In this document: positions 1 to 64,000 of the stretch, piece by piece
Layout of the letters: every line of letters starts with the position of its first letter
Position numbering within the stretch: position 1 is the first letter of the stretch
Source: Escherichia phage vB_EcoM_P8
Sequence record: PV390659.2
DNA length: 64,000 bases
Reading direction: 5' to 3' (one strand)
The notes under the pieces: generated by a model
What the model was told of the DNA's origin: nothing
The model's database searches: none
What the model saw: the letters and a program-made list of their open reading frames with translations, nothing else
Made by a program: the position numbers and the translations under genes

Positions 1-1241
1 CCGGCGTTATTCAGGTTGGTTCAAACTTCAGCAAAGGAGCTATCGGTGGTATGAGAAGTGCTTCTCGTTTTAAATCTAATGATTATGAACTAGAAAGCTT
101 CCGAAATCATATTGCATTGGCTCATGCACGTTTACGTGATCCATCTATCAAGCTGCAGAGCGATATAACATATCAAGGTTCTCAAGAATATTTAAAGAAT
201 AAAGAATTTTTTGATTATAAAACTGATAAAATTTTAAGCGATCTCGCTGACATTAATATTTCTAATAGCTTTGATGTTATTAAGAAAATTATCAATGATT
301 TAGTTAAAGGTTCTAAAGCCACGCCAGACGAAAAGGTAGCTATTGTTCAATTTGTCATGAATGGCATTTATAAATTGATTAATGAGTCTGCTTCTCAAGC
401 GTATGAATATGCAAGTACTGAAGTACCCCCAAAAGGATTAACTCAGGCTGAGTCTGATGTAATTGAAGATTATTGCGCGGATTCATATGTTGAAATGAAC
501 TCGTTCCTTTTAGGTAAACCGGATTCTACTCGTGAAGAATATATGGAACGAGCTATTAAACACATCGAGACGATGGATTCTGCTTTTGCCAAAGGATCAG
601 TTCTTCCTCCAGGAACTACGCTTTACCGTGGCCAAGAAGTTACCTTTAAAACTTTACGTCATAATATTGAAAATAAAATGTTCTATTTTAAGAACTTCGT
701 ATCCACATCGCTTAAACCAAATATCTTCGGTGAGTATGGTAAAAACTATATGGCTCTAGATGATTCCAGCGCAGTATTTTCTGGTGAAGGAGAAGGTTCT
801 GTTGACGCAGAAGATTTGATGCATATGGGCAGTCACTCTGCTTATGCGAATGAAGATGCTGAAACTAGCGTAGGTATGGTAATAAAAGGAGCTGAGCGAA
901 TCAAAGTTATCGTTCCGGGTCATTTATCAGGATTTCCGTCAGAAGCTGAAGTTATTTTACCACGTGGAATTTTGCTGAAGATTAATAAAGTGAGCACGTA
1001 CATGATGAAAGAAACTGCTTATAACAAGTATTTAATCGAAGGTACAATCGTTCCTCCTTCTGAACAATTAGAAGAATCGGTATATGATGGCGATCATCTG
1101 ATGGAAACTGGTGAAGTTCGTCCAATGGCTGGATTTAATCAATTCCTTGTAGAAGAATCAAAAGAAGAGGAAAACGAAGTTTCTCAAATCTTGGCTTCTT
1201 TGGTTAACATCAACGGAATGTCTAAAAAGTTCAAGATGTAG
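1..1241 (+). CDS. alt: ADP-ribosyltransferase Alt, C-terminal portion; reading frame is open to position 1, so the gene is 5'-truncated by the window edge
   Basis: No in-frame stop upstream of M at 51; ART motifs present (LYRGQ Arg, STS, SEAEV E-x-E); position next to gene 54 as in T4. Confidence 0.8.
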   Translation, partial: GVIQVGSNFSKGAIGGMRSASRFKSNDYELESFRNHIALAHARLRDPSIKLQSDITYQGSQEYLKNKEFFDYKTDKILSDLADINISNSFDVIKKIINDLVKGSKATPDEKVAIVQFVMNGIYKLINESASQAYEYASTEVPPKGLTQAESDVIEDYCADSYVEMNSFLLGKPDSTREEYMERAIKHIETMDSAFAKGSVLPPGTTLYRGQEVTFKTLRHNIENKMFYFKNFVSTSLKPNIFGEYGKNYMALDDSSAVFSGEGEGSVDAEDLMHMGSHSAYANEDAETSVGMVIKGAERIKVIVPGHLSGFPSEAEVILPRGILLKINKVSTYMMKETAYNKYLIEGTIVPPSEQLEESVYDGDHLMETGEVRPMAGFNQFLVEESKEEENEVSQILASLVNINGMSKKFKM

Positions 1242-1261
1242 TTTACAAGTCCCTCGTGTTG

Positions 1262-1270
1262 TGTTATAAT
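1262..1270 (+). promoter_or_regulatory. extended -10 element (TGtTATAAT) upstream of the 96-aa ORF
   Basis: tgttataat about 30 nt upstream of ATG 1302; GAGGA ribosome-binding site follows. Confidence 0.35.
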
Positions 1271-1301
1271 AATCTTACTGACATAACATGAGGAACACAA
1301 A

Positions 1302-1592
1302 ATGAAATCTTCTTTACGCTTTTTAGGTCAAGAACTTGTAGTTGAAGGCGTTATTCCTGCTGATAACGCTTTTAATGAAGCAGTTTACGATGAATTTATC
1401 AAAATTTTTGGAACAGATAAAAAGTTCGGAATTTTTCCTTCTGAAAATTTTTCAAAGCCAGAACAGACTGAAAGCATTTTCCAGGGTGTAGTAACAGGTA
1501 AATTTGAATCAGAAGCTCCGGTAAAAATTGAAGTTTATATTGAAGACAGTTTAGTTGCTTCAGTTGCTGCTTTTATTTCATTCCGTAAATAA
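1302..1592 (+). CDS. hypothetical protein, 96 aa, immediately downstream of alt
   Basis: ORF with GAGGA ribosome-binding site; no recognisable motif. Confidence 0.5.
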   Translation: MKSSLRFLGQELVVEGVIPADNAFNEAVYDEFIKIFGTDKKFGIFPSENFSKPEQTESIFQGVVTGKFESEAPVKIEVYIEDSLVASVAAFISFRK

Positions 1593-1595
1593 AAA

Positions 1596-1620
1596 CATGG
1601 GGACCGAAAGGTCCCCATTG
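1596..1620. terminator. bidirectional intrinsic terminator between convergent genes
   Basis: Hairpin ggggacc-gaaa-ggtcccc at 1599..1616 with a U-tract on the minus-strand side (AUGUUUUU) and a weaker U-rich tract on the plus side. Confidence 0.7.
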
Positions 1621-2586
1621 TTATATTGCTCCTAATATTTTACTTTGCGAGTTGACAATTCCCGTCATAGTATTAATGTTTGAAATGCTTCCTGCAGTTC
1701 CTCCTAATCTACTAAGTCGTGAAAGCGAATTAGATAGTCCAGTAACACCTCCACTATTTCCGAGAACGCTTTGAATGCCATTTATAGCAGCAGATTCAAG
1801 CCATTCAAGCGCAGCTTGTCTATCAACTGCTCCAGCCTGCATGACTCTATACGCAAAAGTAACATCAAATGTAGTTATTTGGTTATCTCCATCATATGAT
1901 AACTCAGGAGCACTCACTGACACTGGAATGCATCCGGTGAACATCACAGCAGTATGAGGTAATCCATTACGAGCATGAAGATTAACCTGAATATCTGCCT
2001 CGACATCTTGTGGCAAAGCACGCAATCCAGTTACTGGGTCTTGAACAGCGTTAACCCAGTCTTGCATTGCACGATAGTTACAAGCTTCTGAATCCATCCT
2101 AAATGAAATAACCAAAGGGTCTAATTCTCTCCCAGTTATACGAATATTAGGAGAATTATAGTTCCAGTCAGTTTCATAGGATAATCTATTCTCTGGCATT
2201 TTTACGGAATATATCATCAATCCAGATGAGTTATATGCCATGTTAAAGAAGTCAATTAAATATGTACCAACTGTAAATGAGCCCAATAAACTTTGAACTG
2301 TACGTTGACTCATGGCACCAATAAGATATTTACTAACCCCTGATTTTCTTATCAGTTTTTGTGTGCCAGCGGTAATTAGCGTGGTAATTCCCTGATTAAT
2401 ATCGCCTTGAGTCAATCCTAACCAATCTGAATTTAGACCCAAGTTATTATAAGAAAAGTTGCTAATTGAACTTATCAACGAAGAGCTTTTAGTTGATGGA
2501 GTTGTCGCAAAAACGCAGCTAAACATATTATTACGTTGGAAATCTGCGTTTATTGCTTGATTATTAAATTCCTCTAAAGAATACAT
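1621..2586 (-). CDS. 54: baseplate tail-tube initiator gp54
   Basis: 321 aa; size and position match T4 gp54. Confidence 0.8.
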   Translation of the reverse strand: MYSLEEFNNQAINADFQRNNMFSCVFATTPSTKSSSLISSISNFSYNNLGLNSDWLGLTQGDINQGITTLITAGTQKLIRKSGVSKYLIGAMSQRTVQSLLGSFTVGTYLIDFFNMAYNSSGLMIYSVKMPENRLSYETDWNYNSPNIRITGRELDPLVISFRMDSEACNYRAMQDWVNAVQDPVTGLRALPQDVEADIQVNLHARNGLPHTAVMFTGCIPVSVSAPELSYDGDNQITTFDVTFAYRVMQAGAVDRQAALEWLESAAINGIQSVLGNSGGVTGLSNSLSRLSRLGGTAGSISNINTMTGIVNSQSKILGAI

Positions 2587-3680
2587 TAAAAAGTCCCCGC
2601 ATATAAAGAAGCACGGTTTAACGTGATAATTTCTCTCATAGTAATCTCAAGAGTAAATGTACTAGGGAGGTTTGGAGCAATAGCTAATCCGTTAAAGTTA
2701 CCATTAGGCGTTTTATCAAATCTGATGCTTTGTATTTGGCATGGGCCAAATATTTCCGTTTTTCCATCAAACTTAGATGTTGCACCAAAGTTTTTCACCA
2801 TCCAAATTGTCGGGTTTGAAACTACTAGGACGTTAGTTAAACTCGATGTCATTTTCTCAAATAGTGTTTTATTTTTAGCTGCGTCTTCCGGAGATAAAGG
2901 TTCAATTAACGTAGAACGATACCAATCGTCTAAATACCCCTTTATTTCAGCAGCATATTGAGATTTACCCGTTTCACCATAAGAAAAATAGTTAAAATAT
3001 TGATAGATATTAATAATAGCCATTAAATCTTCTGTGGAACGTGGAGTCAAATCCCATGTAAACACTTTAGTTCTATTCTCAGCACCACCATACATACTTC
3101 TGGCTGTCGTATAAATCTGTTCATTATTATCAGCCATTATACCTTGTGTTATACTTTCCAGTGCCCCAAATACTGCAGTTGAAGCAATATTACTTAGCAC
3201 ACCAGTAGCAGTACCTCCGCCTCTGCTGATAAGACTTTCTTGAACATCATTAAATCTATGTGATGATGTATCAACATCGGATTTAGATCTTGGTAAAAGA
3301 ATATTTGCAACAGGTGCTTTACTTATTGTTCCTGAATTATTATCTGATATTAATCCATTTGACAGTTTTGATACTGTATTACTGATAGTGTTTCTGGCTG
3401 TACGTAAAATACTCGAAGATGAAGAAGAGTAGTTAGATCTCATCGATCTAAGACTTCCAGAATCCCTAGATGACATATTGTATGCAGTAAATAATAATCC
3501 ATTCTTATATAGATCTGTTACCTGGAAGTCCCCTGTAGTGTCATTACCACTAGCACGCCCAGTTGGAAACTGGGCAGTGTATGTTTTAGTTGCTACTTCT
3601 GATTTAGTACTCTGCCCGGCTGAAATTTTCTCACCGGACTTTTTAATTAAATCAGCAGTTATTTCTTTAACAATTGCCAT
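2586..3680 (-). CDS. 48: baseplate tail-tube associated protein gp48
   Basis: 364 aa; size and order match T4. Confidence 0.8.
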   Translation of the reverse strand: MAIVKEITADLIKKSGEKISAGQSTKSEVATKTYTAQFPTGRASGNDTTGDFQVTDLYKNGLLFTAYNMSSRDSGSLRSMRSNYSSSSSSILRTARNTISNTVSKLSNGLISDNNSGTISKAPVANILLPRSKSDVDTSSHRFNDVQESLISRGGGTATGVLSNIASTAVFGALESITQGIMADNNEQIYTTARSMYGGAENRTKVFTWDLTPRSTEDLMAIINIYQYFNYFSYGETGKSQYAAEIKGYLDDWYRSTLIEPLSPEDAAKNKTLFEKMTSSLTNVLVVSNPTIWMVKNFGATSKFDGKTEIFGPCQIQSIRFDKTPNGNFNGLAIAPNLPSTFTLEITMREIITLNRASLYAGTF

Positions 3681-3688
3681 ATTATTCC

Positions 3689-5461
3689 TTAATTAACTCC
3701 AGTCGCATCAAATACACCAGGAGCAGTTGTACTCGTAACAGGTGTCATATTATGAACGACAGTATTTTTCTTAATAACATTATTAGTATTATTGATTGAA
3801 GGAGATGCTTGTTGAACAGGAGCTTGCTGTGCTTTGTTCTTTTCTATTACCTGGACTTGTTTTGCTTCTGGCGATTTAGCAGAAGTTTCAGGCTTGGCGT
3901 TAGGCTGATTTTTCTTGAGCTCTTGATAAGTAGCATCAATTTTAGAAAATCTAGCAGCAAGTTCTTTTTTAACTGCCGGTGAATTATTTAAATCCGGGTC
4001 ATCCATCCGTTTTTTAAGGTCTTCATAGGCAGCTTCAACTGATTTAACTGTTGAGTCTTTACTCATATCAGCTGAATCAGCATATTTTTCAAAGCGAATC
4101 ATCGCGGCACGCGCTTCATTAGCCTTCATTAAAGCATTTTTTCTTTCTTCAGGTGAAAGTTGCTTTAATTTTTCTTCTTCTGCTGCACGTTCTTCGTCGG
4201 TAGTTAGTGCTTCTTTATTATCAACGCCACGAATCCAGTTAGATGCACGAGTTTTCCAATTAGCAATTTTATCTAATCCTTTTGCTATCGGACCAAGGTC
4301 TCCATTCATTCGTTTATCTTGATAATTTGCAACTTTTTCCTGGTCTTCTTTATTGAGAGATGCTCCAGTAGAATTTTGGAAATTTTCTAGCGCTCTTCCT
4401 TCTACTTCATCAGCGGTATCCTTCATACCAGGAATAACTCGAAGAATTGCCGCAGATAATTTAGCCATTCCAAGCTGAATAAGTTCTCCTAAATTATAAA
4501 GAACCTTTCCAAGCCCTTCTACAATAGCTACTGTCAATCCGCCCCAATCTCCAGCTTCCCAGAATTTTTTAATTTCATCAATAGAACTAAAGATGCTCTG
4601 TAATAAAGGACCCCATGTTCCAGTTTCGCTAGAGAATTTAGTAAAGTCTGTACTAAACAAATCCCAAGCCTGTGAAAATTTATCTGACCAATATTTGAAA
4701 TGAACCATCAGCAGGTCTATTCCGACAACAACAGCCAATATCATTGCTGTCATTTTAGCAGCTTCAATAGCAGCACTGACGGTATACTTAAATAGCATGC
4801 TTGATATTTTATCAGTAATTGAAATAGATTTCTTAAATCCGAAATCAACAGTCTTTGTTAATTTATCTAAAGCTTGAGATAATTTTAAGTTAAATGCGTC
4901 TTTTTTCTGTTTTTCTTCTGGCGATTCTTGTTTAGGTTCAACTGGCTGAGGGGTAGGGAAAAAATCAGCATCAGGATCATTATTAACTGCTTCAGGAGCT
5001 GGTAATAAAGGACCCACAGATTCAGCTGTATCATCCTCAACAACTTTAACAGGAATAGCGCTTTCGACTGTGGCTAAACTAGTTCCTGTTTGTTGAATTC
5101 CGGCTGTCTGGATTTTTTGCTCGAGTAAACTGGTTAATTTATCTAATTTGCTCCCGAGTGATTCACCGATTTCTTTATTAATATTGTTGCCAATTTCGAC
5201 AGTTTCAGCAATTAACTCAGAACCAGCAGTAGTATCACTCACTGCGCTTTCTACATTGTCAATTGCTCCAATTATTTCATTCGATTTTTCTTCGACAGTT
5301 TGAGCAATTAATTCAGAAGCAGCTTGAGCATCATCCAATTTCGTAGATATATCGTTAAGTCCAGATAAAGTGTTAGAAGCGGATTTAGCCGCTTCCTGTG
5401 TTGGTTTATTATCTGAAATAACTTTTCTACGCATCGTTTGCATTTCTTGTGGCTTTTTCAT
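3689..5461 (-). CDS. 29: tail tape-measure / baseplate hub protein gp29
   Basis: 590 aa; coiled-coil-rich; size and order match T4. Confidence 0.8.
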   Translation of the reverse strand: MKKPQEMQTMRRKVISDNKPTQEAAKSASNTLSGLNDISTKLDDAQAASELIAQTVEEKSNEIIGAIDNVESAVSDTTAGSELIAETVEIGNNINKEIGESLGSKLDKLTSLLEQKIQTAGIQQTGTSLATVESAIPVKVVEDDTAESVGPLLPAPEAVNNDPDADFFPTPQPVEPKQESPEEKQKKDAFNLKLSQALDKLTKTVDFGFKKSISITDKISSMLFKYTVSAAIEAAKMTAMILAVVVGIDLLMVHFKYWSDKFSQAWDLFSTDFTKFSSETGTWGPLLQSIFSSIDEIKKFWEAGDWGGLTVAIVEGLGKVLYNLGELIQLGMAKLSAAILRVIPGMKDTADEVEGRALENFQNSTGASLNKEDQEKVANYQDKRMNGDLGPIAKGLDKIANWKTRASNWIRGVDNKEALTTDEERAAEEEKLKQLSPEERKNALMKANEARAAMIRFEKYADSADMSKDSTVKSVEAAYEDLKKRMDDPDLNNSPAVKKELAARFSKIDATYQELKKNQPNAKPETSAKSPEAKQVQVIEKNKAQQAPVQQASPSINNTNNVIKKNTVVHNMTPVTSTTAPGVFDATGVN

Positions 5462-5991
5462 TCAAATAATCCAATAATATTGCCAATTCCGGTTATTGGA
5501 CCATTAGGGCCAGGAATTGCTAAAGTTGTAAAAATATCATTTGCCCATTTTAAAACGAATGCTGGCATCTCAAGAAAATTAATTTCTTTAACTTCATCAT
5601 TGACCTTAAGCAAGCATTTGGATAACATATCGCTCACAGTTAAAAATTGTTCAAATTTTCCAGGAGGTCTAAAATAAAATGTATTTCCTTGGTATTGAAA
5701 TTCTAATCTTTGGCATACATAAACATCATTAATGTCATAAGTATAACCATCTATTTCTTTACGAGATTTAATCTTTCCATTAAATTCCAATAAATGAATA
5801 GAAACGAAATCAACTTCTGCCGGTGATAAATTTGGACAAATAGAATCAATAAGAAGTTTTAAATTTTCATCAGGACCTTTAACATCTTTTAAAATGTTAT
5901 AGTGTTTAAGACCCATTTTAGGAATAGAAACTTCTTTATTGCTTATTGGAAGAACTACTTTCTTCAGTGGTAGTATCAGATTTAAATTCAT
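5458..5991 (-). CDS. 28: baseplate hub distal subunit gp28
   Basis: 177 aa; synteny; start overlaps the end of gene 27 in the track. Confidence 0.7.
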
Positions 5992-7111
5992 TTTTAACCT
6001 TAACTGGATCTATTGTTTCCAGTTTCGTTGCATTAGTGAACATATATAGATGAGTTACTGAATTATTATTGGATAATTCATGGATGACTTCATCAACGTA
6101 AAATTCTGTTTTAAATTGGTTTTTACTATCATTAAAAATAATTTTAACGCCAGGGGTTAAGTTAAAATTACCGACAGTAGAACATTTAGCATAGCCATCG
6201 TATTGCGCCATAGTTTGAAGACGAATAGCTTCTTCATATCCATTCCTATAAGTCATTTCAGAATAAGCACCTGACCTTGACACTACAATAGAGTTTTCGC
6301 CCTTTCCTGTAGTAATCATTGGCAATGAAGAATCTAAAAATGAATGCGCATAGATAGTAGCGTTTTTCATTGGGTCACGTTTGTGAGGATTTGATTTAGT
6401 CAACCAAACGAAATCATATGCTAATGGATATTTTAATTCTTGGATAAATTGACCTATTAAAGATGGCTCACCGACAATCATCGGATACGGTTCTTGATTT
6501 ATCATCATATCATAGTCCATCATGTTAACTCCCATGATGTCTTGCCACACAAATACAAATTTGTCACTTCCTACAGCTAGAGCAACTTCTCTGACATATG
6601 ACAAATAGTTTTCAAATGTACTAGTCCACGGAATATCAGGAACATAAGCATTTATAGCATTTATTGCTGGAGTTAATAACGTGCGATCCTGATAAATGAC
6701 ACCAAGCATTTCCTTTATAGATTCACCTGCATCAGAGAAAAACGGTCTGCCAAATTTAAGATTTTCTATAGAATGAATAGTTCCCAATTCAATAGCAATG
6801 ATGTTATCACCCTTTGAATCTACTGACACGGAAAAATGCTTACATCCATAAATTCTTGTTTTAACATTATTAATATCGTTTGCATTAGCTACAGAAATCT
6901 GAATTATTTCATTTCCATCCATTTTTGTATGGATGTTTTTAGAATCATAAAACTGCAGCATTCCTTCATTTCGGCCATAAAGAGAATCCCGCATAGTTAA
7001 TGTGGTAATAGTAGCAGCTAATTCAACAAATCTATTATTACTCCAAGCGTCATAGCTATCAAATAATTTAACGCTGAGATTTGGATATCCTGGGCGTTGC
7101 AACATACTCAT
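5936..7111 (-). CDS. 27: baseplate hub subunit gp27
   Basis: 391 aa; size and order match T4. Confidence 0.8.
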
Positions 7112-7860
7112 TATTGTTTATCCTTCTCAATCAGTTTTAATACGAATCCGCGCTCAGCAGGAATCATTTTCATTATTGAATTTAAGCTATAATTACTTTT
7201 TACAAGCGTGTGATTAATTTGATAAAAAGTAAATATTTCATCTGGGTTAACTAATAGCTTAAACACATCTACTATATCAGTGTATTTTTTTACATACTTG
7301 TCACAACAGGACATGTGTAGCGTTAAATTAATAGGATTCATTGCATCAAGAATTTTTTCTAATGTTTCTATCTCGATTGCATCAACAAGTTCTATTTGAC
7401 TTGATTCGCTAATTTCCTTCCAATCATACCATGTTTCATCTACTTGAACAGAATGAATATTTTCAGTAATCATCTTTGCTTTATTTTCATAAAACTCAGA
7501 AGGAAACTTTAATTTAATTTTAACATTAGCTACATCAAAAACAGGTTCCTTTAATTCTTTTTGATATATTTCAAATGGAACTGTCTTTTCTTTTTTACAT
7601 TTTGGACATACAAATGTGACCGGTACTTTAGTTTTACCTATTGACCCTACAAATACCTGCAAAAATATAAATGGTTGCCAAGTCTTCGGATAGTCTCCAA
7701 AATAATCAGCAATTAAATCAGCAATTATTTCTTTTTGTTCTTGTGGTGACCGATGTTCTATATCGTTTCGAACTAACAAAAAATCTCGATAATCTTCTAC
7801 CGTAAATGGTTTAAAACGATGAACACCATCTGGTAATTTACAACGAATAATGTTTGCCAT
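7111..7860 (-). CDS. 51: baseplate hub assembly catalyst gp51
   Basis: 249 aa; Cys-rich; synteny. Confidence 0.8.
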
Positions 7861-7877
7861 AGATGCTCCTTTTATTC

Positions 7878-7889
7878 TATTTATAAATA
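7878..7889. promoter_or_regulatory. overlapping divergent late promoters (TATTTATAAATA) for genes 51 (minus) and 26 (plus)
   Basis: TATAAATA on plus at 7882..7889 and on minus (plus-strand tatttata) at 7878..7885, between divergent late genes. Confidence 0.6.
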
Positions 7890-7910
7890 TGATAAATAAA
7901 GGAGCTAAAT

Positions 7911-8537
7911 ATGTATGAATACAAATTTGATGTGAGAGTTGGTTCTAAAATAATCAACTGTCGCGCATTTACTCTTAAAGAATATCTAGAACTTATTACT
8001 GCTAAAAAGAACGGTTCAGTAGAAGAGATCGTTAAAAAGCTAATCAAAGACTGTACAAATGCAAAAGATTTAAACCGCCAAGAATCAGAACTACTATTGA
8101 TTCATTTATGGGCACATTCTCTTGGAGAAGTTAATCACGAAAACTCCTGGAAGTGCACCTGCGGAACTGAAATACCAACCCATATAAATCTATTACATAC
8201 ACAAATAGATGCACCAGAAGACCTCTGGTATACACTGGGTGACATTAAAATTAAGTTCCATTACCCTAAAATTTTTGATGATAAAAACATAGCCCACATG
8301 ATAGTATCATGTATAGAAACAATTCATGCTAACGGTGAAAGCATTCCAATTGAAGACTTGAATGAAAAAGAGTTGGAAGATTTATATTCTATCATCACAG
8401 AGTCAGATATTGTAGCTATAAAAGATATGCTTTTAAAGCCTACTGTTTATTTGGCTGTTCCAATTAAGTGTCCAGAGTGTGGAAAAACTCACGCTCATGT
8501 AATAAGAGGACTCAAAGAATTCTTTGAGCTATTGTAA
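7911..8537 (+). CDS. 26: baseplate hub subunit gp26
   Basis: 208 aa; synteny. Confidence 0.8.
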
Positions 8538-8935
8538 TGGCAAATATTAATAAGCTTTATTCTGACATTGACCCAGAAATGAAAATGGATTGGGACAAAG
8601 ACGTTTCCAGATCTCTTGGATTAAGGTCAATTAAAAATAGTCTTTTAGGAATTATTACAACCAGGAAAGGGTCAAGGCCATTTGACCCAGAATTTGGATG
8701 CGATTTATCTGATCAGCTTTTTGAGAATATGACTCCTCTTACTGCTGATACTGTTGAGCGTAACATTGAAAGCGCAGTAAGAAACTACGAGCCACGTATT
8801 GATAAATTAGCAGTTAATGTAATACCAGTTTATGATGATTATACTCTGATAGTAGAAATACGCTTTTCGGTCATCGATAACCCTGATGATATTGAGCAGA
8901 TAAAACTACAACTGGCTTCCAGTAACAGAGTATAA
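8537..8935 (+). CDS. 25: baseplate wedge / sheath initiator gp25
   Basis: 132 aa; synteny. Confidence 0.8.
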   Translation: MANINKLYSDIDPEMKMDWDKDVSRSLGLRSIKNSLLGIITTRKGSRPFDPEFGCDLSDQLFENMTPLTADTVERNIESAVRNYEPRIDKLAVNVIPVYDDYTLIVEIRFSVIDNPDDIEQIKLQLASSNRV

Positions 8936-8942
8936 TGCTTCA

Positions 8943-8970
8943 CGTATAAACGTGGTATAATGAATCTAAG
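8943..8970 (+). promoter_or_regulatory. MotA-type middle promoter upstream of uvsY
   Basis: MotA box aaTGCTTcA at 8943..8951, 13-nt gap, TATAAT at 8965..8970. Confidence 0.55.
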
Positions 8971-9001
8971 TCCATCCAATAACAACTGAATAGAGAACAA
9001 T

Positions 9002-9415
9002 ATGAAATTAGAAGATCTTCAAGAAGAATTGAAGAAAGATGTGTTTATAGATTCGACTAAATTACAGTATGAAGCAGCTAATAATGTGATGTTATATAGT
9101 AAATGGCTTAATAAGCATTCAAGTATTAAAAAGGAAATGCTTAGAATTGAAGCACAGAAAAAAGTTGCTCTTAAAGCTAAATTAGACTACTACTCGGGAC
9201 GAGGAGATGGTGATGAATTTAGTATGGATCGTTATGAGAAATCAGAAATGAAGACAGTTCTATCAGCTGATAAGGATGTTTTAAAAGTTGATACTTCATT
9301 ACAATATTGGGGAATTTTATTAGATTTCTGTAGCGGAGCTCTTGATGCTATTAAATCACGTGGATTTGCTATTAAGCATATTCAAGACATGCGAGCATTT
9401 GAGGCTGGAAAATAA
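9002..9415 (+). CDS. uvsY: recombination mediator UvsY
   Basis: 137 aa; synteny with uvsW. Confidence 0.85.
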   Translation: MKLEDLQEELKKDVFIDSTKLQYEAANNVMLYSKWLNKHSSIKKEMLRIEAQKKVALKAKLDYYSGRGDGDEFSMDRYEKSEMKTVLSADKDVLKVDTSLQYWGILLDFCSGALDAIKSRGFAIKHIQDMRAFEAGK

Positions 9416-9639
9416 TGAAATATAGCATTGATGATGCTTTTAATTATGAAGAAGAATTCGAAACGGAAATTCAATTCTTAATGAAAAAATATAATCTCAA
9501 GCGTCAGGATATTCGTATCCTGGCCGACCACCCATGCGGTGAAGATGTACTTTATATTAAAGGAAAATTTGCCGGATATCTTGATGAATATTTTTATTCT
9601 AAAGATATGGGCATTGATATGCATATGAGAGTTATATAA
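9415..9639 (+). CDS. hypothetical protein (uvsY.-1-like)
   Basis: 74 aa ORF; ATGA overlap with uvsY stop. Confidence 0.55.
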   Translation: MKYSIDDAFNYEEEFETEIQFLMKKYNLKRQDIRILADHPCGEDVLYIKGKFAGYLDEYFYSKDMGIDMHMRVI

Positions 9640-9667
9640 ATAGATATATAATTTAGAGGAGACAATC

Positions 9668-9835
9668 ATGTCAGATAAGATTTGTGTTGTCTGTAAAACT
9701 CCAATCGATTCTGCATTGGTTGTTGAAACAGACAAAGGTCCTGTACATCCTGGGCCTTGCTATAATTACATTAAAGAACTACCAGTTTCAGAAAGTTCGG
9801 AAGAACAATTAAATGAAACACAACTTTTGCTATAG
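9668..9835 (+). CDS. small Cys-containing protein, 55 aa (uvsY.-2-like), not in the ORF track
   Basis: ATG at 9668 preceded by GAGGAG; CxxC...C; hairpin and T-tract follow. Confidence 0.4.
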   Translation: MSDKICVVCKTPIDSALVVETDKGPVHPGPCYNYIKELPVSESSEEQLNETQLLL

Positions 9836-9858
9836 TGTGACCTTTAGTCTATAGTTTT

Positions 9859-9887
9859 GGCCCTTCCTTTTTGGTTGGGCCTTTTTT
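9859..9887 (+). terminator. terminator-like hairpin plus T6 tract
   Basis: ggccc...gggcc followed by tttttt. Confidence 0.4.
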
Positions 9888-9890
9888 AAT

Positions 9891-10133
9891 TTAAAAGCTT
9901 TCTTCTACTTCATCGTCTGAATCTTCTAATTCAGCTCTTTTTCCTGCCAAAGCATCTCTAACTGAGATGTCATCAGTATCTTTTAATTCAGTTTCTTTAA
10001 CTCTTTTCTTATAATAAGCTTCAAGTTCTTCTAGACCCTCTAATGTTTGACAAGAGGCAATTTTACCCATAAATTCATCAATAGAAGCTTCATAAAGAAA
10101 TTGTTTAAATTCTAGTAACATCTTTTTCTCCAA
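9891..10133 (-). CDS. uvsW.1: UvsW.1 small acidic protein
   Basis: 80 aa acidic helical ORF directly downstream of uvsW. Confidence 0.65.
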   Translation of the reverse strand: MEKKMLLEFKQFLYEASIDEFMGKIASCQTLEGLEELEAYYKKRVKETELKDTDDISVRDALAGKRAELEDSDDEVEESF

Positions 10134-10146
10134 AGGGCCGAAGCCC

Positions 10147-11658
10147 TTATAAATTAACTGTTTTCATTACGTAATTAAATTTTTCATCTGCGTATCGCTG
10201 AATACGATCAATGCCGTGTTTTAAAAGATAGTTCAAATGAACATATTTCTTTTTCGTATTAGCAGATTTTGGCTTAACACCACAATCATCGATGAGGTCC
10301 CAGACCGTTGCGATTGTTTTAGAACCATGCTTACGTAATACGCGACCTATTGTTTGCAATACAATAATTTTAGATTTAACGCCGTGCGCTAAAACAACGT
10401 GATGCAGATTTTTAACTGAAATACCAGTAGAAAATACACCATAACTAGCTACTATAATTATTCCTTTACCGTTTTCAGCTAGGGTTTTCATTACATTGCG
10501 CGTTTCAGTATCAACTTCTCCTGATACGTAATAAACTTTATCGTATTCATTTTTAATTAAATCGAAAATAGCTTTACCATGTGATACATGCTTAAACATG
10601 ACAAAAGCGTTTTCATCTTTTTGTGCAAGTTTAATAGCTAATTTAGCGATCCATTTATTTCTTTTACTGAGCCCAGTAATAATTTTTATTTCTTCTTGGT
10701 AAGTTTTTCCCTTTAATTTAGTAGTGAACTCATCGGGATAGCGAAGAAAAATACTATTAATTTTTAACTCAGTTACTTGTCCATCTTCCATTAATTTAGA
10801 AGTCGTTACTGGTTTAAATATTTCACCAAACATTCCAACATACTGCATGATATTAGCTTTGCCATCACGCAATGAACCTGATAGACCAAATTTAAACATG
10901 CAGTTATTTAAACCTGATATGATAGATGAAATACTTTTTCCTGTGGCAAGATGGCATTCATCATTCATCATCATTCCAAACTGTGAGAACCATTCTTTTG
11001 GTTGTTTTACTACAGTTTGCCATGTACCAACAATTACCGGTGCATCATTTTTATATTTATCATCTTTTGATGCTCCGCCACCAATTTTCTTTATCATTGC
11101 ATGACTGAATAAACGATAATCAACAAAGTCATCAGCCATCTGAGTTGTCAGAGCAGTTGTTGGAACAATGATAAGAATTTTACCTTCATAATTTTCCAAA
11201 TAATAACGTGCAAGCAAAGCTTGAATTAAAGATTTACCTGCGGATGTTGGAAGATTAAGAATTCTACGACGATTAACTAATCCTTCGAACACTGCATCTT
11301 TTTGATACCAATGCGGTTCAATTCTTTTATTTCCTGAATGGATTTCTAATTTAGAAATCCATTCATCAAAATCTTTTCTTGATAATTCTTCTTTTTCGTT
11401 AATTTGTGGGTCAATCCAGGCTTTATAGCCAAAGTTATCACAGAACTTTTTAATTTGCCCGACTAAGCCGAACGGAAGAAGGCGATTATAATCTAAAAGA
11501 CGGATTCGTCCATCCCAGTGACCATATTTGTATTTCGGATTAAAACGATACCCTTCAGCTTCAAAGCTAAAGAAATCACGGAGTTCATGAAATGTACTTT
11601 CTTCACAATCAATTCTCACGTGACTAAAATCATAAAAATGTACTTTAATGTCAGTCAT
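10147..11658 (-). CDS. uvsW: UvsW SF2 DNA helicase
   Basis: 503 aa; Walker A (PTSAGKS) and DECH box. Confidence 0.9.
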   Translation of the reverse strand: MTDIKVHFYDFSHVRIDCEESTFHELRDFFSFEAEGYRFNPKYKYGHWDGRIRLLDYNRLLPFGLVGQIKKFCDNFGYKAWIDPQINEKEELSRKDFDEWISKLEIHSGNKRIEPHWYQKDAVFEGLVNRRRILNLPTSAGKSLIQALLARYYLENYEGKILIIVPTTALTTQMADDFVDYRLFSHAMIKKIGGGASKDDKYKNDAPVIVGTWQTVVKQPKEWFSQFGMMMNDECHLATGKSISSIISGLNNCMFKFGLSGSLRDGKANIMQYVGMFGEIFKPVTTSKLMEDGQVTELKINSIFLRYPDEFTTKLKGKTYQEEIKIITGLSKRNKWIAKLAIKLAQKDENAFVMFKHVSHGKAIFDLIKNEYDKVYYVSGEVDTETRNVMKTLAENGKGIIIVASYGVFSTGISVKNLHHVVLAHGVKSKIIVLQTIGRVLRKHGSKTIATVWDLIDDCGVKPKSANTKKKYVHLNYLLKHGIDRIQRYADEKFNYVMKTVNL

Positions 11659-11708
11659 GTCTAAATACCATGTAATAAATATATCTATATTTATACTGAG
11701 GAAATATT

Positions 11709-12389
11709 ATGATAGATAAAGATTATATTGCAGAGCTGAAGGCTCTTGATGATAATAAAGAAGCTAAAGCTAAATTAGCTGAATATGCTGAACAGTTTGG
11801 TATAAAGGTCAAAAAGAATAAATCTTTTGATAATATCGTTATTGATATTGAAGAAGCCCTCCAGAAGCTCGCTAGTGAACCTATGCCAGAGACTGATGGG
11901 TTATCTATTAAAGACTTAATTAATGCTGCTGATGCTGCAGAGGGATTAAAATATGACGATGAAGAGGTCAATCCAGAGGCAGCACTTCTGATTGATTCTC
12001 CGGTTAAATCTGACATTAAAATTGAAGTGGTAGAAACGGATAAAATTCCTGAAAATATCGATGTTTTGATTGAAGATACTCCTTTTGTTGAAGAAAAATT
12101 CGAACAGGCTGTAGCTGAGATTATTGAATCTGAAAAACCGTCTGTATTTACTCTTCCGGAAAACTTTAGTCCTAATCTTCAGCTGATTGGGAAAAATCCA
12201 GGATTTTGTACCGTTCCTTGGTGGATTTATCAATGGATAGCCGAAACCCCAGATTGGAAATCTCGCCCAACTAGTTTTGTGCATGCTTCTGCTCACCAAA
12301 CATTATTTAGCTTAATTTATTATATTAATCGCGATGGATCAGTTCTAATTCGTGAATCTCGTAATTCTTCTTTCGTAACATTAAAATAA
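11709..12389 (+). CDS. inh: Inh, inhibitor of prohead protease
   Basis: 226 aa; position before hoc as in T4. Confidence 0.7.
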   Translation: MIDKDYIAELKALDDNKEAKAKLAEYAEQFGIKVKKNKSFDNIVIDIEEALQKLASEPMPETDGLSIKDLINAADAAEGLKYDDEEVNPEAALLIDSPVKSDIKIEVVETDKIPENIDVLIEDTPFVEEKFEQAVAEIIESEKPSVFTLPENFSPNLQLIGKNPGFCTVPWWIYQWIAETPDWKSRPTSFVHASAHQTLFSLIYYINRDGSVLIRESRNSSFVTLK

Positions 12390-12398
12390 GGATAACTT

Positions 12399-13529
12399 AT
12401 GGCTTTTACAGTTGATATAACTCCTAAAACACCAACAGGAGTTATTGATGAAACCAAGCAGTTTACTGCTACACCCAGTGGTCAAACTGGAGATGGACCT
12501 ATTACATATGCTTGGACTGTAGATAATGTTCCACAAGATGGAGCTGAAGCAACTTTTGATTATGTATTAAAAGGACCTGCCGGTCAAAAGACTATTAAGG
12601 TAGTTGCAACAAATACTATTCCTGATTCCGAAGCTGAAACAGCTGAAATTAGTACAACTATTACAGTTCAAAACAAGACACAGACAACTACCTTGGCAGT
12701 AACTCCCGATAGTCCTTCAGCTGGAGTAATTGGAACCCCAGTTCAATTTACTGCTGCCTTAGCTTCTCAACCATCAGGTGCATCTGCTACGTATCAGTGG
12801 CATGTAGATGGTTCTCCTGTAAGCGAAGCAACTAGTGCTACATTCAATTACACTCCTACTACAAGCGGAGTTAAAAAAATTAAGTGTGTCGCTCAAGTAA
12901 CAGCGGCAGATTATGATACAAAAGAAGTTACTTCTAATGAAGTATCATTGACAGTTAATAAGAAGACAATGAATCCACAGATTGCATTGACTCCTCCTTC
13001 TATTAACGTTCAGCAAGATGCTTCGGCTACATTTACTGCTAATGTTACTGGCGCACCTGACGCAGCACAAATTACTTACTCGTGGAAGAAAGATTCTTCT
13101 CCTGTAGAAGGGTCAACTAACGTATATACTGTCGATACCTCATCTGTTGGAAGTCAAACTATTGAAGTTACTGCTGTCGTTACAGCGACTGATTATGATA
13201 GCAAAACAGTTAAAGCGACTGGTCAAGTTCAGGTAACTGATAAAGTTGCTCCGGAACCAGAAGGTGAATTGCCTTATGTTCATCCTCTTCCACATCGTAC
13301 TTCAGCTTATATCTGGTGCGGTTGGTGGGTTATGGATGAAATCCAAAAAATGACTGAAGAAGGTAAAGATTGGAAAACTGACGACCCAGATAGTAAGTAC
13401 TACTTGCATCGTTACACTCTTCAGAAGATGATGAAAGACTATCCAGAAGTTGATGTTCAAGAATCGCGCAATGGATACATCATTCATAAAACTGCTTTAG
13501 AAACTGGTATCATCTATACCTATCCATAA
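12399..13529 (+). CDS. hoc: Hoc, highly immunogenic outer capsid protein
   Basis: 376 aa; repeated Ig-like segments; size matches T4. Confidence 0.85.
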   Translation: MAFTVDITPKTPTGVIDETKQFTATPSGQTGDGPITYAWTVDNVPQDGAEATFDYVLKGPAGQKTIKVVATNTIPDSEAETAEISTTITVQNKTQTTTLAVTPDSPSAGVIGTPVQFTAALASQPSGASATYQWHVDGSPVSEATSATFNYTPTTSGVKKIKCVAQVTAADYDTKEVTSNEVSLTVNKKTMNPQIALTPPSINVQQDASATFTANVTGAPDAAQITYSWKKDSSPVEGSTNVYTVDTSSVGSQTIEVTAVVTATDYDSKTVKATGQVQVTDKVAPEPEGELPYVHPLPHRTSAYIWCGWWVMDEIQKMTEEGKDWKTDDPDSKYYLHRYTLQKMMKDYPEVDVQESRNGYIIHKTALETGIIYTYP

Positions 13530-13532
13530 TCT

Positions 13533-13560
13533 AAGGGGCTTCGGCCCCTTTCTTCATTTT
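13533..13560 (+). terminator. intrinsic terminator after hoc
   Basis: aaggggc-ttcg-gcccctt hairpin then T-rich tract. Confidence 0.65.
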
Positions 13561-13617
13561 GAAAGCACACAAAACACAATCAGAAAACGATGTATATAAT
13601 GGCACCAACTCGATAAC

Positions 13618-13833
13618 ATGAGATTGATTATGAGAACTGAGGTTGTGGTGTTTACACTCCATGAGTCTGGAAAGTCATTCATTGAAATTGCTCGTGAATT
13701 GAACTTACATGCAAAGGAAGTGGCTGTATTATGGGCTCGAGCTATGACTGCTAAGAATAAATTTGAGACTCGAGAAAAAGTTGTCTATAGAAAAAGACAT
13801 ATTAATAAAAGGGTGAAAAATGGAACAGTATGA
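13618..13833 (+). CDS. hypothetical small protein (24.3-like position)
   Basis: ORF; true start probably ATG at 13630. Confidence 0.45.
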   Translation: MRLIMRTEVVVFTLHESGKSFIEIARELNLHAKEVAVLWARAMTAKNKFETREKVVYRKRHINKRVKNGTV

Positions 13834-14098
13834 TCTTTATGAAAATGAATCTTTTGCTAATCAATTACGCGAAAAAGCACTTAAAAGTAAACAGTTTAAA
13901 CTAGAGTGTTTTATTAAAGATTTTTCGGAACTTGCTAATAAAGCAGCTGAACAAGGTAAAACATATTTTAGTTATTATTGCACTGCTCGCGATAAATTGA
14001 TTACTGAAGAAATTGGTGATTGGCTGAGAAAAGAAGGATTTAGCTTTAAAGTCAATAGTGATCAGCGTGATGGTGATTGGTTAGAAATTACATTTTGA
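13820..14098 (+). CDS. hypothetical small protein (24.2-like position)
   Basis: 92 aa ORF overlapping the previous stop. Confidence 0.5.
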   Translation: MEQYDLYENESFANQLREKALKSKQFKLECFIKDFSELANKAAEQGKTYFSYYCTARDKLITEEIGDWLRKEGFSFKVNSDQRDGDWLEITF

Positions 14099-14107
14099 GG
14101 ATTAATT

Positions 14108-15112
14108 ATGTTTAAAAAGTATAGCAGTCTTGAAAATCATTACAATTCTAAATTCATTGAAAAACTTTACAGTTTAGGATTGACTGGTGGCGAATGGGTA
14201 GCTCGTGAAAAGATTCATGGCACAAATTTCTCACTGATTATTGAACGCGATAAAGCAACTTGTGCTAAACGTACTGGACCGATTCTTCCTGCTGAAGATT
14301 TCTTTGGGTATGAAATTATTTTAAAGAATTACGCTGATTCCATTAAAGCAGTACAAGATATTATGGAAACTTCGGCAGTTGTATCTTATCAAGTCTTCGG
14401 TGAATTTGCTGGACCTGGCATTCAGAAGAATGTCGATTATGGCGATAAAGATTTTTATGTATTTGACATTATTGTTACTACAGAAAGCGGTGATGTAACT
14501 TATGTCGATGATTATATGATGGAATCATTCTGTAATACATTTAAATTTAAAATGGCTCCACTTTTAGGTCGCGGTAAATTTGAAGAGCTTATTAAATTGC
14601 CAAACGATTTAGATTCTGTTGTCCAAGATTATAATTTTACAGTAGACCATGCTGGATTAGTTGATGCAAATAAATGCGTTTGGAATGCCGAAGCAAAAGG
14701 TGAAGTATTTACTGCTGAAGGATATGTATTGAAACCTTGTTATCCTTCTTGGATGCCTAATGGCAATCGTGTAGCTATTAAATGCAAGAACTCTAAATTT
14801 AGCGAAAAGAAAAAGTCTGATAAGCCTATTAAAGCTAAAGTTGAGCTGTCAGAAGCTGATAATAAATTGCTGGGAATTTTAGCTTGCTACGTTACACTGA
14901 ACCGAGTAAATAACGTTATTTCTAAAATTGGCGAAATTGGTCCAAAAGATTTTGGAAAGGTGATGGGGCTAACTGTTCAAGATATTTTGGAAGAAACTTC
15001 TCGTGAAGGTATTACTTTAACTCAAGCGGATAATCCTTCTTTGATTAAAAAGGAATTAGTTAAAATGGTACAAGATGTACTTCGTCCGGCTTGGATTGAA
15101 TTGGTAAGTTAA
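14108..15112 (+). CDS. rnlB: RNA ligase 2
   Basis: 334 aa; nucleotidyltransferase motif I (EKIHGTN); N-terminus matches T4 Rnl2. Confidence 0.9.
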
Positions 15113-15143
15113 ATAAAAAGGGACCTTTCGGTCCCTTTGTTTT
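15111..15143. terminator. bidirectional terminator between rnlB and gene 24
   Basis: agggacc-tttc-ggtccct hairpin with U-rich tracts on both strands. Confidence 0.6.
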
Positions 15144-16425
15144 ATTCATCAACGATAATTTTTGGTAATTTAACACCTAATAAAACAGACAAATCTGAAC
15201 GACCCGCCATTTTATCCATGTCTCCACCATCAATTATTCTTGCTTCTTTTTCATCTTTTGCTACAGTGTAAGGATTTGCAGATAAAGCATATCTAACCAA
15301 TAAACCGATAGATGGTTGTAAGCTTTCTGGATCAACTACAACTTTAAATGCACCTACATGTTCAGGGTCATCTAAGTCAAGACCTTCTGTATACGGAGCA
15401 TAGAAAATTGATCCAACAATTTCTTTTTCGCCAATATTTTCTACTACACCAACGATTACATAATCTAATGGGCTGTTAGTATCGCAATAAAGCGGTAAAC
15501 CATTAGCTAAGAACCCGTAGGCATTTTGTGAAAGATATTTATCATCTTCTGGTTTATGTTTTAACCAACCTGATGCAGCAAGAATCGCAGCGGCACGAGC
15601 TGAAGCAACACAGAACGTTGCAGTATAAGTTGATTCTTTTTGGATATGCGAAACCATTTCACATACCATTCGGTATAATGAACGACCAGCTTCAGGTGCA
15701 GATGCATAACTCAAATCAATGAATCCAGTATCAGTAATTCCTGTAACTTTATAGCGTTTTGATACTGTAATCAAAGACTGCAGAATATCTTTATTGATTT
15801 CATCCGCCATTTCAGTTGCAAGCAAATCTTCCAAGAAATTAGGAGCATCGAATCCATTTGCTTCTAAATCTTGTGCTAATTCAACTGTAATGCCAGTTTT
15901 AAGTTTACGAGATTTAACCGCGGTTTGCCATTTATTAATCTGGAATCTAGCATCAGCAATTTCGCTATCAGAGCTTTCAAATTTGCTTGTTACTGCAGCA
16001 TCAGAAAATAGACGAACCTTTAAAAGAACGATTGCAATCTGAAGAGCTAATTCTAAATCGCTTTCTTCAATATCAGCAAATGGTGTATCTTCTAATACTT
16101 TATAAACGATATTATTATATTTGAATAAATCGCCTTTATTGAGAGTTAATTTAGACTCTTCTGTTAATTCTGTGATTTGTTCTCGGTCTACGTACCCAGC
16201 TTCGCCAGCGTAAGTAGCACCAGTTTTAAATGTAAATTCGTTATCTGGGTTAAGGTATTTGATACCATAAAAAGCAGCAACAGGTTGATTAGTTCTTTGC
16301 GTTGCTACAATGTCAGAATATATTAATTTAGTGGTAGCGCGAGTCAAAGCAACGAGATTTGGGCGACCGATTGAGTTGCTATTCGTTGTGGTTGATTCGC
16401 GCAGAAGTTCGTTGATTTTAGCCAT
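15142..16425 (-). CDS. 24: capsid vertex protein gp24
   Basis: 427 aa; size and order match T4. Confidence 0.9.
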   Translation of the reverse strand: MAKINELLRESTTTNSNSIGRPNLVALTRATTKLIYSDIVATQRTNQPVAAFYGIKYLNPDNEFTFKTGATYAGEAGYVDREQITELTEESKLTLNKGDLFKYNNIVYKVLEDTPFADIEESDLELALQIAIVLLKVRLFSDAAVTSKFESSDSEIADARFQINKWQTAVKSRKLKTGITVELAQDLEANGFDAPNFLEDLLATEMADEINKDILQSLITVSKRYKVTGITDTGFIDLSYASAPEAGRSLYRMVCEMVSHIQKESTYTATFCVASARAAAILAASGWLKHKPEDDKYLSQNAYGFLANGLPLYCDTNSPLDYVIVGVVENIGEKEIVGSIFYAPYTEGLDLDDPEHVGAFKVVVDPESLQPSIGLLVRYALSANPYTVAKDEKEARIIDGGDMDKMAGRSDLSVLLGVKLPKIIVDE

Positions 16426-16452
16426 TGCGCTTTCCTTTTGGTTTATATGATT

Positions 16453-16460
16453 TATTTATA
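16453..16460 (-). promoter_or_regulatory. late promoter TATAAATA for gene 24
   Basis: plus-strand tatttata about 28 nt upstream of the gene 24 start. Confidence 0.55.
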
Positions 16461-16494
16461 CCATAAAAACAACTAAAGGGACCCGAAGGTCCCT
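16461..16494 (-). terminator. intrinsic terminator downstream of gene 23
   Basis: agggacc-cgaa-ggtccct hairpin followed by a U-rich tract on the minus strand. Confidence 0.6.
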
Positions 16495-16508
16495 TAAATC
16501 GTCAAAGA

Positions 16509-18074
16509 TTAGATACCTTTAACATATACACGGCGGAAGTAAGCGTTTTTACCAAGGCTATTCAGAATAGAAGGCATACCGCTTTGAATGCGAGAAGCCG
16601 GAGCCTGAGCAGCGGATTCTGCAAATGGGTTGATACCGATACCGTAACGAGTTTTGAATCCCATTACTGGTTGGAAGTTCTTCGGATCGGAACCACGCAG
16701 CGGAGTCAGAGCTACATATGGAGCATAGTAAATACCAGCATCCATTTCGTTCGGACCTTTATAACCTACAGTGAAATAATCCTGTTTAGCATACTGGTCG
16801 ATATATACACGGTATTTACCACCCAGAACACCAGCAAATACTGACTTGGTAGTATCAGTGTTAAAGCCGGTAGCCAGACCCTGTGCAGCATAAGAAATGC
16901 CAGTATCAACTGAAGCCAGAACGTTAACTACGTTACGGGAAGCGATAATGAAGTTACCTTCACCACGACCGGTCTGACGAGCAATTTCAACTGCTTCTTT
17001 GTCAATCTGGAACAACAGAGCTTTAAAGGATTCACCCGCCCAGCGAGCACCACGAATATCAATCGGATCCTGGAAGTCAAATACACCAGCTTTAGAACCC
17101 GGAGTCAGGGTCATACCAGATTTACCAACCTGAGCTGAGTAGTTAATCCAATCAACAACTTCACGGTTAATTTCCAGCATGATTTCGGTAGCCAGAATAC
17201 CAGACAGTTCAGCATCAGCATCCATACCGTGAACAGCGCGGAGGTCTTGTGCTAATTCGATAGAGTAAGCAGCTTTCAGCTGACGAGATTTAGCTTCGAT
17301 AACTTGTTTATCGATACGGAAGCCCATTTCATTCCATGGGTTATCGGTAGAACCGTTGAAACCTTCCTGAAGTTCAGCGATAGAAGTAGCCATACCTTCA
17401 GCGATTTCTACCAGTACACCAGCTTCCATTTGTTTCTTAATTTCAGCATCTAATTTAGCTGCATCAGTTGCGCTTGCACTAATTGTTACTTGAGCAGAAG
17501 CCTGCAGATACACAGTACCAGTGTCCTGGAAGAAGTGAGTATAGATATCACCTACTGTGGTTTCTGTGCTAGCAGCCAGAGCCGGGAATTTCTTAGCAGC
17601 ACCCTGACCAGAGAACATTGCATCTGGACCATACATTGGGTGGAATGCTTCTTTAGCACCGGAAGCGATTGGGTCTTTACCATATACTGCACGCAGTGCG
17701 AATACCTGGCCAGTCGGGCTGTTCATCGGCTGAACACCACAAATATCGAAAGCAATCAGGTTAGGAATAGCACGACGTACCATACCCATAACAGCTGGGC
17801 CAATCTGAGTTACTGCGCCAGAAGTCTGACCAGCAGCGATGTTAGTAGCATTGTAACCGTGGTCACCACCGATTTCAGCTTCTGTTAAGAAAGAACCGAA
17901 CGCCTGAGCGATTTTTTCGTCTTTGTACTCTGGAGCTGTCTGGAAATCTTTTTCCTGGTTTTCAAAGATTTTAGCGATAATCGCTTGTTTGCTATTAGCA
18001 ATTTCCGGTAAACCTTCACCTTCCAGTAATGGCTTCCATTTGTTCAAAAGTTCAGCTTTAGTTTTGATAGTCAT
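16509..18074 (-). CDS. 23: major capsid protein gp23
   Basis: 521 aa; N-terminus MTIKTKAELLNKWKPL as in T4 gp23. Confidence 0.95.
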   Translation of the reverse strand: MTIKTKAELLNKWKPLLEGEGLPEIANSKQAIIAKIFENQEKDFQTAPEYKDEKIAQAFGSFLTEAEIGGDHGYNATNIAAGQTSGAVTQIGPAVMGMVRRAIPNLIAFDICGVQPMNSPTGQVFALRAVYGKDPIASGAKEAFHPMYGPDAMFSGQGAAKKFPALAASTETTVGDIYTHFFQDTGTVYLQASAQVTISASATDAAKLDAEIKKQMEAGVLVEIAEGMATSIAELQEGFNGSTDNPWNEMGFRIDKQVIEAKSRQLKAAYSIELAQDLRAVHGMDADAELSGILATEIMLEINREVVDWINYSAQVGKSGMTLTPGSKAGVFDFQDPIDIRGARWAGESFKALLFQIDKEAVEIARQTGRGEGNFIIASRNVVNVLASVDTGISYAAQGLATGFNTDTTKSVFAGVLGGKYRVYIDQYAKQDYFTVGYKGPNEMDAGIYYAPYVALTPLRGSDPKNFQPVMGFKTRYGIGINPFAESAAQAPASRIQSGMPSILNSLGKNAYFRRVYVKGI

Positions 18075-18092
18075 TTGTGTTAACCTTTAAAA

Positions 18093-18902
18093 TTAGAAAC
18101 GAGATGCGACTTTCGCATATACACTTACAATATCTTCTGCACCAGGTGCAGCTTTATCTTCTACAGCTTCAGTGACGAAATTCAGTCCGGCTGCTTCAGT
18201 ATCAGGAGTATTTATACCCTCAGTAATAGTGCTTTCATCTTTATTAGACTTCTTCACCATTTCTACGATGGCACTCAATTTATTTGAGAATTCATCTGAA
18301 TAATCCATACCTTCGACCAGAGCAGAGACTTTTTCTTTTTGAGACTCAGTCAGATCTTTAGTACTTTCGCTCAATGCCACTTCACGCTGCACATAATTGA
18401 TATATGCGTCACGCTTATTGAGTTCTTCGAACAGACGAGCTGATTCTTCTTTATGTTCTTGCAGCTCTTCTTCCATTTCAGCCACAACATCAACTGATTC
18501 TTCTGGAACAACAACGTTGTGTTCAACAAAGAGCTCTTTTAATCCACCAAGCATGGATTCAAACAGTTCGGCTTTGATGCCTTTATCAACTGCTAATTTA
18601 TTTTCAGCGAGCCATTCTTTTGCAAGATGGTCGATGAATTTAGAAGCTTGCTCAGCGATTTTCTTCTCAGCTTTTTCTTCGGCTTCTTCTTTATTTTTTT
18701 CTACTTCTTCTTCTGCTTTTTCAGCAATTTTAGCGATATGAGATTCAGCTAATTTAACGGCGTGCTGCTTGACGGTAGCTTCGAATACAGTGCCGAAAGT
18801 TTCTTTTGCTTCCGGAGAAATATTAACTGATTCGAAAATACTATCAAGAGCAACGGAAGCATCAATTTTTTGCGCTTCAGCAATCAGTTGTTCTTTAAGC
18901 AT
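18093..18902 (-). CDS. 22: prohead core scaffold protein gp22
   Basis: 269 aa; acidic, coiled-coil; synteny. Confidence 0.85.
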   Translation of the reverse strand: MLKEQLIAEAQKIDASVALDSIFESVNISPEAKETFGTVFEATVKQHAVKLAESHIAKIAEKAEEEVEKNKEEAEEKAEKKIAEQASKFIDHLAKEWLAENKLAVDKGIKAELFESMLGGLKELFVEHNVVVPEESVDVVAEMEEELQEHKEESARLFEELNKRDAYINYVQREVALSESTKDLTESQKEKVSALVEGMDYSDEFSNKLSAIVEMVKKSNKDESTITEGINTPDTEAAGLNFVTEAVEDKAAPGAEDIVSVYAKVASRF

Positions 18903-18932
18903 TTTGTAGTCCTGTTGTTTAGATAATAATAT

Positions 18933-19571
18933 TTATAACGCTTTTTTCATGGCCTCTGCGAGAGCCATATAGGCGTCATCGGCACTTGTATCGGCTTCCG
19001 CCGTCTGTGATTCGGTAATTTCCTTAGGAGTTACCCATGCATCTGGAGCACTTGGACCCCATACTGCATCAACACCTACAGTTAATTTGAATCCTTCGTT
19101 TACGATACGATAACCTTTATTTGTGTCAGTCAATGAACCTAATCCACGAGAAGAAACTCCTGGAATCCATCCGGCACGAATATTAGCTGCTAATTTATCT
19201 CCAGGACCGTGGTCACCTTCAATAACACGAGCTCGTCCGTATACGTCATTTCCTTTCCACCACATATCTTCTATAATGATAGCGGCTTGCATCGGGTCAA
19301 CATTAGCGCGTGGAGGATGATTTAATTCTCCGAGAGCTTGTTTAGTTAAAACTTGCTCATTAATATAGTCTTTTACCGCTTTTTCTAATATGCGTTTTGG
19401 ATAAAGACGTTTATTTCTATTGACGACTTCTGCTTGCATGAATATTCCTTCGATGTATAAACCCGGTTTTAAACCTAAGTCTTTTCCATCGTGGGATTCG
19501 AGCATTGGCACACCATCAATAATTTCGCCAGGTTGACCCCAAGTTTCAATTAGTAATTGGGGTTCATTCAT
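18933..19571 (-). CDS. 21: prohead protease gp21
   Basis: 212 aa; synteny. Confidence 0.85.
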   Translation of the reverse strand: MNEPQLLIETWGQPGEIIDGVPMLESHDGKDLGLKPGLYIEGIFMQAEVVNRNKRLYPKRILEKAVKDYINEQVLTKQALGELNHPPRANVDPMQAAIIIEDMWWKGNDVYGRARVIEGDHGPGDKLAANIRAGWIPGVSSRGLGSLTDTNKGYRIVNEGFKLTVGVDAVWGPSAPDAWVTPKEITESQTAEADTSADDAYMALAEAMKKAL

Positions 19572-19996
19572 TAGCTTAATCCTAATGCTTTACGGCGTTT
19601 AAGAGCTTTTTTACGCTTACGCTGAGCACGAGATTGACCTGCTGGATTGGCAATCTTCGTTTTGGTAGCTTTGCGAGCAATTTGTCTACGTTTTGCTTTA
19701 GACAGTCCGGTGGTTTGAAATGCATTACGTTCACGCGTCTTGCGGTCTTTAGTACGTGTAATTTCACCACGAGCAGAAACATGTTTAACGATGAATTCAT
19801 TTAGCGGCATATCTTCATTAATAGAAGCTAATGCAATTGCTAAATCAGTTTCATCATCAAGCATATTCTCGACAATTGTATTTATATCGTCTTTATTTAA
19901 AGCAGAAGACAATTCGTCAAAGCGACCCTGTGCTTCAGGAATAAGTGCTTCGACATTCTCGAGAACTAATTCATGAGTTTCAGGGATCAGAAGCAT
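19571..19996 (-). CDS. 68: prohead core protein gp68
   Basis: 141 aa; basic C-terminus; synteny. Confidence 0.7.
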
Positions 19997-20240
19997 TATT
20001 CATCATCCTCGTCTTCGTCATCTTCGTCAGAGTCTTTGTCTTTTTTGTCGTCTTTATCATCACTATCTTCGTCTTCATCATCCTCGTCTTCAGGTTCTTC
20101 ACCTTCGATTAAGAAATTACGAGCGATAGCGATTTTTTCTTCTTTAATTAAATCAATCGTTCTTGCAGCCATGGCTTCAGCAAATAATTTACGAGCGGCT
20201 ACGAGGTCGTTTGATTTAATAGCTTCAATTAAACCTTCCA

Positions 20241-20241
<1 letters not shown>
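19996..20241 (-). CDS. 67: prohead core protein gp67
   Basis: 81 aa with poly-acidic C-terminal tail; synteny. Confidence 0.75.
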
Positions 20242-21866
<1,625 letters not shown>

Positions 21867-21898
21867 TTAAGCAGGATGGGGATTTCTCCCCATTCATT

Positions 21899-22390
21899 TT
21901 ATTCCCAATAATCGAGAGCGAGAGTTACTTCAAAGGTTTGGATTTCATTGTTTGAATCCCAATCTAACTGAAGTTCACCCACGTTAGTAGGCCACAGGCC
22001 TTTAATTTCGACTTCTTTTGTTACAGTTTTAGCGTCACGAGCATATTGGCGTACAATAGCACTCTTTTTATACTCTGCTGGTTTTCCACCAGTAATTTCG
22101 TTTCCTTGCCCAGCAGCAATGCTTTGCCAGTCAACAAACTTCTGGCGTGCATCATGCGCCTCATCATTCATTACTGTAATAGTCCAGTCATCGAATGTAC
22201 GATCGCCTGCTACGTTAATTTTACGGTTCATAAATCCGACTGGAATTTTTTCTACAATACCAGCTGGTAAAGCAGTGGCTTTACATTGAAACGTAAAATT
22301 TTGTCCAAGATAAGAAATTTCTACTTGGAATAAGTTAGGTCGAGCAAAATCACCAGATTCAAACGCTCGTGTTACATCATCTACAAACAT
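21899..22390 (-). CDS. 19: tail tube protein gp19
   Basis: 163 aa; synteny. Confidence 0.9.
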   Translation of the reverse strand: MFVDDVTRAFESGDFARPNLFQVEISYLGQNFTFQCKATALPAGIVEKIPVGFMNRKINVAGDRTFDDWTITVMNDEAHDARQKFVDWQSIAAGQGNEITGGKPAEYKKSAIVRQYARDAKTVTKEVEIKGLWPTNVGELQLDWDSNNEIQTFEVTLALDYWE

Positions 22391-22506
22391 ATTAGCCTCT
22401 GTAGTATTTATATCCCTATGTTTAACCTAGGGCATATAGAATTAAAGAATTAAGGATATAGTGTATTTATATGGCCTGCCGAAACAGGCCTTTAGAATGC
22501 ACCGTA

Positions 22507-24486
22507 TTAACCTGCAAGACCAGTTAACTCATCGAAATCTGCACCTGTAGCAGTTGCTACGAAGTTCAAGGTAATGTAGTTAATGCTTCTAGCCGGTTGG
22601 ATGTAGAATGTTGCAACAAACTCATTTCTATCAATTACTGACGGAGTGTTATTTGTTGTATCGCAAACTACACGATATTCATAAATTCCACCGAGAGCTT
22701 TAATTCCCTGCAAGTATTGGGCAGTTTCTGTGCGGAATGATGAACGAGTAAACGCGTTGTTTAATTCGAACAAACGATATTTTGAACTACGTCCGATATT
22801 CGTTTTCAACATATTAAACAGACGACGAACGTTAATACGATCAAATGGAGAAGGAACAGAAGTAGCTGTTTTATCACCATATAATACGTAACCATCACCA
22901 CCTGTACCGGTTACCGGGTTGATAGCTTCTTGGTATAAACGGTCGCGCTGCGCCTGGCGAGTTTCAATAGCAAGTTTAATAACGTTAAGAATCTGGCCAC
23001 GATTATAACCAGCTGGAGACATCCAAGTCTGAGAAACGTTATCGGTTCTTGCACATAAACCGGCAATATCAGCTGCTAATGGAACCCAGCGATTGACATC
23101 ATTATATTTGTCATACTGATATTTGTAGTTACCATCAATTGCTGCGTAGGTTGAACTGATATTAAAGTTATTATCAGTGTATGAACCTGTTGCAGTTCTC
23201 CAATTGACTAAGTTATCAACAGCGCGAGTTACAGGAATTCCAACTACAGTTTCGCGCGGTGGTGAGCATAGTACTAAGCAATCCTGGCGAGCATCCCCAA
23301 TTGAAACGACGTGTTTTTGGACAGTAGATGCTGTTTCTAAAGATTCACCGGCACAAGAACCCGCAATAAACAACTGAACGTCAACAGATTCACGGTCAGC
23401 AAAGAAGTCCCAGGCTTCCATTAAATCTCCTGCTGTTACTTCAGCATTTGATGATAATCCACCAGACAGAGTTAAAATTCCAGAGAATCCTTCTGGCCAG
23501 TTTTGTGCAGTTGCGAAAATATATTCTGAACCGCCTTTTGCGAAAAAGTCATCAATGTAGATGTTACTATCGTAAATATCTTTTTCACCACGCTTTGTTG
23601 AAAGAACAATACTTTGAACAATAGCATCATTACGACGAACTATAATAGCGTATTGCGAATCAGTTTGTGGTCCATATCCAAACACCGCTTTGGCAGTAGA
23701 TGCACGTGTTCCGCCACCTGGATAAATTGGAAGTAATACAGAAGCACCTTTTGCGTAGTCAGCTTTAGATACGATTTCAATTTCGATTTTATCGCCCAAC
23801 TCGCCTGGATAAAGAGCTACTACTCCTGGAATTCCATATTTTTCGAGATTTGTTTGAAATTCAACCGCTGTCATAGCAGCTTCGGCATTTTCAATCTCAG
23901 CTAATAAAATACCGGAATCAGTAATAATTTTTCCAAGAGTTATTACTGCAGCTAAACCAGATGAAGACGAAGAAATTTCTGCGGTCCAGTTAGAACCTAG
24001 TTCTGGATATTCACCGACTTCTTTCGCTTTAGCGATAATTTTTGCAGTAGGAATATTAATTTTCTTAATTTTTCCATCAGCATCTACTTCGGTAATTTTA
24101 CCTTCCGTTTCAATGTCTTCTGAAACATACTTAACTGTGATTTTATCTCCAACCGCGTAGTTACTACCTGGGGTAGAAATAGTGTATTCAATATTACCAG
24201 CAATCGGAGATGAGTTTTTAGCGGTATCTCTATCGACAGCACGCACAACTCGCAAATCATTTCCATATTGTAAGAAATTCATTGCAGACATAAAATAGTC
24301 AGCAGTTTCAGCTGTAGGTTGACCAAAAGTATTAACTAAATCTACTTCATTTGTAACCTGTTTGATCTGAAAAGCAGGACCCCACTGGAATTTACCGGCC
24401 AAAGCTGCTGTACCAGTAGAGTTATTAACCACGGTGCTTTGAACCGTAGTTTCTTTGAGCTCAATGCCCGGAGATAATAAAGTCAT
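22507..24486 (-). CDS. 18: tail sheath protein gp18
   Basis: 659 aa; synteny. Confidence 0.9.
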   Translation of the reverse strand: MTLLSPGIELKETTVQSTVVNNSTGTAALAGKFQWGPAFQIKQVTNEVDLVNTFGQPTAETADYFMSAMNFLQYGNDLRVVRAVDRDTAKNSSPIAGNIEYTISTPGSNYAVGDKITVKYVSEDIETEGKITEVDADGKIKKINIPTAKIIAKAKEVGEYPELGSNWTAEISSSSSGLAAVITLGKIITDSGILLAEIENAEAAMTAVEFQTNLEKYGIPGVVALYPGELGDKIEIEIVSKADYAKGASVLLPIYPGGGTRASTAKAVFGYGPQTDSQYAIIVRRNDAIVQSIVLSTKRGEKDIYDSNIYIDDFFAKGGSEYIFATAQNWPEGFSGILTLSGGLSSNAEVTAGDLMEAWDFFADRESVDVQLFIAGSCAGESLETASTVQKHVVSIGDARQDCLVLCSPPRETVVGIPVTRAVDNLVNWRTATGSYTDNNFNISSTYAAIDGNYKYQYDKYNDVNRWVPLAADIAGLCARTDNVSQTWMSPAGYNRGQILNVIKLAIETRQAQRDRLYQEAINPVTGTGGDGYVLYGDKTATSVPSPFDRINVRRLFNMLKTNIGRSSKYRLFELNNAFTRSSFRTETAQYLQGIKALGGIYEYRVVCDTTNNTPSVIDRNEFVATFYIQPARSINYITLNFVATATGADFDELTGLAG

Positions 24487-24517
24487 TTTTAATCCTCTTT
24501 AATATGCTTTAATATAT

Positions 24518-27655
<3,138 letters not shown>

Positions 27656-27696
27656 GATTTCTCCTAATCTGGGCTTTAATTAGTTTATAATATTTA

Positions 27697-29398
<1,702 letters not shown>

Positions 29399-29400
29399 TT

Positions 29401-29427
29401 AAAAATCCTTTGGGGCCTTGCGGCCCC
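29401..29427 (-). terminator. hairpin terminator between wac and gene 13
   Basis: ggggcc-ttgc-ggcccc followed by a U5 tract on the minus strand. Confidence 0.55.
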
Positions 29428-29430
29428 ATG

Positions 29431-30888
29431 TTATGCTGGTGATAAAAAGGTAGAAAGTAATACCCATTCGCCGTCTTTACGAACGTAAGCTTGGCCATCT
29501 TTTGGAGCTTCAGGAATATAACCTGCTTCCTGTAAAGTCTGAACATCCCCATGTAATGAAGATACATTACTTTTAATACTACGCATTTCTTGATTAATAG
29601 AAGAAATGTTAGTTTCATTAGCTTTTATTGAATTAGTTAATCCACGCTCTTCTACTGTTGAACCATTTGGATTTGTGCCGCTTACTAGTTTATTTAGTGC
29701 AACAACTTGGCCTTTAATTCCAGTAGTGTTATTACCAATTTCAACTTGTAAGTTTTGAACATCATTGTTCAGTCTATTAACCGAGGTTTCAACAGTTGAA
29801 ACCCTATTTAAAAGAGACCCAGGAGGAGAAGGCTGACCTCCACTAGAATCAGTTCCAACGATTTGGTTTAGCCATGAAACGTTTGCTCGTAGTCCAGATG
29901 AAGTGTTTTCACCAACAATTCCATTTAAAAACTCGATAGATGTTGTATTATCTTTAATTCGACCTTTAATGCTAGAAGGAATATCATCTGAGCCAATTGT
30001 TGTTTCAATGACAGTCAATCGTTGTTTAATACCTCCGCTTTTATTTAGTTCATCATTTAAAGCTGAAATTTCTCGTGTATTAGTGTTAACATCTGTGATT
30101 ATTGAAGTATTTCCTGGATATCCAATAGAAGTTTTGATAGATTTAATTTCGGAACTAAGATTAATCTGCGATTGATCTAAATTATGAACACGTGAATATA
30201 TGCTTTCACTGAATGAAGATGGTCTTTGTCCAAGTTCTTGTCTAAGATTTCCGACTTCAATTGTCAGTGAACCTACATCAGATTCAATAAATTTTTCTTC
30301 CAAATCACTTAGACGTATTCCTTGGGAAGTTATAGCATCTGTATTATTAATGATGCGGTGCTTCATACCCGTGCTGCTATTTCCTACAACAGGAAGACCA
30401 TTAATGTCTTGCCCAGCATATTGTCCTAATTCCCTTTTAATCCATAACAAATCATTTCTAATCGTTCTATAAACTGAATTTGCTTGCGAATTAAATGGAC
30501 CAATATCAGAAAGAATATTATCAACCGTAGTATTTGTGCCATTTAATATATCAGTATGTTCATTCGTGAGTGTCTTTAAATTTGATATATCATTTTTATT
30601 AACACTGATCTGTGATAGCGCTTCTATATCTCCTGATACATCTAAAATGCCTTGAATGGTTTTAATATCTTCCTGAGATGTTTCAATGGCAGTTTTAAGA
30701 ATTCCTACATTTTCGTCGAGAACCTCGACATTTTTAAACACAGAAACAGTTGGTCTATTCATTGACCCATCGTTTCCATACTTAGTACTAGCTCCTAATA
30801 TTTCTTCACCATTTTTAATCCATGAAATACGTTCCTGACCTTCGCCAGGAACGCTATCAACAAAAGGTAACTCTTTTAATTCAATCAT
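29431..30888 (-). CDS. wac: fibritin (whisker antigen control)
   Basis: 485 aa coiled-coil; C-terminal foldon [27 protein letters not shown]. Confidence 0.9.
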
Positions 30889-30897
30889 TTGTAATCC

Positions 30898-32448
30898 TTA
30901 GTAATGAATTTTAATAATATAGTTTAATGATATATTCCATGGTCTAGTTTCATAACCAATTAATCCTTCACGATTAAGTGTACCAAGGGCATCTCTCGGT
31001 CCACCCAATTCAAATCCATCATTAGTGAAGTATGAAGCATTATCCCAGTCGGCATATTTTCTAGTTCCAAGATATCCTTGATAAACGGACGCGCCAAATG
31101 GAGCTTCATGTCTTTGGTATTCTCCCCAACCACCAGCGTGTTTATGGTATGACATTTGTTGTGCCTGAACACCACCAACATGCATTCCGTCACATCCTAC
31201 ACCAAGTCTATCCTTCCCATAGCCATCTTGTCCTCGTTGATTTAAAATATGACCGCCCGTGCCAGCTCCTCTAACAAAAAGACCTCGCATATCAGGAATG
31301 CCAGGGTTATTCCAATCACCACCAAATCTCGTTCCAACTGTGTTTCTATAATCAGGATATTGATCTCCTGACACGGTTCCACCATGGCACATAATCCAAC
31401 CCGGAGGTGCTGAATCTCCCGCAAACATCATAATAGTTCCAACTGGAACCCTTTCTGACGCATATCTTTCAGTGGCAACAGGTTGATCGCCATTTTTCCA
31501 CATTCCGCCGCGCGACCAAATTCCGTTTGCTGTAAGATGGTCTAAATTTAAAGAACCATTAATAGTTTGTCCACCACGAGTATTAATTACATCTGCGTTC
31601 CATGCTAATGCACCAGAGCTATCACCTTCAGGGGCAATACCGGCTTGCGTCGTTAATTTAACTACTCCACGCATAGAACCAGTAGCTCCTCGACCATTTA
31701 GTGTTTCACCTGTTACTGCAACATCTCCTAAATTACTGTTAACTTCCGATTGTGTTCCTAAACGTATAACACCCTTATATTCTTGTGTTGCAACAGAATT
31801 CATAAAGGTATACGGAGAAATTGCATATCCTTCGCGGAGAGTTCCTTGACGAGTTTGCGCAACAGTAGATAATTGAACTACACCTCTCACAGATTCTGAT
31901 GCAGTATCTTCGGAAGGAGCTATTTGTGAAATTAATTTTATTGCAAGTTTTTGCGTTTTTAATGGAGTCATTGCCGTAGTATCATCAACTCCAGCTAAAG
32001 CTGCAGGTGTAGATGATATTTTAATAACCCCGTTTGATGACTCAGACGAATATCTATTTTGGAACACATCGTCAGTATGGTATTTCAGTTTTTGCGGCGT
32101 TATTGATGAATTATTATCTGAGCCTTCTAATGTTTCTTCATTTGTTGAATAGCGCGTTAAACCATACTTAGTTTCAGTAGCATTTGGATACAATAATCTT
32201 GTTGCTAATGTAGCTGGTGTAACGATTTTAGAATTATTAGTTCCATCTAAAACCTCTTGCTCTGACGCAATCATTGCTATTCCTTTAACTTCCATAGTTG
32301 CATCAGGAATACCATTTACGCCGATATTACTTATTTTTGATAATGCAGACTGCACTGTCGTGACAGTGTCAGGAAAATTCGATCCTACTGGATCGAATTT
32401 AACATATTTTGATTCATTTGATACGTGCTGATATGTATTGTTACTCAT
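30898..32448 (-). CDS. 12: short tail fibre gp12
   Basis: 516 aa (T4 gp12 is 527); synteny. Confidence 0.8.
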
Positions 32449-33104
32449 GCTATTCTCTCAAAATAATAAAATACTGTAGGTTGTGTGTGACTATCTAGCG
32501 TGACAGTTTGCGCACCTAATAATTGCCAAGTTCCGTATCCAGGTTTAGAAGGAGAAATTATTTCCTGTTTGAAAGTAATTCCTTTATCAGAGTATTGTTC
32601 TAAGATATGTTCTTGGTTATCTAAATACTTAACTTGTATTTTATTTCCTATGGTAGGATGGTCTTCAAATGAATCAATTGCAATAAATTTTGCAACCATT
32701 TCCTGTAGAGCTGTTCTAACGGCACTGGTAAATTCGATTGAAGTCATTCCGTTGGTAGCTTTAACAGGAATGCCAAACATGTTAACAATAACTGGGTCAC
32801 CCGGTTTGGCTGAAGTATCAGTAACAGTTCCTTCAAATGACCAATAGTCTGTTTGCTGCACGCCAGTAGGAGATACGCCGCTTATATTAACTAATACAGC
32901 TCCAACTTGTTGCTCTGCCATATTTCTAACATCATTGATAGCAGATTCTACATTTGGGTCATAAAAACCCTTTGCTATTTGTGAAATTGTTACAGCGCCT
33001 ACTGGCTGATTATTCATAACCGAAATATCATTTTTCTTAGTTCTAAAACCAAGAAAATCTGCTAAGCGGGAAATAACTCCCGCTTTATTATTAAGTAAAC
33101 TCAT
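32445..33104 (-). CDS. 11: baseplate wedge protein gp11
   Basis: start moved to the internal ATG giving MSLLNNK... (219 aa as in T4). Confidence 0.8.
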
Positions 33105-34909
33105 TATGCAATCCTTATCCAACGGTATACAGTAATAGACGGTTGAATATTACTAATATTAGCAGGAGGAGTATGTGAAGAGTTTGTTGTTGCGTAATCT
33201 TCACGGTATTTTGTATATATAGGACCAGTTTCATCTGGGTCATATTGGCAACCTCCAATAATAACCGATCCATTTTCGTCTTCAATTAAAACTCTTTCGT
33301 CGGTTTTAGTTGCAGGAAGATTTGCGTTTTCAAGCGTTACTGATGTTGTTCCAACCGTTCCACCGGCAGTATGTGAAGGATTTCCACTAGAATCTAAATC
33401 ATTATTGTTTAAAGCAAAGTTTGGATCCGTAACATCATCATTCCATCCTACTAAAACTTGTCCTTTACCAAATAATTTCCATGAACCAAATCCCATATAA
33501 GTCACCGGATTATTTGGATTTATAGCATTTTCATAAATTGAACCTACAGGATAAATGCTATCGAAAATAGATGATATTGAATTATACGTTCTAGTATAAG
33601 AATCAACTTTTTCAACATTTGGCCAACCGATTTTATCGAAATCTGTTAAGGCCACATCACCAGTAACTTCAGTAGATGATCCTTTGCTAACATAGCGGTC
33701 ATCAGTCAATTCAATAATGTCATCTTTTTCTAAAAGAGTTCCTAAATCGTTATTGAACCATGTTATAACGATAATGTCACCTGATTCAAATTTTCTATCA
33801 AATAAAAGACTGGTAGGTTTTCCATCTTCATATTCTATAGAATAATCTGTGTTTGATTCTTTCCATTCGCCACCAAGAGATATACATCCTTCTTGTGTAT
33901 CTGAACTAGCGCCTTCACACAAAAACAGAGGATATCCAGCTGTTCCAGCCTGCTGCTGTAAAATTCCATTAAAACGAACCTCAAGAGAGTTAGGATTAAT
34001 GGGTTCACCAGGAATTAATCCAAATGCAGAAAATGGAATTGATTTCATCGCCGATAAATCAGTAACATAAATGCTTCCTTCTAAAGAAGTCTTTGATGTT
34101 AGTTTTGAATCTAGTACTTTTATTTGGCGTCTAGTATATGAACTTCTCCATTGTGATACACCATCCATAAATGTTTCAATTTGAACAGTGTCACCAATAT
34201 TACAAGGCTGTCTTAATCGAATATTAAATCCATCAAGAGGAACTAATTCGCCTTCATTTTCGCCCGGAGAGCCAAAGTCACTGTTTTCGCTAAATACATC
34301 ACCGTAATACAATTCGTTACCACGATGTTTTACTCTGATGTTATTGACATTATAACTAGTTCCATTAAAAACATCTAAAAAGTCTGTTTGCCCTTGAACT
34401 TCGACTAAAAATTCTTTACGAGCTACATTACTAATGTCTGAACTAATAATTTTATCAATTTGCTTATTTTTGACATACTCCCAGCGTCCTGGAGCGCAAT
34501 AAACGAGCTCTAAATCACTAAATTGAATATTAATTTCAACTGACGATGACGACCCTTTAATTGTATCTCCGGAAGCAGCTACTAAAGTAACTGGATTGAT
34601 GTTCCATGTAGCGAATACGTCTCTAGCTCTAATTACCTTGTTGTAATCATTAACAGTTCCTTTAGGAAGTTGTAGAGTTACTCTTCCAGACGAAGTATTA
34701 ATGGCATATGATTTTCCCCATTCTGCCGTTAGTGTTTGTCCAGATGAAGCATTATAAGTTTTCCAGGCACCGGCTGAATATGGAACATCTCCATCACCAA
34801 GTTCATAATAAAGTTCATCAAAGTTTTCATTTATTTTTATACCACCTTTACGCAGGTAGTCACCGGTACCATCATCAACAACATTACCGATATTAATATT
34901 TTGTTTCAT
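33104..34909 (-). CDS. 10: baseplate wedge protein gp10
   Basis: 601 aa; synteny. Confidence 0.85.
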
Positions 34910-35775
34910 TATTGAGCCACCCCGATTTTCTGCGTAGCGATAACTTTAACTGCTGCTCTCATACCGACAGTTGAAGAACTTATAGTCGCCGTTACATAAT
35001 TTTCTTTAATACTAAATGCAATATTAGCGATTTCGTCTTCTTCGGTTTCATTCCCAACCCGCATGACAGCATATTCAGAAGAAATGACCGTTGAATTAAC
35101 AGTATCTACAAGAATATTTATTTCTGCCGTTTTAATTTTTCTTCCATCTACCGATTGACACGTAACTAGTAATTTAGCCATATTGTATTCAGTACGATGA
35201 AATAATGGAATGTCAACTGATCCGGATGTAGAAATATTCCATGTACCTTCAGCCGGTGATTCCTTTTGGCCAAACATACTTTCAATAGAATAATTCCAAA
35301 CTGACGTAGAATTATCAGATGAAATACAACGTAAAGTAACTTTACTATATGGGCTAGTTACTACCAAATTACCTGAAACACCTTTAATTGAATCAATCGC
35401 TTGAATCGTTAAAGGATTGGTAACTGATATAGATCCATTTGAGTTAATAAATTCAACGCAATCACCAAGTTCGCCTCTTTCAATGATAACTTTAACACCT
35501 ACAGCAGAGGTATCAATATCGTGTCTAGTACCAACTTTCACCGGAGTTGCGTACTCTGTGATAGAATGCTTTTGATAATATCCAGTAGCATGGATAATTT
35601 GGCCGTCAGCACCAGTACCATTTGCTACTGCCATTTTACGCTGATCGCCAAACGCGTTATAAATTGCATTAAAATCACTGTTAATTTTATTACCACCGTC
35701 GAATAAGATATCACCAGTAGAAGCGTTACCAATTTCGCCGGTATCAATCAATTTCTTTGGTTCTTGAATGAACAT
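34909..35775 (-). CDS. 9: baseplate wedge / long-fibre socket gp9
   Basis: 288 aa; synteny. Confidence 0.85.
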   Translation of the reverse strand: MFIQEPKKLIDTGEIGNASTGDILFDGGNKINSDFNAIYNAFGDQRKMAVANGTGADGQIIHATGYYQKHSITEYATPVKVGTRHDIDTSAVGVKVIIERGELGDCVEFINSNGSISVTNPLTIQAIDSIKGVSGNLVVTSPYSKVTLRCISSDNSTSVWNYSIESMFGQKESPAEGTWNISTSGSVDIPLFHRTEYNMAKLLVTCQSVDGRKIKTAEINILVDTVNSTVISSEYAVMRVGNETEEDEIANIAFSIKENYVTATISSSTVGMRAAVKVIATQKIGVAQ

Positions 35776-35799
35776 AGCGGTTTCCTTATGAGTTTATAG

Positions 35800-35807
35800 T
35801 ATTTATA
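35800..35807 (-). promoter_or_regulatory. late promoter TATAAATA for gene 9
   Basis: plus-strand tatttata 25 nt upstream of the gene 9 start. Confidence 0.5.
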
Positions 35808-35833
35808 AAGAAAAAGGGAGCCCATGGGCTCCC
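35806..35833 (-). terminator. hairpin terminator downstream of gene 8
   Basis: gggagccc/gggctccc palindrome followed by a U5 tract on the minus strand. Confidence 0.5.
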
Positions 35834-35838
35834 TTAAT

Positions 35839-36843
35839 TTAAAATGTAAACAGAATATTGATTTCTTCCGTTTGATCCATTGCCATAATAATAGGTGGCC
35901 TATTTTCCATATAAATCATTTCGCCCGAATGCCTCATTAAATCTTCCGGATCATAGTAATCCTTTTCAGCTTTAACGTTTGGGTCATTTGGATGAACTTT
36001 AGCTTCAAGAGGATTCGTGATTATCGATATTTGTCTAAATCCTTTATTTCCTGGCAATGCAGCTTCAGGAAAATAAACTGAATCTAAGTATGCTTTAAAA
36101 CGAATAGTATTTGCCTTAACCCGGTAAATTAATCCAAAATCATCTTGCTGCCAAGTGAGGTTATCTTCATACCCCCATCTAGTCGGATCTTCTTTTAATT
36201 CCTCAGGCCAAGGAACCACGATATATTCATTCGTGCATCTGTTTATAGATACATCAGGCGGAATCTCAAAAAGATATTCCCATACATACCCGTCTCCAGG
36301 TTCGATTGTTCCTTCCGCGTCTCCTCGACCTTCAGGAGGAGTCATTGACCTAACAGAAGGAGTCCATTTTCCACCTAGCTTAAGGCATTCATCCTTATTA
36401 GTTAAAGACTCAATTGAGCACATTCCAGTATCAGGAACATCTAAACAACGATATACTAACCAGCCTGCGCCTGATTCGGTAGCGTTGTAAGGAGCTGAGT
36501 TACACACTACAATATCGTTAATTCTAAATGTGTATGGATCCGGATATCTAGTATCTCCCCAATCTCGACGAGGAATAACTGCATCAAGCATAGATGGAAG
36601 AACCTTCACGGTTCCCATCATATGAGTCCACATGTCAGTTACACCTAACACAGAATCGGTGGGATAAGGTGGGGCAAATCCCACCTCATTTTCGTTTGAT
36701 GACCACGGTTCTGATCTTCCAAATGTAATAAAGATAGTGTTTTTATCCGGACCACTTCCAATTGAATTATAAAAATTCAACATTTTTTCTGTTCTAAATT
36801 TTGAAGTAACTATCGCACGATAGATAACACTTGAATCATTCAT
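35839..36843 (-). CDS. 8: baseplate wedge protein gp8
   Basis: 334 aa; synteny. Confidence 0.85.
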   Translation of the reverse strand: MNDSSVIYRAIVTSKFRTEKMLNFYNSIGSGPDKNTIFITFGRSEPWSSNENEVGFAPPYPTDSVLGVTDMWTHMMGTVKVLPSMLDAVIPRRDWGDTRYPDPYTFRINDIVVCNSAPYNATESGAGWLVYRCLDVPDTGMCSIESLTNKDECLKLGGKWTPSVRSMTPPEGRGDAEGTIEPGDGYVWEYLFEIPPDVSINRCTNEYIVVPWPEELKEDPTRWGYEDNLTWQQDDFGLIYRVKANTIRFKAYLDSVYFPEAALPGNKGFRQISIITNPLEAKVHPNDPNVKAEKDYYDPEDLMRHSGEMIYMENRPPIIMAMDQTEEINILFTF

Positions 36844-39800
36844 CTATTTTAACCTGTGTTGGATTTTCAGGGTCTCTTGGATTTCCTATATTATCTTTTA
36901 GACGTTTATTAACTAAATCCCTAAATTGTGCAAATGTTGTTCCAGATGCATCAAATAGAGGACTCATTAATTTACGTCGTTCAGACGGCAATTGACCTTG
37001 AAATATTGAATTATTATTTTCAGCATTATAGTCATCAGGAAGAGGATATTCTACACCAGCCATTGGGCCAGGTTCATAAATTGCTTCGCCTGTTACTGAA
37101 TCATGCTCAATTTCACCGGTTGGAGTCAATTTAGCTACTCTATCAGCATATTCAGTAGGCAATCCAGAATCCCATTTATAGTTTTTGTATTTATTAATTA
37201 TAGTCTCTGTGTGTTTAAGAGTTAAACCAACATTAATAAACATTGTTAAAAGAGTAATTGCTATAAATCCAAATCCTACTGGATGAACAAAACGAATAAC
37301 GTCAGATTTCCAGCGGGAAGAAGGTAAATTGGATTTAATTTTCATTACATAATATGATCTACTTCTATTAATATAGTCTATATTATTTTGAAGCAAATCC
37401 TTTCCTTTAACCCCGCGAATAATTTCGCCTTCGAAACTAGGGAGTCTTTCTGCTTTAACTTCTTGACCGGCAATTAATCTTCCCAAAAGATTATGAATAG
37501 TTACGGTCCATTGCAATTTGCCATTGGAATAGCTTCTTTCTATATAAGTAACATTACATCTTCCTGTAGCTGTATAAATCGTTTGTCCTACTAAATCTTC
37601 AGTCAAAGAATCAGATTGAACGATTATATCATATTCAGTACCAGCCCCAGATTCAATTTCAATTTCAACTTCTTCATTATAAAGAACTTTAAAAAGAAAT
37701 TTGTATGATGCTTCAATTCCTTTAGTAGAATAAAAATCATAGCTACGTGATTCAAAAAATCTTGCAACAGCATCACGTTTATCAGCATTTAAATAAATGT
37801 TTCTTTTATATATCTCTGACCACAAATATTCCCACGCGTGCTCTTCTCGCGGATATTGGTTACGAATTAAATTTCGTAAATTATTATACTGAGTTCCATA
37901 TCCATCAGAAAGATACTGAATATATGCTTCGCAGAATGCCTCAAAATTAGAATCCTGTAGCAAATAAGAATCAGGCATCATTGTGCCAATCAATGGTCTT
38001 AAATCAGGATCAGCCAATCCATGCTCTTCTTCCGGGGACCAAGGAGTTTCACGCTCTTGGTTTTGTAAAAATGCTTTTAAAAATATTCCAGTTGGCTTCC
38101 AAATTATTTCAACCGTGTCTCTCACTCGATAGTTAAAATCATAGTAAGAAATTATTTCACCAGAAGACTTATAAAAAAGCATCCCAGACGCGTATTTTTT
38201 AAATCCCGTGAATTTAACATTTGGCATTACTATCGTACAATCACCATCATCCCAGTATTCATGAACTAATCTATCTGGTGATGTTTCAGGAATATTTTCT
38301 ATAACTTTGGTGTATTTTAAATCAGCATAAACTACTACAGCTCTATCAGAGTTGTTTATCCAACAGCGTGTGTTAGATTTTTTAGACCAGTTAAAGAATG
38401 GTTCTGCATAGTATTTCATCGGCTGAGGTGTAAAAGTTTCCCAATCAGATTTTTCATCTGCTATAAATGCCATCATATGATAATGCTTATCAGCTAGCCA
38501 TTCACGAGGAAATTCATATTTAACAGCGCCGATTAACTGATATTTCGCTGCAGTTTCAGGGTCATTAACAATGTTATCACTTAAAAATTTAAAATTACTC
38601 GAAGACAGAGAAACTAATTTACCATCAGTTGACATATTCGCATATCCAGGTTGAATACGTCTTCTTTCTTCTTCAGTGTTGCCAAAAACTCTTTTCCATG
38701 TTTTCGTGGCATGATTTAAAACATATATTCCTTTATCGGCAGAATCAATTATTTTTGATGTTCTAGGATTAGCATTTAATGTTTCAACTTCTCCAACAAT
38801 AAGAGCGAAAACTTTATCACCAATAGAATCCATTTTATAACATACTGCTTTAGGATTTCCAGTTATAGTCATCGTATCAGGTTCAAATAGCCTTTCCGAA
38901 TATGTTGGAGATAATGGGTCAGAATCTATAGGTGCATTACTCGTTTTTATGTATCTAACTTTGTCTCTGGCGACAACGTAAATGTAATCATCGGTGCAAG
39001 TAATAGCTTCTGCAATGCGGTATACATTAGCTGGCAAAGTCGCGTAAGTGGCAAAAATTTCTACATCAAATCCTAGATGTAATTGGTCGCCAAGTTTAGC
39101 AAATGTTATATCCTGCGAACTAAATCTGACATCATCAGCTGACCATCTAACATCAGTAGATTTGCGGCCATAGAAAATCTTGTCGTATCCTAGAACGTAT
39201 GTTGTGTTTGCAGATTGGTAATATACTGTCTTAGATAAAGGATATCCTACGCGGTCATTGAAGAGTTTTACAGCTTTCCAAGTTTGTCCTTTATCATTAG
39301 ATACTTTAACTACAGGTTGATAACGCTCAAAAAGATATAGAATCCCTTCTGATTCCATCAAATAAACTCGGTTAATATCCTTACATACTTGCTGAATAGA
39401 ACCTTGTATTTCATGATACTCATTTTCACCAATAATAAAATTACTTATTGATGAAACATCAACATATGATGGGCTGAATTGAAACGATTCGTTCATCAAT
39501 GCAGCCATTATAGTGTCATTGTTAAAATTGACATAGTCAGAATTATTAAGAGTAAATTTTTCCTGAATGAATTTATTAGCTAATTGCATTTCAATCATGT
39601 TTTGAAATGTATAAGCGTTTGTAGCAAAAGTTTCAAACTCTTCAGTATAAATCCAATCAGACTGCTCAAAATCCTGCGCAGCTGTAGCTACTCTAATAAT
39701 GTACGATGTCAATGGATTAGCGTTATCAAAAAAGAAGCTGTTATTTGCAGTATATCCTAAGTTAATCCATCTGTATTGATTACTCGGGAGATTTTCCCCC

Positions 39801-39934
39801 GAGTTTGTTTTTGTCTCAGCGATTTCTACAAAATAGTAGAAATTAGCACCAACGTCATCCCAGCGTACTTGCACCTGATTTGCGGATAACTTGGAAATTC
39901 TGAGACTAGTGACTGAAGGTGCTTTTACTGTCAT
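36836..39934 (-). CDS. 7: baseplate wedge protein gp7
   Basis: 1032 aa; synteny. Confidence 0.85.
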   Translation of the reverse strand: MTVKAPSVTSLRISKLSANQVQVRWDDVGANFYYFVEIAETKTNSGENLPSNQYRWINLGYTANNSFFFDNANPLTSYIIRVATAAQDFEQSDWIYTEEFETFATNAYTFQNMIEMQLANKFIQEKFTLNNSDYVNFNNDTIMAALMNESFQFSPSYVDVSSISNFIIGENEYHEIQGSIQQVCKDINRVYLMESEGILYLFERYQPVVKVSNDKGQTWKAVKLFNDRVGYPLSKTVYYQSANTTYVLGYDKIFYGRKSTDVRWSADDVRFSSQDITFAKLGDQLHLGFDVEIFATYATLPANVYRIAEAITCTDDYIYVVARDKVRYIKTSNAPIDSDPLSPTYSERLFEPDTMTITGNPKAVCYKMDSIGDKVFALIVGEVETLNANPRTSKIIDSADKGIYVLNHATKTWKRVFGNTEEERRRIQPGYANMSTDGKLVSLSSSNFKFLSDNIVNDPETAAKYQLIGAVKYEFPREWLADKHYHMMAFIADEKSDWETFTPQPMKYYAEPFFNWSKKSNTRCWINNSDRAVVVYADLKYTKVIENIPETSPDRLVHEYWDDGDCTIVMPNVKFTGFKKYASGMLFYKSSGEIISYYDFNYRVRDTVEIIWKPTGIFLKAFLQNQERETPWSPEEEHGLADPDLRPLIGTMMPDSYLLQDSNFEAFCEAYIQYLSDGYGTQYNNLRNLIRNQYPREEHAWEYLWSEIYKRNIYLNADKRDAVARFFESRSYDFYSTKGIEASYKFLFKVLYNEEVEIEIESGAGTEYDIIVQSDSLTEDLVGQTIYTATGRCNVTYIERSYSNGKLQWTVTIHNLLGRLIAGQEVKAERLPSFEGEIIRGVKGKDLLQNNIDYINRSRSYYVMKIKSNLPSSRWKSDVIRFVHPVGFGFIAITLLTMFINVGLTLKHTETIINKYKNYKWDSGLPTEYADRVAKLTPTGEIEHDSVTGEAIYEPGPMAGVEYPLPDDYNAENNNSIFQGQLPSERRKLMSPLFDASGTTFAQFRDLVNKRLKDNIGNPRDPENPTQVKIDE

Positions 39935-41913
39935 TGTGATATAGGCTCCAAATCGATAGTTAAGTATTGTGGACGTAAATCATTTTCAAATACAATCAGT
40001 GAACCATCGCGTGTGAAAATAACATCGTCTATTGGATCAGAATATAGCTCAATAGTCTGAACCTCAAATTTATCGGATGTTAAATTAATTTTAGCGATAT
40101 TCCAATAAATCATGTCAGCTGGATAATTTATTTCACCGATAACGTAGTATTTGTCGCGTCCATCGGAACTTGCTAATTTATTAAAATCATTGCCTGTATA
40201 TGGCTGAATGTTTTCATTTTCTGTAACATCGCCAGAAGCAAATGGACCAATAATAACTTTACCAATTCCTTTAGAATCTCGGTCTGTTGATACTATGCGA
40301 ACGTCATATAATACATCTTCTTCTAAACCAGTATCAGGATTTACAACCTTTCGTCCAGAATTAAATGAAAACGTATTAGATTCCATAGAACGATCTTTTA
40401 TTTGATTATTGTATTTAATACCTGCTTCAGGCGTTTTATAGAAGTTTTGTACTTCACGAACAATTTGAATTGTCGCTGATGAACCAATGATAGAATGATC
40501 TGCATCATCTACATATGTCAACATCTTAGATTTAGCGAAAGATGAGTTAAAAATTTCTACGTCTTCGGTATAATAACGATCAATTTTATCAATTATTTGA
40601 CCTTCGAGCCACTGTTCGGATTCTTGCAGCTTATTTAAAGCATATGTGACTTTTAAATTAGTCTTAATAAAAAGATAATTAGGAGAAATAATTGATGGCG
40701 TAATAGGAGCTAAATTATAGTCTTTGAGATAATTTTTAATATCTTCGCGCTGTACAGTAGTTAAATACAACCCTGATTTAGGTTTAGCCGCAATAAATGC
40801 ATAACCAGGTTTAGTAGAATCAGTGAAAGTCTGAACTGCTTGAATAATAGAACCAAATCTCTCTGAGACGAATGTATCATAGTCAGTTGCAGTTACGCAG
40901 CGTTGCTGGGTTTCGCGTTTAATAGTACCCAATTCGCGAATACGTTCAATATCTTCTGGATCGCCGCCGCCATCTGCCCCAACAAAATCTGGGTCATCGT
41001 TTGGATTTTCATTAATGTTGATGACAGTTATATTTGTTAATGTATCTGCATATGAAAATCCGACTGCGCCATTCGCATCTGCGCCGTTAGTACTGATGTA
41101 CTCAATAACAATCGTAGAGTTCTGAGTAGGTTTAAGACCCCCAATATAATTAGCAGTCAATGCTCCTTCTGCCGCATTAACAGAAATCTCACCTTCACCA
41201 AAATAAAACTCAGTATTTCCATCAATAGTTTCACGCATGTAGTAAATTGTTGATGTAGAACCAGCATGAACCATTGACTTTCTTGTCCAGTTAATCCATT
41301 CTGCTCCATCAACGTACAGTTTAACTTGGTTTCTATCTATATTTTTGTCATAAATGATAATAGGTGTTAATTTATCATAAATGATTTCAGTTCTTACTAT
41401 ACGTCCCTGGGCTAATTTTAAACGCGGAAAATACTGGTTATTTTTATCGCGAATAGCAATAACATCTTCGGTAGATACAAAGTTATAAGGATTAACTGAA
41501 GTATCTTTTGCATATGCTAAAAAGCGAGTACCACGAGGAATAGTAATGTAATTTCTATTCAATGCATCTGTACAAGTTAGCATAATTTCAGTTTGAGCAG
41601 CTGATTTTGAAGTAGGTAAATATCCATTATCTTGTGCCGCTTGAACTACTGAACTACGTAAGTTAGCAGTACGCATAAAACTTTCATACACGGCAGCATT
41701 ACCAAACTGCTGGATGTATAATGTATTATAAGCCAAAAGGTCGCACAGAACGTTTAATCTTGAGCCTTCAAAATCATAATCCAAAAATTCATTTTGGCCA
41801 TTAAGCCATTCAATGAGGTTTTGTTTTATTTCAGCAAATGTACCCCCGACGAATATCTCGGGAATAGCATTTGCTGTTCTTGTTAATTGATAATTTACAG
41901 GGGTATTTGCCAT
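39931..41913 (-). CDS. 6: baseplate wedge protein gp6
   Basis: 660 aa; synteny. Confidence 0.85.
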   Translation of the reverse strand: MANTPVNYQLTRTANAIPEIFVGGTFAEIKQNLIEWLNGQNEFLDYDFEGSRLNVLCDLLAYNTLYIQQFGNAAVYESFMRTANLRSSVVQAAQDNGYLPTSKSAAQTEIMLTCTDALNRNYITIPRGTRFLAYAKDTSVNPYNFVSTEDVIAIRDKNNQYFPRLKLAQGRIVRTEIIYDKLTPIIIYDKNIDRNQVKLYVDGAEWINWTRKSMVHAGSTSTIYYMRETIDGNTEFYFGEGEISVNAAEGALTANYIGGLKPTQNSTIVIEYISTNGADANGAVGFSYADTLTNITVININENPNDDPDFVGADGGGDPEDIERIRELGTIKRETQQRCVTATDYDTFVSERFGSIIQAVQTFTDSTKPGYAFIAAKPKSGLYLTTVQREDIKNYLKDYNLAPITPSIISPNYLFIKTNLKVTYALNKLQESEQWLEGQIIDKIDRYYTEDVEIFNSSFAKSKMLTYVDDADHSIIGSSATIQIVREVQNFYKTPEAGIKYNNQIKDRSMESNTFSFNSGRKVVNPDTGLEEDVLYDVRIVSTDRDSKGIGKVIIGPFASGDVTENENIQPYTGNDFNKLASSDGRDKYYVIGEINYPADMIYWNIAKINLTSDKFEVQTIELYSDPIDDVIFTRDGSLIVFENDLRPQYLTIDLEPISQ

Positions 41914-41921
41914 TTTAAATC

Positions 41922-42215
41922 CTATTTAATGAATACTTTAGATGATGCCTGAGCCACAGTATCACCGCATGATATTGGATCAGCCATTTGAACAGCTTTC
42001 TTTCCAGTGACATATACCTTAGAAGTTCTAGGTTGTGTCACTCCGCCATGTGTTTCATATGGCTTTTTAATTTCTGTATGTTCTGTAATTGGATCACCTG
42101 CTACGAGAACAGCAATTCCTCCAGTGAATACTTTACTTTGTGTAGCATTCACAACCGTTGGAGGCCATGCTTCATGGCCGGCAGTAACACACTTATCATA
42201 ACTTAATCCTGACAT
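41922..42215 (-). CDS. 5.4: PAAR-repeat spike-tip protein gp5.4
   Basis: 97 aa; PAAR-like; sits between genes 5 and 6. Confidence 0.7.
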
Positions 42216-42773
42216 TTATGGCCTCTCATACACGTAGCTTCTCAATTTATTAGCCCAACGACTCCAATTTCCAACTATAGTTTTTGTATAATTTTTAACA
42301 AGAGTTTTTCTTATTGGAGCTGGAGGATTCGTTGGTTCAGTAGTATCAGAAGATGACCTAGAATTACTGCCAGAACCTCCAGATTCACCTTGTTCTTGAT
42401 AGTCATATATTAATGTTACTTCGTAAGTGAATGTCTTCTGGAGGTTTTGAGGAGCTTTCCATAGATATAACTGAGTATTAGAATCAGTTGGAAGGTCTTC
42501 CCATGAAGCAGCAGTTTTAAATTCATTATCTAAACGATATTTCAACACATCATTTCCAAATCCAAACACAGATTCATACGTTCCATATAAACGATTTTCT
42601 TCTACTAAAACCCCAGGAGTTTCTTCGTAACTAGTTATATTTATAGATACTAACGTTTCACCTGTTTCTAATTGAGCGGTAAAGGTGACGTCGATAGAAG
42701 AACCTTCCATGGATTCTCCTAAATCAGCGCTCATTGGAAGTATATTAGCCAATGTCAATCCTCGATCCATCAA
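42216..42773 (-). CDS. 5.1: hypothetical protein gp5.1-like
   Basis: 185 aa ORF between gene 5 and 5.4. Confidence 0.55.
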
Positions 42774-44472
42774 TTGTGTATTGACCAGATGAAATAGAAC
42801 TCATAGATGCCATTTTTTCTGTCCAATCACCACCAACGTCCCAATCAACTGTCCCAGCAACTTTCCAAGAAAGATTTCCATTTACTGTATTAGTCTGATT
42901 TCCTTCAACTAAAGTGGTAGCATCCCCTTTAACTGTAATGTCAGCATTACCTTCAACTACAATAGTAACATTACCTTTGACTAGGATAGTTCCATTACCT
43001 TCAACCGTCTTAGTTTCATCGCCACGCACAAATATTGTATTGCTTCCATCTATTTGGTGGAGACGATTATCCATGTTGTAGTAAATTTCTGATCCACCGA
43101 CGTTAGTCTTTTTATCGCCGGCTACCAAAAAATTACCATCAGCATTTGTTATATCATACAAATTATCAACAGTTTTTCTCGTTCTTCTTCCTGATGGTGA
43201 TACTTCCTCGTACGTTCCAGTTGGATGAACTAATCTGTATCGTTCTTGCCCCGGAGTATCATCAAATTCCTGAATATGACCGCTTTCAGTTTCCATTGTA
43301 TGAACATACGGATACTCACCTTTATATGAAGAAACAGGTTCTTTGAATAAAATTCTCGAATCATTCGGAATAGGAGGGTCAGCCGGGTCAGAAGACTTTG
43401 CTACAGTAGCAGCCATTGCTGACAAAGACCTAGCTGGTGTTTTAACTTCAATACCGTATGATTCCAAATTCCCGGTAAGAATAATCATGGTAACACGGGA
43501 TGCACGGCCTTTTGTTTGTTGATACCATAATGAATCACGCCCGGCTTTATATGCTTTTTCCCAATCTCCGGCTAACATAGCAGTTAACATTGTGTTAAAT
43601 TTAGCTACGCCGCCAACACCCATCTGAAATGCCATATTTTCTAACGCCATTTGACGAGAACGATTAACTGCTTTCCAAACTGGGCCAACTTTAGAATGCG
43701 ATTTAATGTCACGTTGCATATCAGCCAAATCGCGTTCAAATAAAGTTACCGCTTCTTCCATTGTAATAGAACCTGGATTTCCGGTAATTTCACGACCAAC
43801 TTGTTTTGATAAAACTTTATTAATTTGGGTCATATCACGAACTGGCTGCTTCATGATAAGATGACCAATACCAATTGTCGGATATCCTTCGGTATCCCAA
43901 TAAACTTTTAGTCTTAATCCTTCATCACGGCGAAGCATTTCAGCCATTGACATATTTGGATTATCATCAGTTGGAATCTCTGATAGCGGTCTATCATCGG
44001 GATTTATCGCAGTGTCTAAATTACTGTCTTGGATAACGTTAGAAGACGAATCATATCCTACTTCTCCTCCTTGGTTTAATACGTTAGTATCATTTCCTAG
44101 ACGTCTAGGATACTGTCCAGTTGGGTCAGAAAATCCTTCAAGTCTATTAGGTTTTTCGCGAACTATTCCACCATATGTGCCAAGGACAATTCCGTTAGTT
44201 TTCCATTTGTCTAAAAAATGACCATATACTCTAGTTCCTTCTACCGGACCAGTAACGGAGCCTCCAATTCCAGACATTGCTGCTGAAGTTATCGGTTGAA
44301 TAACTGACATCCATGGCAACTTATCAGTTGGAATACCCATTACATCACCTTGTGCTCTTTGAGGTGGATGCAGACCAACCACACGAACACGAACACGACC
44401 TAATTTTAATGGGTCCATTCTATCTTCAACAACACCAACAAACCAATTAAGGTTATTACTTATCATTTCCAT
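42745..44472 (-). CDS. 5: baseplate central spike with lysozyme domain gp5
   Basis: 575 aa; lysozyme motif GLRLKVYWDTEGYPTIGIGHLI; C-terminal beta-helix repeats. Confidence 0.9.
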   Translation of the reverse strand: MEMISNNLNWFVGVVEDRMDPLKLGRVRVRVVGLHPPQRAQGDVMGIPTDKLPWMSVIQPITSAAMSGIGGSVTGPVEGTRVYGHFLDKWKTNGIVLGTYGGIVREKPNRLEGFSDPTGQYPRRLGNDTNVLNQGGEVGYDSSSNVIQDSNLDTAINPDDRPLSEIPTDDNPNMSMAEMLRRDEGLRLKVYWDTEGYPTIGIGHLIMKQPVRDMTQINKVLSKQVGREITGNPGSITMEEAVTLFERDLADMQRDIKSHSKVGPVWKAVNRSRQMALENMAFQMGVGGVAKFNTMLTAMLAGDWEKAYKAGRDSLWYQQTKGRASRVTMIILTGNLESYGIEVKTPARSLSAMAATVAKSSDPADPPIPNDSRILFKEPVSSYKGEYPYVHTMETESGHIQEFDDTPGQERYRLVHPTGTYEEVSPSGRRTRKTVDNLYDITNADGNFLVAGDKKTNVGGSEIYYNMDNRLHQIDGSNTIFVRGDETKTVEGNGTILVKGNVTIVVEGNADITVKGDATTLVEGNQTNTVNGNLSWKVAGTVDWDVGGDWTEKMASMSSISSGQYTIDGSRIDIG

Positions 44473-45046
44473 AAGATTTCTCCATTATACGTATAAGGTC
44501 GTTCATAAATGAATTGATGTCTGATTTTGCTATTATTTTTATTTGACGAAGTTTTTCATTTTCAAGAACAGCAGCTTCATACGTATCGACCGCAGCAAGT
44601 GCTCCTTCATATTGAGGATATTTTCTAGCTTTATCGCCTTTATCATACCAAACATATGGATTATCATCGTATGATATTAAATTATAAAATTTTTCACCGT
44701 TCTCATTAACATGATATACTATTTGGTCTCCACCTACATTTTTGTATTTTTGTATAGATGCTTGATAAGCAGCTTCTTGCGAAGTAATCCATCCATAATA
44801 CGGATCATAATTATCATTACACATCAATAAAACCCAATACAGCTGTGGATTTCCATATATAGCATTTGCTAATTCTTCCGGGCGTGGTGAACCTTTAATA
44901 TAATAAGTACGTAAGCGGTATCCAGCAAGAGCGCGTTTGAAATAGTCTTTATAGTTTCTAAAAATATCTGTCATAGGAATAGTCGGCGCGTTTTTATTCA
45001 CCGTTTTGGCCGCATATTCAATCGGATCAAAAAATGTAAAGAGCAT
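44456..45046 (-). CDS. 53: baseplate wedge protein gp53
   Basis: 196 aa; synteny. Confidence 0.8.
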   Translation of the reverse strand: MLFTFFDPIEYAAKTVNKNAPTIPMTDIFRNYKDYFKRALAGYRLRTYYIKGSPRPEELANAIYGNPQLYWVLLMCNDNYDPYYGWITSQEAAYQASIQKYKNVGGDQIVYHVNENGEKFYNLISYDDNPYVWYDKGDKARKYPQYEGALAAVDTYEAAVLENEKLRQIKIIAKSDINSFMNDLIRIMEKSYGNDK

Positions 45047-45059
45047 GGGCCCTCCTGTT

Positions 45060-45082
45060 TATAAATATATTATCTATTTATA
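45060..45082. promoter_or_regulatory. divergent late promoters for gene 4 (plus) and gene 53 (minus)
   Basis: TATAAATA at 45060..45067 on plus; plus-strand tatttata at 45075..45082. Confidence 0.55.
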
Positions 45083-45093
45083 AGGAGAATCCA

Positions 45094-45546
45094 ATGGCAT
45101 ATTCTGGAAAATGGGTTCCTAAAAATATATCAAAATATAGAGGTGACCCTAAAAAAATTACGTATAGATCAAATTGGGAAAAATTCTTTTTTGAATGGTT
45201 AGATAAAAATCCAGAAATTATTGCATGGGGTAGTGAAACAGCAGTAATTCCTTATTTTTGTAATGCAGAAGGGAAAAAACGTAGATACTTCATGGATATT
45301 TGGATGAAAGATTCTTCTGGACAAGAATTTTTTATTGAAATAAAGCCTAAAAAAGAAACACAACCACCAGTTAAACCAGCACATCTAACAACCGCAGCGA
45401 AGAAAAGATTTATGAATGAAATTTATACATATTCCGTTAATACTGACAAATGGAAAGCAGCGCAATCTTTAGCTGAAAAGCGCGGAATAAAATTTAGAAT
45501 TCTAACAGAAGATGGATTACGAGCTCTTGGCTTTAAGGGGGCATAA
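45094..45546 (+). CDS. 4: head completion protein gp4
   Basis: 150 aa; synteny. Confidence 0.8.
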
Positions 45547-46370
45547 TGGCTATTTTTCAAATAATTAATGAAAGCACTCCCCAAATTCCAAAGGTTAAGC
45601 AATCATTAAACGAAAAGAAATGGATTCAGATAGGTCTTGAATACAAAAAGGCCAAAGCAAAAGGAATGACAGGAAAGCAATTTGCTGAAGAAAGAGGAAT
45701 CAAATACTCTACGTTTACTTCGGCAATGTCAAAATATGCTTCAGGAATTAAAACGGCTGAAAAGATTCAAAAGCTTGAATCAAAACCAATGAATAAACTC
45801 AATAAGCAAGAAAGACAACTGCTTATGATAAATTCATTCAGGCAAACATTGCGTGATAAAATTCGCAATGAAGGTGCAGCAATTAATAATAAAACCAGAA
45901 AGTGGTTTGCTGAAACTATTAAACAGGTAAAAGGACATAAAGTTGTTCGCCCGCAGCCGGGACGAATATATGCTTTTGCTTATGATGCTAAACACAAGGA
46001 AACTCTTCCTTATTGGGATAAATTTCCTTTGATAATTTACCTTGGTTTAGGTAAACATAATTTAATGTATGGATTGAACTTGCACTATATTCCACCTAAA
46101 GCTCGTCAACAGTTTCTAGAAGAGCTTTTAAAGCAATATTCAAATACACCTACTATTACTAATAAAACGAAATTAAAAATTGATTGGAGTCAAGTGAAAG
46201 GATTTAGGGGTGCAGACCAAATGATTAAGGCATATATACCTGGTAATATTATGGGTAGCCTTGTTGAAATCGCCCCGAAAGACTGGGCGAACGTTGTGTT
46301 AATGCCACTTCAGCAGTTCGTTTCAAAAGGAAAACGTTTCTCTGCAAACAAAGTCTGGTCAAATATCTAA
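45546..46370 (+). CDS. 2: DNA end protector gp2
   Basis: 274 aa; synteny. Confidence 0.8.
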
Positions 46371-46476
46371 TTCTATTATCTTCCATTCTTTTCTATTGTT
46401 TGTTCTAATTGGAATTGAATGGAAGGGACTTAGACCCATTATACCACCAACATTTATAAAGCATTATGAGGAATAT

Positions 46477-47007
46477 ATGTCGCAAGCTCTGCAACAAATT
46501 TTTAACCAAGCAAATACAACTAACTTTGTAGTATCAATACCGCATAGTAATACTACATCTGCTTTTACTTTAAATGCTCAGTCAGTTCCTATTCCGGGAA
46601 TTAGGATACCTGTTACTGATACCGTGACTGGGCCGTTTGGACTAGGCCGAGCACAGCGTCCAGGAGTTACATTTGAGTACGATCCACTCATCGTGAGATT
46701 TATAGTTGATGAAGAACTTAAGTCGTGGATAGGAATGTATGAATGGATGCTAGGAACTAGTAACTATCTTACAGGCGAAAATACTGCCCAAAAAACAGGT
46801 CCTGAATACATTACGCTTTACATTTTAGATAATAGTAAAACTGAAATCGTGATGTCAATAAACTTTTATAAGCCTTGGGTTTCTGACCTGTCTGAAGTAG
46901 AATTTAGTTACACGGAAGATTCAGACCCGGCTTTAGTATGTACAGCAACGATTCCTTATACGTATTTTCAAGTAGAAAAAGATGGTAAAATTATAGCAGA
47001 AGTTTAA
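46477..47007 (+). CDS. 3: tail completion / sheath stabiliser gp3
   Basis: start moved to ATG 46477 (MSQALQQ..., 176 aa as in T4). Confidence 0.75.
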   Translation: MSQALQQIFNQANTTNFVVSIPHSNTTSAFTLNAQSVPIPGIRIPVTDTVTGPFGLGRAQRPGVTFEYDPLIVRFIVDEELKSWIGMYEWMLGTSNYLTGENTAQKTGPEYITLYILDNSKTEIVMSINFYKPWVSDLSEVEFSYTEDSDPALVCTATIPYTYFQVEKDGKIIAEV

Positions 47008-47031
47008 TGCTTCAGTTTCATGTGTTATAAT
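47006..47031 (+). promoter_or_regulatory. MotA-type middle promoter upstream of gene 1
   Basis: aaTGCTTcA at 47006..47014, 11-nt gap, TATAAT at 47026..47031. Confidence 0.5.
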
Positions 47032-47056
47032 CTTAACTAAATTTGAGGAGAAACAT

Positions 47057-47781
47057 ATGAAACTAATCTTTTTGAGTGGTGTAAAGCGTAGTGGAAAAGA
47101 TACTACTGCAGATTTTATCATGAATAATTATTCTGCAGTTAAATATCAACTTGCTGGTCCTATTAAAGATGCATTGGCTTATGCATGGGGCGTATTCGCA
47201 GCAAACACTGACTATCCTTGCTTAACTCGTAAAGAGTTTGAAGGAATTGACTATGATCGTGAGACTAATTTAAATCTGGCTAAATTAGAAGTAATTACGA
47301 TTATGGAACAAGCATTTTGCTATCTTAATAGTAAAAGCCCAATTAAAGGCGTGTTTGTTTTTGATGACGAAGGAAAAGAATCAGTTAATTCCGTAGCATT
47401 TAACAAGATTATTGACGTTATAAATAATATTGAAGACCAATGGTCAGTCCGTCGTCTGATGCAAGCCCTAGGTACGGATTTGATTGTTAATAACTTCGAC
47501 CGCATGTATTGGGTAAAATTATTTGCTTTAGATTATCTTGATAAATTTAACTCAGGTTATGATTATTATATCGTTCCTGATACTCGTCAAGACCATGAAA
47601 TGGATGCGGCTAGGGCGATGGGTGCTACAGTAATTCATGTAGTTCGTCCTGGTCAAAAATCCAATGATACTCATATTACAGAAGCTGGATTGCCAATTCG
47701 TGATGGCGATTTAGTAATTACAAACGATGGTTCTCTTGAAGAACTTTTTTCTAAAATTAAAAATACACTAAAGGTACTATA

Positions 47782-47782
<1 letters not shown>
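47057..47782 (+). CDS. 1: deoxynucleoside monophosphate kinase gp1
   Basis: 241 aa; P-loop GVKRSGKDT. Confidence 0.85.
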
Positions 47783-48479
<697 letters not shown>

Positions 48480-48487
48480 TTTCACAA

Positions 48488-48524
48488 AGTTGTTTACATA
48501 CTGATGAGGTAGTGATACTATTAT
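48488..48524 (+). promoter_or_regulatory. T4 early-type promoter upstream of ipI
   Basis: GTTTACA -35-like at 48492..48498 and gTGATACTAT extended -10-like element. Confidence 0.5.
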
Positions 48525-48551
48525 CTCATCAAAATTAATTAGGAAAATAAA

Positions 48552-48839
48552 ATGAAAACATTTAAAGAATTTACTTCTACAACTACCCCGGTTTCTACTA
48601 TTACTGAAGCTACTCTTACTTCTGAAGTTATTAAAGCAAATAAAGGACGAGAAGGTAAACCAATGATTAGTTTGGTTGATGGCGAAGAAATCAAAGGTAC
48701 TGTTTACCTAGGTGATGGGTGGTCTGCTAAAAAGGATGGTGCTACAATCGTTATCTCTCCTGCTGAAGAAACTGCGTTGTTTAAAGCTAAACACATTTCT
48801 GCGGCACATCTCAAGATTATTGCTAAAAATCTTTTGTAA
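48552..48839 (+). CDS. ipI: internal protein I precursor
   Basis: 95 aa; mature part ATLTSEVIKANKGREGKPMISLVDGEEIKG... matches T4 IPI*; 19-aa leader ending ITE. Confidence 0.85.
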   Translation: MKTFKEFTSTTTPVSTITEATLTSEVIKANKGREGKPMISLVDGEEIKGTVYLGDGWSAKKDGATIVISPAEETALFKAKHISAAHLKIIAKNLL

Positions 48840-48853
48840 TAAATATTTCACAA

Positions 48854-48890
48854 AGTTGTTTACATAGGGTTTTAGTTGTGATACTATTAC
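48854..48890 (+). promoter_or_regulatory. second copy of the early-type promoter module
   Basis: tttcacaaagttgtttacata ... gtgatactatta, nearly identical to the module upstream of ipI. Confidence 0.5.
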
Positions 48891-48915
48891 CCTATCAACT
48901 ACTGAGGAGAATAAA

Positions 48916-49101
48916 ATGAAACGTTGTGAATTAATTCGAAATGTTGCTATTGCAATTTCTGCTTCTGCTTTTAGTTTTTCAATGTTTGTTGGATTTATAT
49001 GTGGATTATTAACTACAGCAGAAAATGTGTTTTCACTTGTAGTAGCATTTTTAATTGGTTTAATCGCTATTGTTATGGATAAAATTTCTAAAGGTGAATA
49101 G
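48916..49101 (+). CDS. small membrane protein, 61 aa, two predicted TM helices
   Basis: hydrophobic ORF with a ribosome-binding site. Confidence 0.5.
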   Translation: MKRCELIRNVAIAISASAFSFSMFVGFICGLLTTAENVFSLVVAFLIGLIAIVMDKISKGE

Positions 49102-49102
49102 A

Positions 49103-49486
49103 ATGTATAAAGTGTACGCGGATTATCAGGCTAATCCATCTGAAAAGCCAGGTTGTCAAATTGGATGGGCTCATGATACTTTGCTTGAAGCAGTAGATGC
49201 TGCTCAAAAATTAGGATATAAATATGTAGAGATTGTTCAACTACCATCAGGAAAAGTTATTACTCTTGAAGAGTTCAATAATATTAAACCAAACTTTTTA
49301 CTTTTTGCAGGTGATAATTATTATCCTCGTGGTGGATATGCTGATTTAATCGCGAAAGCCGCTACCGAAGATGAACTTCGTGATATTATTAAAGAAAATG
49401 AAAATAAACCGATGTATGGTTCTAATCGTTTTGACTGGTGGCAAATTGTAAATGCCCATACTCATACTATTGTTGATGAAGGCTGA
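49103..49486 (+). CDS. hypothetical protein, 127 aa
   Basis: start moved to ATG 49103. Confidence 0.5.
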   Translation: MYKVYADYQANPSEKPGCQIGWAHDTLLEAVDAAQKLGYKYVEIVQLPSGKVITLEEFNNIKPNFLLFAGDNYYPRGGYADLIAKAATEDELRDIIKENENKPMYGSNRFDWWQIVNAHTHTIVDEG

Positions 49487-49488
49487 TA

Positions 49489-49779
49489 ATGATTCTTTAT
49501 GCGAAAGTATCATCCATTGAAAATGGATATAAATATGATCAAGACGCGGCTAAAGCCTTGATTGATGATTATGGCATTTTAACATGTTTTGAAGTTGAAA
49601 AGGTTTACATTGACCGTTCATCTTCTCAAGTTAAATTAGTGAAGGAAGACCGTAAATTTAATACAGTAAATTTTGATTTCTTTATTGAAACAGAAAAAGG
49701 TCCTCTTGAATATGATATTTTCAAGAATCCTTTGGGTCTTGAATGTATTAAATATACTTACATTAATGCAGCGTGGTGA
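49489..49779 (+). CDS. hypothetical protein, 96 aa
   Basis: ORF. Confidence 0.5.
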   Translation: MILYAKVSSIENGYKYDQDAAKALIDDYGILTCFEVEKVYIDRSSSQVKLVKEDRKFNTVNFDFFIETEKGPLEYDIFKNPLGLECIKYTYINAAW

Positions 49780-49781
49780 AA

Positions 49782-50297
49782 ATGAATATTTGTTTGGGTA
49801 CTACAATTCCGCAGGGTTACGTAATTGATGTCACTACCTGGGAAAATGATGGTGACAACTATAAAACCAAAACACTGTTTGGCGTAGAAGAGCATGAAAT
49901 CTTACAATTCCAATATCTTTTAAAGAAGTTTAAAAGCCGACATTCTAGTACTAAAATTGAGCACTATTGTGGTAATGCTTCGTTCAGTGAGCAATCGCTT
50001 TTTATCTATGAATACTTGGTTGAAGGACTGTTCTCAGACCAACTTTATCCAGAATTCATTAAAAAGGTCTTTGATATAGAAGTTGACCTTGGTAATAAAT
50101 CTGAAGAAGATGAAGAACGTGTATTTGACTTATTCTTTGTGAATGGTAATAAAGTGCTTGAAGGACTTATTAATATTTTAGGTAATGCTTCTGAGTATTA
50201 TGATTATGATTTTTTGCGTGTAGTTGAGAGTGTTAAATACTCTTATATAGAAGAAGAAATTGTTTTGCCGACCGTTAAAATGTTTAATTTGCTTTAA
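49782..50297 (+). CDS. hypothetical protein, 171 aa
   Basis: start moved to ATG 49782. Confidence 0.5.
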   Translation: MNICLGTTIPQGYVIDVTTWENDGDNYKTKTLFGVEEHEILQFQYLLKKFKSRHSSTKIEHYCGNASFSEQSLFIYEYLVEGLFSDQLYPEFIKKVFDIEVDLGNKSEEDEERVFDLFFVNGNKVLEGLINILGNASEYYDYDFLRVVESVKYSYIEEEIVLPTVKMFNLL

Positions 50298-50383
50298 GAA
50301 TTATTTGTTATTATTAACTTATATCGCATTGATTAATACCCTCTATCATCAAGGGTTCTTTCCTGAGAGCCTTTGTTAATAAT

Positions 50384-50456
50384 TGGGAATTAGCCAAGTT
50401 GGTAAGGCACTGGATTTTGATTCCAGGATGCAAAGGTTCGAGTCCTTTATTCCCAG
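50384..50456 (+). tRNA. tRNA-Gln (anticodon UUG)
   Basis: cloverleaf; acceptor TGGGAAT/ATTCCCA; anticodon loop ttTTGat. Confidence 0.85.
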
Positions 50457-50457
50457 C

Positions 50458-50544
50458 GCGAGAATGGTCAAATTGGTAAAGGCACAGCACTTAAAATGCT
50501 GCGGAATGATTTCCTTGTGGGTTCGAGTCCCACTTCTCGCACCA
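50458..50544 (+). tRNA. tRNA-Leu (anticodon UAA), type II
   Basis: acceptor GCGAGAA/TTCTCGC; long variable arm; CCA encoded. Confidence 0.85.
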
Positions 50545-50549
50545 AATTT

Positions 50550-50623
<74 letters not shown>

Positions 50624-50633
50624 ATTTAATTTA

Positions 50634-50707
50634 CTCCGTGTAGCTCAGTTTGGTAGAGCGCCTGATTTGGGATCAGGAGGTCCAAGGTTCAAATCCTTGT
50701 ATGGAGA
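50634..50707 (+). tRNA. tRNA-Pro (anticodon UGG)
   Basis: D-arm GCTCAGTTTGGTAGAGC; anticodon TGG; two G-U pairs in the acceptor stem; CCA not encoded. Confidence 0.8.
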
Positions 50708-50709
50708 CT

Positions 50710-50799
50710 GGAGGCGTGGCAGAGTGGTTTAATGCACCGGTCTTGAAAACCGGCAGTCGCTCCGGCGACTCATAGGTTCAAATCCTATCGCCTCCGCCA
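50710..50799 (+). tRNA. tRNA-Ser (anticodon UGA), type II
   Basis: acceptor GGAGGCG/CGCCTCC; long variable hairpin. Confidence 0.85.
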
Positions 50800-50804
50800 G
50801 TTTT

Positions 50805-50880
50805 GCTGATTTAGCTCAGTAGGTAGAGCAACTCACTTGTAATGAGAAGGTCGGCGGTTCGATTCCGTCAATCAGCACCA
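50805..50880 (+). tRNA. tRNA-Thr (anticodon UGU)
   Basis: acceptor GCTGATT/AATCAGC; anticodon loop ctTGTaa. Confidence 0.85.
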
Positions 50881-50881
50881 A

Positions 50882-50956
50882 GGCCCTGTAGCTGGAAGGT
50901 TCAAGCAAGCGACTCATAATCGTCAGATGGTGGTTCAATTCCACCCAGGGCCACCA
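50882..50956 (+). tRNA. tRNA-Ile (anticodon CAU, presumably modified)
   Basis: acceptor GGCCCTG/CAGGGCC; anticodon CAT; position after Thr as in the T4 Thr-Ile pair. Confidence 0.75.
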
Positions 50957-50969
50957 AATTAAGAATTAA

Positions 50970-51056
50970 GGGGAGTTATCCCGTAGAGGTAGCGGTGTGG
51001 ACTGTAAATCCATTGTCATTGCGACTCGGGTGGTTCGACTCCATCACTCCCCACCA
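50970..51056 (+). tRNA. tRNA-Tyr-like (anticodon GUA), type II, with an irregular D-arm
   Basis: acceptor GGGGAGT/ACTCCCC; anticodon loop CTGTAAA and variable arm resemble bacterial tRNA-Tyr; the D-arm only folds with a 4-nt linker. Confidence 0.45.
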
Positions 51057-51060
51057 ATTT

Positions 51061-51135
51061 GGATGTGTAGCTCAATGGCAGAGCGATCGCCTGTTAAGCG
51101 ATTGGTTATAGGTTCGAATCCTATCACGTCCGCCA
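51061..51135 (+). tRNA. tRNA-Asn (anticodon GUU)
   Basis: clean 75-nt cloverleaf: acceptor GGATGTG/CACGTCC, D-stem GCTC/GAGC, anticodon loop CTGTTAA, T-loop TTCGAAT, CCA encoded. Confidence 0.75.
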
Positions 51136-51139
51136 AATC

Positions 51140-51215
51140 CGAGGCATAGCTCAGAAGGAAGAGCAAGGACCTTCTAAGTCCTAGGTCGTAGGTTCGATCC
51201 CTACTGCCTCGACCA
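51140..51215 (+). tRNA. tRNA-Arg (anticodon UCU)
   Basis: acceptor CGAGGCA/TGCCTCG; anticodon loop cTTCTaa. Confidence 0.85.
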
Positions 51216-51231
51216 ATTAAGTGAGGAAAAT

Positions 51232-51582
51232 ATGAAAGGTAATGTTTATTTAGTAGTTCATGATTTAACATTCTATTTTAATCATAATGACACTGTTATT
51301 TCTGAACGTGTAATTAATTTACTTTATCAGCATGCAGATTATGTTTATGTCGAAAACGAATATGGTCATTGGCAATTTCTCAAAAATCGTTCATTTGGTT
51401 TAGATGGTTACGAATATTTTGAACGTAAAGACCTTTTAGATAAAATTCCGTTATCTACACAATATCAAAATCATAAGTCTTTATATAAATGCCGTCCAAT
51501 TCGAAATGCTGAATCTGCGTATGAAGTAATTGATTTATGGCGTAAACGTCGTGAACAGGTTGATGCTTTAAAAGAATACTAA
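51232..51582 (+). CDS. hypothetical protein, 116 aa
   Basis: ORF with GAGGAAAA ribosome-binding site directly after tRNA-Arg. Confidence 0.5.
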   Translation: MKGNVYLVVHDLTFYFNHNDTVISERVINLLYQHADYVYVENEYGHWQFLKNRSFGLDGYEYFERKDLLDKIPLSTQYQNHKSLYKCRPIRNAESAYEVIDLWRKRREQVDALKEY

Positions 51583-51886
51583 GAAACCGGGTCGCTACCG
51601 GTAAGTCGTCGGACTGATGTTCCCTGGAGTATAGTTTCTCCCACAGTTTTACTGTGTTCTGATTCTTTACTATCACAGCAGAAACGGCGCACCGAATTAT
51701 CGATTCGAGGAAATATCTTTGCCGTAAGCCGAGTAGCGTTTTTGGCGGAACGTTCGGATATGGTCGAGATATGGCCTTTTAAAAATATTGAGTAGCGTCA
51801 ACTGCTTAATAACCGGGTTCGAATCCCGGCGTTTCGTACAAACACTTGCCTTAGCAGGTGGAACCCCGACAAGGTTGCCGCAAGGC
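51583..51886 (+). ncRNA. candidate small stable RNA locus (analogous to the T4 species 1/2 RNAs at the distal end of the tRNA cluster)
   Basis: about 300 nt with no ORF; tRNA-like T-arm CCGGG-TTCGAAT-CCCGG at 51813..51829; ends at a strong terminator. Confidence 0.35.
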
Positions 51887-51888
51887 TT

Positions 51889-51917
51889 AGCCCCGACCGA
51901 AAGGTTGGGGCTTTTTA
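51889..51917 (+). terminator. intrinsic terminator (10-bp stem, GAAA tetraloop, U5)
   Basis: agccccgacc-gaaa-ggttggggct + ttttt. Confidence 0.8.
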
Positions 51918-51918
51918 G

Positions 51919-51926
51919 TATAAATA
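51919..51926 (+). promoter_or_regulatory. late promoter TATAAATA upstream of the 157-aa CTS-like gene
   Basis: exact TATAAATA 40 nt upstream of ATG 51967. Confidence 0.6.
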
Positions 51927-51966
51927 TAGTAGTATATTAAATCCACGAATTAAAACAGGAAATAAG

Positions 51967-52440
51967 ATGAAATCATATGCTCAATTTTTAAATGAAGCGG
52001 TGTTAAATGAAGCATCTAGCACCGAAATTCAAGCTGTCGCAAAAGCAGCCATTGCAGCGGGTAAATATTCCTATAAAGATGCTTCTGACGAATCACGATT
52101 CCAGTTTGCTCGCGACATGAAAGCAGAAGGATTTACGGGAAATGCAGTTAGTATGGCCTGGAAAAGTTTAGTTGCTACTGGCGCTGCTTTTGCAAAGGCT
52201 TCAGGTAAACCTGCTCCTAAAGCAGATCCTAAAGCTGCACAAGAAAAAAATATCGTTAAAGGAATTATCGCTAAATATGAAGCTATCCTTAAAGAGCTTT
52301 TAGTAATCAAAACCGAAGGCCAAAAGTTAGCCCGCGCTTATAGTTTCAAAGATAATCCACATGCTCACTCTCTTGAGTATGTTGAAGACATCCAAAAAAT
52401 TATTAAAGACCGCATTTGGTCTGCTAAACAAATCAAATAA
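51967..52440 (+). CDS. candidate internal (head-packaged) protein, 157 aa, with a capsid-targeting-sequence-like N-terminus
   Basis: N-terminus MKSYAQFLNEAVLNEA resembles the T-even CTS (MKTYQEF...) with L-x-E protease sites; late promoter; AGGAAATAAG ribosome-binding site. Confidence 0.6.
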   Translation: MKSYAQFLNEAVLNEASSTEIQAVAKAAIAAGKYSYKDASDESRFQFARDMKAEGFTGNAVSMAWKSLVATGAAFAKASGKPAPKADPKAAQEKNIVKGIIAKYEAILKELLVIKTEGQKLARAYSFKDNPHAHSLEYVEDIQKIIKDRIWSAKQIK

Positions 52441-52446
52441 CATTTT

Positions 52447-52474
52447 AGCCCCGACCGAAAGGTTGGGGCTTTTT
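52447..52474 (+). terminator. intrinsic terminator, second copy of the same hairpin
   Basis: sequence identical to the 51889 hairpin, followed by tttt. Confidence 0.8.
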
Positions 52475-52603
52475 GATATCTAGGCCTTTCTGGACCTCTC
52501 TAGGCATCATTTAGTTTATACCCTTTATAATATATTATCCTATCCTTTAATTGCCCATCCCTGCCCTAGAATTCCCTAAAACTTTTTAAAAATTTTTTCA
52601 CAA

Positions 52604-52640
52604 AACGGTTTACATCCCCGTTCTTCCATGGTACTATACA
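52604..52640 (+). promoter_or_regulatory. early-type promoter module, third related copy
   Basis: ttcacaaaacGGTTTACAt ... gGTACTATACA. Confidence 0.45.
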
Positions 52641-52681
52641 ACTATCAACTACTGATACAGAAAAACAACTTGGAGAATGAA

Positions 52682-52945
52682 ATGGATAATTACGGCGAAC
52701 TGTTCAACTTCTTTATGAAATGCGTTTCAGAAGATTTCGGTCGTACAGTGAATGATATTAAAGTTATCGGTCCTGATCATCCGATGTTTGAAACTTACGC
52801 AGTAATGGGTAATGAAGATGGTCAGTGGTATACTGTAAAGGTTGTGATTAACATGTTCACTGCTGAAGGTTATGTTAAACTGTCTTCTAAAGTTTACCAT
52901 GATAACGACGAAATCGCAGAAGAATATTTTAATAATATGAAATAA
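52682..52945 (+). CDS. hypothetical protein, 87 aa
   Basis: start moved to ATG 52682 behind a GGAGAA ribosome-binding site. Confidence 0.5.
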   Translation: MDNYGELFNFFMKCVSEDFGRTVNDIKVIGPDHPMFETYAVMGNEDGQWYTVKVVINMFTAEGYVKLSSKVYHDNDEIAEEYFNNMK

Positions 52946-52975
52946 GTTTACATAGGCTCATGATTGAGATATTAT
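52946..52975 (+). promoter_or_regulatory. early-type promoter (GTTTACA ... TATTAT) overlapping a 9-bp-stem hairpin
   Basis: -35-like at 52946..52952, -10-like at 52970..52975; palindrome taggctcat/atgagccta at 52953..52982. Confidence 0.4.
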
Positions 52976-53000
52976 GAGCCTATAATTTGAGGAAACTGTT

Positions 53001-53531
53001 ATGTCTCTTTATACCGAACTGAATGAAACTTCCGAAAAATCTTTTGATGGTATCTTATCAATAATGCAAAAGCAGGTATTAGAACAGCTTAGTGAAGCCG
53101 CAAGCAACGGACATAAGGCTTGTCGAATCCCAAGCCCACATCGTCGCCTGTATGAACGCCCTCTTATTAATTGGCTAGAAAGCGAAGGTCTTACAGTTAA
53201 GATTTGTCCTGCCAAATTTGATGTCCCACGTATTCTTAATATTTACTGGGATAAACCGATTGAGAAACCGATTGAGAAAAGTGAACCTTGGGTTGTCAAT
53301 GTAAAAACATATGATAATGGATGCTCACTTGAGGTGTCTGCTGTAATTAAAGGCACTCACGGTGAAAAATCGTGGGGTTGGCCTGGTAAAGATAAAGAAA
53401 TCGTGTTAAGTGTAAAAGCTACTAGTATTAGTACTCCTATAGCTAAAAGCATTATCGCCGCCGCTGTTGAAGAAGCTGAACGAATTTGTAAAATTAAAAA
53501 TAGTTTACATCTCTTAAATAGCATGATATAA
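53001..53531 (+). CDS. hypothetical protein, 176 aa
   Basis: ORF; contains an in-frame 12-bp tandem duplication (KPIEKPIE). Confidence 0.55.
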   Translation: MSLYTELNETSEKSFDGILSIMQKQVLEQLSEAASNGHKACRIPSPHRRLYERPLINWLESEGLTVKICPAKFDVPRILNIYWDKPIEKPIEKSEPWVVNVKTYDNGCSLEVSAVIKGTHGEKSWGWPGKDKEIVLSVKATSISTPIAKSIIAAAVEEAERICKIKNSLHLLNSMI

Positions 53532-53574
53532 TTCTTCCACAGATTTTAATTTTTAATCAACCTAAGGAAATACT

Positions 53575-54168
53575 ATGAACACACTGAAGAAAATTGTTGA
53601 GTTTATTCGCACTAAACTTGGTTCTGCTATGGCTAAAAATCTATCTGTTGAAGAACAGTATACTGCTGCAGCAGCAAAACTTCTTGATAAAATTAAAGAC
53701 CTAAAAACTGCTTCTGTTAAATCTATTAATGAAGAAAAACGTATTCGTGAACTTGTTATCGAAAAGAATCGACAAGCCGAATCAAAAGAGCGTGAAATTC
53801 GCAAACTTCTTTCCGAAGGTCAAGATGTAACAATGCATGCTAAGCTCGGTTTACTATATCGTCGAACAGCTGAGCAGTTGACTACTAAAGCTGATGGTTA
53901 TGCTGAAATGCGAATTGAAATCGCCAAGAAAGTAGTTGAGTTAGATGATGCTCGTCAAGAACTTGCAGTTAAATTGGAATATATCCGTGAAACTCGTGCG
54001 GCAAATGCTCTTGGAATTAGTACTGCTGATGATGTAGTTGAAATCGCAGCGCTAACTAAGGTTGATATTGAAGATACCCTTGCTCGAGTTGAAACCTTTA
54101 ATGGTAATATTTCTGGGGTTGAAACTACCTCTGCCGATGTTCAGGAATACATTAATTCTCTGAAATAA
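53575..54168 (+). CDS. coiled-coil protein resembling the PspA/IM30 family, 197 aa
   Basis: all-helical heptad-rich sequence; C-terminal segment DTLARVETF resembles the PspA AMARFESFE region. Confidence 0.45.
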
Positions 54169-54173
54169 TGATA

Positions 54174-54195
54174 AGGGGCTTCGGCCCCTATTACT
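54174..54195 (+). terminator. terminator-like hairpin after the PspA-like gene
   Basis: aggggc-ttcg-gcccct; weak U-tract. Confidence 0.4.
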
Positions 54196-54209
54196 TGGAG
54201 TAAATAGGA

Positions 54210-54818
54210 ATGAAAATGCAAAGTGATTTCAATTCAATGTTTGAAGAGTTCCAAAGACAAGTTGATGTTCCAGACCAATTACTAAATGCTCTTAAACGTA
54301 TGGCAGAAGGACGTAATTACTATTGGGGCTCTTCGTATGAAACTGATGAAAGTCTTTCTGGAAGACTTTATAGAGGTAAAAAGTCTTTAATACGTCCTGG
54401 AATACTCATTAAAAGTATTGAATCAATTCATTCATTGACATGTGATTTTGATGTTGAATTTACTGATTTCATTTCTCCTGAATGGACAGTTTGTTATTTA
54501 AATGACGATTATGATTATCTTGGCGTTTATAGTTTAAGTGACGCATGGTTTAAACGTAATTTACAAAAGTCAAATTTATTTTATATTGATACTACGGTAA
54601 AATTTCAGGGAAAGAAATATTTCTTTACTCTTATAGTTGATTCTGAAACAAAGCATGAAAATAAACGTATTCTTAGTAAAAAGAATATCTTAACTATTGT
54701 TGATGATCTTTTTGATAAATTCGTGGAAAATCCTAATTTTGAAAGCGATTTATTATTAGAAAAATTTGTTAAGGAATGTAGAGAATATGTCAAAGCCATC
54801 ACTATACCTTCCAAGTAA
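54210..54818 (+). CDS. hypothetical protein P1, 202 aa, with C-terminal F-V-x-E-C-R motif
   Basis: first gene of a translationally coupled array; C-terminus EKFVKECREY. Confidence 0.55.
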   Translation: MKMQSDFNSMFEEFQRQVDVPDQLLNALKRMAEGRNYYWGSSYETDESLSGRLYRGKKSLIRPGILIKSIESIHSLTCDFDVEFTDFISPEWTVCYLNDDYDYLGVYSLSDAWFKRNLQKSNLFYIDTTVKFQGKKYFFTLIVDSETKHENKRILSKKNILTIVDDLFDKFVENPNFESDLLLEKFVKECREYVKAITIPSK

Positions 54819-55179
54819 ACCTGTGAAGTATGAACTAAAGCGTCAGCTAATTCCTACTGATGTATTAATAGGTCCTGTGACAGCTATATCATTTGTAATT
54901 CTATTGATTGTTGGAATGGTTATAGACTTTATGACTGATATTGAATCTGGCGTAATATTTTTGTTAGTATTAATTCTTCCATTAGTAGTTCCATTTTTAT
55001 TGGTACCTGTAAATTGGGTAGGATATTGGTATCAAGGAAGGCATTATCGTAAACGTGTACGTGAATGGAAAGCTCAGTGTAAAAAGATTAAAAAGGAACA
55101 CCAGCTTAAACTAAATATGTATGAATTTAATGAAATTATGAAATTTGTTAAGGAATCACGATGCAAAAGCCAAAACTAA
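54787..55179 (+). CDS. small membrane protein P2, two TM helices, C-terminal KFVKESRCK motif
   Basis: start moved to ATG 54787; overlaps the P1 end; two hydrophobic helices. Confidence 0.55.
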   Translation: MSKPSLYLPSKPVKYELKRQLIPTDVLIGPVTAISFVILLIVGMVIDFMTDIESGVIFLLVLILPLVVPFLLVPVNWVGYWYQGRHYRKRVREWKAQCKKIKKEHQLKLNMYEFNEIMKFVKESRCKSQN

Positions 55180-55535
55180 ATAAAGTCAAATATTCTTTTT
55201 CTGAGTCATTTTTAATTTTTGCTGTAGCGTTGGCTGCAGCTCTTGCTGGTAGTCTTATTGGATTAATGATTGACTGTATTATTTTAAACATCCGCAGTAA
55301 CGTCAGCGGTATAGTAGATATAATAGAAGTTTGGAGTGAACTTCATTATACTATAGCGATTTCATTATTTTCATTCTTTGGTATTATTTTATATTTTCAT
55401 TATGATAATTTTAAAATAAATTGGCAAAGAAAAAAGGATTACAAAATACAATTAAAAGAATATAATAACTACATGTCTTATATTGAAAATGAATCAATGA
55501 AAGAATTCGTGAATGATTGTAGGAAAATCAAATGA
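55161..55535 (+). CDS. small membrane protein P3, two TM helices, C-terminal EFVNDCRKIK motif
   Basis: N-terminus MQKPKLNKVKY parallels P2 MSKPSLYLPSKPVKY; overlaps the P2 end. Confidence 0.55.
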   Translation: MQKPKLNKVKYSFSESFLIFAVALAAALAGSLIGLMIDCIILNIRSNVSGIVDIIEVWSELHYTIAISLFSFFGIILYFHYDNFKINWQRKKDYKIQLKEYNNYMSYIENESMKEFVNDCRKIK

Positions 55536-56020
55536 TTTTAAAAACTCGCTGGTATGATTTAGATGATGGGGACGATGGCATTCCAGTTGATAGAGTTGAC
55601 TGGAATGGCTGTTCCGAAGATATGAAAAATTTGTTAATTAGGGAGTTTAGAATGGGATATCAACCAGTTAAGCCATCTACTGCAACAGATGATAAATTCG
55701 TGTGTATTCAAAATGGTCGTGCTAAGTTAACGAACGCTGATTGGTTCACAGATAAGAAGGTTATTCTGTGGTATATTATTAGTTTTCCTGTGACATCATT
55801 TGTATTTTGCTTCTTTGGAGAAAGTCCAATAGGCAGAACGGAAGATTGGATTCTTTTAATTATACTTGTTAATATTTTTACAGCAGCAGTACTATCAGGA
55901 ATATGGTGCGTGTTCATTGAAATGCCATGGCGGTTACGTAGGCAGCAAAAGATTTTTGATGAAAAGAAATATACTCAAAATTTAAATAATTTTATCACTG
56001 AATGCAGGAAATTAAAATGA
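55532..56020 (+). CDS. membrane protein P4, 162 aa, two TM helices, C-terminal NFITECRKLK motif
   Basis: ATGA overlap with P3; soluble N-terminal domain then two TM helices. Confidence 0.55.
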   Translation: MILKTRWYDLDDGDDGIPVDRVDWNGCSEDMKNLLIREFRMGYQPVKPSTATDDKFVCIQNGRAKLTNADWFTDKKVILWYIISFPVTSFVFCFFGESPIGRTEDWILLIILVNIFTAAVLSGIWCVFIEMPWRLRRQQKIFDEKKYTQNLNNFITECRKLK

Positions 56021-56457
56021 AAACACTATCAGCTGGTATTATCTTTATGACCGAAGATAAAGATTTATTCATGGGACGGGTTACTGGTTCTCGTAAGCCT
56101 GGAATGATGGCACATCGCTGGGATATTCCAAAGGGCCGCGTAGAAAATTCTGATTTAAGCGCACTAGATGCAGCACGAAGAGAATGCTCAGAAGAGACCG
56201 GTTTTAGCAATTATAGTCCAGACCTTCTAAAAGACCTAGGTGTATTTAAATATTCTAGTAATAAAGACTTACAGTTATTTTATTATACGATTCCAGTAGA
56301 GCATGAGATGTTTAGAAATTGCCATTGCGAGTCTTATTTTGAAAATAAAGATGGCGTTATGATTCCAGAGATGGATGCTTTTGCTCTTATTCCTCGTACT
56401 CAGTGGCAATATGTGATGGGTCCTTCACTTTACCGAATAATGAACAGCCTCTTTTAA
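56017..56457 (+). CDS. nudE: Nudix hydrolase NudE
   Basis: Nudix box GRVENSDLSALDAARRECSEETGF; start moved to ATG 56017 (ATGA overlap with P4). Confidence 0.8.
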   Translation: MKTLSAGIIFMTEDKDLFMGRVTGSRKPGMMAHRWDIPKGRVENSDLSALDAARRECSEETGFSNYSPDLLKDLGVFKYSSNKDLQLFYYTIPVEHEMFRNCHCESYFENKDGVMIPEMDAFALIPRTQWQYVMGPSLYRIMNSLF

Positions 56458-56988
<531 letters not shown>

Positions 56989-56992
56989 AGTG

Positions 56993-57025
56993 GTTTACTT
57001 TCTCCTAGAATTGTGATAGTATATT
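56993..57025 (+). promoter_or_regulatory. early-type promoter upstream of denV
   Basis: GTTTACt ... tgTGATAGTAT. Confidence 0.4.
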
Positions 57026-57047
57026 CACAGTTACTTGGAGGGATAAA

Positions 57048-57464
57048 ATGACTCGTATTAATTTGACTTTAGTATCTGAACTTGCTGATCAACATTTAAT
57101 CGCAGAATACCGTGAATTGCCACGCGTTTTTGGTATAGTTCGTAAACACGTGGCAAATGGTAAGCGGGTTAAAGATTTTAAAATATCTTCCGAGTTTATT
57201 TTAGGTTCTGGTCATGTTACGTTCTTTTACGACAAGTTAGAATTTTTGCGAAAGCGTCAATCAGACATTATAATGGAATGCTTAAAACGTGGGTTTAGTA
57301 TAAAAGATACTGAAGTTCCTGACATCAGCGATATTCCAGCAGAATGGAAAAATGATTATAATCCATGCAAATCAGCTATTAAATTGAGTCAACAACGACT
57401 CGATGAAAAAATTTTAATGAAGCCACACTGGTACAAGTATTACGGCAAAAATATTTACATTTAA
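57048..57464 (+). CDS. denV: endonuclease V (pyrimidine-dimer DNA glycosylase)
   Basis: 138 aa; N-terminal [17 protein letters not shown]...YRELPRVFG matches T4 DenV; C-terminus diverged. Confidence 0.9.
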
Positions 57465-57473
57465 AGGAAACAT

Positions 57474-57948
57474 ATGAAAACATATCAAGAATTTATCACT
57501 GAAGCAGCTATTAATTCTCAAATTATTGCTGAATCTTTTACTGATCTTTTGAAATTTAAAAAAAGGTCAAAAAATCACTGCTGTATTGGATGATGGTACA
57601 GAAGTTGAGATGGATGTACAGGGATATAATTATGCAGTAGATGGAAAACTGTATAATAAATCCCATGCTAAATTTGATTCATTTGACGACTTTGTTAATA
57701 CAGTTGAAGATGAAAAAACTCGTAGATCAATTTCAACTGGTGATGCTAAGGTTCTTATGGCACACGGTCATGAACGTATTCGTGCTAAACAGAATAAAAT
57801 GGGTGAAGATAATTTCGCATTAGTTGGTTATCAATCTGGTAAGCAAACTTATGGCTATCAGCGTACTGCTACCATGTATAATAAGAATGGTAAAATCGCT
57901 TTCGTGAATAGTAAAGGTTCTATTCAGTACGTCAAATCATTCAAATAA
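57474..57948 (+). pseudogene. internal-protein-like gene with a CTS leader (MKTYQEFITEA) interrupted by a +1 frameshift in an A7 run (57558..57564)
   Basis: frame-0 ORF 57474..57593 (39 aa) and frame-1 ORF ..57948 join into one 157-aa reading frame if one A is removed; strong ribosome-binding site before 57474. Confidence 0.55.
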
Positions 57949-58089
57949 TATGGGAACAACCTGGACCTCATGATTCTGTGAGGGATTCCCGCCAACCTGT
58001 AATAAGGTCGAGCCCAAGTGCGGTAATGGGTAAATACAGAAATGGACAATTCATGCGCCATGGAATGGCCCAAATTTAGAGAGAATAAA

Positions 58090-58629
58090 ATGAGAACATT
58101 TTTAACTGGCCCTTATCTATCCCTGATGAATGCTTTTACACACCATTCTGATGCTAGAGTAGAAGAAATTTGTAAAAACGATTATATCCCACCATTTGAA
58201 GACTTGCTTAAACAATATTGTACACTTCGACTAGATGGTGGACGTCAATCTGGTAAATCAACTGCTGTGACTAACTTTGCTGCTAATTGGCTGTATGACG
58301 GTGGAACAGTTATTGTTCTTTCTAATACTTCAGCTTACGCTAAAATTTCTGCGGGCCACATTAAAAAAGAATTTTCTCGTTATTCTGGCGATGATATTCG
58401 ATTCCGCTTATTTACCGATTCTGTCCATAGTTTTATCGGTAATAAAGGAAGCAAGTTCAGAGGTTTATCGCTTTCGCGGATTTTGTATATAATCGATGAG
58501 CCTGTTAAATCTCCTGATATGGATAAAATTTACGATATTCATATTGAAACTGTGCACCACTGTTGCAATAGTAAATGCTGCATTGGTGGTATTACTCGTC
58601 CACAGTTTTTCATAATCGGAATGCAATGA
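58090..58629 (+). CDS. P-loop NTPase-like protein with a Cys-rich C-terminus
   Basis: Walker A GGRQSGKST; Walker B-like ILYIIDEP; start taken at ATG 58090 behind GAGAGAA. Confidence 0.5.
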   Translation: MRTFLTGPYLSLMNAFTHHSDARVEEICKNDYIPPFEDLLKQYCTLRLDGGRQSGKSTAVTNFAANWLYDGGTVIVLSNTSAYAKISAGHIKKEFSRYSGDDIRFRLFTDSVHSFIGNKGSKFRGLSLSRILYIIDEPVKSPDMDKIYDIHIETVHHCCNSKCCIGGITRPQFFIIGMQ

Positions 58630-58955
58630 TGACAGACACGCAACTTTTCGAATATCTTTATTTTTCGCCAAAAACTATTAAAAATAAATTGGTGAATCAT
58701 TTTGAAATTTTGGCAAATAACAACGTCTTGAGCGAATTTTATCCTAAGCAATACAAATTACAAAAAGGCGTATTCAAAGGATGCAGAGTTTTGTGTACTG
58801 CTCCTAATGCAAGATTAATGAATAAAATTCCATATTTTACCATGGAATTTATTGATGGACCTTTTAAAGGACTAATCACCCAAAGTTTAATGGCATATGA
58901 TTCTGAGCCATTTTTAATTAAAGAGCAATCTTGGATAAATTTATTTTCTAATTGA
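58626..58955 (+). CDS. hypothetical protein, 109 aa
   Basis: ATGATGA overlap with the upstream stop. Confidence 0.5.
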
Positions 58956-58963
58956 GAGGTTAT

Positions 58964-59326
58964 ATGAAAGCATATCAAATTCTTGAAGGCACGCATAAAG
59001 GTACTATTTATTTTGAAGATGGTATTCAAGCACGAATTATTGTCTCTAAAACCTTTAAAGAGGACTCTTTTGTAGACCCGGAAATTTTCTACGGTTTGCA
59101 TGCCCGTGAAATTGAAATTGAAACACAACCTACAGTTAAAATTGAAGGTGGTCAACACCTGAACGTTAACGTTCTGCGTCGTGAAACTCTGGAAGATGCA
59201 GTTAAGCATCCGGAAAAATATCCGCAGCTGACCATCCGTGTATCCGGTTATGCAGTTCGCTTTAACTCTCTGACTCCGGAACAGCAGCGCGACGTTATCG
59301 CTCGTACCTTTACCGAGAGTCTGTAA
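58964..59326 (+). CDS. autonomous glycyl-radical cofactor (GrcA/YfiD-like; the T4 homolog is Y06I)
   Basis: C-terminus ...[59 protein letters not shown] with the RVSGY glycyl-radical motif. Confidence 0.85.
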
Positions 59327-59547
59327 TGGCAAAGATAATTATTGAAGGTTCTAAAGATGTGCTAAATGCTTTCGCCGAGTGGTTTAGTAATTCAGGCGAA
59401 CAGCAATTTAATGAAGCATGGAATATGGGTGATATTGATGGAATTTATCCTACGACAGAAATTTCTGTTCAGGGATATGGCATTCATGAACCTATTCGTT
59501 TAGTTGAATATGATTTAGGTACTGGTGAGGAAGTAAAATATGATTGA
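59326..59547 (+). CDS. hypothetical protein, 73 aa
   Basis: ORF coupled to the upstream stop. Confidence 0.45.
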   Translation: MAKIIIEGSKDVLNAFAEWFSNSGEQQFNEAWNMGDIDGIYPTTEISVQGYGIHEPIRLVEYDLGTGEEVKYD

Positions 59548-59806
59548 AGATATTAAGGGTTATAAGCCACATACTGAAGAGAAAATCGGTAAAGTGAATG
59601 CTATCAAAGATGCTGAAGTTCGTTTAGGACTTATCTTTGATGCTTTATATGATGAATTCTGGGAAGCACTAGATAATTGTGAAGACTGTGAATTCGCGAA
59701 GAATTATGCTGAAAGTCTTGATCAGTTAACTATTGCTAAAACGAAACTCAAAGAAGCCAGTATGTGGGCTTGTCGTGCTGTGTTCCAACCAGAGGAAAAA
59801 TATTAA
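59540..59806 (+). CDS. hypothetical protein, 88 aa
   Basis: ORF. Confidence 0.45.
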
Positions 59807-60084
59807 TGGCTCAATTAAGCGCAGGGTTTGGTTATGAGTATTATACTGCCCCTCGTCGTGTATCTGTTGCTCCTAAGAAAATTCAAAGTCTTGATGACTT
59901 CCAGGAAGTAGTCCGTAACGCTTTCCAGGACTATGCACGCTATCTTAAAGAAGATTCACAGGACTGTCTCGAAGAAGATGAAATTGCTTACTATGAGCAG
60001 CGTCTTGAGCAACTCAAAAATTTACATGAGGTTCGTGCAGAAGTTTCAAAGTCTATGAATAAATTGATTAGATTTAAAGAATAA
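59806..60084 (+). CDS. hypothetical helical protein, 92 aa, directly upstream of regB
   Basis: start moved to ATG 59806 (TAATG overlap). Confidence 0.5.
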
Positions 60085-60086
60085 CT

Positions 60087-60116
60087 GTTTACTTTTCCTC
60101 TTGACTGTGGTATAAT
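60087..60116 (+). promoter_or_regulatory. sigma70-type early promoter upstream of regB
   Basis: GTTTAC at 60087..60092, 18-nt spacer, TGgTATAAT at 60108..60116. Confidence 0.6.
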
Positions 60117-60143
60117 TTTTCTATCAGTTAAGAGGAGAATAAC

Positions 60144-60605
60144 ATGACTATCAACACAGAAGTTTTTATCCGTCGAAATAAGCTCCGTCGTCACTTTGAG
60201 TCGGAGTTTCGTCAAATTAACAATGAGATTCGTGAGGCATCAAAAGCAGCAGGGGTCTCATCGTTTCATCTAAAATATTCTCAGCATCTTCTTGATCGTG
60301 CAATTCAACGGGAGATTGATGAGACATATGTTTTTGAATTATTCCATAAAATAAAAGACCATGTTTTAGAAGTTAATGAATTCCTGAGTATGCCTCCGCG
60401 TCCTGACATTGATGAGGATTTTATTGATGGGGTTGAATATCGTCCTGGGCGTTTAGAAATCACAGATGGAAATCTTTGGCTTGGATTTACAGTTTGTAAA
60501 CCTAATGCGAAGTTCAAAGACCCGTCGCTTCAATGCAGGATGGCAATTATCAACAGTCGTCGTTTACCAGGAAAGGCTTCTAAAGCAGTAATTAAAACTC
60601 AATGA
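60144..60605 (+). CDS. regB: RegB sequence-specific endoribonuclease
   Basis: 153 aa; size and position relative to the vs/tk block as in T4. Confidence 0.75.
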   Translation: MTINTEVFIRRNKLRRHFESEFRQINNEIREASKAAGVSSFHLKYSQHLLDRAIQREIDETYVFELFHKIKDHVLEVNEFLSMPPRPDIDEDFIDGVEYRPGRLEITDGNLWLGFTVCKPNAKFKDPSLQCRMAIINSRRLPGKASKAVIKTQ

Positions 60606-60612
60606 GGTAAGC

Positions 60613-61158
60613 ATGAGAAAAGCACTACTCGCTGGTCTATTGGCCATTTCTATGATGGCACATAGCTCCGAGCATACTTTCAGTAATGTCCAACTCGATA
60701 ACATGCGTTACGCGTATCAATTCGGGGAACAATTTTCTAAGGATGGAAAATATAAAACACACAAAAATATCCATAAAAGCGGATTAGGTCATATAATGGC
60801 TGCTATTTTATGGCAAGAAAGCTCTGCCGGAGTTAATTTAAAATCTAAACCAAAACATCATGCCTACGGAATGTTCCAAAATTATTTGCCGACCATGCGG
60901 GCAAGAGTTAAGGAACTTGGTTATAATATGACCGATGCCGAAATAAAAAGAATGTTGAATAAACGGTCCAATTCAGCTTCCTGGGCGTACATTGAACTTT
61001 CTTATTGGTTAAATATACATAAGGGCGATATAAGAAAGGCGATATCCTCTTATAATTCGGGATGGAATGTTAAAGCAGGTTCTAAATATGCTTCTGAAGT
61101 CCTAGAAAAGGCTAACTACCTTAAAAATAATAAACTTTTGGAAATAGTAAATGACTAA
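60613..61158 (+). CDS. secreted lytic-transglycosylase-like protein
   Basis: N-terminal signal peptide; SLT-like ILWQESSAG with catalytic E-S. Confidence 0.5.
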   Translation: MRKALLAGLLAISMMAHSSEHTFSNVQLDNMRYAYQFGEQFSKDGKYKTHKNIHKSGLGHIMAAILWQESSAGVNLKSKPKHHAYGMFQNYLPTMRARVKELGYNMTDAEIKRMLNKRSNSASWAYIELSYWLNIHKGDIRKAISSYNSGWNVKAGSKYASEVLEKANYLKNNKLLEIVND

Positions 61159-61492
61159 AATTTTAGTTTTATGTATAGGATTAATTTCATTTTCTGCGTT
61201 AGCAAATACATCATATACTGAAATTAGAGAGTATGTAAACCGTACTGCCGCGGATTATTGCGGGAAAAATAAAGCATGCCAAGCTGAATTTGCGCAGAAA
61301 TTAATATATGCATATAAAGACGGAGAAAGAGATAAATCAAGCAGATACAAAAATGATACTTTATTAAAACGATATGCTAAAAAGTGGAATACCTTAGAAT
61401 GTTCAGTTGCGGAGGAGAAAGATAAAGCCGCTTGTCATTCAATGGTTGACCGTTTGGTAGATTCTTATAATCGAGGATTGAGTACTAGATGA
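61151..61492 (+). CDS. small secreted protein, 113 aa
   Basis: signal peptide MTKILVLCIGLISFSALA; Cys-containing. Confidence 0.45.
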   Translation: MTKILVLCIGLISFSALANTSYTEIREYVNRTAADYCGKNKACQAEFAQKLIYAYKDGERDKSSRYKNDTLLKRYAKKWNTLECSVAEEKDKAACHSMVDRLVDSYNRGLSTR

Positions 61493-61968
61493 TTGTAAAA
61501 TATATCAAGGGCGATATTGTCGCCCTATTTCTTCAAGGTAATATTATTGCGCACGGGTGCAATTGTTTTCATACTATGGGTTCAGGTGTAGCGGGTCAAT
61601 TAGCAAGGGCCTATCCTAAAATTTTAGAAATAGATAAAACCACTACCGAGTACGGTTCTCGTGATAAATTAGGCGATATGTCTATTGTTTTTAAACATAA
61701 TCCTACAGGATTTGGTATATGCTATAACCTGTATACACAATACGAACCGGGTCCTAATCTTGATTATGGTGCTTTAGTAAACTGCATGATAGAATTAAAT
61801 CTACAGGCAGAGACCCTTTTGTTTAAACCAGTAATTTATATTCCACGCATAGGTTGTGGTATTGCTGGCGGCGATTGGGATAAGGTTTCTAAATTAATCG
61901 ACATGTTTACTCCTGATATTGATTTAATAGTGGTGGATTATGAAAGTGCATTACCCGCATCCGTTTGA
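61489..61968 (+). CDS. macro-domain-like protein (ADP-ribose binding / hydrolase fold)
   Basis: N-terminal IAHGCNCFHTMGSGVAGQL resembles the macro-domain N-x6-GGGV nucleotide-binding motif; ATGA overlap upstream. Confidence 0.5.
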   Translation: MIVKYIKGDIVALFLQGNIIAHGCNCFHTMGSGVAGQLARAYPKILEIDKTTTEYGSRDKLGDMSIVFKHNPTGFGICYNLYTQYEPGPNLDYGALVNCMIELNLQAETLLFKPVIYIPRIGCGIAGGDWDKVSKLIDMFTPDIDLIVVDYESALPASV

Positions 61969-62152
61969 TCCTAAAAACAAAGCGGAAATTATTCGACAAT
62001 GGGAACGCATTTGCCGTACTAAATGCCCAATTAATAGTCCACATGATGTAGATAAAGACTATATTGGAACATTCGTTGAATATACCTTTATTGATAAGAA
62101 AGGTCATAAACAACATGTAGAAGAATATTGCTTAAAGGTTACATGGTTATGA
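61940..62152 (+). CDS. hypothetical protein, 70 aa
   Basis: ORF overlapping the macro gene end. Confidence 0.4.
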   Translation: MKVHYPHPFDPKNKAEIIRQWERICRTKCPINSPHDVDKDYIGTFVEYTFIDKKGHKQHVEEYCLKVTWL

Positions 62153-62355
62153 GCCAAACTAGTATTCTTAAAAATGCCCATTGTGAAAAGTGTAAATGGC
62201 CAGTTGTTTTTGCTTTATGCAATGATGAAATGGCTTGTGATTTCGATTATTGGTGCTATTGCTCTAATAAAGGATGCATCAATCATAAAGGCGAAGGATT
62301 TTATTCAGGATTTTATCCTTATCCTGATTTCGTTAAAGAAGGTAAACCAAAATGA
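62143..62355 (+). CDS. hypothetical Cys-rich protein, 70 aa
   Basis: multiple CxxC pairs (CEKCKW, CYCSNKGC). Confidence 0.45.
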   Translation: MVMSQTSILKNAHCEKCKWPVVFALCNDEMACDFDYWCYCSNKGCINHKGEGFYSGFYPYPDFVKEGKPK

Positions 62356-62525
62356 ATAGTTTTGAGTTACAATATGAAGTGTTACGTGAACTTGATAATT
62401 TAATTGAACTCGCTGTTAATAAAGGTTTTGCCATTGGAATTGGTCAAAAAGATACTGATCATTTAACTATGGAAATATTTAAGCAAAAGCGAATTATTTT
62501 AAAACTTCTGGAAATTAATATATGA
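62352..62525 (+). CDS. hypothetical small protein, 57 aa, not in the ORF track
   Basis: ATGA overlaps at both ends (62352, 62522). Confidence 0.4.
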   Translation: MNSFELQYEVLRELDNLIELAVNKGFAIGIGQKDTDHLTMEIFKQKRIILKLLEINI

Positions 62526-62707
62526 GTCTGAGTAAAGAACAAAAAGATAAATTGTTTGAGCTTATCCATGAACTTCTAGATGAGCATACAGAAGCAAACA
62601 CCTTTTATGATGAATACGGCCCGCTATCTCCCGAACACCAGGAAGAATTTGCTGATCGGTTTGATAAGAAAGAAAACGAATTAATAGCTTATGTGAATAC
62701 GCTTTAA
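62522..62707 (+). CDS. hypothetical protein, 61 aa
   Basis: ORF. Confidence 0.45.
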   Translation: MSLSKEQKDKLFELIHELLDEHTEANTFYDEYGPLSPEHQEEFADRFDKKENELIAYVNTL

Positions 62708-62716
62708 GAAGGTGAT

Positions 62717-63298
62717 ATGGCGAGTTTAATTTTTACTTATGCAGCAATGAATGCTGGAAAATCTGCTTCTCTTTTGACTGCTGCGCATAATTATAAAGAA
62801 CGTGGAATGAGTGTATTAGTTCTTAAGCCTGCTATTGATACTCGCGATTCTGTCTGTGAAGTCGTTTCTCGCATTGGAATTAAGCAGGAAGCGAATATTA
62901 TTACGGATGATATGGATATTTTCGAGTTCTATAAATGGGCTGAAGCACAAAAAGATATTCATTGCGTATTTGTAGATGAAGCTCAGTTTTTAAAAACTGA
63001 ACAGGTACATCAATTAAGCCGAATTGTCGATGCATATAATGTTCCTGTTATGGCTTATGGTCTAAGGACTGATTTCGCTGGAAAATTATTTGAAGGTTCT
63101 AAAGAACTTTTGGCGATTGCAGATAAACTTATTGAACTAAAGGCAGTTTGTCATTGCGGTAAAAAAGCGATTATGACAGCTCGATTAATGGAAGATGGAA
63201 CGCCAGTTAAAGAAGGTAATCAAATCTGTATTGGTGATGAAATTTATGTTTCTTTGTGTAGAAAACATTGGAATGAATTAACTAAAAAGCTCGGTTAG
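62717..63298 (+). CDS. tk: thymidine kinase
   Basis: 193 aa; P-loop NAGKSAS; C-terminal Cys zinc motif. Confidence 0.9.
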   Translation: MASLIFTYAAMNAGKSASLLTAAHNYKERGMSVLVLKPAIDTRDSVCEVVSRIGIKQEANIITDDMDIFEFYKWAEAQKDIHCVFVDEAQFLKTEQVHQLSRIVDAYNVPVMAYGLRTDFAGKLFEGSKELLAIADKLIELKAVCHCGKKAIMTARLMEDGTPVKEGNQICIGDEIYVSLCRKHWNELTKKLG

Positions 63299-63340
63299 TG
63301 CAAAAGTTATAAATAGGTTTATCTAACTAAAGGGGTATAT

Positions 63341-63553
63341 ATGCTACAATTAACTGAAAAGCAACTTCGCAATCTTACTGTTCTTCAATTAGATGAAATT
63401 CGTAGGGAAGTTGGAAATATCATTTCAGCTTTGCGTCGAGAAGTATCACTCAACCAATCTCCGGCAGACTATACTAGATTGCGAAATTTTGAAAAATACC
63501 TTGATAAAGTTAAGGCCGTGCATCGGCATAAAGTAAATACAGGACAAAAATGA
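63341..63553 (+). CDS. hypothetical protein, 70 aa
   Basis: ORF with ribosome-binding site. Confidence 0.45.
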
Positions 63554-63565
63554 TAGGAGGCCTTT

Positions 63566-63859
63566 ATGGCCTTAAAAGCAACGGCATTATTTGCCATGCT
63601 AGGATTAGCGTTTGCTTTATCTCCACCAATTGAAGCGAATGTCGATCCTCATTTTGATAAATTTATGGAATCTGGTATTAGACATGTTTATATGCTTTTT
63701 GAAAATAAAAGCGTAGAATCATCTGAACAGTTCTATAGTTTTATGCGAACGACCTATAAAAATGACCCGTGCTCTTCCGATTTTGAATGTATAGAACGAG
63801 GCGCGGAGATGGCACAATCATACGCTAGAATTATGAACATTAAATTGGAGACTGAATGA
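63566..63859 (+). CDS. hypothetical secreted protein, 97 aa
   Basis: signal peptide; Cys-containing. Confidence 0.45.
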   Translation: MALKATALFAMLGLAFALSPPIEANVDPHFDKFMESGIRHVYMLFENKSVESSEQFYSFMRTTYKNDPCSSDFECIERGAEMAQSYARIMNIKLETE

Positions 63860-64000
63860 AATTCAGCGACTTTTCACAAAGTGGAAAACCTTCAAAGGCA
63901 GATGAATACTTAGGTTTATTAATGGCTGCACAAGCTTATTTTCATTCTGCGCATTTTGAAACTAAAAGTTATGCTAGACACAAAGCATACGATTTTATTT
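63856..64000 (+). CDS. hypothetical protein, 3'-truncated by the window end
   Basis: ATG 63856 overlapping the previous stop; frame open to the window end. Confidence 0.35.
   Translation, partial: MKFSDFSQSGKPSKADEYLGLLMAAQAYFHSAHFETKSYARHKAYDFI

Follow-up and report, generated by a model that had tools for sequence, protein, structure and literature searches.

tRNA-Tyr and tRNA-Asn in a T2L-type tRNA array of Escherichia phage vB_EcoM_P8: probably functional genes, one with a long connector between its acceptor stem and D-stem

In the window, a stretch of 64,000 nt from Escherichia phage vB_EcoM_P8 (PV390659.2), the following features were located at and around the tRNA genes under study.

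50384 to 51215, + strand: ten-gene tRNA array Gln-Leu-Gly-Pro-Ser-Thr-CAU(Met/Ile)-Tyr-Asn-Arg (ARAGORN; RF00005 matches for 10 of 10 genes)
50882 to 50956, + strand: tRNA(CAU), adjoining the Tyr gene upstream (Met according to ARAGORN and the T2L record)
50970 to 51056, + strand: tRNA-Tyr(GUA), 87 nt, CCA encoded (ARAGORN; 86 of 87 nt identical to T2L tRNA-Tyr)
51061 to 51135, + strand: tRNA-Asn(GUU), 75 nt, canonical cloverleaf, discriminator G, CCA encoded (ARAGORN; RF00005, 74.1 bits; 75 of 75 nt identical to T2L tRNA-Asn)
51093 to 51095, + strand: anticodon GTT of tRNA-Asn (ARAGORN)
51111 to 51137, + strand: 27-bp preferred recognition site of SegB, GGTTCGAATCCTATCACGTCCGCCAAA, equal to the T2L sequence and running from the T-arm of tRNA-Asn to its CCA plus 2 nt
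51140 to 51215, + strand: tRNA-Arg(UCU), adjoining the Asn gene downstream, T2L-type isoacceptor (ARAGORN)
51232 to 51582, + strand: ORF homologous to T2L trna.2 (333 of 351 nt identical)
51580 to 51694, + strand: homologue of rnaD, a stable RNA (T2L comparison)
51701 to 51840, + strand: homologue of rnaC, a stable RNA (T2L comparison)

A sequence-only reading had placed two tRNA genes between tRNA-Ile and tRNA-Arg. ARAGORN accepted both candidates, calling Tyr(GTA) at 50970–51056 and Asn(GTT) at 51061–51135. The preceding CAU tRNA at 50882–50956 is probably Ile2-like. The genes of the array are separated by 0–13 nt, with 4 nt between Tyr and Asn and another 4 nt between Asn and Arg. Neither promoter-like nor terminator-like sites were found within the array (50384–51215), and a terminator-like hairpin lies at 51889–51912, downstream of the rnaC homologue. 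Over 1 kb, the array was 99.9% identical to that of phage vB_EcoM_BMB16 (Tequatrovirus), in which all ten tRNA genes, including tRNA-Tyr and tRNA-Asn, are annotated.

The arrangement was compared with those of phages T2L and T4. The T2L cluster (EMBL AJ880101; Brok-Volchanskaya et al. 2008, PMC2330249) reads Met(CAU)-Tyr-Asn-Arg-trna.2-rnaD-rnaC and lacks segB. The window has the same gene order, likewise without segB, and its genes are 95–100% identical to those of AJ880101 gene by gene (Asn, 75 of 75 nt; Tyr, 86 of 87; Met, 74 of 75; Arg, 75 of 76), as expected of a T2L-type array; the 27-bp SegB site is identical. Two differences were observed: T2L has the ORF trna.1 where the window has tRNA-Thr, and a single base in the anticodon stem of tRNA-Tyr gives a G.U pair in T2L and a G-C pair in the window. 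The occurrence of Tyr and Asn at this position is therefore already known as the T2L-type arrangement, published in 2008 (PMC2330249), and both genes are routinely annotated.

In T4 (NC_000866), the Gln-Leu-Gly-Pro-Ser-Thr part is near-identical to that of the window, and rnaD and rnaC likewise follow downstream. The remainder of the T4 array differs: it consists of an Ile-segB-Arg block with neither Tyr nor Asn, and trna.2 is missing between Arg and rnaD. The segB gene sits where the window has Tyr and Asn, the tRNA-Ile of T4 is a different isoacceptor from the CAU tRNA of the window, and the body of its tRNA-Arg is unlike that of tRNA-Arg(UCU) here. According to its record, T4 encodes eight tRNAs, with neither Tyr nor Asn among them, as the sequence-only reading had stated. 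The two genes had accordingly been described as additions to the T4 set. They do lie beyond the eight of T4, but they are not novel, as they belong to a T2L-type array that is commoner than that of T4. The Tyr and Asn pair was found in 433 records of the phage collection and the T4-type Ile-segB-Arg block in 126, and thus the presence of Tyr and Asn is the commoner state and T4 the variant. As T4 grows without both tRNAs, they are dispensable on laboratory hosts.

The tRNA-Asn gene fits the canonical layout throughout (7-bp acceptor stem, 2-nt connector, 4-bp D-stem, 5-bp anticodon stem, 7-nt loop, and 5-bp T-stem with GTTCRANYC). It obtained the highest RF00005 score of the ten array tRNAs (74.1 bits, E 1e-15, against a threshold of 29), and its alignment to the family was full-length with zero non-canonical pairs flagged. 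This score and the ARAGORN cloverleaf uphold its earlier description as a clean 75-nt cloverleaf with an encoded CCA. Asparagine identity in bacteria is determined by the anticodon and G73 (PMC9976931), and the gene has both the GUU anticodon and G73, the G that precedes CCA.

SegB, a homing endonuclease of T4, prefers to cleave a 27-bp sequence inside the tRNA-Asn gene of T2L; the other tRNA genes have weaker sites at their 3' ends, and the enzyme exploits the conserved T-arm motif GGTTCRANTCC (PMC2330249). Homing of segB into T2L excludes about 1250 bp with Met, Tyr, Asn, and Arg (PMC2330249). The site in the window, GGTTCGAATCCTATCACGTCCGCCAAA, differs from the weaker site in the Ser gene at exactly five positions (G6, A16, G18, A26, and A27), which are those named in PMC2330249. 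The window carries an intact predicted SegB homing target, an exact match to the 27-bp sequence with GGTTCRANTCC...CCAR and the five bases of the preferred site.

The tRNA-Tyr gene is less regular. Its parts, all on the + strand, were assigned as follows.

50970 to 50976 with 51046 to 51052, + strand: acceptor stem (covariation in 50 homologues and RNAalifold)
50977 to 50980, + strand: 4-nt connector UAUC (U8 A9 U10 C11), non-canonical, from the acceptor stem to the D-stem
50981 to 50984 with 50992 to 50995, + strand: D-stem (C-G, C-G, G-C, U.G) (covariation and RNAalifold)
50985 to 50991, + strand: D-loop AGAGGUA
50997 to 51013, + strand: anticodon arm
51004 to 51006, + strand: anticodon GTA (ARAGORN)
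51014 to 51028, + strand: variable arm
51029 to 51045, + strand: T-arm
51053, + strand: discriminator A
51054 to 51056, + strand: CCA

The anticodon loop CTGTAAA, of the bacterial tRNA-Tyr type, and the long variable arm that had been pointed out beforehand are both present. Tyrosine identity in bacteria consists of A73, U35, and G1-C72 (PMC9976931), and the gene has all the bacterial tyrosine identity elements (U35 in the GUA anticodon, A73, G1-C72, and the long variable arm). At gathering thresholds, RF00005 accepted it with 30.2 bits against 29, with the acceptor register slid 2 nt late and several pairs broken or flagged. In a permissive Rfam scan, the best match was tRNA-Sec (RF01852) with 34.4 bits, under the 47-bit threshold of that family. 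ARAGORN drew the D-stem as U.G, C-G, a C.C mismatch, and C-G. The minimum free energy fold of the single sequence gave no cloverleaf (z = -0.91), a measure that is uninformative for a tRNA.

In a canonical tRNA, two unpaired bases, 8 and 9, separate the D-stem from the acceptor stem (PMC7609411). The sequence-only reading had stated that the D-arm of the Tyr gene pairs only when a 4-nt linker is allowed, and this was examined with homologues drawn from IMG/VR by a pattern in which the anticodon loop, the T-loop, and segments of the variable arm were specified and the D-arm was left free. The invariance of those specified parts in the resulting set follows from the retrieval pattern. The pattern retrieved 53 distinct tRNA-Tyr homologues with widely differing acceptor and anticodon stems, and the connector was 4–5 nt long in 53 of 53. 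All of them have U8-A9, then two (in some, three) variable nucleotides, then C-C/U-G-U ... G-C-G/A-G. Within the connector, U8 and A9 are thus invariant and the two positions that follow vary freely. Connectors of 5 nt occur in the tRNA-Tyr genes of PG7 and CR8 and in those of the SP15 type.

The two registers were compared on an alignment of 50 distinct homologues from unrelated phages. With the long connector (4–5 nt), the D-stem was paired in 100% of the cells, including a compensatory change from C-G to U-A; with the 2-nt connector drawn by ARAGORN, it was paired in 61%. The linker claim was therefore confirmed, and the canonical register (U10.G, C11-G, C12.C, C13-G) was rejected, since it also places a C.C mismatch in 50 of 50 sequences and has a position 11 that varies without compensation. 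The D-stem is unchanged in most of the 50 sequences, so that its covariation is carried by a few lineages. Distant members compensate at other D-stem pairs, with U-A at the first pair in SP15-type genes, CCAG/CUGG in L065, and UCAG/CUGA in L109. The whole cloverleaf was 99.3% paired, with compensatory changes at 15 of its 24 pairs, and none of 500 shuffles matched the observed covariation score; the cloverleaf is thus no product of chance. RNAalifold, which was run without an imposed structure, returned the identical long-connector cloverleaf. Among the 50 sequences, A73 is invariant and G1-C72 is present in 47. In the long-connector register, the D-loop has equivalents of the canonical A14, R15, G18, G19, and A21 and the same length as that of the Asn gene. 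Judged from these alignments, the sole departure of the Tyr gene from a textbook tRNA is its connector, which is 4–5 nt long in the family instead of two. An earlier description of a long connector in phage tRNA-Tyr was not found in the searchable literature; older papers on T5 tRNAs in subscription journals may hold one.

The distribution of the Tyr gene was wider than that of the array. The gene alone matched 1354 phage records, among them those of T4-like, T5-like, rV5-like, and FelixO1-like phages and of phages of Klebsiella and Enterococcus. The matching stretch in rV5-like phages was 95.6% identical and limited to the gene itself, which suggests exchange between lineages. A copy with 90–95% identity is present in 269 of 5426 complete E. 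coli genomes, and all 273 copies are on plasmids of about 90–120 kb, with none on a chromosome. Two of these plasmids were inspected; both were phage-plasmid-like, one of them clearly P1-like, and both had Asn-Tyr-Thr clusters. P1-like and other E. coli phage-plasmids share with the window the same long-connector tRNA-Tyr (90–95%) adjoining a tRNA-Asn and differ from it in gene order and genome type. In the reference phages P1 and P7, the cluster is Asn-Thr and the Tyr cassette is missing.

The proposition that the architecture is strictly phage-restricted was not upheld. A strict pattern for the D-arm and anticodon occurred in 75 stretches among the genomes of 185,579 species, mostly in dense tRNA arrays of Lachnospiraceae MAGs; the narrower statement that the gene is never chromosomal in the 5426 complete E. 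coli genomes holds. A solitary copy in Tahibacter adjoins an IS1595 transposase, and one cluster in Lachnospiraceae has RtcB and a Tn916-type integrase nearby. Such transposase and integrase contexts of the bacterial copies suggest mobile DNA, and some bacteria possibly make native use of the long-connector tRNA-Tyr.

Codon usage was calculated for a mechanical choice of ORFs from the window (18,500 codons) and compared with a single 50-kb sample of E. coli K-12. Relative to this sample, the AT-rich phage window used the UAY and AAY codons 1.6–1.7 times as often, with Tyr codons (UAU and UAC) at 4.32% vs 2.55% and Asn codons (AAU and AAC) at 5.93% vs 3.73%. For single codons, UAU accounted for 3.35% in the window and 1.40% in the sample, and AAU for 4.38% and 1.34%. 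This demand supports the classical explanation that the phage supplies tRNAs for its own codons. His codons, on the contrary, were rarer in the phage window (1.43%) than in the E. coli sample (2.56%). Close relatives nevertheless have an extra tRNA-His between Asn and Arg, and codon supply is therefore not the whole story for this neighborhood.

We conclude, with a probability of roughly 85%, that this phage has a T-even array of the T2L type in which both Tyr and Asn are functional tRNA genes. Within this analysis, the basis is the gene calls, the agreement with T2L, the conservation of the structure, the presence of the identity elements, and the SegB site. By analogy with established T4 biology, transcription of the array would give a polycistronic precursor, from which host RNase P and 3' trimming would release the mature tRNAs; the CCA is already encoded. 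Charging of the Tyr species by the host TyrRS would depend on G1-C72, A73, U35, and the long variable arm, and charging of the Asn species by the host AsnRS on its GUU anticodon and G73. Both tRNAs would raise the decoding capacity for UAY and AAY codons, and they may also protect the phage from depletion of tRNA-Tyr or tRNA-Asn by host systems. The Tyr gene belongs to a horizontally spread tRNA-Tyr family of phages and phage-plasmids, with a D-arm that is itself canonical (4-bp stem and 7-nt loop) and is joined to the acceptor stem by 4–5 nt, not 2. In T4, segB stands in place of Tyr and Asn; the SegB target lies in tRNA-Asn, and homing excludes about 1250 bp of T2L.

The strongest rival holds that Tyr, perhaps together with Asn, is kept mainly as a counter-defence that replaces host tRNAs destroyed by tRNA-targeting systems such as the PtuAB effector of Retron-Eco7 or GUN-anticodon nucleases. 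It adds that the altered core and variable-arm geometry would make the phage tRNA a poor nuclease substrate, and it overlaps with the functional-gene reading without being exclusive of it. Retron-Eco7 depletes the host tRNA-Tyr through PtuAB, and the tRNA-Tyr of T5 and that of SP15 rescue the phage from it; the rescue is lost upon mutation of the anticodon or the stems, and in SP15 a change of the anticodon abolishes the activity (PMC11555353). The T5 tRNA-Tyr that acts in this way shows 84–85% identity to the window gene, with which it shares the sequence of the variable arm and T-arm, the long connector, A73, and the GUA anticodon; SP15 tRNA-Tyr likewise has a long connector, of 5 nt. E. coli tRNA-Tyr is cut in vivo between U47 and C48 of the variable loop, whereas SP15 tRNA-Tyr accumulates uncleaved, and its variable loop is required for this protection (PMC12673091). 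Two further observations are in keeping with counter-defence: relatives carry tRNA-His beside Asn even though the phage uses fewer His codons than the host does, and the E. coli copies of the long-connector Tyr gene are only on phage-plasmids.

Several results weigh against this rival as the main reason for keeping the genes. E. coli tRNA-Tyr expressed from a strong phage promoter rescues too, so that abundance alone may suffice (PMC11555353), and the variable arm in the window retains the GU/CA sequence of the host cleavage site. Retron-Eco7 is reported to defend against T5 and SP15m, and none of the reports consulted shows it restricting T-even phages. The Tyr and Asn codon demand already suffices as an explanation. 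The neighbors of Tyr in 62 distinct phage arrays were not clearly enriched for other tRNAs with GUN anticodons. Enrichment for this queuosine family is not clearly above chance; Asn, Asp, or His adjoins Tyr in T2-like, FelixO1-like, and phage-plasmid arrays and is absent from this position in T5-like, rV5-like, and many other arrays. The Tyr, Asn, and His tRNAs all have GUN anticodons. The window gene is likened to the anti-retron tRNAs by homology and architecture, and the experiments were on T5 and SP15, not on T-even phages. It differs from the T5 and SP15 genes in the sequences of the acceptor stem, the D-stem (CUG/CAG in T5), and the anticodon stem; SP15 also has a longer variable arm and the 5-nt connector, and the Tyr gene of T5 is part of a large tRNA-rich region that has a strong promoter of its own. 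According to the published results, tRNA-Tyr species with a long connector are produced and work through decoding; these results do not imply a need for them in T-even phages. For this phage, we regard both the codon-supply and the anti-defence rationale for Tyr and Asn as plausible, and counter-defence as the main one as possible but distinctly the less probable.

A more far-reaching form of this rival treats the long-connector tRNA-Tyr as a mobile structural class, defined by the 4–5 nt connector, a compact D-arm like that of class I tRNAs, and an elongated variable arm, and carried among Enterobacteria by phages and phage-plasmids only. Its altered core geometry, and not abundance alone, would let it evade defence nucleases that target tRNA-Tyr while host TyrRS still charges it, and Tyr with Asn and His would form a counter-defence cassette and not an adaptation to codon usage. 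Compared with the window gene, E. coli tRNA-Tyr (tyrT/tyrU/tyrV) has the same GUA anticodon, loop CUGUAAA, A73, G1-C72, and long variable arm GUCAU...CG, and it differs in its connector of 2 nt, its 3-bp D-stem with an 11-nt D-loop, and a variable arm that is 2 nt shorter. The chromosomal tyr genes of E. coli are too divergent for detection by blastn with the window gene at E <= 1e-5. We consider this extended proposal doubtful.

That the Tyr-like gene is a decaying pseudogene with a degenerated D-arm is very improbable. The low RF00005 score with its mis-registered alignment, the D-stem drawn by ARAGORN with a C.C mismatch and a G.U pair, and the labels tRNA-OTHER or tRNA-Pseudo in some GenBank records would all fit decay. 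However, 53 distinct sequences from unrelated phage groups preserve this architecture, and each stem shows compensatory changes; the gene has lost neither its identity elements nor the encoded CCA, and family members work in vivo (PMC11555353, PMC12673091). The alternatives offered beforehand had been a decaying pseudogene or an unusual functional tRNA; the conserved, compensated cloverleaf and the activity of its relatives (PMC11555353) favor the second and not the first. Conserved pairing, compensation, intact identity elements, and the functional T5 and SP15 members together indicate a conserved non-canonical tRNA.

It is equally improbable that the gene has another identity, being Sec-like, a suppressor, or mischarged through its unusual core. 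The top permissive Rfam match was to tRNA-Sec (34.4 bits), and a non-canonical connector could alter recognition by the synthetase. Yet that score falls short of the 47-bit threshold, the anticodon reads GUA and not UCA, and the layout is not that of tRNA-Sec (7/5 acceptor and T stems, a 4-bp D-stem, and a 7-nt loop, vs 8/5, 6 bp, and a 4-nt loop; PMC7609411). G1-C72, A73, and U35 fit bacterial tyrosine identity, and the activity of the SP15 tRNA is abolished by a change of its anticodon (PMC11555353).

Finally, the notion that Tyr and Asn persist mainly as DNA-level targets, that is, as homing or recombination sites and not for translation, draws on the preferred SegB site in tRNA-Asn and the weaker sites at other tRNA 3' ends, but is hardly tenable, as the SegB site is a cost to a phage that loses the region upon co-infection with T4, SegB exploits a T-arm motif (GGTTCRANTCC) that is conserved anyway (PMC2330249), and compensatory changes in the Tyr family and between the Asn genes of the window and Kha5h keep the RNA pairing and not the DNA sequence.

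With Tyr and Asn read as functional genes, annotation of the "aberrant" tRNA-Tyr as a pseudogene or as tRNA-OTHER is unwarranted. Predictors mishandle the long-connector tRNA-Tyr: ARAGORN mis-draws it, RF00005 barely accepts it, and variants with a 5-nt connector are missed altogether. On comparative grounds, tRNA-Tyr genes with the long connector form a coherent class that is mobile and phage-associated, which gives the locus a modest interest beyond its known genes. The family appears to have been exchanged among T4-like, T5-like, rV5-like, and FelixO1-like phages and P1-like phage-plasmids, and since two of its members (T5 and SP15) have a demonstrated role, T2-type phages may share the anti-retron capability. 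As a natural, apparently functional tRNA with 4–5 nt between the acceptor stem and the D-stem, it would be a useful case for the study of tRNA structure and of recognition by TyrRS.

Among 5,426 complete genomes of E. coli, 269 carried the window's type of long-connector tRNA-Tyr (4–5 nt between the acceptor and D stems) at 90–95% identity, and in every case the copy was plasmid-borne, on plasmids of approximately 90–120 kb. Both of the plasmids inspected, pZ1323HEC0016-2 (L209) and pCFSAN004176P_03 (L210), carried an Asn-Tyr-Thr cluster at about 3921–4167 and look like phage-plasmids. The Asn and Thr genes are also present in the reference P1 and P7, but without the Tyr cassette between them.

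Members of this tRNA-Tyr family in phages included the following loci.

L005 (phage CR8), 160–244: tRNA-Tyr with a 5-nt connector
L009 (phage PG7), 607–691: tRNA-Tyr with a 5-nt connector
L008 (Enterococcus phage EFDG1), about 151–235: tRNA-Tyr homologue, unannotated

ARAGORN made no call for the 5-nt-connector genes of CR8 and PG7, both of which are annotated in their records. The first 20 nt of the EFDG1 homologue are overlapped by a CDS annotated as a homing endonuclease. In other records, the gene was labelled tRNA-OTHER, tRNA-Pseudo-GTA, or even tRNA-Arg.

Features of the window flanking the Tyr-Asn-Arg segment were as follows.

50882–50956, + strand: CAU tRNA, labelled Met by both ARAGORN and the T2L record
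51232–51582, + strand: trna.2-like ORF, 3' of tRNA-Arg
51580–51694, + strand: homologue of the stable RNA rnaD
51701–51840, + strand: homologue of the stable RNA rnaC
51889–51912: strong terminator-like hairpin downstream of the rnaC homologue, probably the end of the tRNA transcription unit

The CAU tRNA presumably resembles E. coli tRNA-Ile2, which decodes AUA once lysidine-modified, in its anticodon stem-loop (GCGACUCAUAAUCGU) and its C4-G69 and C5-G68 pairs. AUA accounted for 1.52% of the codons in the window ORFs versus 0.24% in the E. coli sample. The sequences of this gene and the T4 tRNA-Ile diverge after the first 12 nt. At the other end of the segment, the tRNA-Arg(UCU) genes of the window (51140–51215) and T4 (L002, 2174–2248) share the anticodon, whereas their bodies are completely different; this fits the flank co-conversion proposed to accompany segB homing (PMC2330249).

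Many close relatives contained approximately 190 bp of additional sequence between Asn and Arg, including a tRNA-His(GTG) gene, as in phage ECO07P2 (L207, 1051–1126) and further array matches (including H18–H21 and H26–H27). Tyr, Asn, and His, all from the set of four GUN (queuosine-family) tRNAs, are consecutive in these relatives. The window uses His codons less often than the E. coli sample does, and thus, codon demand does not explain the tRNA-His gene.

In a Lachnospiraceae MAG (L148, 6053–7934), a long-connector Tyr gene was located in a Lys-Glu-His-Tyr-Ser tRNA cluster, which is directly adjoined by an RtcB RNA-ligase gene and lies approximately 4.5 kb from a Tn916-type integrase; together, these may constitute a mobile tRNA supply-and-repair module. 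Several arrays retrieved by the Tyr pattern (L052 and L109 from IMG/VR; L158, L184, and L203 from genomes or MAGs) contained predicted suppressor-like (Pyl/CUA, 'Stop') or four-base-anticodon tRNAs, a hint that uncultured phages may encode tRNAs for recoding or frameshift suppression.

Follow-up and report, generated by a model that had tools for sequence, protein, structure and literature searches.

A hairpin-bounded cassette between rnaC and e.8 of a T4-like phage carries a gene for a probable internal head protein

The interval between rnaC and e.8

The window, meaning the whole 64-kb stretch of DNA analysed, belongs to a Tequatrovirus and is 100% identical to phage vB_EcoM_BMB16. Within the hyperplastic region bounded by genes 57B and e it carries an open reading frame of 157 codons (ORF157) between homologs of rnaC and e.8 (Table 1), and the annotation of RB27 likewise places rnaD and rnaC immediately 5' of its ORF157 homolog. 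Together with its promoter and terminator the gene makes up a 558-bp cassette that is an insertion relative to T4. This position is outside both recognised internal protein (Ip) loci (57B–tRNA and e–denV), the tRNA cluster separating it from the ipI locus and e.8 through nudE separating it from the e–denV locus. The right flank of the cassette is formed by the early promoter of e.8, which is common to T4.

The first-pass annotation had described a 157-aa frame with L-N-E at residues 8–10 and 13–15, an exact late-promoter octamer upstream of it, and an exact 30-bp direct repeat on either side whose copies are 10-bp-stem, GAAA-tetraloop terminators. All of these are present at the coordinates it gave, and folding and a terminator scan agree on the hairpins.

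Table 1. Features of the ORF157 locus and related genes elsewhere in the window
Feature	Coordinates	Strand	Description
gp23	16509-18074		Same window
gp22 scaffold	18093-18902		Adjacent to gene 21; PF25623
Gene 21, prohead serine protease	18933..19571	-	PF03420 Peptidase_S77, E = 1.5e-111
ipI	48552-48839		Leader-bearing gene
rnaC (species 1 RNA) homolog	51700..51838	+	97.8% identity to annotated T4 rnaC over 139 nt; closes the tRNA/stable-RNA operon; borders the insertion site on the left
Upstream repeat copy	51887..51916	+	Intrinsic terminator; stem 51889-51912, GAAA loop, T5
T4-type late promoter TATAAATA	51919..51926	+	Exact octamer, 41 nt 5' of the ATG
Shine-Dalgarno AGGAA	51957..51961	+	5 nt before the ATG; read from the sequence
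ORF157	51967-52440	+	157 codons; N-terminus MKSYAQFLNEAVLNEA
Codons 1-15, MKSYAQFLNEAVLNE	51967..52011	+	Predicted capsid targeting sequence (CTS) and propeptide
Predicted mature protein	52012..52440 (including stop)	+	142 aa, ~15.4 kDa, pI 9.6, net charge +8
A7 homopolymer	52244..52250	+	Inside ORF157, at the linker end; frame change point of shortened database variants
Downstream repeat copy	52445..52474	+	Terminator hairpin 4 nt past the ORF157 stop; right boundary of the insertion
Early sigma-70-type promoter of e.8 homolog	52609..52637	+	TTTACA-17-TACTAT; promoter scan
e.8 homolog	52682-52945		Downstream of the cassette; PHROG 2678; synteny with T4 and RB27
ipIV	57474-57948		Frameshifted; leader-bearing gene

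Because ORF157 is under purifying selection against its orthologs (dN/dS 0.05–0.12) and has relatives in 511 phage records, it is, judged from these comparisons, a real gene; matches to a 1.4-kb region spanning the locus occur in 764 records. Some relatives (P0006, P0008, P0009) are read in an alternative frame after '...AQEK', a frame that matches a window ORF at 52172–52303, and in at least one Jiaodavirus record the homolog is split into two ORFs.

The octamer TATAAATA is enriched in the window (23 observed against 9.6 ± 3.0 expected), where e, 21, 22 and 23, all late genes, also have it upstream, and at 11 of the 12 loci examined either it or AATAAATA is kept at the equivalent site 5' of the ortholog. 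The cassette is predicted to be expressed late. The hairpin after rnaC would halt early transcription of the tRNA operon and insulate the cassette, ORF157 would be transcribed only from its own TATAAATA promoter while proheads are being built, and the second hairpin would terminate the late message ahead of the e.8 early promoter. The AGGAAA-N-ATGAAA block at the start of the gene is similar to the translation start of ipI.

A unit gained and lost at terminator hairpins

The window holds exactly two copies of the 30-bp repeat (TTAGCCCCGACCGAAAGGTTGGGGCTTTTT), even with up to three mismatches allowed (zero copies expected by chance), and the similarity reaches 35 nt at 94% identity. Each copy forms a 10-pair stem (seven G-C pairs, one G·U) closed by a GAAA loop and followed by T5, with free energies of −20.3 kcal/mol (z = −3.3) upstream and −20.6 kcal/mol (z = −5.1) downstream; none of 200 shuffled sequences folded as stably. 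Near-exact copies were found at 514 places in 419 phage records, at most two per record among the records listed, and were confined to the ORF157 locus in all loci examined. The downstream hairpin of Mosigvirus-like loci is of a different sequence. An Rfam search of the region returned tRNAs only, and identification of the hairpin as a beta-proteobacterial toxic sRNA was dismissed at 20.7 bits against a 50-bit threshold.

A comparison across T4-like genomes, as suggested with the first description of the locus, places the cassette boundaries at the hairpin. T4 has a single hairpin and no ORF: the upstream copy aligns to this hairpin downstream of rnaC, window segments 51582–51921 and 52445–52995 both abut it, and from the downstream copy on the window is 95% identical to T4 beyond it. 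PST is also without ORF157 and has one hairpin, and DalCa-type phages carry two tandem cassettes at the locus. ORF157 is accordingly dispensable and polymorphic among close relatives (zero, one or two cassettes), and such near-identical phages constitute a natural experiment for host-range determinants. The repeat had alternatively been considered a generic terminator found throughout the genome; this was rejected, since the two copies in the window are restricted to one locus and presence and absence of the cassette break exactly at the repeat. The characterisation of the cassette as a shufflable module holds for these gain and loss breakpoints but needs narrowing, as no copy was found at any other genomic position; 'shufflable' thus refers to a single hotspot at which cassettes are gained, lost or stacked in tandem.

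We suggest that the 558-bp unit is gained or lost by homologous recombination in the terminator hairpin and its duplicate, possibly through deletion between the direct repeats or, alternatively, when a circle bearing one hairpin integrates, as PeSL mini-circles are described to do. PeSL cassettes (Arbiol 2010; Comeau 2014) resemble the ORF157 cassette in holding a single accessory ORF between direct repeats with a stable stem-loop terminator and in presence/absence among close relatives that breaks at the repeat, and mini-circle integration and excision predicts the topology of the ORF157 locus, with one repeat when empty and two when occupied. The ORF157 repeat, in contrast, is the terminator alone, at 30–35 bp against about 100 bp, and its promoter is late and upstream only, where a PeSL has a sigma-70 early promoter. 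Because its repeat lacks an early promoter and its sole promoter is late and lies outside the repeat, the cassette, going by its layout, works like a PeSL but is by definition not one. The ipI gene of the window also differs from ORF157 in this respect, being bounded by early-promoter/stem-loop repeats rather than by terminator hairpins with a late promoter only.

Leader sequence and evidence for packaging

ORF157 begins with a leader, MKSYAQFLNE-AVLNE, that resembles the leaders of IPI–IPVI and ends each of its two parts in a gp21-type L-N-E site; the intact N-terminus reads SYAQFLNEAVLNEASSTEIQAVAK, and from A11 it reads AVLNEASSTEIQAVAK. Mapping experiments on IPIII have assigned targeting to positions 4 and 7 and processing to positions 8 and 10, with L/I-X-E as the gp21 motif (PMC9026906). 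Y4, F7, L8 and E10 of ORF157 match all four mapped positions, Y4 and F7 being identical to the residues of IPII, IPIII and IPIV, and the L/I-X-E motif is present in the leader as tested at sequence level. M1, F7, L8 and E10 are among only seven invariant columns in an alignment with members down to 24% identity, and all 16 divergent family representatives keep the leader, with its aromatic/Phe positions followed by an L/I-x-E site. Residues 1–15 are disordered in the AlphaFold model. From the 705 ATG-started frames of the window a strict scan for the leader motif picked out ORF157, ipIV and, by its C-terminal tail, Alt, and no others. Leader, L/I-x-E site and late promoter combined could serve as a search rule for further Ips.

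Alt, the ADP-ribosyltransferase of T4, is packaged in the head and is a substrate of gp21, which processes its C-terminal propeptide as seen by mass spectrometry (PMC9026906); the window copy has the leader-like GFNQFLVEE in this tail. Unlike ORF157, which is small, variably present and without a catalytic signature, Alt is a large conserved enzyme of known activity.

The prohead protease, scaffold and gp23 genes lie in the same window (Table 1). As foreign proteins are packaged in T4 when given no more than residues 1–10 of IPIII (PMC9026906), a late-made protein with the N-terminus of ORF157 is expected to enter proheads. The ORF157 leader might also offer T4 head engineering a further packaging tag. 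From the motif match and the published T4 genetics we infer that the first 10 residues would bind the product to the gp22 scaffolding core as a CTS, and that gp21, acting in trans, would cleave after Glu in L-N-E of the leader. The final cut most likely follows E15, because this residue lines up with a Glu that is invariant in all close relatives across the ORF157 subfamily. The resulting product would be a helical protein of 142 aa, basic and rich in lysine, that sits amid the packaged DNA and is expelled with it into the cell.

The product of an ORF157 ortholog has been detected in virions. Yersinia phage fD1 g140 (67942–68415, 157 aa, 98.1% identity) was particle-associated by LC-MS/MS of purified virions at a strict threshold, below which its neighbours g138 and g139 (e.8) fell in the same dataset. 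With 113 gene products flagged in the fD1 virion proteome, DenV, lysozyme and NudE among them, this detection is weak proof. Among the 40 high-confidence proteins of Jiaodavirus ValerieMcCarty03/04 virions there was no hypothetical protein and hence no evident homolog, and a search of the literature for a second, independent Tequatrovirus virion proteome found none. The proposal that ORF157 is a head-packaged protein is nevertheless supported by the CTS match, the conserved leader, the basic and lysine-rich mature part and the fD1 virion data, an unspecific list though this is, and we put the probability that it is a CTS-targeted, gp21-processed virion protein at roughly 0.7–0.75.

Protein architecture and relatives

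The predicted architecture comprises a three-helix N-domain (residues 18–71) with an invariant AGKYSY...R..F..D motif, a Pro/Ala/Lys-rich linker (approximately 76–87) and an antiparallel helical hairpin (88–154). A third L-x-E site, LKE at residues 108–110, lies inside the C-terminal domain.

Searches of Pfam and NCBIfam gave no family match to ORF157, and the IPI_T4 profile (PF11634), which scores the ipI of the window at E = 7e-54, did not match it. No similarity was detected to Ip1–6, the mature region was without similarity to the mature regions of Ip1–3, and fold searches returned no informative match and none to any characterised anti-defence protein. A homolog with a known housekeeping function, named at the outset as evidence that would count against a packaged effector, was found by neither database, profile nor fold searches. 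The mature part is indeed unlike IPI, as first stated; the 'other leader-bearing gene' with which it had also been compared is in fact more than one, namely ipI and the frameshifted ipIV.

The profile of PHROG 2280, a group of unknown function, matches ORF157 over residues 1–157 (E = 4e-60), and over 500 T4-like phages with sequenced genomes, infecting E. coli, Shigella, Yersinia, Salmonella and Klebsiella, have a member of the family. The database names seen for these relatives were 'hypothetical' throughout, with no Ip annotation among the records seen. Of the 11 matches that HMMER returned from an exhaustive search of 1.8 billion representatives, the three large proteins (P0017–19) proved spurious, an Ig-like repeat having aligned to 'AAGSYSYKAF'. 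An initial assignment of an unrelated C-terminal domain to Klebsiella and Yersinia relatives was revised to the same domain with an insertion, bridged by P0016 and P0050. The Pro/Ala/Lys linker has grown into long PAK repeats in three relatives (P0060–P0062).

Relation to internal proteins and inferred function

Ip genes are non-essential as a class, and two Ip loci are recognised in the literature. These loci are reportedly highly polymorphic. ORF157 shares with the T-even Ips (IPI–III; IpIV, IpV, IpVI ... Ip10 of Repoila et al. 1994) a leader of the form MK(T/S)(Y/F)x(E/Q)F(I/L)xE with its gp21 L/I-x-E end, and is, like them, small, dispensable, patchy among close relatives and located in the 57B–e stretch, the mature parts being mutually unrelated; unlike them, it occupies neither recognised Ip locus. 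It is probably a new T-even internal protein, set apart by sequence from Ip1–6, the Ips compared. From IPI* it differs in its two-domain helical structure with a PAK linker, and the two have no sequence or fold relation.

Each of Ip1–3 blocks a GmrSD type IV restriction enzyme of its own (PMC12373910), and by analogy the likeliest role of ORF157 would be to counter a host defence directed at incoming DNA, ahead of any phage gene expression. Published tests of ip4–10 against GmrSD variants gave no reproducible inhibition, so that the parallel with GmrSD inhibitors may stop at Ip1–3, and we hold a specific counter-defence role for ORF157 only tentatively, at a little under even odds. The remaining Ips are prime candidates for undiscovered counter-defences of this pre-expression kind, and many of the T4-like phages that carry ORF157 have been proposed for therapy.

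A packaged and processed product could also do without a host target, as a generic basic, DNA-associated Ip that serves charge, condensation or ejection and is interchangeable with other Ips. The isoelectric point and net charge of the mature protein (Table 1), its 24 Lys and Arg residues and its linker with the expansion to PAK repeats would all suit such a role, the lysines of T4 internal proteins being known to contact packaged DNA phosphates (PMC3012670), as would the absence of ipII and ipIII from this phage and the frameshift in its ipIV. Replacement of the missing ipII and ipIII was nevertheless rejected: IPIII co-occurs with ORF157 in five of the nine IMG/VR contigs with an ORF157 gene, which argues that ORF157 is not a simple substitute for it. 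T4, moreover, does without ORF157, all three characterised Ips have specific targets, and the strong conservation of the folded N-domain with its invariant motif suggests a specific interaction. A purely generic role therefore appears unlikely.

Two further readings deny that the product reaches the host cell with the DNA. ORF157 could be a late cytoplasmic protein that is not packaged, its leader-like N-terminus a non-functional legacy of descent or of past recombination with Ip genes; the cytoplasmic enzymes contaminating the fD1 virion list and the location outside the classical Ip loci would allow for this. The leader DNA, however, is only 22/30 nt identical to that of ipIV, with no long identical run (counted by eye), so that a peptide kept over diverged DNA points to selection on the peptide and not to a recombination relic. 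With the 16 divergent relatives all retaining the targeting and cleavage positions, and the IPIII precedent predicting entry of any late ORF157 product into proheads, we judge such a legacy very improbable. Slighter still are the chances of a transient prohead-core accessory like gp67/gp68, targeted to the core, degraded by gp21 and cleared from the head ahead of DNA packaging without ever being injected. The CTS-like leader and late expression would be equally apt for such a protein, and LKE 108–110 would provide it with a further cleavage site, but this is the one internal site, it falls in a predicted helix and it is not conserved in relatives; peptides were also detected in mature fD1 virions, and a dispensable, patchy gene is unexpected for a determinant of head shape.

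A 187-aa paralog and a possible third Ip locus

The neighbouring cassette of other phages contains a 187-aa gene (DalCa_133/RB14ORF136) that is absent from this window. It shares with ORF157 the locus, the leader, a match to PHROG 2280 (E = 2e-53) and a plan of leader, N-domain, PAK-linker and C-terminal helical domain, and with the leaders removed the C-terminal domains of the two align in a profile-profile comparison (probability 92.6%, E = 4.5e-7). The N-domains, in contrast, are not detectably alignable, and pairwise BLAST finds the leader only. By these profile matches the 187-aa gene is a paralog of ORF157, a relationship new here. Given this paralogy, the two genes mark the rnaC–e.8 interval, on the sequence comparisons, as an Ip-like locus that lies outside the two recognised Ip loci; as probable injected proteins they enlarge the Ip catalogue.

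A broader and rather doubtful extension is that the rnaC–e.8 gap represents a third, unrecognised Ip locus of the Tevenvirinae, housing a modular superfamily of injected proteins. Each member would begin with a CTS leader, followed by an N-terminal 'warhead' that can be swapped, a Pro/Ala/Lys linker and a C-terminal helical hairpin 'chassis' common to all, with ORF157-type, ORF187-type and EcS1-type N-domains each neutralising a different first-line defence, not necessarily GmrSD, and the terminator-hairpin repeats would allow units to be added, dropped or stacked. Relatives of the 187-aa gene occur in Yersinia phage fHe-Yen9-01 and Escherichia phage EcS1, among others.

A conserved late gene between two terminator hairpins

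ORF157, a 157-aa ORF whose product starts MKSYAQFLNEAVLNEA, is predicted from its sequence to be a new, widespread and so far unannotated T-even internal protein. It is a real gene, as evidenced by dN/dS values of 0.05 and 0.09 in comparisons with orthologs that are 98% and 82% identical in amino-acid sequence, and by its presence in 511 phage records (tblastn), at a single place in each. All cassette features described in the first-pass annotation were found where it placed them. The 30-mer TTAGCCCCGACCGAAAGGTTGGGGCTTTTT occurs exactly twice in the 64 kb, even with three mismatches tolerated, where none is expected by chance. The two copies are 558 bp apart with a likeness reaching 35 nt, and both form a 10-pair stem capped by a GAAA loop and trailed by T5, at free energies (−20.3 and −20.6 kcal/mol) that beat all 200 shuffles. 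The late promoter octamer is enriched in the window (23 observed versus 9.6 ± 3.0 expected) and stands upstream of known late genes including e, 21, 22 and 23, and AGGAA lies 5 nt 5' of the ORF157 ATG.

The window is from a Tequatrovirus, with 100% identity to Escherichia phage vB_EcoM_BMB16 (megablast of the region), and runs antiparallel to the standard T4 map. Gene order near the cassette is 1, 57A, 57B, ipI, trna.4, trna.3, trna.2, ten tRNA genes, a 116-aa ORF, rnaD, rnaC, the cassette, an e.8 homolog, an e.7-like gene, e.6 and e.5.

Features of the ORF157 region and of other head-protein genes in the window
Feature	Position	Match or remark
Alt, C-terminal part	51-1241 (+)	phrog_802
gp21 (prohead protease)	18933-19571	PF03420, E = 1.5e-111
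ipI upstream repeat	48479-48532	
ipI	48552-48839	PF11634 IPI_T4, E = 7e-54
ipI downstream repeat	48845-48898	
Ten tRNA genes	50384-51215	
116-aa ORF	51232-51582	phrog_3355 (unknown function)
rnaC	51700-51838	97.8% identity to T4 rnaC
Upstream hairpin	51887-51916	
Late promoter	51919-51926	TATAAATA
ORF157	51967-52440	phrog_2280 (unknown function)
Downstream hairpin	52445-52474	
e.8 homolog	52682-52945	
Lysozyme e	56494-56988	
denV	57048-57464	
ipIV	57474-57948	phrog_3155, internal virion protein, E = 1e-101

Leader and predicted processing

Internal protein (Ip) propeptides are 10–19 residues long, IPIII residues 1–10 are enough for packaging, the capsid targeting sequence (CTS) acts mainly via residues 4 and 7 in targeting and via residues 8 and 10 in processing, and gp21 cleaves after the Glu of L/I-X-E (PMC9026906, a review of Black's work). 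The ORF157 leader, MKSYAQFLNE, carries Y4, F7, L8 and E10 at these experimentally defined positions, bearing out the capsid-targeting-like leader first proposed, and its second L-N-E ends at E15. The corresponding leaders are MKTYQEFIAE in IPII and IPIII, MKTYQEFITE in IPIV, MKTFKEFIAE in IPVI and MKTFKEF...ITE in IPI. The strict pattern M..[YF]..F[LI].E was run against every ATG-started frame of 30 or more codons in the window, 705 in all, and matched three places: ORF157, the ipIV gene and, at an internal Met, the C-terminal tail of Alt. Alt is head-packaged, with a C-terminus removed by gp21 as seen by mass spectrometry (PMC9026906). Because the scan matched only these three and Alt is packaged, the motif is, on sequence grounds, a highly specific mark of this genome's packaged proteins. 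The Alt part ends ...GEVRPMAGFNQFLVEESKEEENEV..., with a capsid-targeting-like F-x-x-F-L-x-E near the C-terminus (1125–1154); since mass spectrometry identifies that end as a gp21-removed propeptide, this short motif may act at either protein end.

Leader length varies among close relatives (MKSYAEFLTE/QSS, MKTYNEFLMTE/ASS, MLEYSEFLKELFCE/AS and MKFKEFLAE/AS), and the Glu aligned with E15 is invariant and followed by A/Q-S-S-[DE]-[VI]; the predicted final cleavage point is taken to be after E15. All 16 representative family members possess the leader, and an alignment including 187-aa and 189-aa paralogs (24–28% identity) has seven invariant columns, four of which are M1, F7, L8 and E10. The leader DNA of ORF157 and ipIV shares only 22 of 30 nt by eye, with no long identical run, indicating conservation at the peptide level. 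The gp22 and gp23 genes are likewise within the window, beside gp21 as a processing and scaffold set.

The ipIV gene, just downstream of denV, is intact (157 aa) in T2, PST, fD1 (g129) and RB68 but frameshifted here in an A7 run (57558–57564), frame 1 reading MKTYQEFITEAAINSQIIAESFTDLLKFKKRSKNHCCIG to a stop and a different frame carrying the remainder as far as 57948. Deleting one A gives back the full-length protein, and the break may reflect a true pseudogene, a sequencing error in the homopolymer or expression that depends on slippage. T4 carries ipIII and ipII between e and denV; both are missing here (56494–57464), with denV directly after e. The intact small leader-bearing genes of the window are therefore ipI and ORF157 only.

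Evidence for packaging and place among internal proteins

In purified virions of Yersinia phage fD1, g140 (67942–68415, minus strand, 157 aa, 17.3 kDa) was marked as particle-associated under a strict threshold, and its neighbours g138 and g139 (e.8) were unmarked (PMC8309999); the g140 coordinates are those of a tblastn match at 98.1% identity to ORF157. We regard this detection as supportive only, because the list of 113 phage gene products includes DenV, lysozyme and NudE (PMC8309999). The 40 high-confidence proteins of a Jiaodavirus virion proteome include no hypothetical protein and hence no evident ORF157 homolog; at least one record of this genus shows the homolog broken into two ORFs. 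Leader, gp21 site, late promoter and dispensability together favour the initial reading of a head-packaged protein of the internal type, and we put the probability that ORF157 is packaged and processed as described at roughly 70%.

By mode of action ORF157 is best placed, as a prediction, among the T-even internal proteins, with which it shares at the sequence level a CTS, a gp21 site, late expression, dispensability, and a protease and scaffold encoded by the same genome. It lies outside the IPI_T4 family and outside both loci that the literature names as Ip loci (PMC12373910); together with its paralog it sits at what is in effect a third. The cassette resembles a PeSL cassette but falls outside the definition, because its repeat has no early promoter. 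In contrast, ipI, also in this window, lies between two copies of a textbook 54-nt direct repeat that are 81% identical to each other; both have an early promoter (TTTACA ... TACTAT) and a short inverted repeat between the hexamers, making the flanks PeSL-like on both sides as in T4. ORF157 is named nowhere in the annotations and database names compared, all of which read hypothetical, the curated RB27 record and the paralog's RB14 name among them; an unnamed ORF of Repoila et al. (1994) may correspond to it. The Krisch-lab record of PST, from which ORF157 is absent, names IpIII–IpVI. The finding would be no surprise in principle to a T4 specialist; it is timely and directly testable.

Predicted mature protein and a paralog

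Cleavage after E15 would leave 142 aa (15.4 kDa, pI 9.6, net charge +8). The AlphaFold model (7-sequence alignment, mean pLDDT 73.5) has a disordered leader, a three-helix N-domain (18–71), a Pro/Ala/Lys linker and a long antiparallel helical hairpin (88–154). Pfam and NCBIfam hold no family for ORF157, the structure search returned no meaningful neighbour, and word-indexed and exhaustive searches found T4-like phage proteins only, none of them named. BLASTP against IPI–IPVI gave no similarity, in agreement with the earlier view that the mature part is unlike IPI.

A 187-aa protein encoded by a second cassette in other phages begins MKTYAEFLTEAAKLPSE and falls into the same phrog_2280 (E = 2e-53). 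Pairwise BLAST with ORF157 detected the common leader alone, and leaderless profile-profile comparison of the two subfamilies gave 92.6% probability (E = 4.5e-7) over the C-terminal 71 columns, a new relationship suggesting that the 187-aa protein is a paralog. Further members (P0050, P0058–P0062) from Yersinia phage fHe-Yen9-01, Escherichia phage EcS1 and metagenomes share a plan of leader, variable N-domain, PAK-rich linker of variable length and conserved C-terminal domain with '...TPDLY...'. In fHe-Yen9-01 the two paralogs adjoin in reversed order, so the duplication is old. Three leader-bearing ORFs are clustered at that locus (L012, 1700–3537): MKTYIEFINE... (52 aa), MLQYNEFLKE... (189 aa) and MLEYSEFLKE... 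(178 aa). No tRNA genes separate them from the e.6 side, and the paralogs, which are 9 nt apart, lack a hairpin between them.

ORF157 also contains an A7 run (52244–52250), at the linker end. In several database variants, among them P0006 (111 aa), P0008 (93 aa) and P0009 (108 aa), with about 18 member sequences, the frame changes at precisely this run, so that only leader, N-domain and linker would be made; the cause may be sequencing error in the homopolymer or true frame-shift variation. The homolog of the Jiaodavirus Klebsiella phage KpV477 (L013, 3341–3731), also located after tRNA genes, appears in its record as a pair of short overlapping CDSs (kpv477_139 and kpv477_138), which suggests a frameshift or mis-call there.

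Possible functions

Ip1 inhibits GmrSD of strain CT596, and Ip2 and Ip3 are likewise inhibitors, each of its own GmrSD enzyme, without cross-protection (PMC12373910); IPIII is needed on ECOR17, even when provided leaderless. By analogy, the most likely role of ORF157 would be that of a first-minute counter-defence factor, which lengthens the list of candidates for injected counter-defence proteins. A specific anti-defence function is a more tentative proposal, to which we give somewhat less than even odds; ip4–10 showed no reproducible GmrSD target (PMC12373910). A DNA-associated role would fit the basic, PAK-containing sequence equally well. Compensation for the missing ipII and ipIII is unsupported, as IPIII co-occurs in five of nine ORF157-bearing IMG/VR contigs.

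Cassette gain, loss and stacking

Comparison of the locus across T4-like genomes revealed that the cassette is absent from T4 and PST, with the T4 breakpoints at the hairpin. Window 51582–51921 matches rnaD, rnaC and the single T4 hairpin, and 52445–52995 matches T4 from that same hairpin onward; T4 therefore has nothing between the hairpin and the e.8 promoter region, where the present phage has hairpin, late promoter, ORF157 and hairpin. Phage DalCa and many others carry a tandem pair of cassettes with three hairpins, the second encoding the 187-aa protein (165 records). These empty and occupied topologies are the outcome predicted if direct repeats recombine or if a circle with one repeat integrates, as shown for PeSL cassettes of RB49 and phi1 (PMC2839356; PMC4122927), and cassettes here may be gained and lost in the same way. 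The proposal of a shufflable module holds for gain, loss and stacking at one hotspot, and not for movement elsewhere: ORF157 was found at no other genomic position in the 511 records, its homologs always preceding e.8 or, in the most distant loci, e.6.

The hairpin is a locus-specific terminator downstream of tRNA and stable-RNA genes. Against a generic element, near-exact copies occur at 514 places in 419 records, with at most two per record among those listed. Both hairpins are variants of one sequence in Tequatrovirus loci, while three Mosigvirus-like IMG/VR loci have a different hairpin downstream; exact repeat identity is thus a trait of lineage, not of the gene.

The adjacent tRNA genes (Gln, Leu, Gly, Pro, Ser, Thr, Met, Tyr, Asn and Arg) compare with eight in T4, those for Met(CAT), Tyr and Asn being extra, and tRNA-Ile was not called in the window. 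The 116-aa ORF lies between tRNA-Arg and rnaD, inside the tRNA/stable-RNA operon; it has no counterpart in T4, where the segB homing endonuclease lies slightly further upstream, or in RB27, and represents a further presence/absence polymorphism in the region of the ORF157 cassette.

Follow-up and report, generated by a model that had tools for sequence, protein, structure and literature searches.

A short C-terminal peptide shared by the e.5, e.4, e.3, and e.2 proteins of a Tequatrovirus and by other small proteins encoded near e.6 in T4-like phages

Four consecutive early genes of Escherichia phage vB_EcoM_P8, e.5, e.4, e.3, and e.2, encode proteins that carry the same short peptide, here called the tail, at or near the C terminus. 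In this study, we show that, in many T4-like genera, this tail is joined to N-terminal parts that are otherwise unrelated, that it is confined to the neighborhood just downstream of e.6, and that selection acts on it as a peptide. Its charged residues (K-E or R-K) have purine-rich codons that also serve as the Shine-Dalgarno (SD) sequence of the next gene, and the repeated junctions between the genes are crossover points. A single stretch of DNA is under three constraints: as a protein motif, as the ribosome-binding site of the next gene, and as an in-frame recombination joint.

T4 is the best-studied large lytic phage, yet the products of e.2 to e.8 are still annotated as conserved hypothetical proteins. 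Our literature search for e.2 to e.6 found no functional study, nor does the main text of the T4 omics paper, of the HIDEN-SEQ preprint, or of the CRISPRi-ART paper mention these genes. In the family-database matches, source names, and literature examined, we found no common tail linking e.5, e.4, e.3, and e.2. The e.5-e.2 genes themselves are known; the common tail module appears to be undescribed. One short peptide unites these four proteins with at least a dozen small proteins of other T4-like genera and with the neighbor e.6, which turns five separate unknowns into one testable module and offers a practical way into a block of phage "dark matter."

RESULTS

Genome identity and gene layout

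The window, by which we mean the whole 64,000-nucleotide stretch of DNA that was analyzed, comes from a phage of the genus Tequatrovirus; its sequence matches Escherichia phage vB_EcoM_BMB16 at 100% identity and T4 at 92%. The open reading frames (ORFs) P1, P2, P3, and P4 of the preliminary description are T4 genes e.5, e.4, e.3, and e.2, and they are followed by nudE, e (lysozyme), and denV. The names e.5, e.4, e.3, e.2, and nudE are given in annotated related records, and the order e.6-e.5-e.4-e.3-e.2-nudE-e is that of T4, as in the annotated records of ime09, RB51, RB14, and T2. The features are as follows.

53575..54168, plus strand: e.6, 197 amino acids (aa), all-helical, conserved, with a match to phrog_1203; context of the array and possibly the partner of the tail-bearing proteins.
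54174..54189, plus strand: stem-loop GGGGCUUCGGCCCC with a UUCG tetraloop, in the 41-nt gap between e.6 and e.5; fold -16.7 kcal/mol, z -1.4.
54210..54818, plus strand: e.5 (P1), soluble, 202 aa; tail FVKECR encoded at 54765-54782; phrog_2607, E 5e-109; Pfam Phage_T4_Y06P.
54787..55179, plus strand: e.4 (P2), 130 aa, two predicted transmembrane (TM) segments, N-in/C-in; tail FVKESR at 55144-55161; phrog_2604, E 4e-71; Pfam Phage_T4_Y06O.
55161..55535, plus strand: e.3 (P3), 124 aa, two predicted TM segments, N-in/C-in; tail FVNDCR at 55506-55523; phrog_2330, E 1e-61.
55532..56020, plus strand: e.2 (P4), 162 aa, a 76-aa N-terminal domain, two predicted TM segments, and tail FITECR at 55991-56008; phrog_2203, E 3e-78; Pfam Phage_T4_Y06M.
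56017..56457, plus strand: nudE, Nudix hydrolase (Pfam NUDIX, E 2.7e-13), outside the tail family; ATGA overlap with e.2.

The gene positions and overlaps agree with those first described: 32 nt between e.5 and e.4, 19 nt between e.4 and e.3, and the 4-nt ATGA at e.3/e.2 and at e.2/nudE. These stop/start overlaps, together with an SD sequence inside each upstream ORF, bear out the translational coupling that had been proposed for the array.

The Pfam families Y06P, Y06O, and Y06M are precomputed assignments for e.5, e.4, and e.2. In our own scans against Pfam and NCBIfam, none of the four proteins had a significant match, and e.4, e.3, and e.2 had zero Pfam matches at E values up to 0.1. A weak cross-match connects e.3 to the e.4 family phrog_2604 (E 0.008). 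In UniProt, T4 e.5, e.4, e.3, and e.2 are named Y06P, Y06O, Y06N, and Y06M, and some sources call e.4 a "sulfurtransferase."

The tail in the window and in the genome

The C termini read EKFVKECREY (e.5), KFVKESRCK (e.4), EFVNDCRKIK (e.3), and NFITECRKLK (e.2), as originally reported. They had been summarized as F-[VI]-x-[ED]-[CS]-R-[KC]; the six-residue core of this motif is present in all four, whereas the seventh position, [KC], does not hold for e.5 (FVKECRE). The regular expression F[VI].[ED][CS]R has exactly four matches in the six frames of the 64-kb window, all of which are these tails. With a hidden Markov model (HMM) of the tail made from other genera only, the window tails ranked at the top of 511 six-frame ORFs with 16.1, 12.6, 11.1, and 9.2 bits, followed by the next ORF at 6.1 bits. 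When the full tail HMM was run against the whole 167-kb genome (2493 ORFs), the four tails scored 15.2 to 18.6 bits, the next match scored 7.4 bits, and no further tail was found; with the other-genera HMM, e.3 (7.6 bits) was level with a 41-aa ORF on the noncoding strand (7.7 bits).

The tail consensus is [LI]-x-x-F-[IV]-x-x-C-[RK]-[KR]. An AF2 model of e.5 from a 23-sequence alignment predicts a helical tail (residues 181-196); with a pLDDT of 58.5, this model is too poor for a binding groove to be assigned. Amphipathicity of the tail is modest (muH 0.40-0.49) and is equaled by 4 to 22% of shuffles. The e.4 lineage and some others have S, I, V, M, or A in place of the tail Cys, so thiol-dependent chemistry cannot be general. 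Two candidate identities for the motif were rejected: a capsid-targeting sequence of internal proteins with F-I-x-E (MKTYQEFIAE) or a gp21 cleavage site ([LI]-x-E), because most members of the e.5 family have a residue other than E at position 4, and a rhodanese-like C-R-K active site, because the proteins are two-TM or unrelated and the e.4 lineage lacks the Cys.

Distribution across T4-like phages

Thirteen T4-like lineages carry the tail; the genera with it include Mosig-, Gapriver-, Dhaka-, Kanagawa-, Jiaoda-, Karam-, Biquarta-, Ishiguro-, and Pseudotevenvirus. A tail-bearing gene lies directly after e.6 in 11 of the 13 lineages and within 3 kb of it in all 13, and e.6 itself was found by tblastn in 1106 phage records. 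Within the e.5 family, conservation is highest in the tail: F186 and C190 are the sole invariant columns of the family alignment (10 genera), F, C, and R are the only residues invariant throughout the family, whose overall identity is <20%, and F-[IV]-x-x-C-R occurs in all full-length e.5-family representatives found among 1.84 billion proteins. A scan of IMG/VR for the exact coding pattern of FIKECRK (with Arg as AGR) returned 44 matches, of which only two, both from Mosigvirus and close to e.6, are genuine C-terminal tails; the others are out of frame or belong to an unrelated family with an internal match. The association of the array with nudE and the lysozyme gene, which had been described as one operon, is specific to Tequatrovirus and Jiaodavirus; in Mosig-, Gapriver-, Dhaka-, and Kanagawavirus, unrelated genes follow.

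Membrane topology and extent of the shared homology

Hydropathy analysis predicts two TM segments each in e.4, e.3, and e.2, in line with the preliminary description, and no TM segment in e.5. The K+R counts of e.4, e.3, and e.2 fit an N-in/C-in topology with cytoplasmic tails. Judged by these predictions, the three look like small inner-membrane proteins of a common architecture, consisting of a basic N terminus, two TM segments, a basic juxtamembrane stretch, and the tail. Two-TM, tail-bearing proteins occur in other genera too.

Profile comparison with hhalign paired e.4 with e.3 at 79.9% probability (E 1.4e-5, over 38 C-terminal columns) and e.3 with e.2 at 83.8% (C-terminal columns only), and profile homology among the tail proteins is limited to the C-terminal 19 to 38 columns. 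Removal of the tail lowered these probabilities to 9% and 1.7%, respectively, which is the level of reversed-sequence controls. At the level of such alignments, the demonstrably shared part is the C-terminal 20 to 40 residues only. Because homology vanishes without the tail, the proteins share a module, and full-length paralogy is unsupported. An N-terminal pattern, M-x-[KR]-P-x-L, is common to e.4 and e.3 only, between which a resemblance at this end had been noted earlier. The array had been viewed as a tandemly duplicated family; duplication and unequal recombination at the junctions is plausible, but the whole-length homology that such a family implies was not found.

The tail codons and the next gene's start

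At all four junctions, an SD sequence (AAGGAA or AGGAAA) lies 5 to 10 nt before the ATG, within tail codons. The SD of e.4 (AAGGAA, 54771-54776) is inside the K-E codons of the e.5 tail, that of e.3 (AAGGAA, 55150-55155) is inside the e.4 tail, and those of e.2 (AGGAAA, 55521-55526) and nudE (AGGAAA, 56006-56011) are in the R-K codons of the e.3 and e.2 tails, respectively. Both reported nucleotide repeats are present: the 16 identical nucleotides aaatttgttaaggaat at e.5/e.4 and e.4/e.3, and tgYaggaaa...aaatga at e.3/e.2 and e.2/nudE.

Across lineages, the synonymous codons at the conserved tail positions are all in use (F as TTT/TTC, C as TGT/TGC, and R as AGA/AGG/CGN). The distance from the F to the stop codon ranges from 6 to 31 residues, with 25 to 31 in RB43, EBPL, and POP12, and the tail is retained where no downstream gene overlaps it, as in 44RR and pKp20, where gaps of 68 and 30 nt, respectively, follow. 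Codon variation, varying stop distance, and tails without an overlapping gene uphold the earlier view that the tail is a peptide-level motif and more than an SD by-product. Compared with shuffled controls, the junction RNAs have less structure, and the four junctions are without a hairpin (z +0.7 to +1.25) and without a junction-specific promoter. The sole hairpin is the stable one between e.6 and e.5, by virtue of which the expression of these two genes may differ.

Gene gain and loss at the junction repeats

T2 is without e.2, with the crossover within TGYAGGAAA, and Dhakavirus is without e.4, with the crossover within AAGGRGGTTC..AATG. In phiE142/L019, e.3 is missing. Full-length e.2 (162 aa) is present in the window, whereas the gene is truncated in the T4 reference, where it is annotated as 309 nt, and in L008. 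Between phages, the number of two-TM genes per array varies from one to three. With the junction repeats as crossover points, whole genes are gained and lost in frame.

The structure predicted for e.6

The AF2 model of e.6 (pLDDT 75) is a helical hairpin with helices at residues 3-22, 25-80, 86-145, 151-160, and 186-196. A Foldseek search with this model placed Vipp1 in the top nine positions (E 1.8e-3 to 6e-2, TM score 0.42-0.51), followed by CdvB2. PspA_IM30 was absent among the 25 most recurrent weak Pfam matches of 32 e.6 members, the e.6 profile reached Vipp1 among PDB sequences only at E 1.2 and 2.9, and hhalign of e.6 against 78 enterobacterial PspA sequences gave a probability of 0.4%.

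DISCUSSION

A shared docking helix as the preferred explanation

The distribution and conservation of the tail are most easily accommodated, in our tentative opinion, if e.5-e.2 form an accessory module of one soluble and three inner-membrane hairpin proteins in which the tail serves as a docking or oligomerization helix for a common cytoplasmic partner, an explanation that may well be right and to which we stop somewhat short of committing. The membrane hairpins and e.5 would each use this cytoplasmic helix to bind the one partner, for which e.6 or the globular core of e.5 would be the most plausible candidates, and the assembled complex would lie, early in infection, on the cytoplasmic side of the inner membrane. 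It would play an accessory part that is host or condition dependent and not essential. The loss of e.2 and e.4 in natural phages points to dispensability, and the CRISPRi-ART guides shown for T4 e.2-e.6 are labeled "Not Fit" (PMC11879866 supplement). The modest amphipathicity of the tail, the low quality of the e.5 model, the replacement of the Cys in some lineages, and the stable hairpin between e.6 and e.5 count against this explanation.

Alternative explanations

The crossovers at the junctions could be given a different meaning, namely, that the junctions are mainly recombination linkers, short homologies for in-frame cassette shuffling, duplication, and deletion that encode a functionless peptide. 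The array would then be a coding-sequence analogue of the PeSLs, the intergenic cassettes of an early promoter and a stem-loop described for T4-type phages (Arbiol et al. 2010, PMC2839356; PMC4122927). PeSL-mediated modular shuffling is documented in these phages (PMC2839356, PMC4122927), and the exact presence/absence polymorphisms with crossovers inside the repeats (e.2 in T2 and e.4 in Dhakavirus), the missing e.3 of phiE142/L019, and the differing number of two-TM genes would all be expected of such linkers. We nevertheless consider this explanation unlikely. Recombination needs DNA homology, but here the peptide is kept and its DNA differs by synonymous changes; the motif is kept in stand-alone e.5-family genes (44RR, EBPL, and POP12); and the junctions lack the promoter plus stem-loop. 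Recombination at the repeats would more naturally follow from the common tail than be the reason for it.

A short motif near the C terminus of unrelated proteins, with an invariant C-R pair in the e.5 family, might also be a regulatory tag, either a degron or a modification site (for example, on the Cys or Arg), through which a host or phage enzyme jointly times the abundance or activity of the tail-bearing early proteins. T4 encodes Arg-specific ADP-ribosyltransferases and a Lon inhibitor, and modA and pin are annotated in the present genome. To our knowledge, however, no enzyme recognizes the tail motif. The e.4 lineage does without the Cys, and the motif stands at a varying distance from the C terminus, unlike classical C-terminal degrons. 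We regard a tag as quite improbable.

Small membrane proteins mediate superinfection exclusion in T4, where Imm and Sp are the precedent, and the array consists largely of small, putative inner-membrane proteins whose genes lie upstream of nudE and e in Tequatrovirus and Jiaodavirus. Both facts lend themselves to the guess, made in the preliminary description, that the proteins act in lysis timing or superinfection exclusion, whether as lysis or envelope-control factors working with the endolysin (holin-, antiholin-, or spanin-like) or as exclusion proteins. Nothing that we found points in that direction, and we assign the guess little probability. In Mosig-, Gapriver-, Dhaka-, and Kanagawavirus, the array is no longer linked to the lysozyme gene; a holin, rI, imm, and an Rz1-like (spanin component) gene are annotated elsewhere in the genome; and e.5 and other tail-bearing proteins are soluble. 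No holin, antiholin, spanin, or exclusion family is among the PHROGs, Pfam, and NCBIfam matches listed for the array proteins, which had no Imm or Sp PHROG match at E values up to 0.1. The "Not Fit" label of the guides shown for CRISPRi-ART (PMC11879866) also speaks against a part in lysis or exclusion.

That the motif is a nucleotide-level by-product, either an SD plus A/U-rich leader for coupling or a RegA-type operator, with the peptide incidental, is highly improbable: every window junction has the next gene's SD in tail codons, two junctions have 16 identical nucleotides in common, and aaAUUUGUUAAGGAAU resembles the RegA SELEX consensus aaAAUUGUUAUGUAA (as quoted in PMC3014915) at 12/15 positions by our own count, but the SD accounts for the charged positions only and not for F, [IV], or C, it falls in a different peptide register in the two junction types, all the synonymous codons for F, C, and R occur among the lineages, the tail persists with 30- to 68-nt intergenic gaps and with 25 to 31 residues before the stop (RB43, EBPL, and POP12), F, C, and R are invariant in an e.5 family of <20% identity, and the junction RNAs are unstructured.

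Comparison with known systems

With respect to T4 e.5, e.4, e.3, and e.2, the window genes are orthologues, with full-length profile matches and an identical gene order. Databases keep the T4 genes as four unrelated families without an assigned function. The array also resembles other sets of translationally coupled overlapping genes, in that the start of the next gene lies inside or abuts the upstream ORF and its SD lies within that ORF. Coupling explains the purine-rich K/E/R codons of the array but not the invariant F, [IV], and C, nor the tails without an overlapping downstream gene. The likeness to PeSLs is that individual accessory genes of a hyperplastic region are bordered by short repeats, at which insertions and deletions begin and end; the array repeat differs in being coding (tail, SD, and start codon) and conserved as a peptide, and it contains neither promoter nor hairpin.

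Membrane-stress modules of the Psp/Lia type combine PspA, Vipp1, or LiaH with small membrane partners, PspB/PspC or LiaI, and in Psp systems the membrane partners recruit PspA via cytoplasmic helices. The phage module differs from them in that e.6 shows no sequence-level relationship to PspA or Vipp1 and that no PspF-type regulator is present, and since e.4, e.3, and e.2 are without a Pfam match at E values up to 0.1, nothing ties them to PspB or PspC. The likeness lies in the arrangement, in which the gene for e.6, a helical protein with a long hairpin, adjoins those for small membrane proteins with predicted helical cytoplasmic C-terminal segments. One could speculate, as a rather unlikely extension of the docking-helix explanation, that e.6 is a Vipp1/PspA-like membrane remodeler of the ESCRT-III superfamily and that the tails are docking peptides through which soluble e.5 and a changeable set of small membrane anchors (e.4, e.3, e.2, and equivalent proteins) recruit or regulate it, which would make the whole a Psp-like system for inner-membrane maintenance or remodeling that is retooled by cassette swaps at the tail-coding junctions. 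If the link between e.6 and Vipp1 were true, the T4-like phages would carry an ESCRT-III member with its own membrane adaptors.

Results

The C-terminal peptide F-[IV]-x-x-C-R that ends four consecutive genes of the window, the tail, is a real feature. The region that encodes these genes (54100-56500) is 100% identical in Escherichia phage vB_EcoM_BMB16 and 90-99% identical in about 500 Tequatrovirus genomes (92% in T4). Gene names were taken from the annotated records of ime09, RB51, RB14, and T2 (e.6, e.5, e.4, e.3, e.2, nudE, and e), and because those records carry them, P1 to P4 of the preliminary description are e.5, e.4, e.3, and e.2, which have long been known as ORFs.

Features of the array region
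53575-54168 (+): e.6, upstream of e.5, with a hairpin in between
54174-54189: GGGGCUUCGGCCCC, stable hairpin with a GGGGC-UUCG-GCCCC tetraloop, within the 41-nt e.6/e.5 gap
54210-54818: e.5 (P1), 202 aa, overlaps e.4 by 32 nt
54787-55179: e.4 (P2), 130 aa, overlaps e.3 by 19 nt
55161-55535: e.3 (P3), 124 aa, ATGA overlap with e.2
55532-56020: e.2 (P4), 162 aa, ATGA overlap with nudE
56017-56457: nudE, downstream of e.2
56494-56988: e (lysozyme), downstream of nudE and followed by denV

No clear T-run accompanies the hairpin on the + strand. Its role may be that of a partial terminator, or it may affect RNA stability or processing, in either case parting e.6 from the coupled array. One extra A in an A-run divides the ipIV-like internal-protein gene at 57474-57948 (N terminus MKTYQEFITEA) into two parts, 57474-57593 and 57586-57948; this A is either a genuine frameshift mutation or a sequencing error in the homopolymer. 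The T2 counterpart is a single 157-aa ORF. A T-run difference in the T2 record LC348380.1 (locus L002, 3811-4782) removes the nudE stop, making nudE and e one 323-aa ORF, and its annotation lists both the fusion and e.

The overlaps, C-terminal sequences, and junction identities described earlier were all correct on re-checking. The six-residue core F[VI].[ED][CS]R is present in all four tails, but the proposed seventh position, [KC], fails in e.5, where E follows the Arg. Six-frame translation of the 64-kb window yields four matches to the core, all of them these tails, and a profile built from other genera only ranks the four at the top of 511 window ORFs. Among the 2493 six-frame ORFs of the entire 167-kb genome, the four score 15.2-18.6 bits with the full profile and the next ORF 7.4; with the other-genera profile, e.3 (7.6 bits) no longer stands out from a 41-aa ORF of the non-coding strand (7.7 bits). 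By hydropathy, e.4, e.3, and e.2 have two transmembrane (TM) segments each, as had been proposed, and e.5, whose tail is predicted to be helical by AF2, has none. The three membrane proteins have their basic residues clustered toward both ends, and their short loops are acidic; by the positive-inside rule, this pattern is consistent with an N-in/C-in topology that leaves the tails in the cytoplasm.

These genes had been viewed as tandem duplicates, and what holds of that view is the shared C-terminal module, not detectable homology outside it. With hhalign, e.4 matches e.3 at 79.9% probability (E 1.4e-5, 38 C-terminal columns) and e.3 matches e.2 at 83.8% (19 tail columns); removal of the tail lowers these values to 9% and 1.7%, as in reversed-sequence controls. 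The four belong to separate families in both Pfam and PHROGs, and in PHROGs e.3 also matches the e.4 family weakly (E 0.008). The N-terminal likeness noted between P2 and P3 stands as M-x-[KR]-P-x-L...Y, which is seen again in two-TM proteins of other genera. A defensible reading of these sequences is that one C-terminal module has been mounted on different bodies: in the window, a soluble e.5 domain, two-TM hairpins, and an e.2 with an extra 76-residue N-terminal domain; in other genera, also several small soluble proteins of 80-135 aa. In Aeromonas phage ZPAH1 (L040 4149-5324), three consecutive tail-bearing proteins directly after e.6 (156, 159, and 80 aa; FIKKCRGMVK, FVRKCRDIMK.., and FIKECRKIVS) are all soluble, so the module can occur without two-TM members.

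The tail could alternatively be a by-product of translational coupling, since the Shine-Dalgarno sequence (SD) of each next gene falls within the upstream tail codons, 5-10 nt before the ATG, as AAGGAA (K-E) in e.5 and e.4 and as AGGAAA (R-K) in e.3 and e.2. Coupling thus explains the purine-rich charged positions, but it does not explain F, [IV], and C. The peptide is kept by orthologues and analogues in 13 T4-like lineages with all synonymous codons in use (TTT/TTC, ATT/ATC/ATA, GTN, TGT/TGC, AGA/AGG/CGN); its distance to the stop ranges from 6 to 31 residues (25-31 in RB43, EBPL, and POP12); it is retained in front of intergenic gaps of 30 nt (in a 102-aa protein of pKp20) and 68 nt (in 44RR); and the junction RNAs fold more weakly than shuffled controls (z +0.7 to +1.25). 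Among e.5-position proteins of ten lineages, aligned at 17-19% identity except for Mosigvirus (45%), F186 and C190 are the sole invariant columns besides the initiator Met, and R191 is near-invariant. A HMMER search of 1.84 billion representative proteins found only 25 e.5-family clusters, and every full-length one has F-[IV]-x-x-C-R. The original contention that the tail is a peptide motif and not a ribosome-binding-site by-product therefore holds: orthologues keep it, and no nucleotide element accounts for it.

The junctions are also sites of recombination. T2-type phages lack e.2, and their e.3 tail (FVSDCRKLK) switches from e.3-type to e.2/nudE-type DNA inside TGYAGGAAA. In Dhakaviruses, where e.4 is missing, the e.5 tail (...AKEVQNGTA) combines the Gaprivervirus tails of e.5 and e.4 in one chimera whose crossover lies within AAGGRGGTTC..AATG. 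Other arrays have one to three two-TM genes, and a truncated e.2 occurs in one other locus as well as in the T4 reference, where it is annotated at 309 nt. Through these losses and variations, the array acts like an accordion of in-frame cassettes. In Mosigvirus (L003 7771-8262) and Yersinia phage P8 (L005 7700-8287), e.2-like proteins combine an N-terminal W..DDGD.GI..VDW.C domain, two TM segments, and a tail (FITECRNLR or FIEECRK); about 3.5 kb separates them from the e.5-e.3 array, with respect to which e.2 has therefore moved.

Discussion

It is established that the tail is a selected peptide, the SD of the next gene, a crossover site, and linked to e.6. A reading of its junction as a pure recombination linker draws on the crossovers; the conservation of the peptide speaks against it. 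The earlier guess that the array proteins are lysis or exclusion factors is less likely; their place beside nudE and the endolysin holds in Tequatrovirus and Jiaodavirus and is lost in Mosig-, Gapriver-, Dhaka-, and Kanagawavirus. In those four genera, a different tandem family, ending W-V-S-S-S-x-x-C, comes after e.3. The proteins of this second array (L003 4357-5151; L004 4691-5941; L009 4522-5766; L010 4710-5788) are soluble, 65-105 aa long, and all end G-x-W-[VI]-S-S-S-x-x-C at the stop, and TAAGGAA often follows the Cys codon. The window has no ORF with this ending. The tail may alternatively be a degron or modification tag. We favor a docking or oligomerization helix through which the membrane hairpins and e.5 would bind one common partner, with e.6, the e.5 core, or a host protein as candidates. 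Neither the shared tail module and its spread across T4-like genera, nor its three overlapping roles (peptide, SD, and crossover site) or fixed e.6 linkage, was found described in the literature and databases searched.

The constant neighbor of tail-bearing genes is e.6. Of 13 lineages, 11 have the tail on the gene directly after e.6, and RB43 has it on the second; in Karamvirus PG7, the tail-bearing genes follow e.6 at distances of 1.2 and 2.6 kb. Identity of e.6 across these lineages (43-88%) is far above its neighbors' conservation. Several public records call e.4/e.3 two-TM homologues "sulfurtransferase" or "head outer capsid protein" and e.6 "host specificity protein"; the sequences offer no support for these names, which look like propagated misannotations.

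The AF2 model of e.6 (pLDDT 75) places a long helical hairpin (25-80 and 86-145) between an N-terminal helix and short C-terminal helices. A Foldseek comparison of this model with the PDB ranks nine Vipp1 structures first and archaeal CdvB2 next, at weak scores (E 1.8e-3 to 6e-2, TM 0.42-0.51), and sequence tests for a relation to Vipp1/PspA were negative; this modeled likeness is a lead, not a finding. In T4, the CRISPRi-ART guides shown for e.2-e.6 are labeled "Not Fit," with prior essentiality "UNKNOWN" (PMC11879866 supplement). Going by these guides, e.2-e.6 appear dispensable in the laboratory, with which the natural loss of e.2 and e.4 agrees, and an accessory, host-dependent role for the array fits.

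Follow-up and report, generated by a model that had tools for sequence, protein, structure and literature searches.

Internal head proteins of T-even phages carry a capsid-targeting leader that sends them into the scaffolding core of the prohead, where the leader is removed by the prohead protease; the proteins are then injected with the DNA (PMC3012670, PMC12373910). Ip1, Ip2 and Ip3 of T4, whose N-terminal leader targets the capsid, are injected and inhibit distinct GmrSD type IV restriction enzymes; none of them is essential (PMC12373910, PMC3012670). Ip4 resembles these three proteins in its N-terminal leader, its (L/I)xE sites, its non-essentiality and the position of its gene close to e and denV, within hypervariable accessory loci (PMC12373910, PMC3012670), whereas its body has neither sequence similarity nor detectable fold similarity to theirs, and an anti-restriction role of Ip4 would be an analogy. 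In the literature searched (including PMC12373910), no target of Ip4 was found, and a search for work on Ip4 function, on phage BMB16 or on homopolymer switching in Tequatrovirus returned nothing. The closest relatives of the gene considered here are Ip4 or IpIV of T2-type phages (T2, K3 [Q38388], RB14, RB51 and AR1), which have a length of 157 aa.

A second described system concerns mutation rather than protein function. Runs of A are the classical frameshift hotspots of T4, as in rII and e (the Streisinger model). The locus described below is the same in that a single base is added to an A6 run of a T-even phage, recurrently at one site. It differs in that the Streisinger hotspots come from laboratory mutant screens, whereas the ip4 lesion is a standing polymorphism in sewage and other metagenomes and in isolates, and is seen from sequences alone. 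We conclude, with a probability of about 0.68, that the ip4 allele analysed here is a genuine slipped-strand mutation from A6 to A7 at such a hotspot, which would be null for the delivery of Ip4, a conditionally dispensable protein.

The window, that is, the whole stretch of 64,000 nucleotides analysed, matches Escherichia phage vB_EcoM_BMB16 (PV102577.1; Tequatrovirus; host E. coli DH5alpha) at 100% identity. Coordinate mapping places position 1 of the window about 7 kb past the end of the 167,138-bp linear BMB16 record (window 1 to about 6964), and the window seems to cross the ends of that record (circular permutation or terminal redundancy). The gene order around the locus is nudE - e - denV - ip4 - vs.8-like - vs.7 - vs.6, and the position of ip4 after denV and before the vs.8-like gene, which was checked in phages HY01, BP32 and GiZh, is the same in the window. 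In these three genomes ip4 is one 474-nt CDS; the BMB16 record annotates the locus as two "hypothetical proteins" of 39 aa and 112 aa.

The features of the locus are collected in Table 1. The original prediction, which was made from the sequence alone, had placed a strong ribosome-binding site and the start codon of a capsid-targeting leader immediately past denV, with frame 0 ending after 39 codons and the body of the gene continuing in frame +1, and had noted a run of seven A from which the removal of one A gives a single 157-aa ORF. All of these points were confirmed by re-reading the sequence, by the ORF listing and its translation, and by repairing the run. The second A6 run (57569-57574) is an addition to that description.

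Table 1. Features of the disrupted ip4 gene and its immediate surroundings (window positions).
Feature	Position	Strand	Remarks
denV end	57464	+	Read from sequence; ip4 follows directly
Ribosome-binding site AAGGAA	57464..57469	+	4 nt before ATG 57474; its first base is the final one of the denV stop codon; read from sequence
ip4 (internal protein 4, DUF7412), frameshifted allele	57474..57948	+	475 nt here; intact gene 474 nt (157 codons + stop)
Capsid-targeting sequence MKTYQEFITE	57474..57503	+	Ends at the first predicted prohead-protease site, ITE/A
Leader extension to the second predicted protease site, IAE/S (E20)	57504..57533	+	Motif scan
A7 homopolymer with +1 insertion	57558..57564	+	Flanked by T and G; intact form A6 = Lys29-Lys30
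Second A6 run, unchanged here	57569..57574	+	4 nt past the A7 run; carries +1 in some other contigs
Frame-0 stop TGA	57591..57593	+	Closes the 39-aa product (leader + 19 residues)
Ip4 body, frame +1 (Gly31 to Lys157)	57565..57948	+	TAA at 57946-57948; no secondary lesion; without leader
Predicted peptides			Junction of Ip4*: SFTDLLKFKKGQK; the out-of-frame product contains KKRSKNH

In frame 0, the gene is translated as MKTYQEFITEAAINSQIIAESFTDLLKFKKRSKNHCCIG: the start codon opens MKTYQEFITEAAINSQIIAESFTDLLKFKK, the A7 run is read as AAA AAA AGG, and RSKNHCCIG then follows out of frame up to the TGA. In frame +1, the ORF listing gives a 120-aa ORF from TTG 57586. The only in-frame starts available to the body are this TTG and ATG 57610, with a convincing ribosome-binding site at neither. 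Promoter-like and terminator-like sites around ip4 were no more numerous than in shuffled sequence. The 140-nt spacer that follows the gene (57949-58090) lacks, at 57949, 12 nt that HY01 has and contains no terminator-like site that the scan could find; the annotated length of the gene 3' of this spacer differs among genomes (167-199 aa).

The identity of the gene was established with the repaired product. Its match to Pfam DUF7412 (PF24183) covers positions 1-157 of 158 and scores 318 bits, where the cut-off is 27 (E 1.3e-95); its match to PHROG 3155, "internal virion protein", covers positions 1-157 of 157 (E 1e-101). Since these are full-length matches, a chance pair of ORFs is ruled out; the claim of an internal-protein-like gene split by one extra A thus holds. 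In other contigs with the same split, both pieces of the gene match PF24183. A tblastn search with the repaired protein found 470 phage records, with 99-100% identity in T2, RB14, RB51, AR1, HY01 and many others, where the protein is annotated as Ip4, ipIV or internal head protein, and with about 68-71% identity in relatives that infect Klebsiella, Raoultella and Salmonella. The sole significant structural neighbour of the AlphaFold model (pLDDT 70.5) is Ip4 of phage K3. The gene is therefore ip4 of T2-type Tequatroviruses (T2, K3, RB14), and not ipII or ipIII. It has the same leader as its intact counterparts in these phages and, once repaired, the same length; instead of the uninterrupted frame of about 157 codons that is expected of the family, it is a disrupted allele of a family member, in which one extra A puts the leader and the body into different frames.

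Within the leader, a motif scan identified two (L/I)-x-E motifs of the prohead protease (gp21), at residues 8-10 and 18-20, of which E10 and E20 are invariant in 12 homologues. Judging from the second motif, mature Ip4* would begin at Ser21 and comprise 137 aa (about 15.5 kDa, pI 9.3). The leader belongs to the MKTYQEFIxE type of T-even internal proteins, and the N-terminal 14-22 residues also match other internal-protein PHROGs; beyond the leader, neither profile nor fold comparison detected similarity of the body to Ip1, Ip2 or Ip3. The remark in the original prediction that the body did not resemble what was remembered of IpII and IpIII was thus correct, the body being that of Ip4. The window contains another gene with a capsid-targeting leader, at 48552-48839 (95 aa, beginning MKTFKEFTSTTTPVSTITEA), in an ipI-type locus next to 57B/Acb1, which explains why the original prediction called the present gene the "second" of its kind.

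The frameshift lies ten codons past the predicted leader cleavage site. As a result, the capsid-targeting leader is parted from the 127-residue body and is fused to nine out-of-frame residues and a stop codon, so that cleavage at E20 would leave a peptide of 19 residues. A body cut off from its targeting leader should be neither loaded into the prohead core nor injected, which would make the allele functionally null for Ip4 delivery; if any body were made by re-initiation, it should still escape packaging. The viability of the phage would then be explained by the conditional dispensability of internal proteins, which, by analogy with Ip1-3, may matter only on hosts that have the cognate defence, and Ip4 would be dispensable on DH5alpha, the laboratory strain used to grow BMB16. 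Viable cultured isolates with broken copies are indeed found, namely BMB16, vB_EcoM_G4507 and, for a homologue of the gene, Salmonella phage CF-SP2, which agrees with a non-essential gene.

Before this reading is accepted, it must be asked whether the extra A is real. In a comparison with the orthologues of HY01, BP32 and GiZh, a check that the original prediction had itself proposed, the extra A is the sole length difference in the first 187 nt. One alternative is that the BMB16 record got the homopolymer wrong through sequencing or assembly, the phage itself having A6 and an intact ip4. Some platforms typically err in homopolymer length, and the junction is rarely A7 among cultured phages: 310 records hold the junction, which in 308 of them is in frame or without A7, and A6 is found in about 99% of cultured relatives. 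Only BMB16 matches the A7 query perfectly among these records, and exact queries for A5 and A8 junctions in cultured phages gave no match. The second A7 isolate, G4507 (manure, Germany), has a different local haplotype (GGACAGAAAATTAC). Furthermore, none of the A7 contigs found represents the same phage as the window, so that no other BMB16-identical contig confirms the allele.

To set against this, the remainder of the window serves as a control. When the window was compared with HY01 (97% identity), 48 of the 49 comparable homopolymers of six or more bases were equal in length, and no other coding homopolymer indel that breaks a frame was found in the 64 kb. The whole comparison contains 37 indels; of those that are out of frame, nearly all either form pairs that cancel each other in divergent patches or are located outside coding sequence. 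Apart from the run in ip4, a single homopolymer differs in length from HY01, at 52661-52665 (A5 here, A4 in HY01), about 15 nt upstream of a GGAG-ATG start and probably in a 5' untranslated spacer.

A second control uses other runs. Ten A6, T6 or A7 runs near N-termini were selected, in gp23, gp22, gp19, gp7, gp14, gp51, gp4 (two runs), Acb1 and uvsY, and their +1 products were looked up in the protein collection; none was present. The intact window proteins, in contrast to the +1 products, are listed in many index blocks (472 for gp19, 848 for gp4, 53 for gp23 and 2002 for Acb1), and the A7 product of ip4 is listed in 9. Since errors of sequencing and assembly strike genes irrespective of their function, the generic rate of +1 errors must be far below the frequency of A7 in ip4: the former is below about 0.15% per run, and real A7 alleles make up about 2-3% of observations. 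Note that most of the control runs are in essential genes, from which real frameshifts are purged, and that the controls consequently exclude error and not ordinary neutral decay. The only clean dispensable control among the ten is Acb1; since this is itself a dispensable anti-defence gene, breaks at the ip4 run are also much more frequent than at a comparable run in another accessory gene. A further control, an A6-to-A7 query for denV in isolates, gave no match, but few records share the haplotype and its power is low.

With a clean window, clean control runs and A7 in many independent assemblies, generic homopolymer error is disfavoured as an overall explanation. On the base rates just given, an observed A7 is much likelier to be real than erroneous, and the A7 of the BMB16 record is very probably real; that this particular record is in error is unlikely. 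Even such an error would not contradict the population picture, in which two of about 300 cultured genomes have A7. The original prediction had left three options, a sequencing error, a real inactivating mutation and expression through slippage on the run. The real mutation is best supported, because the allele recurs on many haplotypes and the control homopolymers are clean; error fails as a general explanation, and slippage, which is discussed below, has no comparative support.

The recurrence of A7 was examined in contig collections. The exact 39-aa product was found on nine contigs from independent Logan and ENA samples, including contigs of 168-169 kb, among them one sewage-metagenome scaffold. 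All nine have A7, and on each of them the 120-aa ORF comes next. A search with the 120-aa body as query added four more samples. The flanks of the A7 contigs are 91-96% identical to the window, with a maximum of 96.4%, and gene content varies among them: some have an extra 93-aa ORF between e and denV, some have no denV, and in some the length of vs.8 is different. The cluster of 39-aa products comprises seven sequence variants on about 18 contigs, with G4507 included, and the intact 157-aa variants that were listed are on at least 639 contigs. A7 thus represents roughly 2-3% of observations, and OFF alleles overall about 1-5%; A7 accounts for most of the broken ip4 alleles seen (about 18 of about 31 contigs). 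Two further searches were too small to be informative: exact 30-mers in IMG/VR gave no match for A7 and one for A6, and a related-locus search of metagenome and viral contigs gave ten loci only, in which all those of Tequatrovirus type were intact. As a side observation, the neighbourhood of the e-denV spacer (56989-57047) is plastic across contigs L010-L012, L016, L015 and L031; the extra 93-aa ORF occupies this place in some contigs. G4507 and L015 have no denV at the locus, so that ip4 adjoins e.

A single A7 mutation might have spread, or A7 might have arisen many times. A7 alleles occur on at least nine ip4 haplotypes, which are 1-4% apart and are interleaved with A6 haplotypes. When 14 broken alleles were compared with each other and with eight intact alleles, eight of the 14 were closer to an intact allele than to any other broken one; the window allele is 3 sites from the A6 allele of BP32 and 6 from the nearest broken allele. 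SNPs located 9-31 bp on either side of the run vary among the A7 alleles. A single origin combined with recombination would therefore need several crossovers within tens of bases, and the simpler reading of these haplotypes is that A7 arose repeatedly and independently.

Other lesions of the gene were also found. The second A-run carries +1 in P0036, P0040 and L034, the last of which has its first run synonymously changed to AAAAAGGG; P0035 and P0046 have +1 just past the run, and P0039 and P0045 have lesions near codon 50. In L038, the A6 run is intact and a CAA codon is changed to the nonsense codon TAA. Contig L026 (IMGVR_UViG_2974754850_000001), of the Klebsiella type, has A5 in place of A6 at the conserved CTGAAATTTAAAAAAGGTCAG motif and is thereby shifted by -1; its leader has Q5K. 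P0038 probably also has A5 at the same run. On the main haplotype, exact look-up in the protein collection found no A4, A5 or A8 product. Finally, the Gelderlandvirus ip4 homologue of CF-SP2 (L030, OM912978.1, about 575-600) contains an 11-bp tandem duplication (TCTACTGATGG twice) that splits it, and it encodes the conserved KYKKGQK motif as AAA TAC AAG AAA, without an A6 run. Neither a substitution nor a duplication can result from a homopolymer artefact.

Variable sites in ip4 are distributed over codon positions 1, 2 and 3 as 8/3/44, and none of the 14 broken alleles has a secondary lesion in its 119-codon body. Taken together, these two observations indicate that ip4 has been under purifying selection in the long run and that the broken alleles are young. 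The gene is thus kept over the long term but repeatedly lost at this run, by the same slip, in nature and in culture. Such a pattern fits a slippage hotspot of high rate combined with weak or episodic selection against loss.

The same pattern might also be produced by a switch. The A6 tract of ip4 would then be a reversible and stochastic ON/OFF device, with Ip4-minus variants present in phage populations at all times. This state would be favoured on hosts where injected Ip4 is a liability, as when a defence senses it or when it is costly, and would revert where the protein is needed. Like simple sequence repeat (SSR) contingency loci of bacteria, ip4 has a homopolymer early in the ORF, with tract lengths in frame and out of frame among close genomes (A6, A7 and A5 on ip4 haplotypes). 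ON and OFF alleles are interleaved among close haplotypes, the OFF alleles have no secondary damage, and a shift at the tract, which is just past the leader, produces a clean null. Moreover, +1 and -1 changes occur at the same run in two clades that are about 30% diverged in protein and that both keep A6, and breaks at the run are far more frequent than at the A6 run of the dispensable Acb1. However, a tract of 6-7 is short for a contingency locus, and codon bias alone could explain its presence: AAA is four times as common as AAG in the genome, so that a Lys-Lys pair encoded as AAA-AAA needs no selection for mutability and the run no special explanation. Gelderlandvirus homologues encode the same motif without the run, OFF alleles are as rare as stated above, and Ip4 has no known phenotype. 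Non-reversible lesions also occur, and these fit plain mutation pressure with weak or episodic purifying selection. We consider a reversible switch very unlikely and do not assign ip4 to the SSR contingency loci.

Although we prefer a recurrent null allele of ip4, the intact body in all 14 broken alleles would be compatible with continued expression as well, and two routes could allow some full-length Ip4 to be made from a real A7 allele, so that a reduced dose would be packaged. In the first, the AAA-decoding tRNA-Lys in the P site would slip by +1 onto the overlapping AAA during a pause at the rare AGG in the A site, similarly to Ty1. In the second, RNA polymerase would slip on the A7 tract. 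Efficient RNA polymerase slippage in known bacterial cases takes place on A or T runs of about 9 or more, and the seven A of the present run fall short of this.

For the first route, the required codons are in place, since A7 necessarily creates AAA AAA AGG in frame 0, that is, a slippery P-site codon followed by a slow A-site codon; AGG is rare in the phage (1.6 per 1000 codons). In E. coli, P-site slippage near rare arginine codons or A-rich tetramers gives frameshift suppression at the per-cent level (PMC10861913). A modest hairpin is predicted 16 nt downstream of the site: the downstream 96 nt have a folding z of -2.4, with 5 of 200 shuffles folding as well, which is a weak signal and is confounded by coding constraints. 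The arrangement resembles the programmed sites of prfB (CUU-UGA-C) and yeast Ty1 (CUU-AGG-C) in that the P-site codon can re-pair in +1 (here AAA to AAA) and, as in Ty1, a rare AGG follows. It differs in that the site has no Shine-Dalgarno-like stimulator upstream and is not conserved, about 97% or more of the orthologues being in frame; the arrangement belongs to a mutant allele and not to the design of the gene. The phage also encodes a tRNA-Arg(UCU), which should relieve starvation for AGG, and the alleles with a nonsense codon or the 11-bp duplication are beyond such rescue.

That tRNA gene belongs to a cluster of ten at 50384-51215 (Gln, Leu, Gly, Pro, Ser, Thr, Met, Tyr, Asn and Arg-UCU), which has a 4-nt length difference from HY01 between tRNA-Met and tRNA-Tyr, at about 50963-50968.

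Because the orthologues are overwhelmingly in frame with A6, expression by slippage lacks comparative support, and neither does the evidence support a frameshift by design. Some leakage at AAA-AGG, at a low level, is possible, and it is quite unlikely that the allele is to be understood primarily as a leaky one rather than as a null. The two ideas could be combined, the A6 of ip4 being a phage contingency locus for an injected, presumably anti-defence, protein and the OFF state of A7 being softened by Ty1-like +1 decoding. This is a long shot; if true, it would mean that a virus phase-varies a counter-defence protein which it injects.

The recurrent null allele has several consequences for annotation and use. 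At this locus, one disrupted ip4 gene should be annotated in place of two hypothetical proteins, and split calls of "internal virion protein" at this site in other genomes should be treated as real alleles and not as noise to be corrected automatically. BMB16 itself probably does not inject Ip4; should this protein counter one particular defence, as Ip1-3 do, the host range of the phage on wild E. coli may be narrower. Both the gene and the mutational mechanism that disrupted this allele of it are known. What is modestly new is that this exact slip, at a Streisinger-type hotspot, is a recurrent natural loss-of-function polymorphism of an injected protein. Natural pairs of A6 and A7 alleles (BMB16 and BP32, G4507, the sewage contigs) could be used to reveal the host factor of Ip4 and to test homopolymer bet-hedging.

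Some other features of the region deserve mention. Two recognised anti-defence genes flank it: Acb1, an anti-CBASS nuclease (PF23474), at 48024-48479, the exact sequence of which is in 2002 index blocks, and a gene at 59540-59806 for an 88-aa protein, whose counterparts in related contigs have an Acb2/Tad1 hairpin domain (PF24729). Upstream of nudE, two patches within membrane-protein genes (54879-54902 and 55223-55316) are very diverged from HY01; their many indels of 1-3 nt add up to multiples of three and point to local mosaic replacement.

Follow-up and report, generated by a model that had tools for sequence, protein, structure and literature searches.

The vs.6 locus and its product

The window, by which we mean the whole stretch of 64,000 nucleotides analysed here from Escherichia phage vB_EcoM_P8 (PV390659.2), carries a gene block in the order lysozyme e, denV, vs.8, vs.7, vs.6, vs.5, vs.4, vs.3, regB, vs.1, vs and tk. 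Within this block, vs.6 occupies positions 58964..59326 of the plus strand, with the start codon ATG at 58964 and the stop codon TAA at 59324-59326, and encodes a GrcA-like phage autonomous glycyl-radical cofactor of 120 amino acids, orthologous to Y06I of phage T4. A Shine-Dalgarno-like GAGG, read directly from the sequence, is located at 58956..58959 (+), 4 nt 5' of the ATG. The upstream neighbour vs.7 (58626..58955, +; stop TGA at 58953-58955), which serves as a synteny marker, has coordinates carried over from the annotation of phage vB_EcoM_BMB16 and from T4. The downstream neighbour vs.5 (59326..59547, +) encodes 73 residues, and its ATG overlaps the stop codon of vs.6 in the sequence TAATG. 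The gene of the Escherichia phage vB_EcoM_BMB16, a Tequatrovirus, is 100% identical to the reading frame at 58964-59326, whereas T4 vs.6 shares 354 of 363 nucleotides and 118 of 120 residues with it, differing by T54P, R73H and a different tail. BMB16, which matches the window at 100%, and T4 have an identical gene order around vs.6, between vs.7 and vs.5; in T4 the gene holds the same place in the denV-regB block, shares the host-identical patch described below and is annotated in the reference genome as 'autonomous glycyl radical cofactor GrcA'.

A promoter and terminator scan beside vs.6 gave no signal of either kind above chance, and no promoter-like site of that quality lies directly upstream of the gene, so that vs.6 appears to sit in a tightly packed polycistronic block. 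The total of σ70-like matches in the neighbourhood was likewise not above chance; the best of them, at 60088-60116 (+), reads TTTACT-17-TATAAT with an extended TG, fits 10 of 12 consensus positions and lies just 5' of regB (60144). A 197-residue antisense reading frame at 58739-59332 (-) covers all of vs.6; it has no support from homology or annotation and is probably spurious.

Domain search assigned the product of vs.6 to the glycyl-radical proteins. Pfam Gly_radical is the sole domain, covering residues 60-101 with 67.2 bits against a cut-off of 22.2. The NCBIfam model TIGR04365 ('spare_glycyl') matches residues 20-120 with 154.6 bits and so misses the equivalog cut-off of 170, an effect of the divergence of the N-terminal half; the GrcA of E. 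coli scores 233.9 bits on the same model. By sequence score, the phage protein belongs to a divergent GrcA subfamily and is not a canonical equivalog. It is a stand-alone glycyl-radical protein of 120 residues and ~14 kDa, in line with the small size that defines GrcA/YfiD (TIGR04365, IPR011140). Sequence matches to proteins of solved structure were obtained for GrcA (PDB 6OWR; E=4.6e-42, residues 22-120) and for residues 697-759 of PflB (PDB 1H16; E=4.8e-26), and these settle the fold. Alignment to 6OWR and to PflB 697-759, together with the position of the motif RVSGYAV, places the predicted glycyl-radical site at Gly95, encoded by the GGT codon at 59246..59248 (+), which we take to correspond to Gly102 of GrcA and Gly734 of PflB.

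Compared to E. coli GrcA (YfiD), the N-terminal half of the phage protein is seven residues shorter and weakly similar. The C-terminal residues 61-120, including RVSGYAV, are identical at 60 of 60 positions, which bears out the match of about 60 C-terminal residues that the sequence-only reading had noted. The partners of the two proteins, PflB and PflA, are presumably the same. Their genomic settings differ, in that E. coli grcA lies between ung and eamB, whereas the phage gene is part of an early/middle gene block.

Mosaic structure of vs.6 and origin of the patch

At the nucleotide level, vs.6 consists of three segments. The 5' segment of the phage lineage (58964..59141, +) comprises codons 1-59 plus 1 nt and is AT-rich. 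It is followed by a host-derived conversion patch of 172 nt or 57 codons (59142..59313, +), which is identical at 172 of 172 positions to nt 200-371 of E. coli grcA and encodes most of the glycyl-radical module (EGGQHLNV...ARTFT). The 3' tail (59314..59326, +) forms the right junction zone; here the phage gene differs from E. coli grcA at 59314 (C/T), 59317 (G/A) and 59320 (T/C), all three differences being synonymous and confined to the last 13 nt, and then ends in CTG TAA. An alignment to host grcA, proposed earlier as a check, has thus returned a perfect tract.

The composition changes along with the sequence identity. The GC content rises from 0.343 at 58964-59141 to 0.494 at 59142-59313, against 0.361 for the 64-kb window overall, and the GC of the patch falls in the top 1.1% of all 172-nt windows across the stretch. 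In parallel, GC3 rises from 0.22 to 0.45 at 59141/59142. The codons switch from CTT/TTG to six CTG for leucine, from eight ATT to ATC for isoleucine, from CGA to CGT/CGC for arginine and from CCT to three CCG for proline. Codon alignment with E. coli grcA put the breakpoint at 59141/59142 (codon 59/60), with the switch completed inside one codon. The shift in codons and GC noted from the sequence is therefore real, but it lies at 59141/59142 and not at about 59150; likewise, the host-like DNA does begin here, at 59142, but the exact host tract ends at 59313 and does not reach the stop codon as had been supposed.

The 5' half is of a different ancestry. Over its 178 nt it is identical to E. coli grcA at 67 positions (37.6%), which is near random, and it shares 73.6% identity with the gene of CC31-type phages and 71-74% with the 5' halves of other T4-like vs.6 genes. 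It still aligns with the N-terminal region of GrcA, from residue 20 in TIGR04365 and from residue 22 in 6OWR. Since both junctions lie inside the open reading frame and the 5' half is itself a homolog of the GrcA N-terminus, what took place was the internal patching of a diverged phage homolog of grcA that already existed, not a fusion to a foreign frame. The gene is chimeric, as first proposed, being a Y06I ortholog with a host-identical 3' tract; its 5' half, described there as a phage reading frame, is however not a foreign one.

On the right side, the host homology ends at the vs.6 stop codon, and the E. coli sequence 3' of the grcA stop codon is unrelated. The right junction zone (gene positions 351-360) coincides with the translation-initiation and ribosome-binding region of the overlapping vs.5. 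Among T4-type phages the tail varies at gene positions 351, 354, 357, 358 and 360, and 12 of the 13 phages compared have a G at position 354, where GAA becomes GAG and yields GAGAG.

A BLAST search against 5,426 complete E. coli genomes found nt 179-363 of the gene at 98.4% identity in the grcA of every genome, and the 5' half in none of them. Outside E. coli, exact matches to the window gene extend over no more than 77 nt in another Escherichia species and no more than 47 nt in 78 other genera; the E. coli module itself is at most 92.8% (median 85.6%) identical to that of non-Escherichia genera. With the CC31-type phage gene and E. coli grcA taken as the two parents, a three-way test of informative sites counted 71 phage-like and 7 E. 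coli-like sites in the 5' half, against 0 and 31 in the patch (Fisher p=8e-21).

The C-terminal module is near-invariant at the protein level in all phage homologs, and RB16 provides the control for what this conservation can achieve. RB16 (L096), a phage of E. coli, has the identical 60 C-terminal residues, yet its module is 82.8% identical to E. coli grcA in nucleotides, with 31 of 60 codons identical and exact runs of at most 17 nt. The window module reaches 98.3% nucleotide identity and 57 of 60 identical codons. Protein conservation is therefore insufficient to account for the patch, and the 3' half is closer to the host gene than such conservation predicts, contrary to the result that had been named as fatal to a host origin. 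Convergent codon optimisation is ruled out by the species-specific 172/172 identity.

The direction of transfer follows from the host gene. The two halves of E. coli grcA are uniform in composition (GC 0.47/0.50, GC3 0.42/0.43), and they are equally diverged (0.85-0.99) when compared with Escherichia sp., Citrobacter, Salmonella, Enterobacter and Klebsiella. Given this uniformity in both composition and divergence, the transfer went from host to phage, with E. coli grcA as the donor.

Megablast of the 64-kb window against E. coli chromosomes identified the grcA patch as the only chromosome-like stretch, the sole other match being weak and tRNA-like. Further GC-rich islands, in which 172-nt windows reach a GC of 0.494 or more, are present at 16529-16761, 17491-17944 and 31250-31543, and have no megablast match to E. 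coli genomes. The window also carries 10 tandem tRNA genes at 50384-51215 (Gln, Leu, Gly, Pro, Ser, Thr, Met/Ile-CAT, Tyr, Asn and Arg). For the tRNA-Tyr at 50966-51059, a tRNA-Tyr on plasmid NZ_CP077546 of E. coli O111:H8 shows 90.5% identity and a further 263 records show 80-90%, giving 264 plasmid places in total. T4 has eight tRNAs, so that Tyr and Asn of the window would then be extras.

Recurrence of host-derived patches across phage lineages

A search of E. coli grcA against 50,697 phage records returned about 645 genomes of the T4/T2/RB32/RB69 type, which match at 94-99.5% identity and all begin at grcA nt 200, that is, at a common left junction; the comparison of junctions among T-even phages suggested earlier thus came out uniform. 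Base-by-base alignment covered about 13 T4-type sequences, the other ~630 being known from BLAST coordinates only, and these sequences are phylogenetically non-independent. An exact-pattern scan of IMG/VR for the patch gave four loci, and the population comparison used the BLAST coordinate tables and the 13 aligned genomes instead.

Comparison of Tequatrovirus with Mosigvirus revealed 12 genus-fixed differences in the 178-nt 5' half and none in the 172-nt patch. On the 3' side of the patch there is one at gene position 360 and a further 13 in the first 60 nt downstream of the gene. Fixed differences therefore approach both edges of the patch to within 9-10 nt, the nearest on the left being at gene position 170. 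Between the two genera, synonymous divergence (pS) drops from 0.304 in the 5' half to 0.073 in the patch, which corresponds to a ratio of 0.24. In unpatched lineages the corresponding ratio of module to 5' half is 0.67-1.35, and the silent sites of the module are therefore under no intrinsic constraint. The homogenised segment coincides with the host-homologous tract to within 10 nt, as is expected from templating on the host gene and not from crossovers between phages. With fixed differences in both flanks and none in the patch, repeated events are indicated, and we conclude from these sequence comparisons that the patch was probably installed or refreshed more than once.

This conclusion has to be weighed against a single conversion from host to phage in an ancestor or one lineage of the T-even phages, followed by spread from phage to phage among Tequatrovirus and Mosigvirus during co-infection. 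Such a course would explain why the ~645 T4/T2/RB69-type records have their left junction in common and why most share a G at gene position 354 together with a T at 357, and T-even phages are known to recombine freely. The common left junction is, however, equally explained by the conserved start of the module. Differences fixed between the genera at gene positions 162, 170 (9 nt left of the patch) and 360, as well as within 11 nt 3' of the stop codon, mean that an exchange between phages would need to have moved exactly the host-homologous tract. In addition, patch copies within one genus differ from E. coli at 0 to 8 positions, and a second conversion from host to phage is demonstrable in Jiaodavirus, as set out below. 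We consider a single event with later spread unlikely and continue with repeated conversion as the preferred reading.

Patch copies with 0 differences from E. coli are present in the window, in OES_C-2 and RPN187, and in the sequences L085 and L088. The Tequatroviruses Killian (L174) and IME537 (L175) carry 6-8 substitutions within the patch, mostly private. A different donor was considered for these two; no E. coli allele exceeds 95.6% identity to them, and no other host or unpatched phage fits. Their patches look like old, decaying copies. In T4 vs.6 (L171:2558-2920), a change of CGT to CAT at gene position 218 produces R73H inside the host-derived patch, so that the Y06I protein used in biochemical work departs from GrcA within the module.

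Jiaodaviruses provide a counterpart with another host. The genes of JD18, RCIP0102, Merci and the IMG/VR contig L108 are 85-89% identical to E. coli grcA, with the left edge placed as in the T4-type phages. In an 80-genome host panel without K. pneumoniae, JD18 appeared only 90% host-like, and a K. pneumoniae chromosome from PLSDB was then added. BLAST against host grcA subsequently gave 95.4% identity to K. pneumoniae, 91.4% to K. aerogenes and ~87% to E. coli. Exact runs shared with K. pneumoniae grcA, starting at gene position 181, extend over 132 nt in Merci and 140 nt in L108. From about position 339 the Jiaodavirus genes have a phage-specific tail (TFTEAL/EAI), and their 5' halves are ~36% identical to the host gene; the informative sites divide 68/11 in one part against 3/34 in the other (p=2e-16). 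At the residue level, the Jiaodaviruses carry the Klebsiella-type LLDAVEH, whereas the T4-type phages carry the E. coli-type LEDAVKH. The pS of the patch between T4-type phages and Jiaodaviruses is 0.44, compared to 0.41 between the host genes of E. coli and K. pneumoniae. Judged by sequence, the Jiaodaviruses thus independently carry a patch derived from K. pneumoniae. Their full module is 92-94% identical to K. pneumoniae, of which a single allele was examined, and within Jiaodavirus the pS of the module is not reduced (ratio 1.24); taken together, these values make the Jiaodavirus event look older.

Some records behind this comparison have peculiarities of their own. The K. pneumoniae chromosome CP125156 (L176; 5.37 Mb) is filed in PLSDB as 'plasmid unnamed2', the grcA of K. 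aerogenes NCTC10006 is frameshifted in its record (LR134122, L177), and the vs.6 of the Jiaodavirus-like IMG/VR genome (L108:1501-1862) is 362 nt long and frameshifted, by pseudogene formation or sequencing error. Moreover, the gene of an uncultivated phage contig of ~91 kb (L103:1501-1893) matches Haemophilus grcA (L066:301-684) over a stretch of 74 nt, gene positions 307-380, at all sites but one. Its sister contig L104, which is 98% identical in the 5' part, lacks the Haemophilus-like stretch and is 79.5% identical over positions 321-393. The stretch in L103 may be a third host-derived patch.

The gene is also found, without any recent host patch, in lineages that infect the same hosts, namely RB16/RB43 (Pseudotevenvirus), RB49 (Krischvirus) and the CC31-type and KP15-type phages. 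They share the gene, its synteny and the near-identical C-terminal protein module with the window, but their modules are 72-83% identical to E. coli or K. pneumoniae with exact runs of at most 20 nt, and represent how vs.6 looks without conversion. The CC31-type modules are AT-rich and 79% identical to E. coli. The RB16-like genes are 98-100% identical to each other across isolates on E. coli, Enterobacter, Cronobacter, Klebsiella and Citrobacter. At the time of an earlier comparison, vs.6 was among the few reading frames conserved in all T4-like phages then sequenced (Nolan et al. 2006). The 40000-80000 regions of JS98 (Dhakavirus; L178) and of the Salmonella phage S16 (Gelderlandvirus; L180) have no vs.6 or GGQHLN module between vs.7/vs.8 and vs.4/regB. 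The unpatched lineages, and JS98 and S16 without the gene, indicate that the conversion is lineage-specific and not needed for a functional gene.

The contrast between patched and unpatched lineages also bears on the possibility that a whole host grcA was captured once, after which the 5' half diverged fast and the 3' half was frozen by purifying selection, with no later recombination. The near-constancy of the C-terminal module as a protein in all phage lineages and the still recognisable GrcA likeness of the 5' half would agree with it. Selection on the protein, however, cannot freeze synonymous sites, as the 57 of 60 codons here against 31 of 60 in RB16 demonstrate for one and the same protein, and in unpatched lineages the module has about the same pS as the 5' half. 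In addition, the 5' half is 74% identical to the CC31-type genes, whose modules are the AT-rich, 79% identical ones, and the switch takes place within one codon. A frozen single capture is accordingly very improbable. Even less plausible is a transfer in reverse, by which the 3' half of E. coli grcA would be of phage origin. Sequence identity by itself gives no direction, and nothing specific speaks for this course; the uniform host gene, with both halves showing the vertical pattern among Enterobacteriaceae, and the host-like composition of the patch, which within the phage stands out among the top 1% of windows by GC, speak against it. Finally, phage preparations are often contaminated by host DNA, but host reads merged into a phage contig can be dismissed as hardly conceivable, since the in-frame junction recurs in ~645 independently sequenced genomes, among them the T4, T2, RB69 and RB32 references, with phage flanks on both sides inside one reading frame and private substitutions in the phage copies.

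Altogether, vs.6 is best read as a mosaic produced by conversion with host grcA, repeated across lineages, to which we assign a probability of about 0.85 on the basis of sequence comparison. The earlier suggestion of recent or repeated recombination with host grcA holds on both counts: the patch equals the present-day E. coli allele, it is homogenised across two genera whose flanks have diverged and it has a counterpart in Jiaodavirus, all of which support recombination that was recent as well as repeated.

Possible route, function and meaning of the conversion

Codons 60-117 of an old, AT-rich phage homolog of grcA were overwritten by 172 nt of chromosomal E. coli grcA. T4 fragments the DNA of its host, and its UvsX/UvsY system for recombination and break repair is very active, so that a fragment of host grcA can become donor or template. 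The likely route, we infer, is that phage DNA and fragments of host DNA undergo homologous recombination or gene conversion during infection, for which strand invasion of the T4 UvsX type and synthesis-dependent break repair with host DNA as template are the candidate mechanisms. Both junctions lie at the edges of the only region whose similarity between phage and host gene suffices for recombination. Unconverted phage modules share identity runs of 11-17 nt with E. coli grcA, which implies that the first conversion must have been rare or must have occurred by another route. Once installed, the patch would offer more than 170 nt of perfect homology and make re-conversion easy, a ratchet that may lead towards concerted evolution with the host gene. 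The sequences indicate that the process was repeated, with Tequatrovirus and Mosigvirus converted from E. coli, separately or again, and the Jiaodaviruses independently from K. pneumoniae.

The gene and its biochemical function are already known from T4 vs.6/Y06I. YfiD/GrcA and Y06I receive a glycyl radical from the activating enzyme of pyruvate formate-lyase (PFL) and bind oxygen-cleaved PFL, which thereby becomes active again (Wagner et al. 2001, BBRC 285:456, as described in PMC8683613). By analogy with the T4 ortholog, the vs.6 product of the window would be a 14-kDa glycyl-radical domain that is activated by the host PFL-activating enzyme and docks on oxygen-cleaved host PFL; rescue of PFL, known from Y06I at a distance of two residues, may be expected of it. 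The benefit to the phage, we infer, may be that PFL keeps running in microaerobic infected cells and supplies acetyl-CoA, ATP and formate, including formate for the anaerobic reductase of the phage. Class III ribonucleotide reductase uses formate as reductant.

The recurrence of conversion with different host alleles could be adaptive or neutral. Under selectively maintained host-tracking, T-even phages would repeatedly template on the resident grcA and thereby hold the module matched in residues and codons to the current host. We put this forward tentatively, as a possibility that we regard as rather doubtful. If it were true, the docking module for host PFL and the host activase would stay fitted to the enterobacterium infected, as the alternatives LEDAVKH and LLDAVEH illustrate, and vs.6 would be a natural, quantifiable reporter of recombination from the host chromosome to a virulent phage and a record of the recent host of a lineage.

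The closest known system is that of cyanophage psbA and psbD, for which intragenic recombination between host and phage has been described with patchy %G+C and support from recombination tests (Zeidner et al. 2005; Sullivan et al. 2006, PMC1484495). In both cases a host-derived metabolic gene resides in T4-like phages and segments are exchanged between the host and phage copies, and several features that mark such mosaics were found in vs.6, namely a discontinuity inside the reading frame, a statistical breakpoint, an identified donor and direction, and an excess of identity over protein conservation. Unlike psbA and psbD, however, vs.6 has a single tract with sharp boundaries, which is 100% identical to the gene of a named host species, and its direction is unambiguous; the same module has been replaced by the alleles of their own hosts in at least two phage lineages; and the carrier is a classic coliphage that degrades host DNA. 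The host patch of vs.6 or its host-specific recurrence was not found in the literature searched, including Nolan et al. 2006, and an earlier mention in Wagner et al. 2001 or in the T4 genome review (PMC150520) is possible.

For practical work, vs.6 represents an easy experimental handle on the flux from host to phage and on its genetic requirements, and its patch is a possible marker of host history for T-even phages. Caution is advisable in annotation and in filtering for host contamination, as the filters could take the patch for host DNA. T4, the textbook virulent phage, breaks down the chromosome of its host and has hardly any DNA identity in common with it. The case is an unusually clean one in this best-studied of virulent phages, and directly testable with a marked host allele. 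A sharply bounded, host-identical tract that recurs per genus with the allele of its own host indicates that gene conversion from host to lytic phage occurs in nature, and that through it a section of a phage gene can continue to evolve concertedly with its host counterpart.
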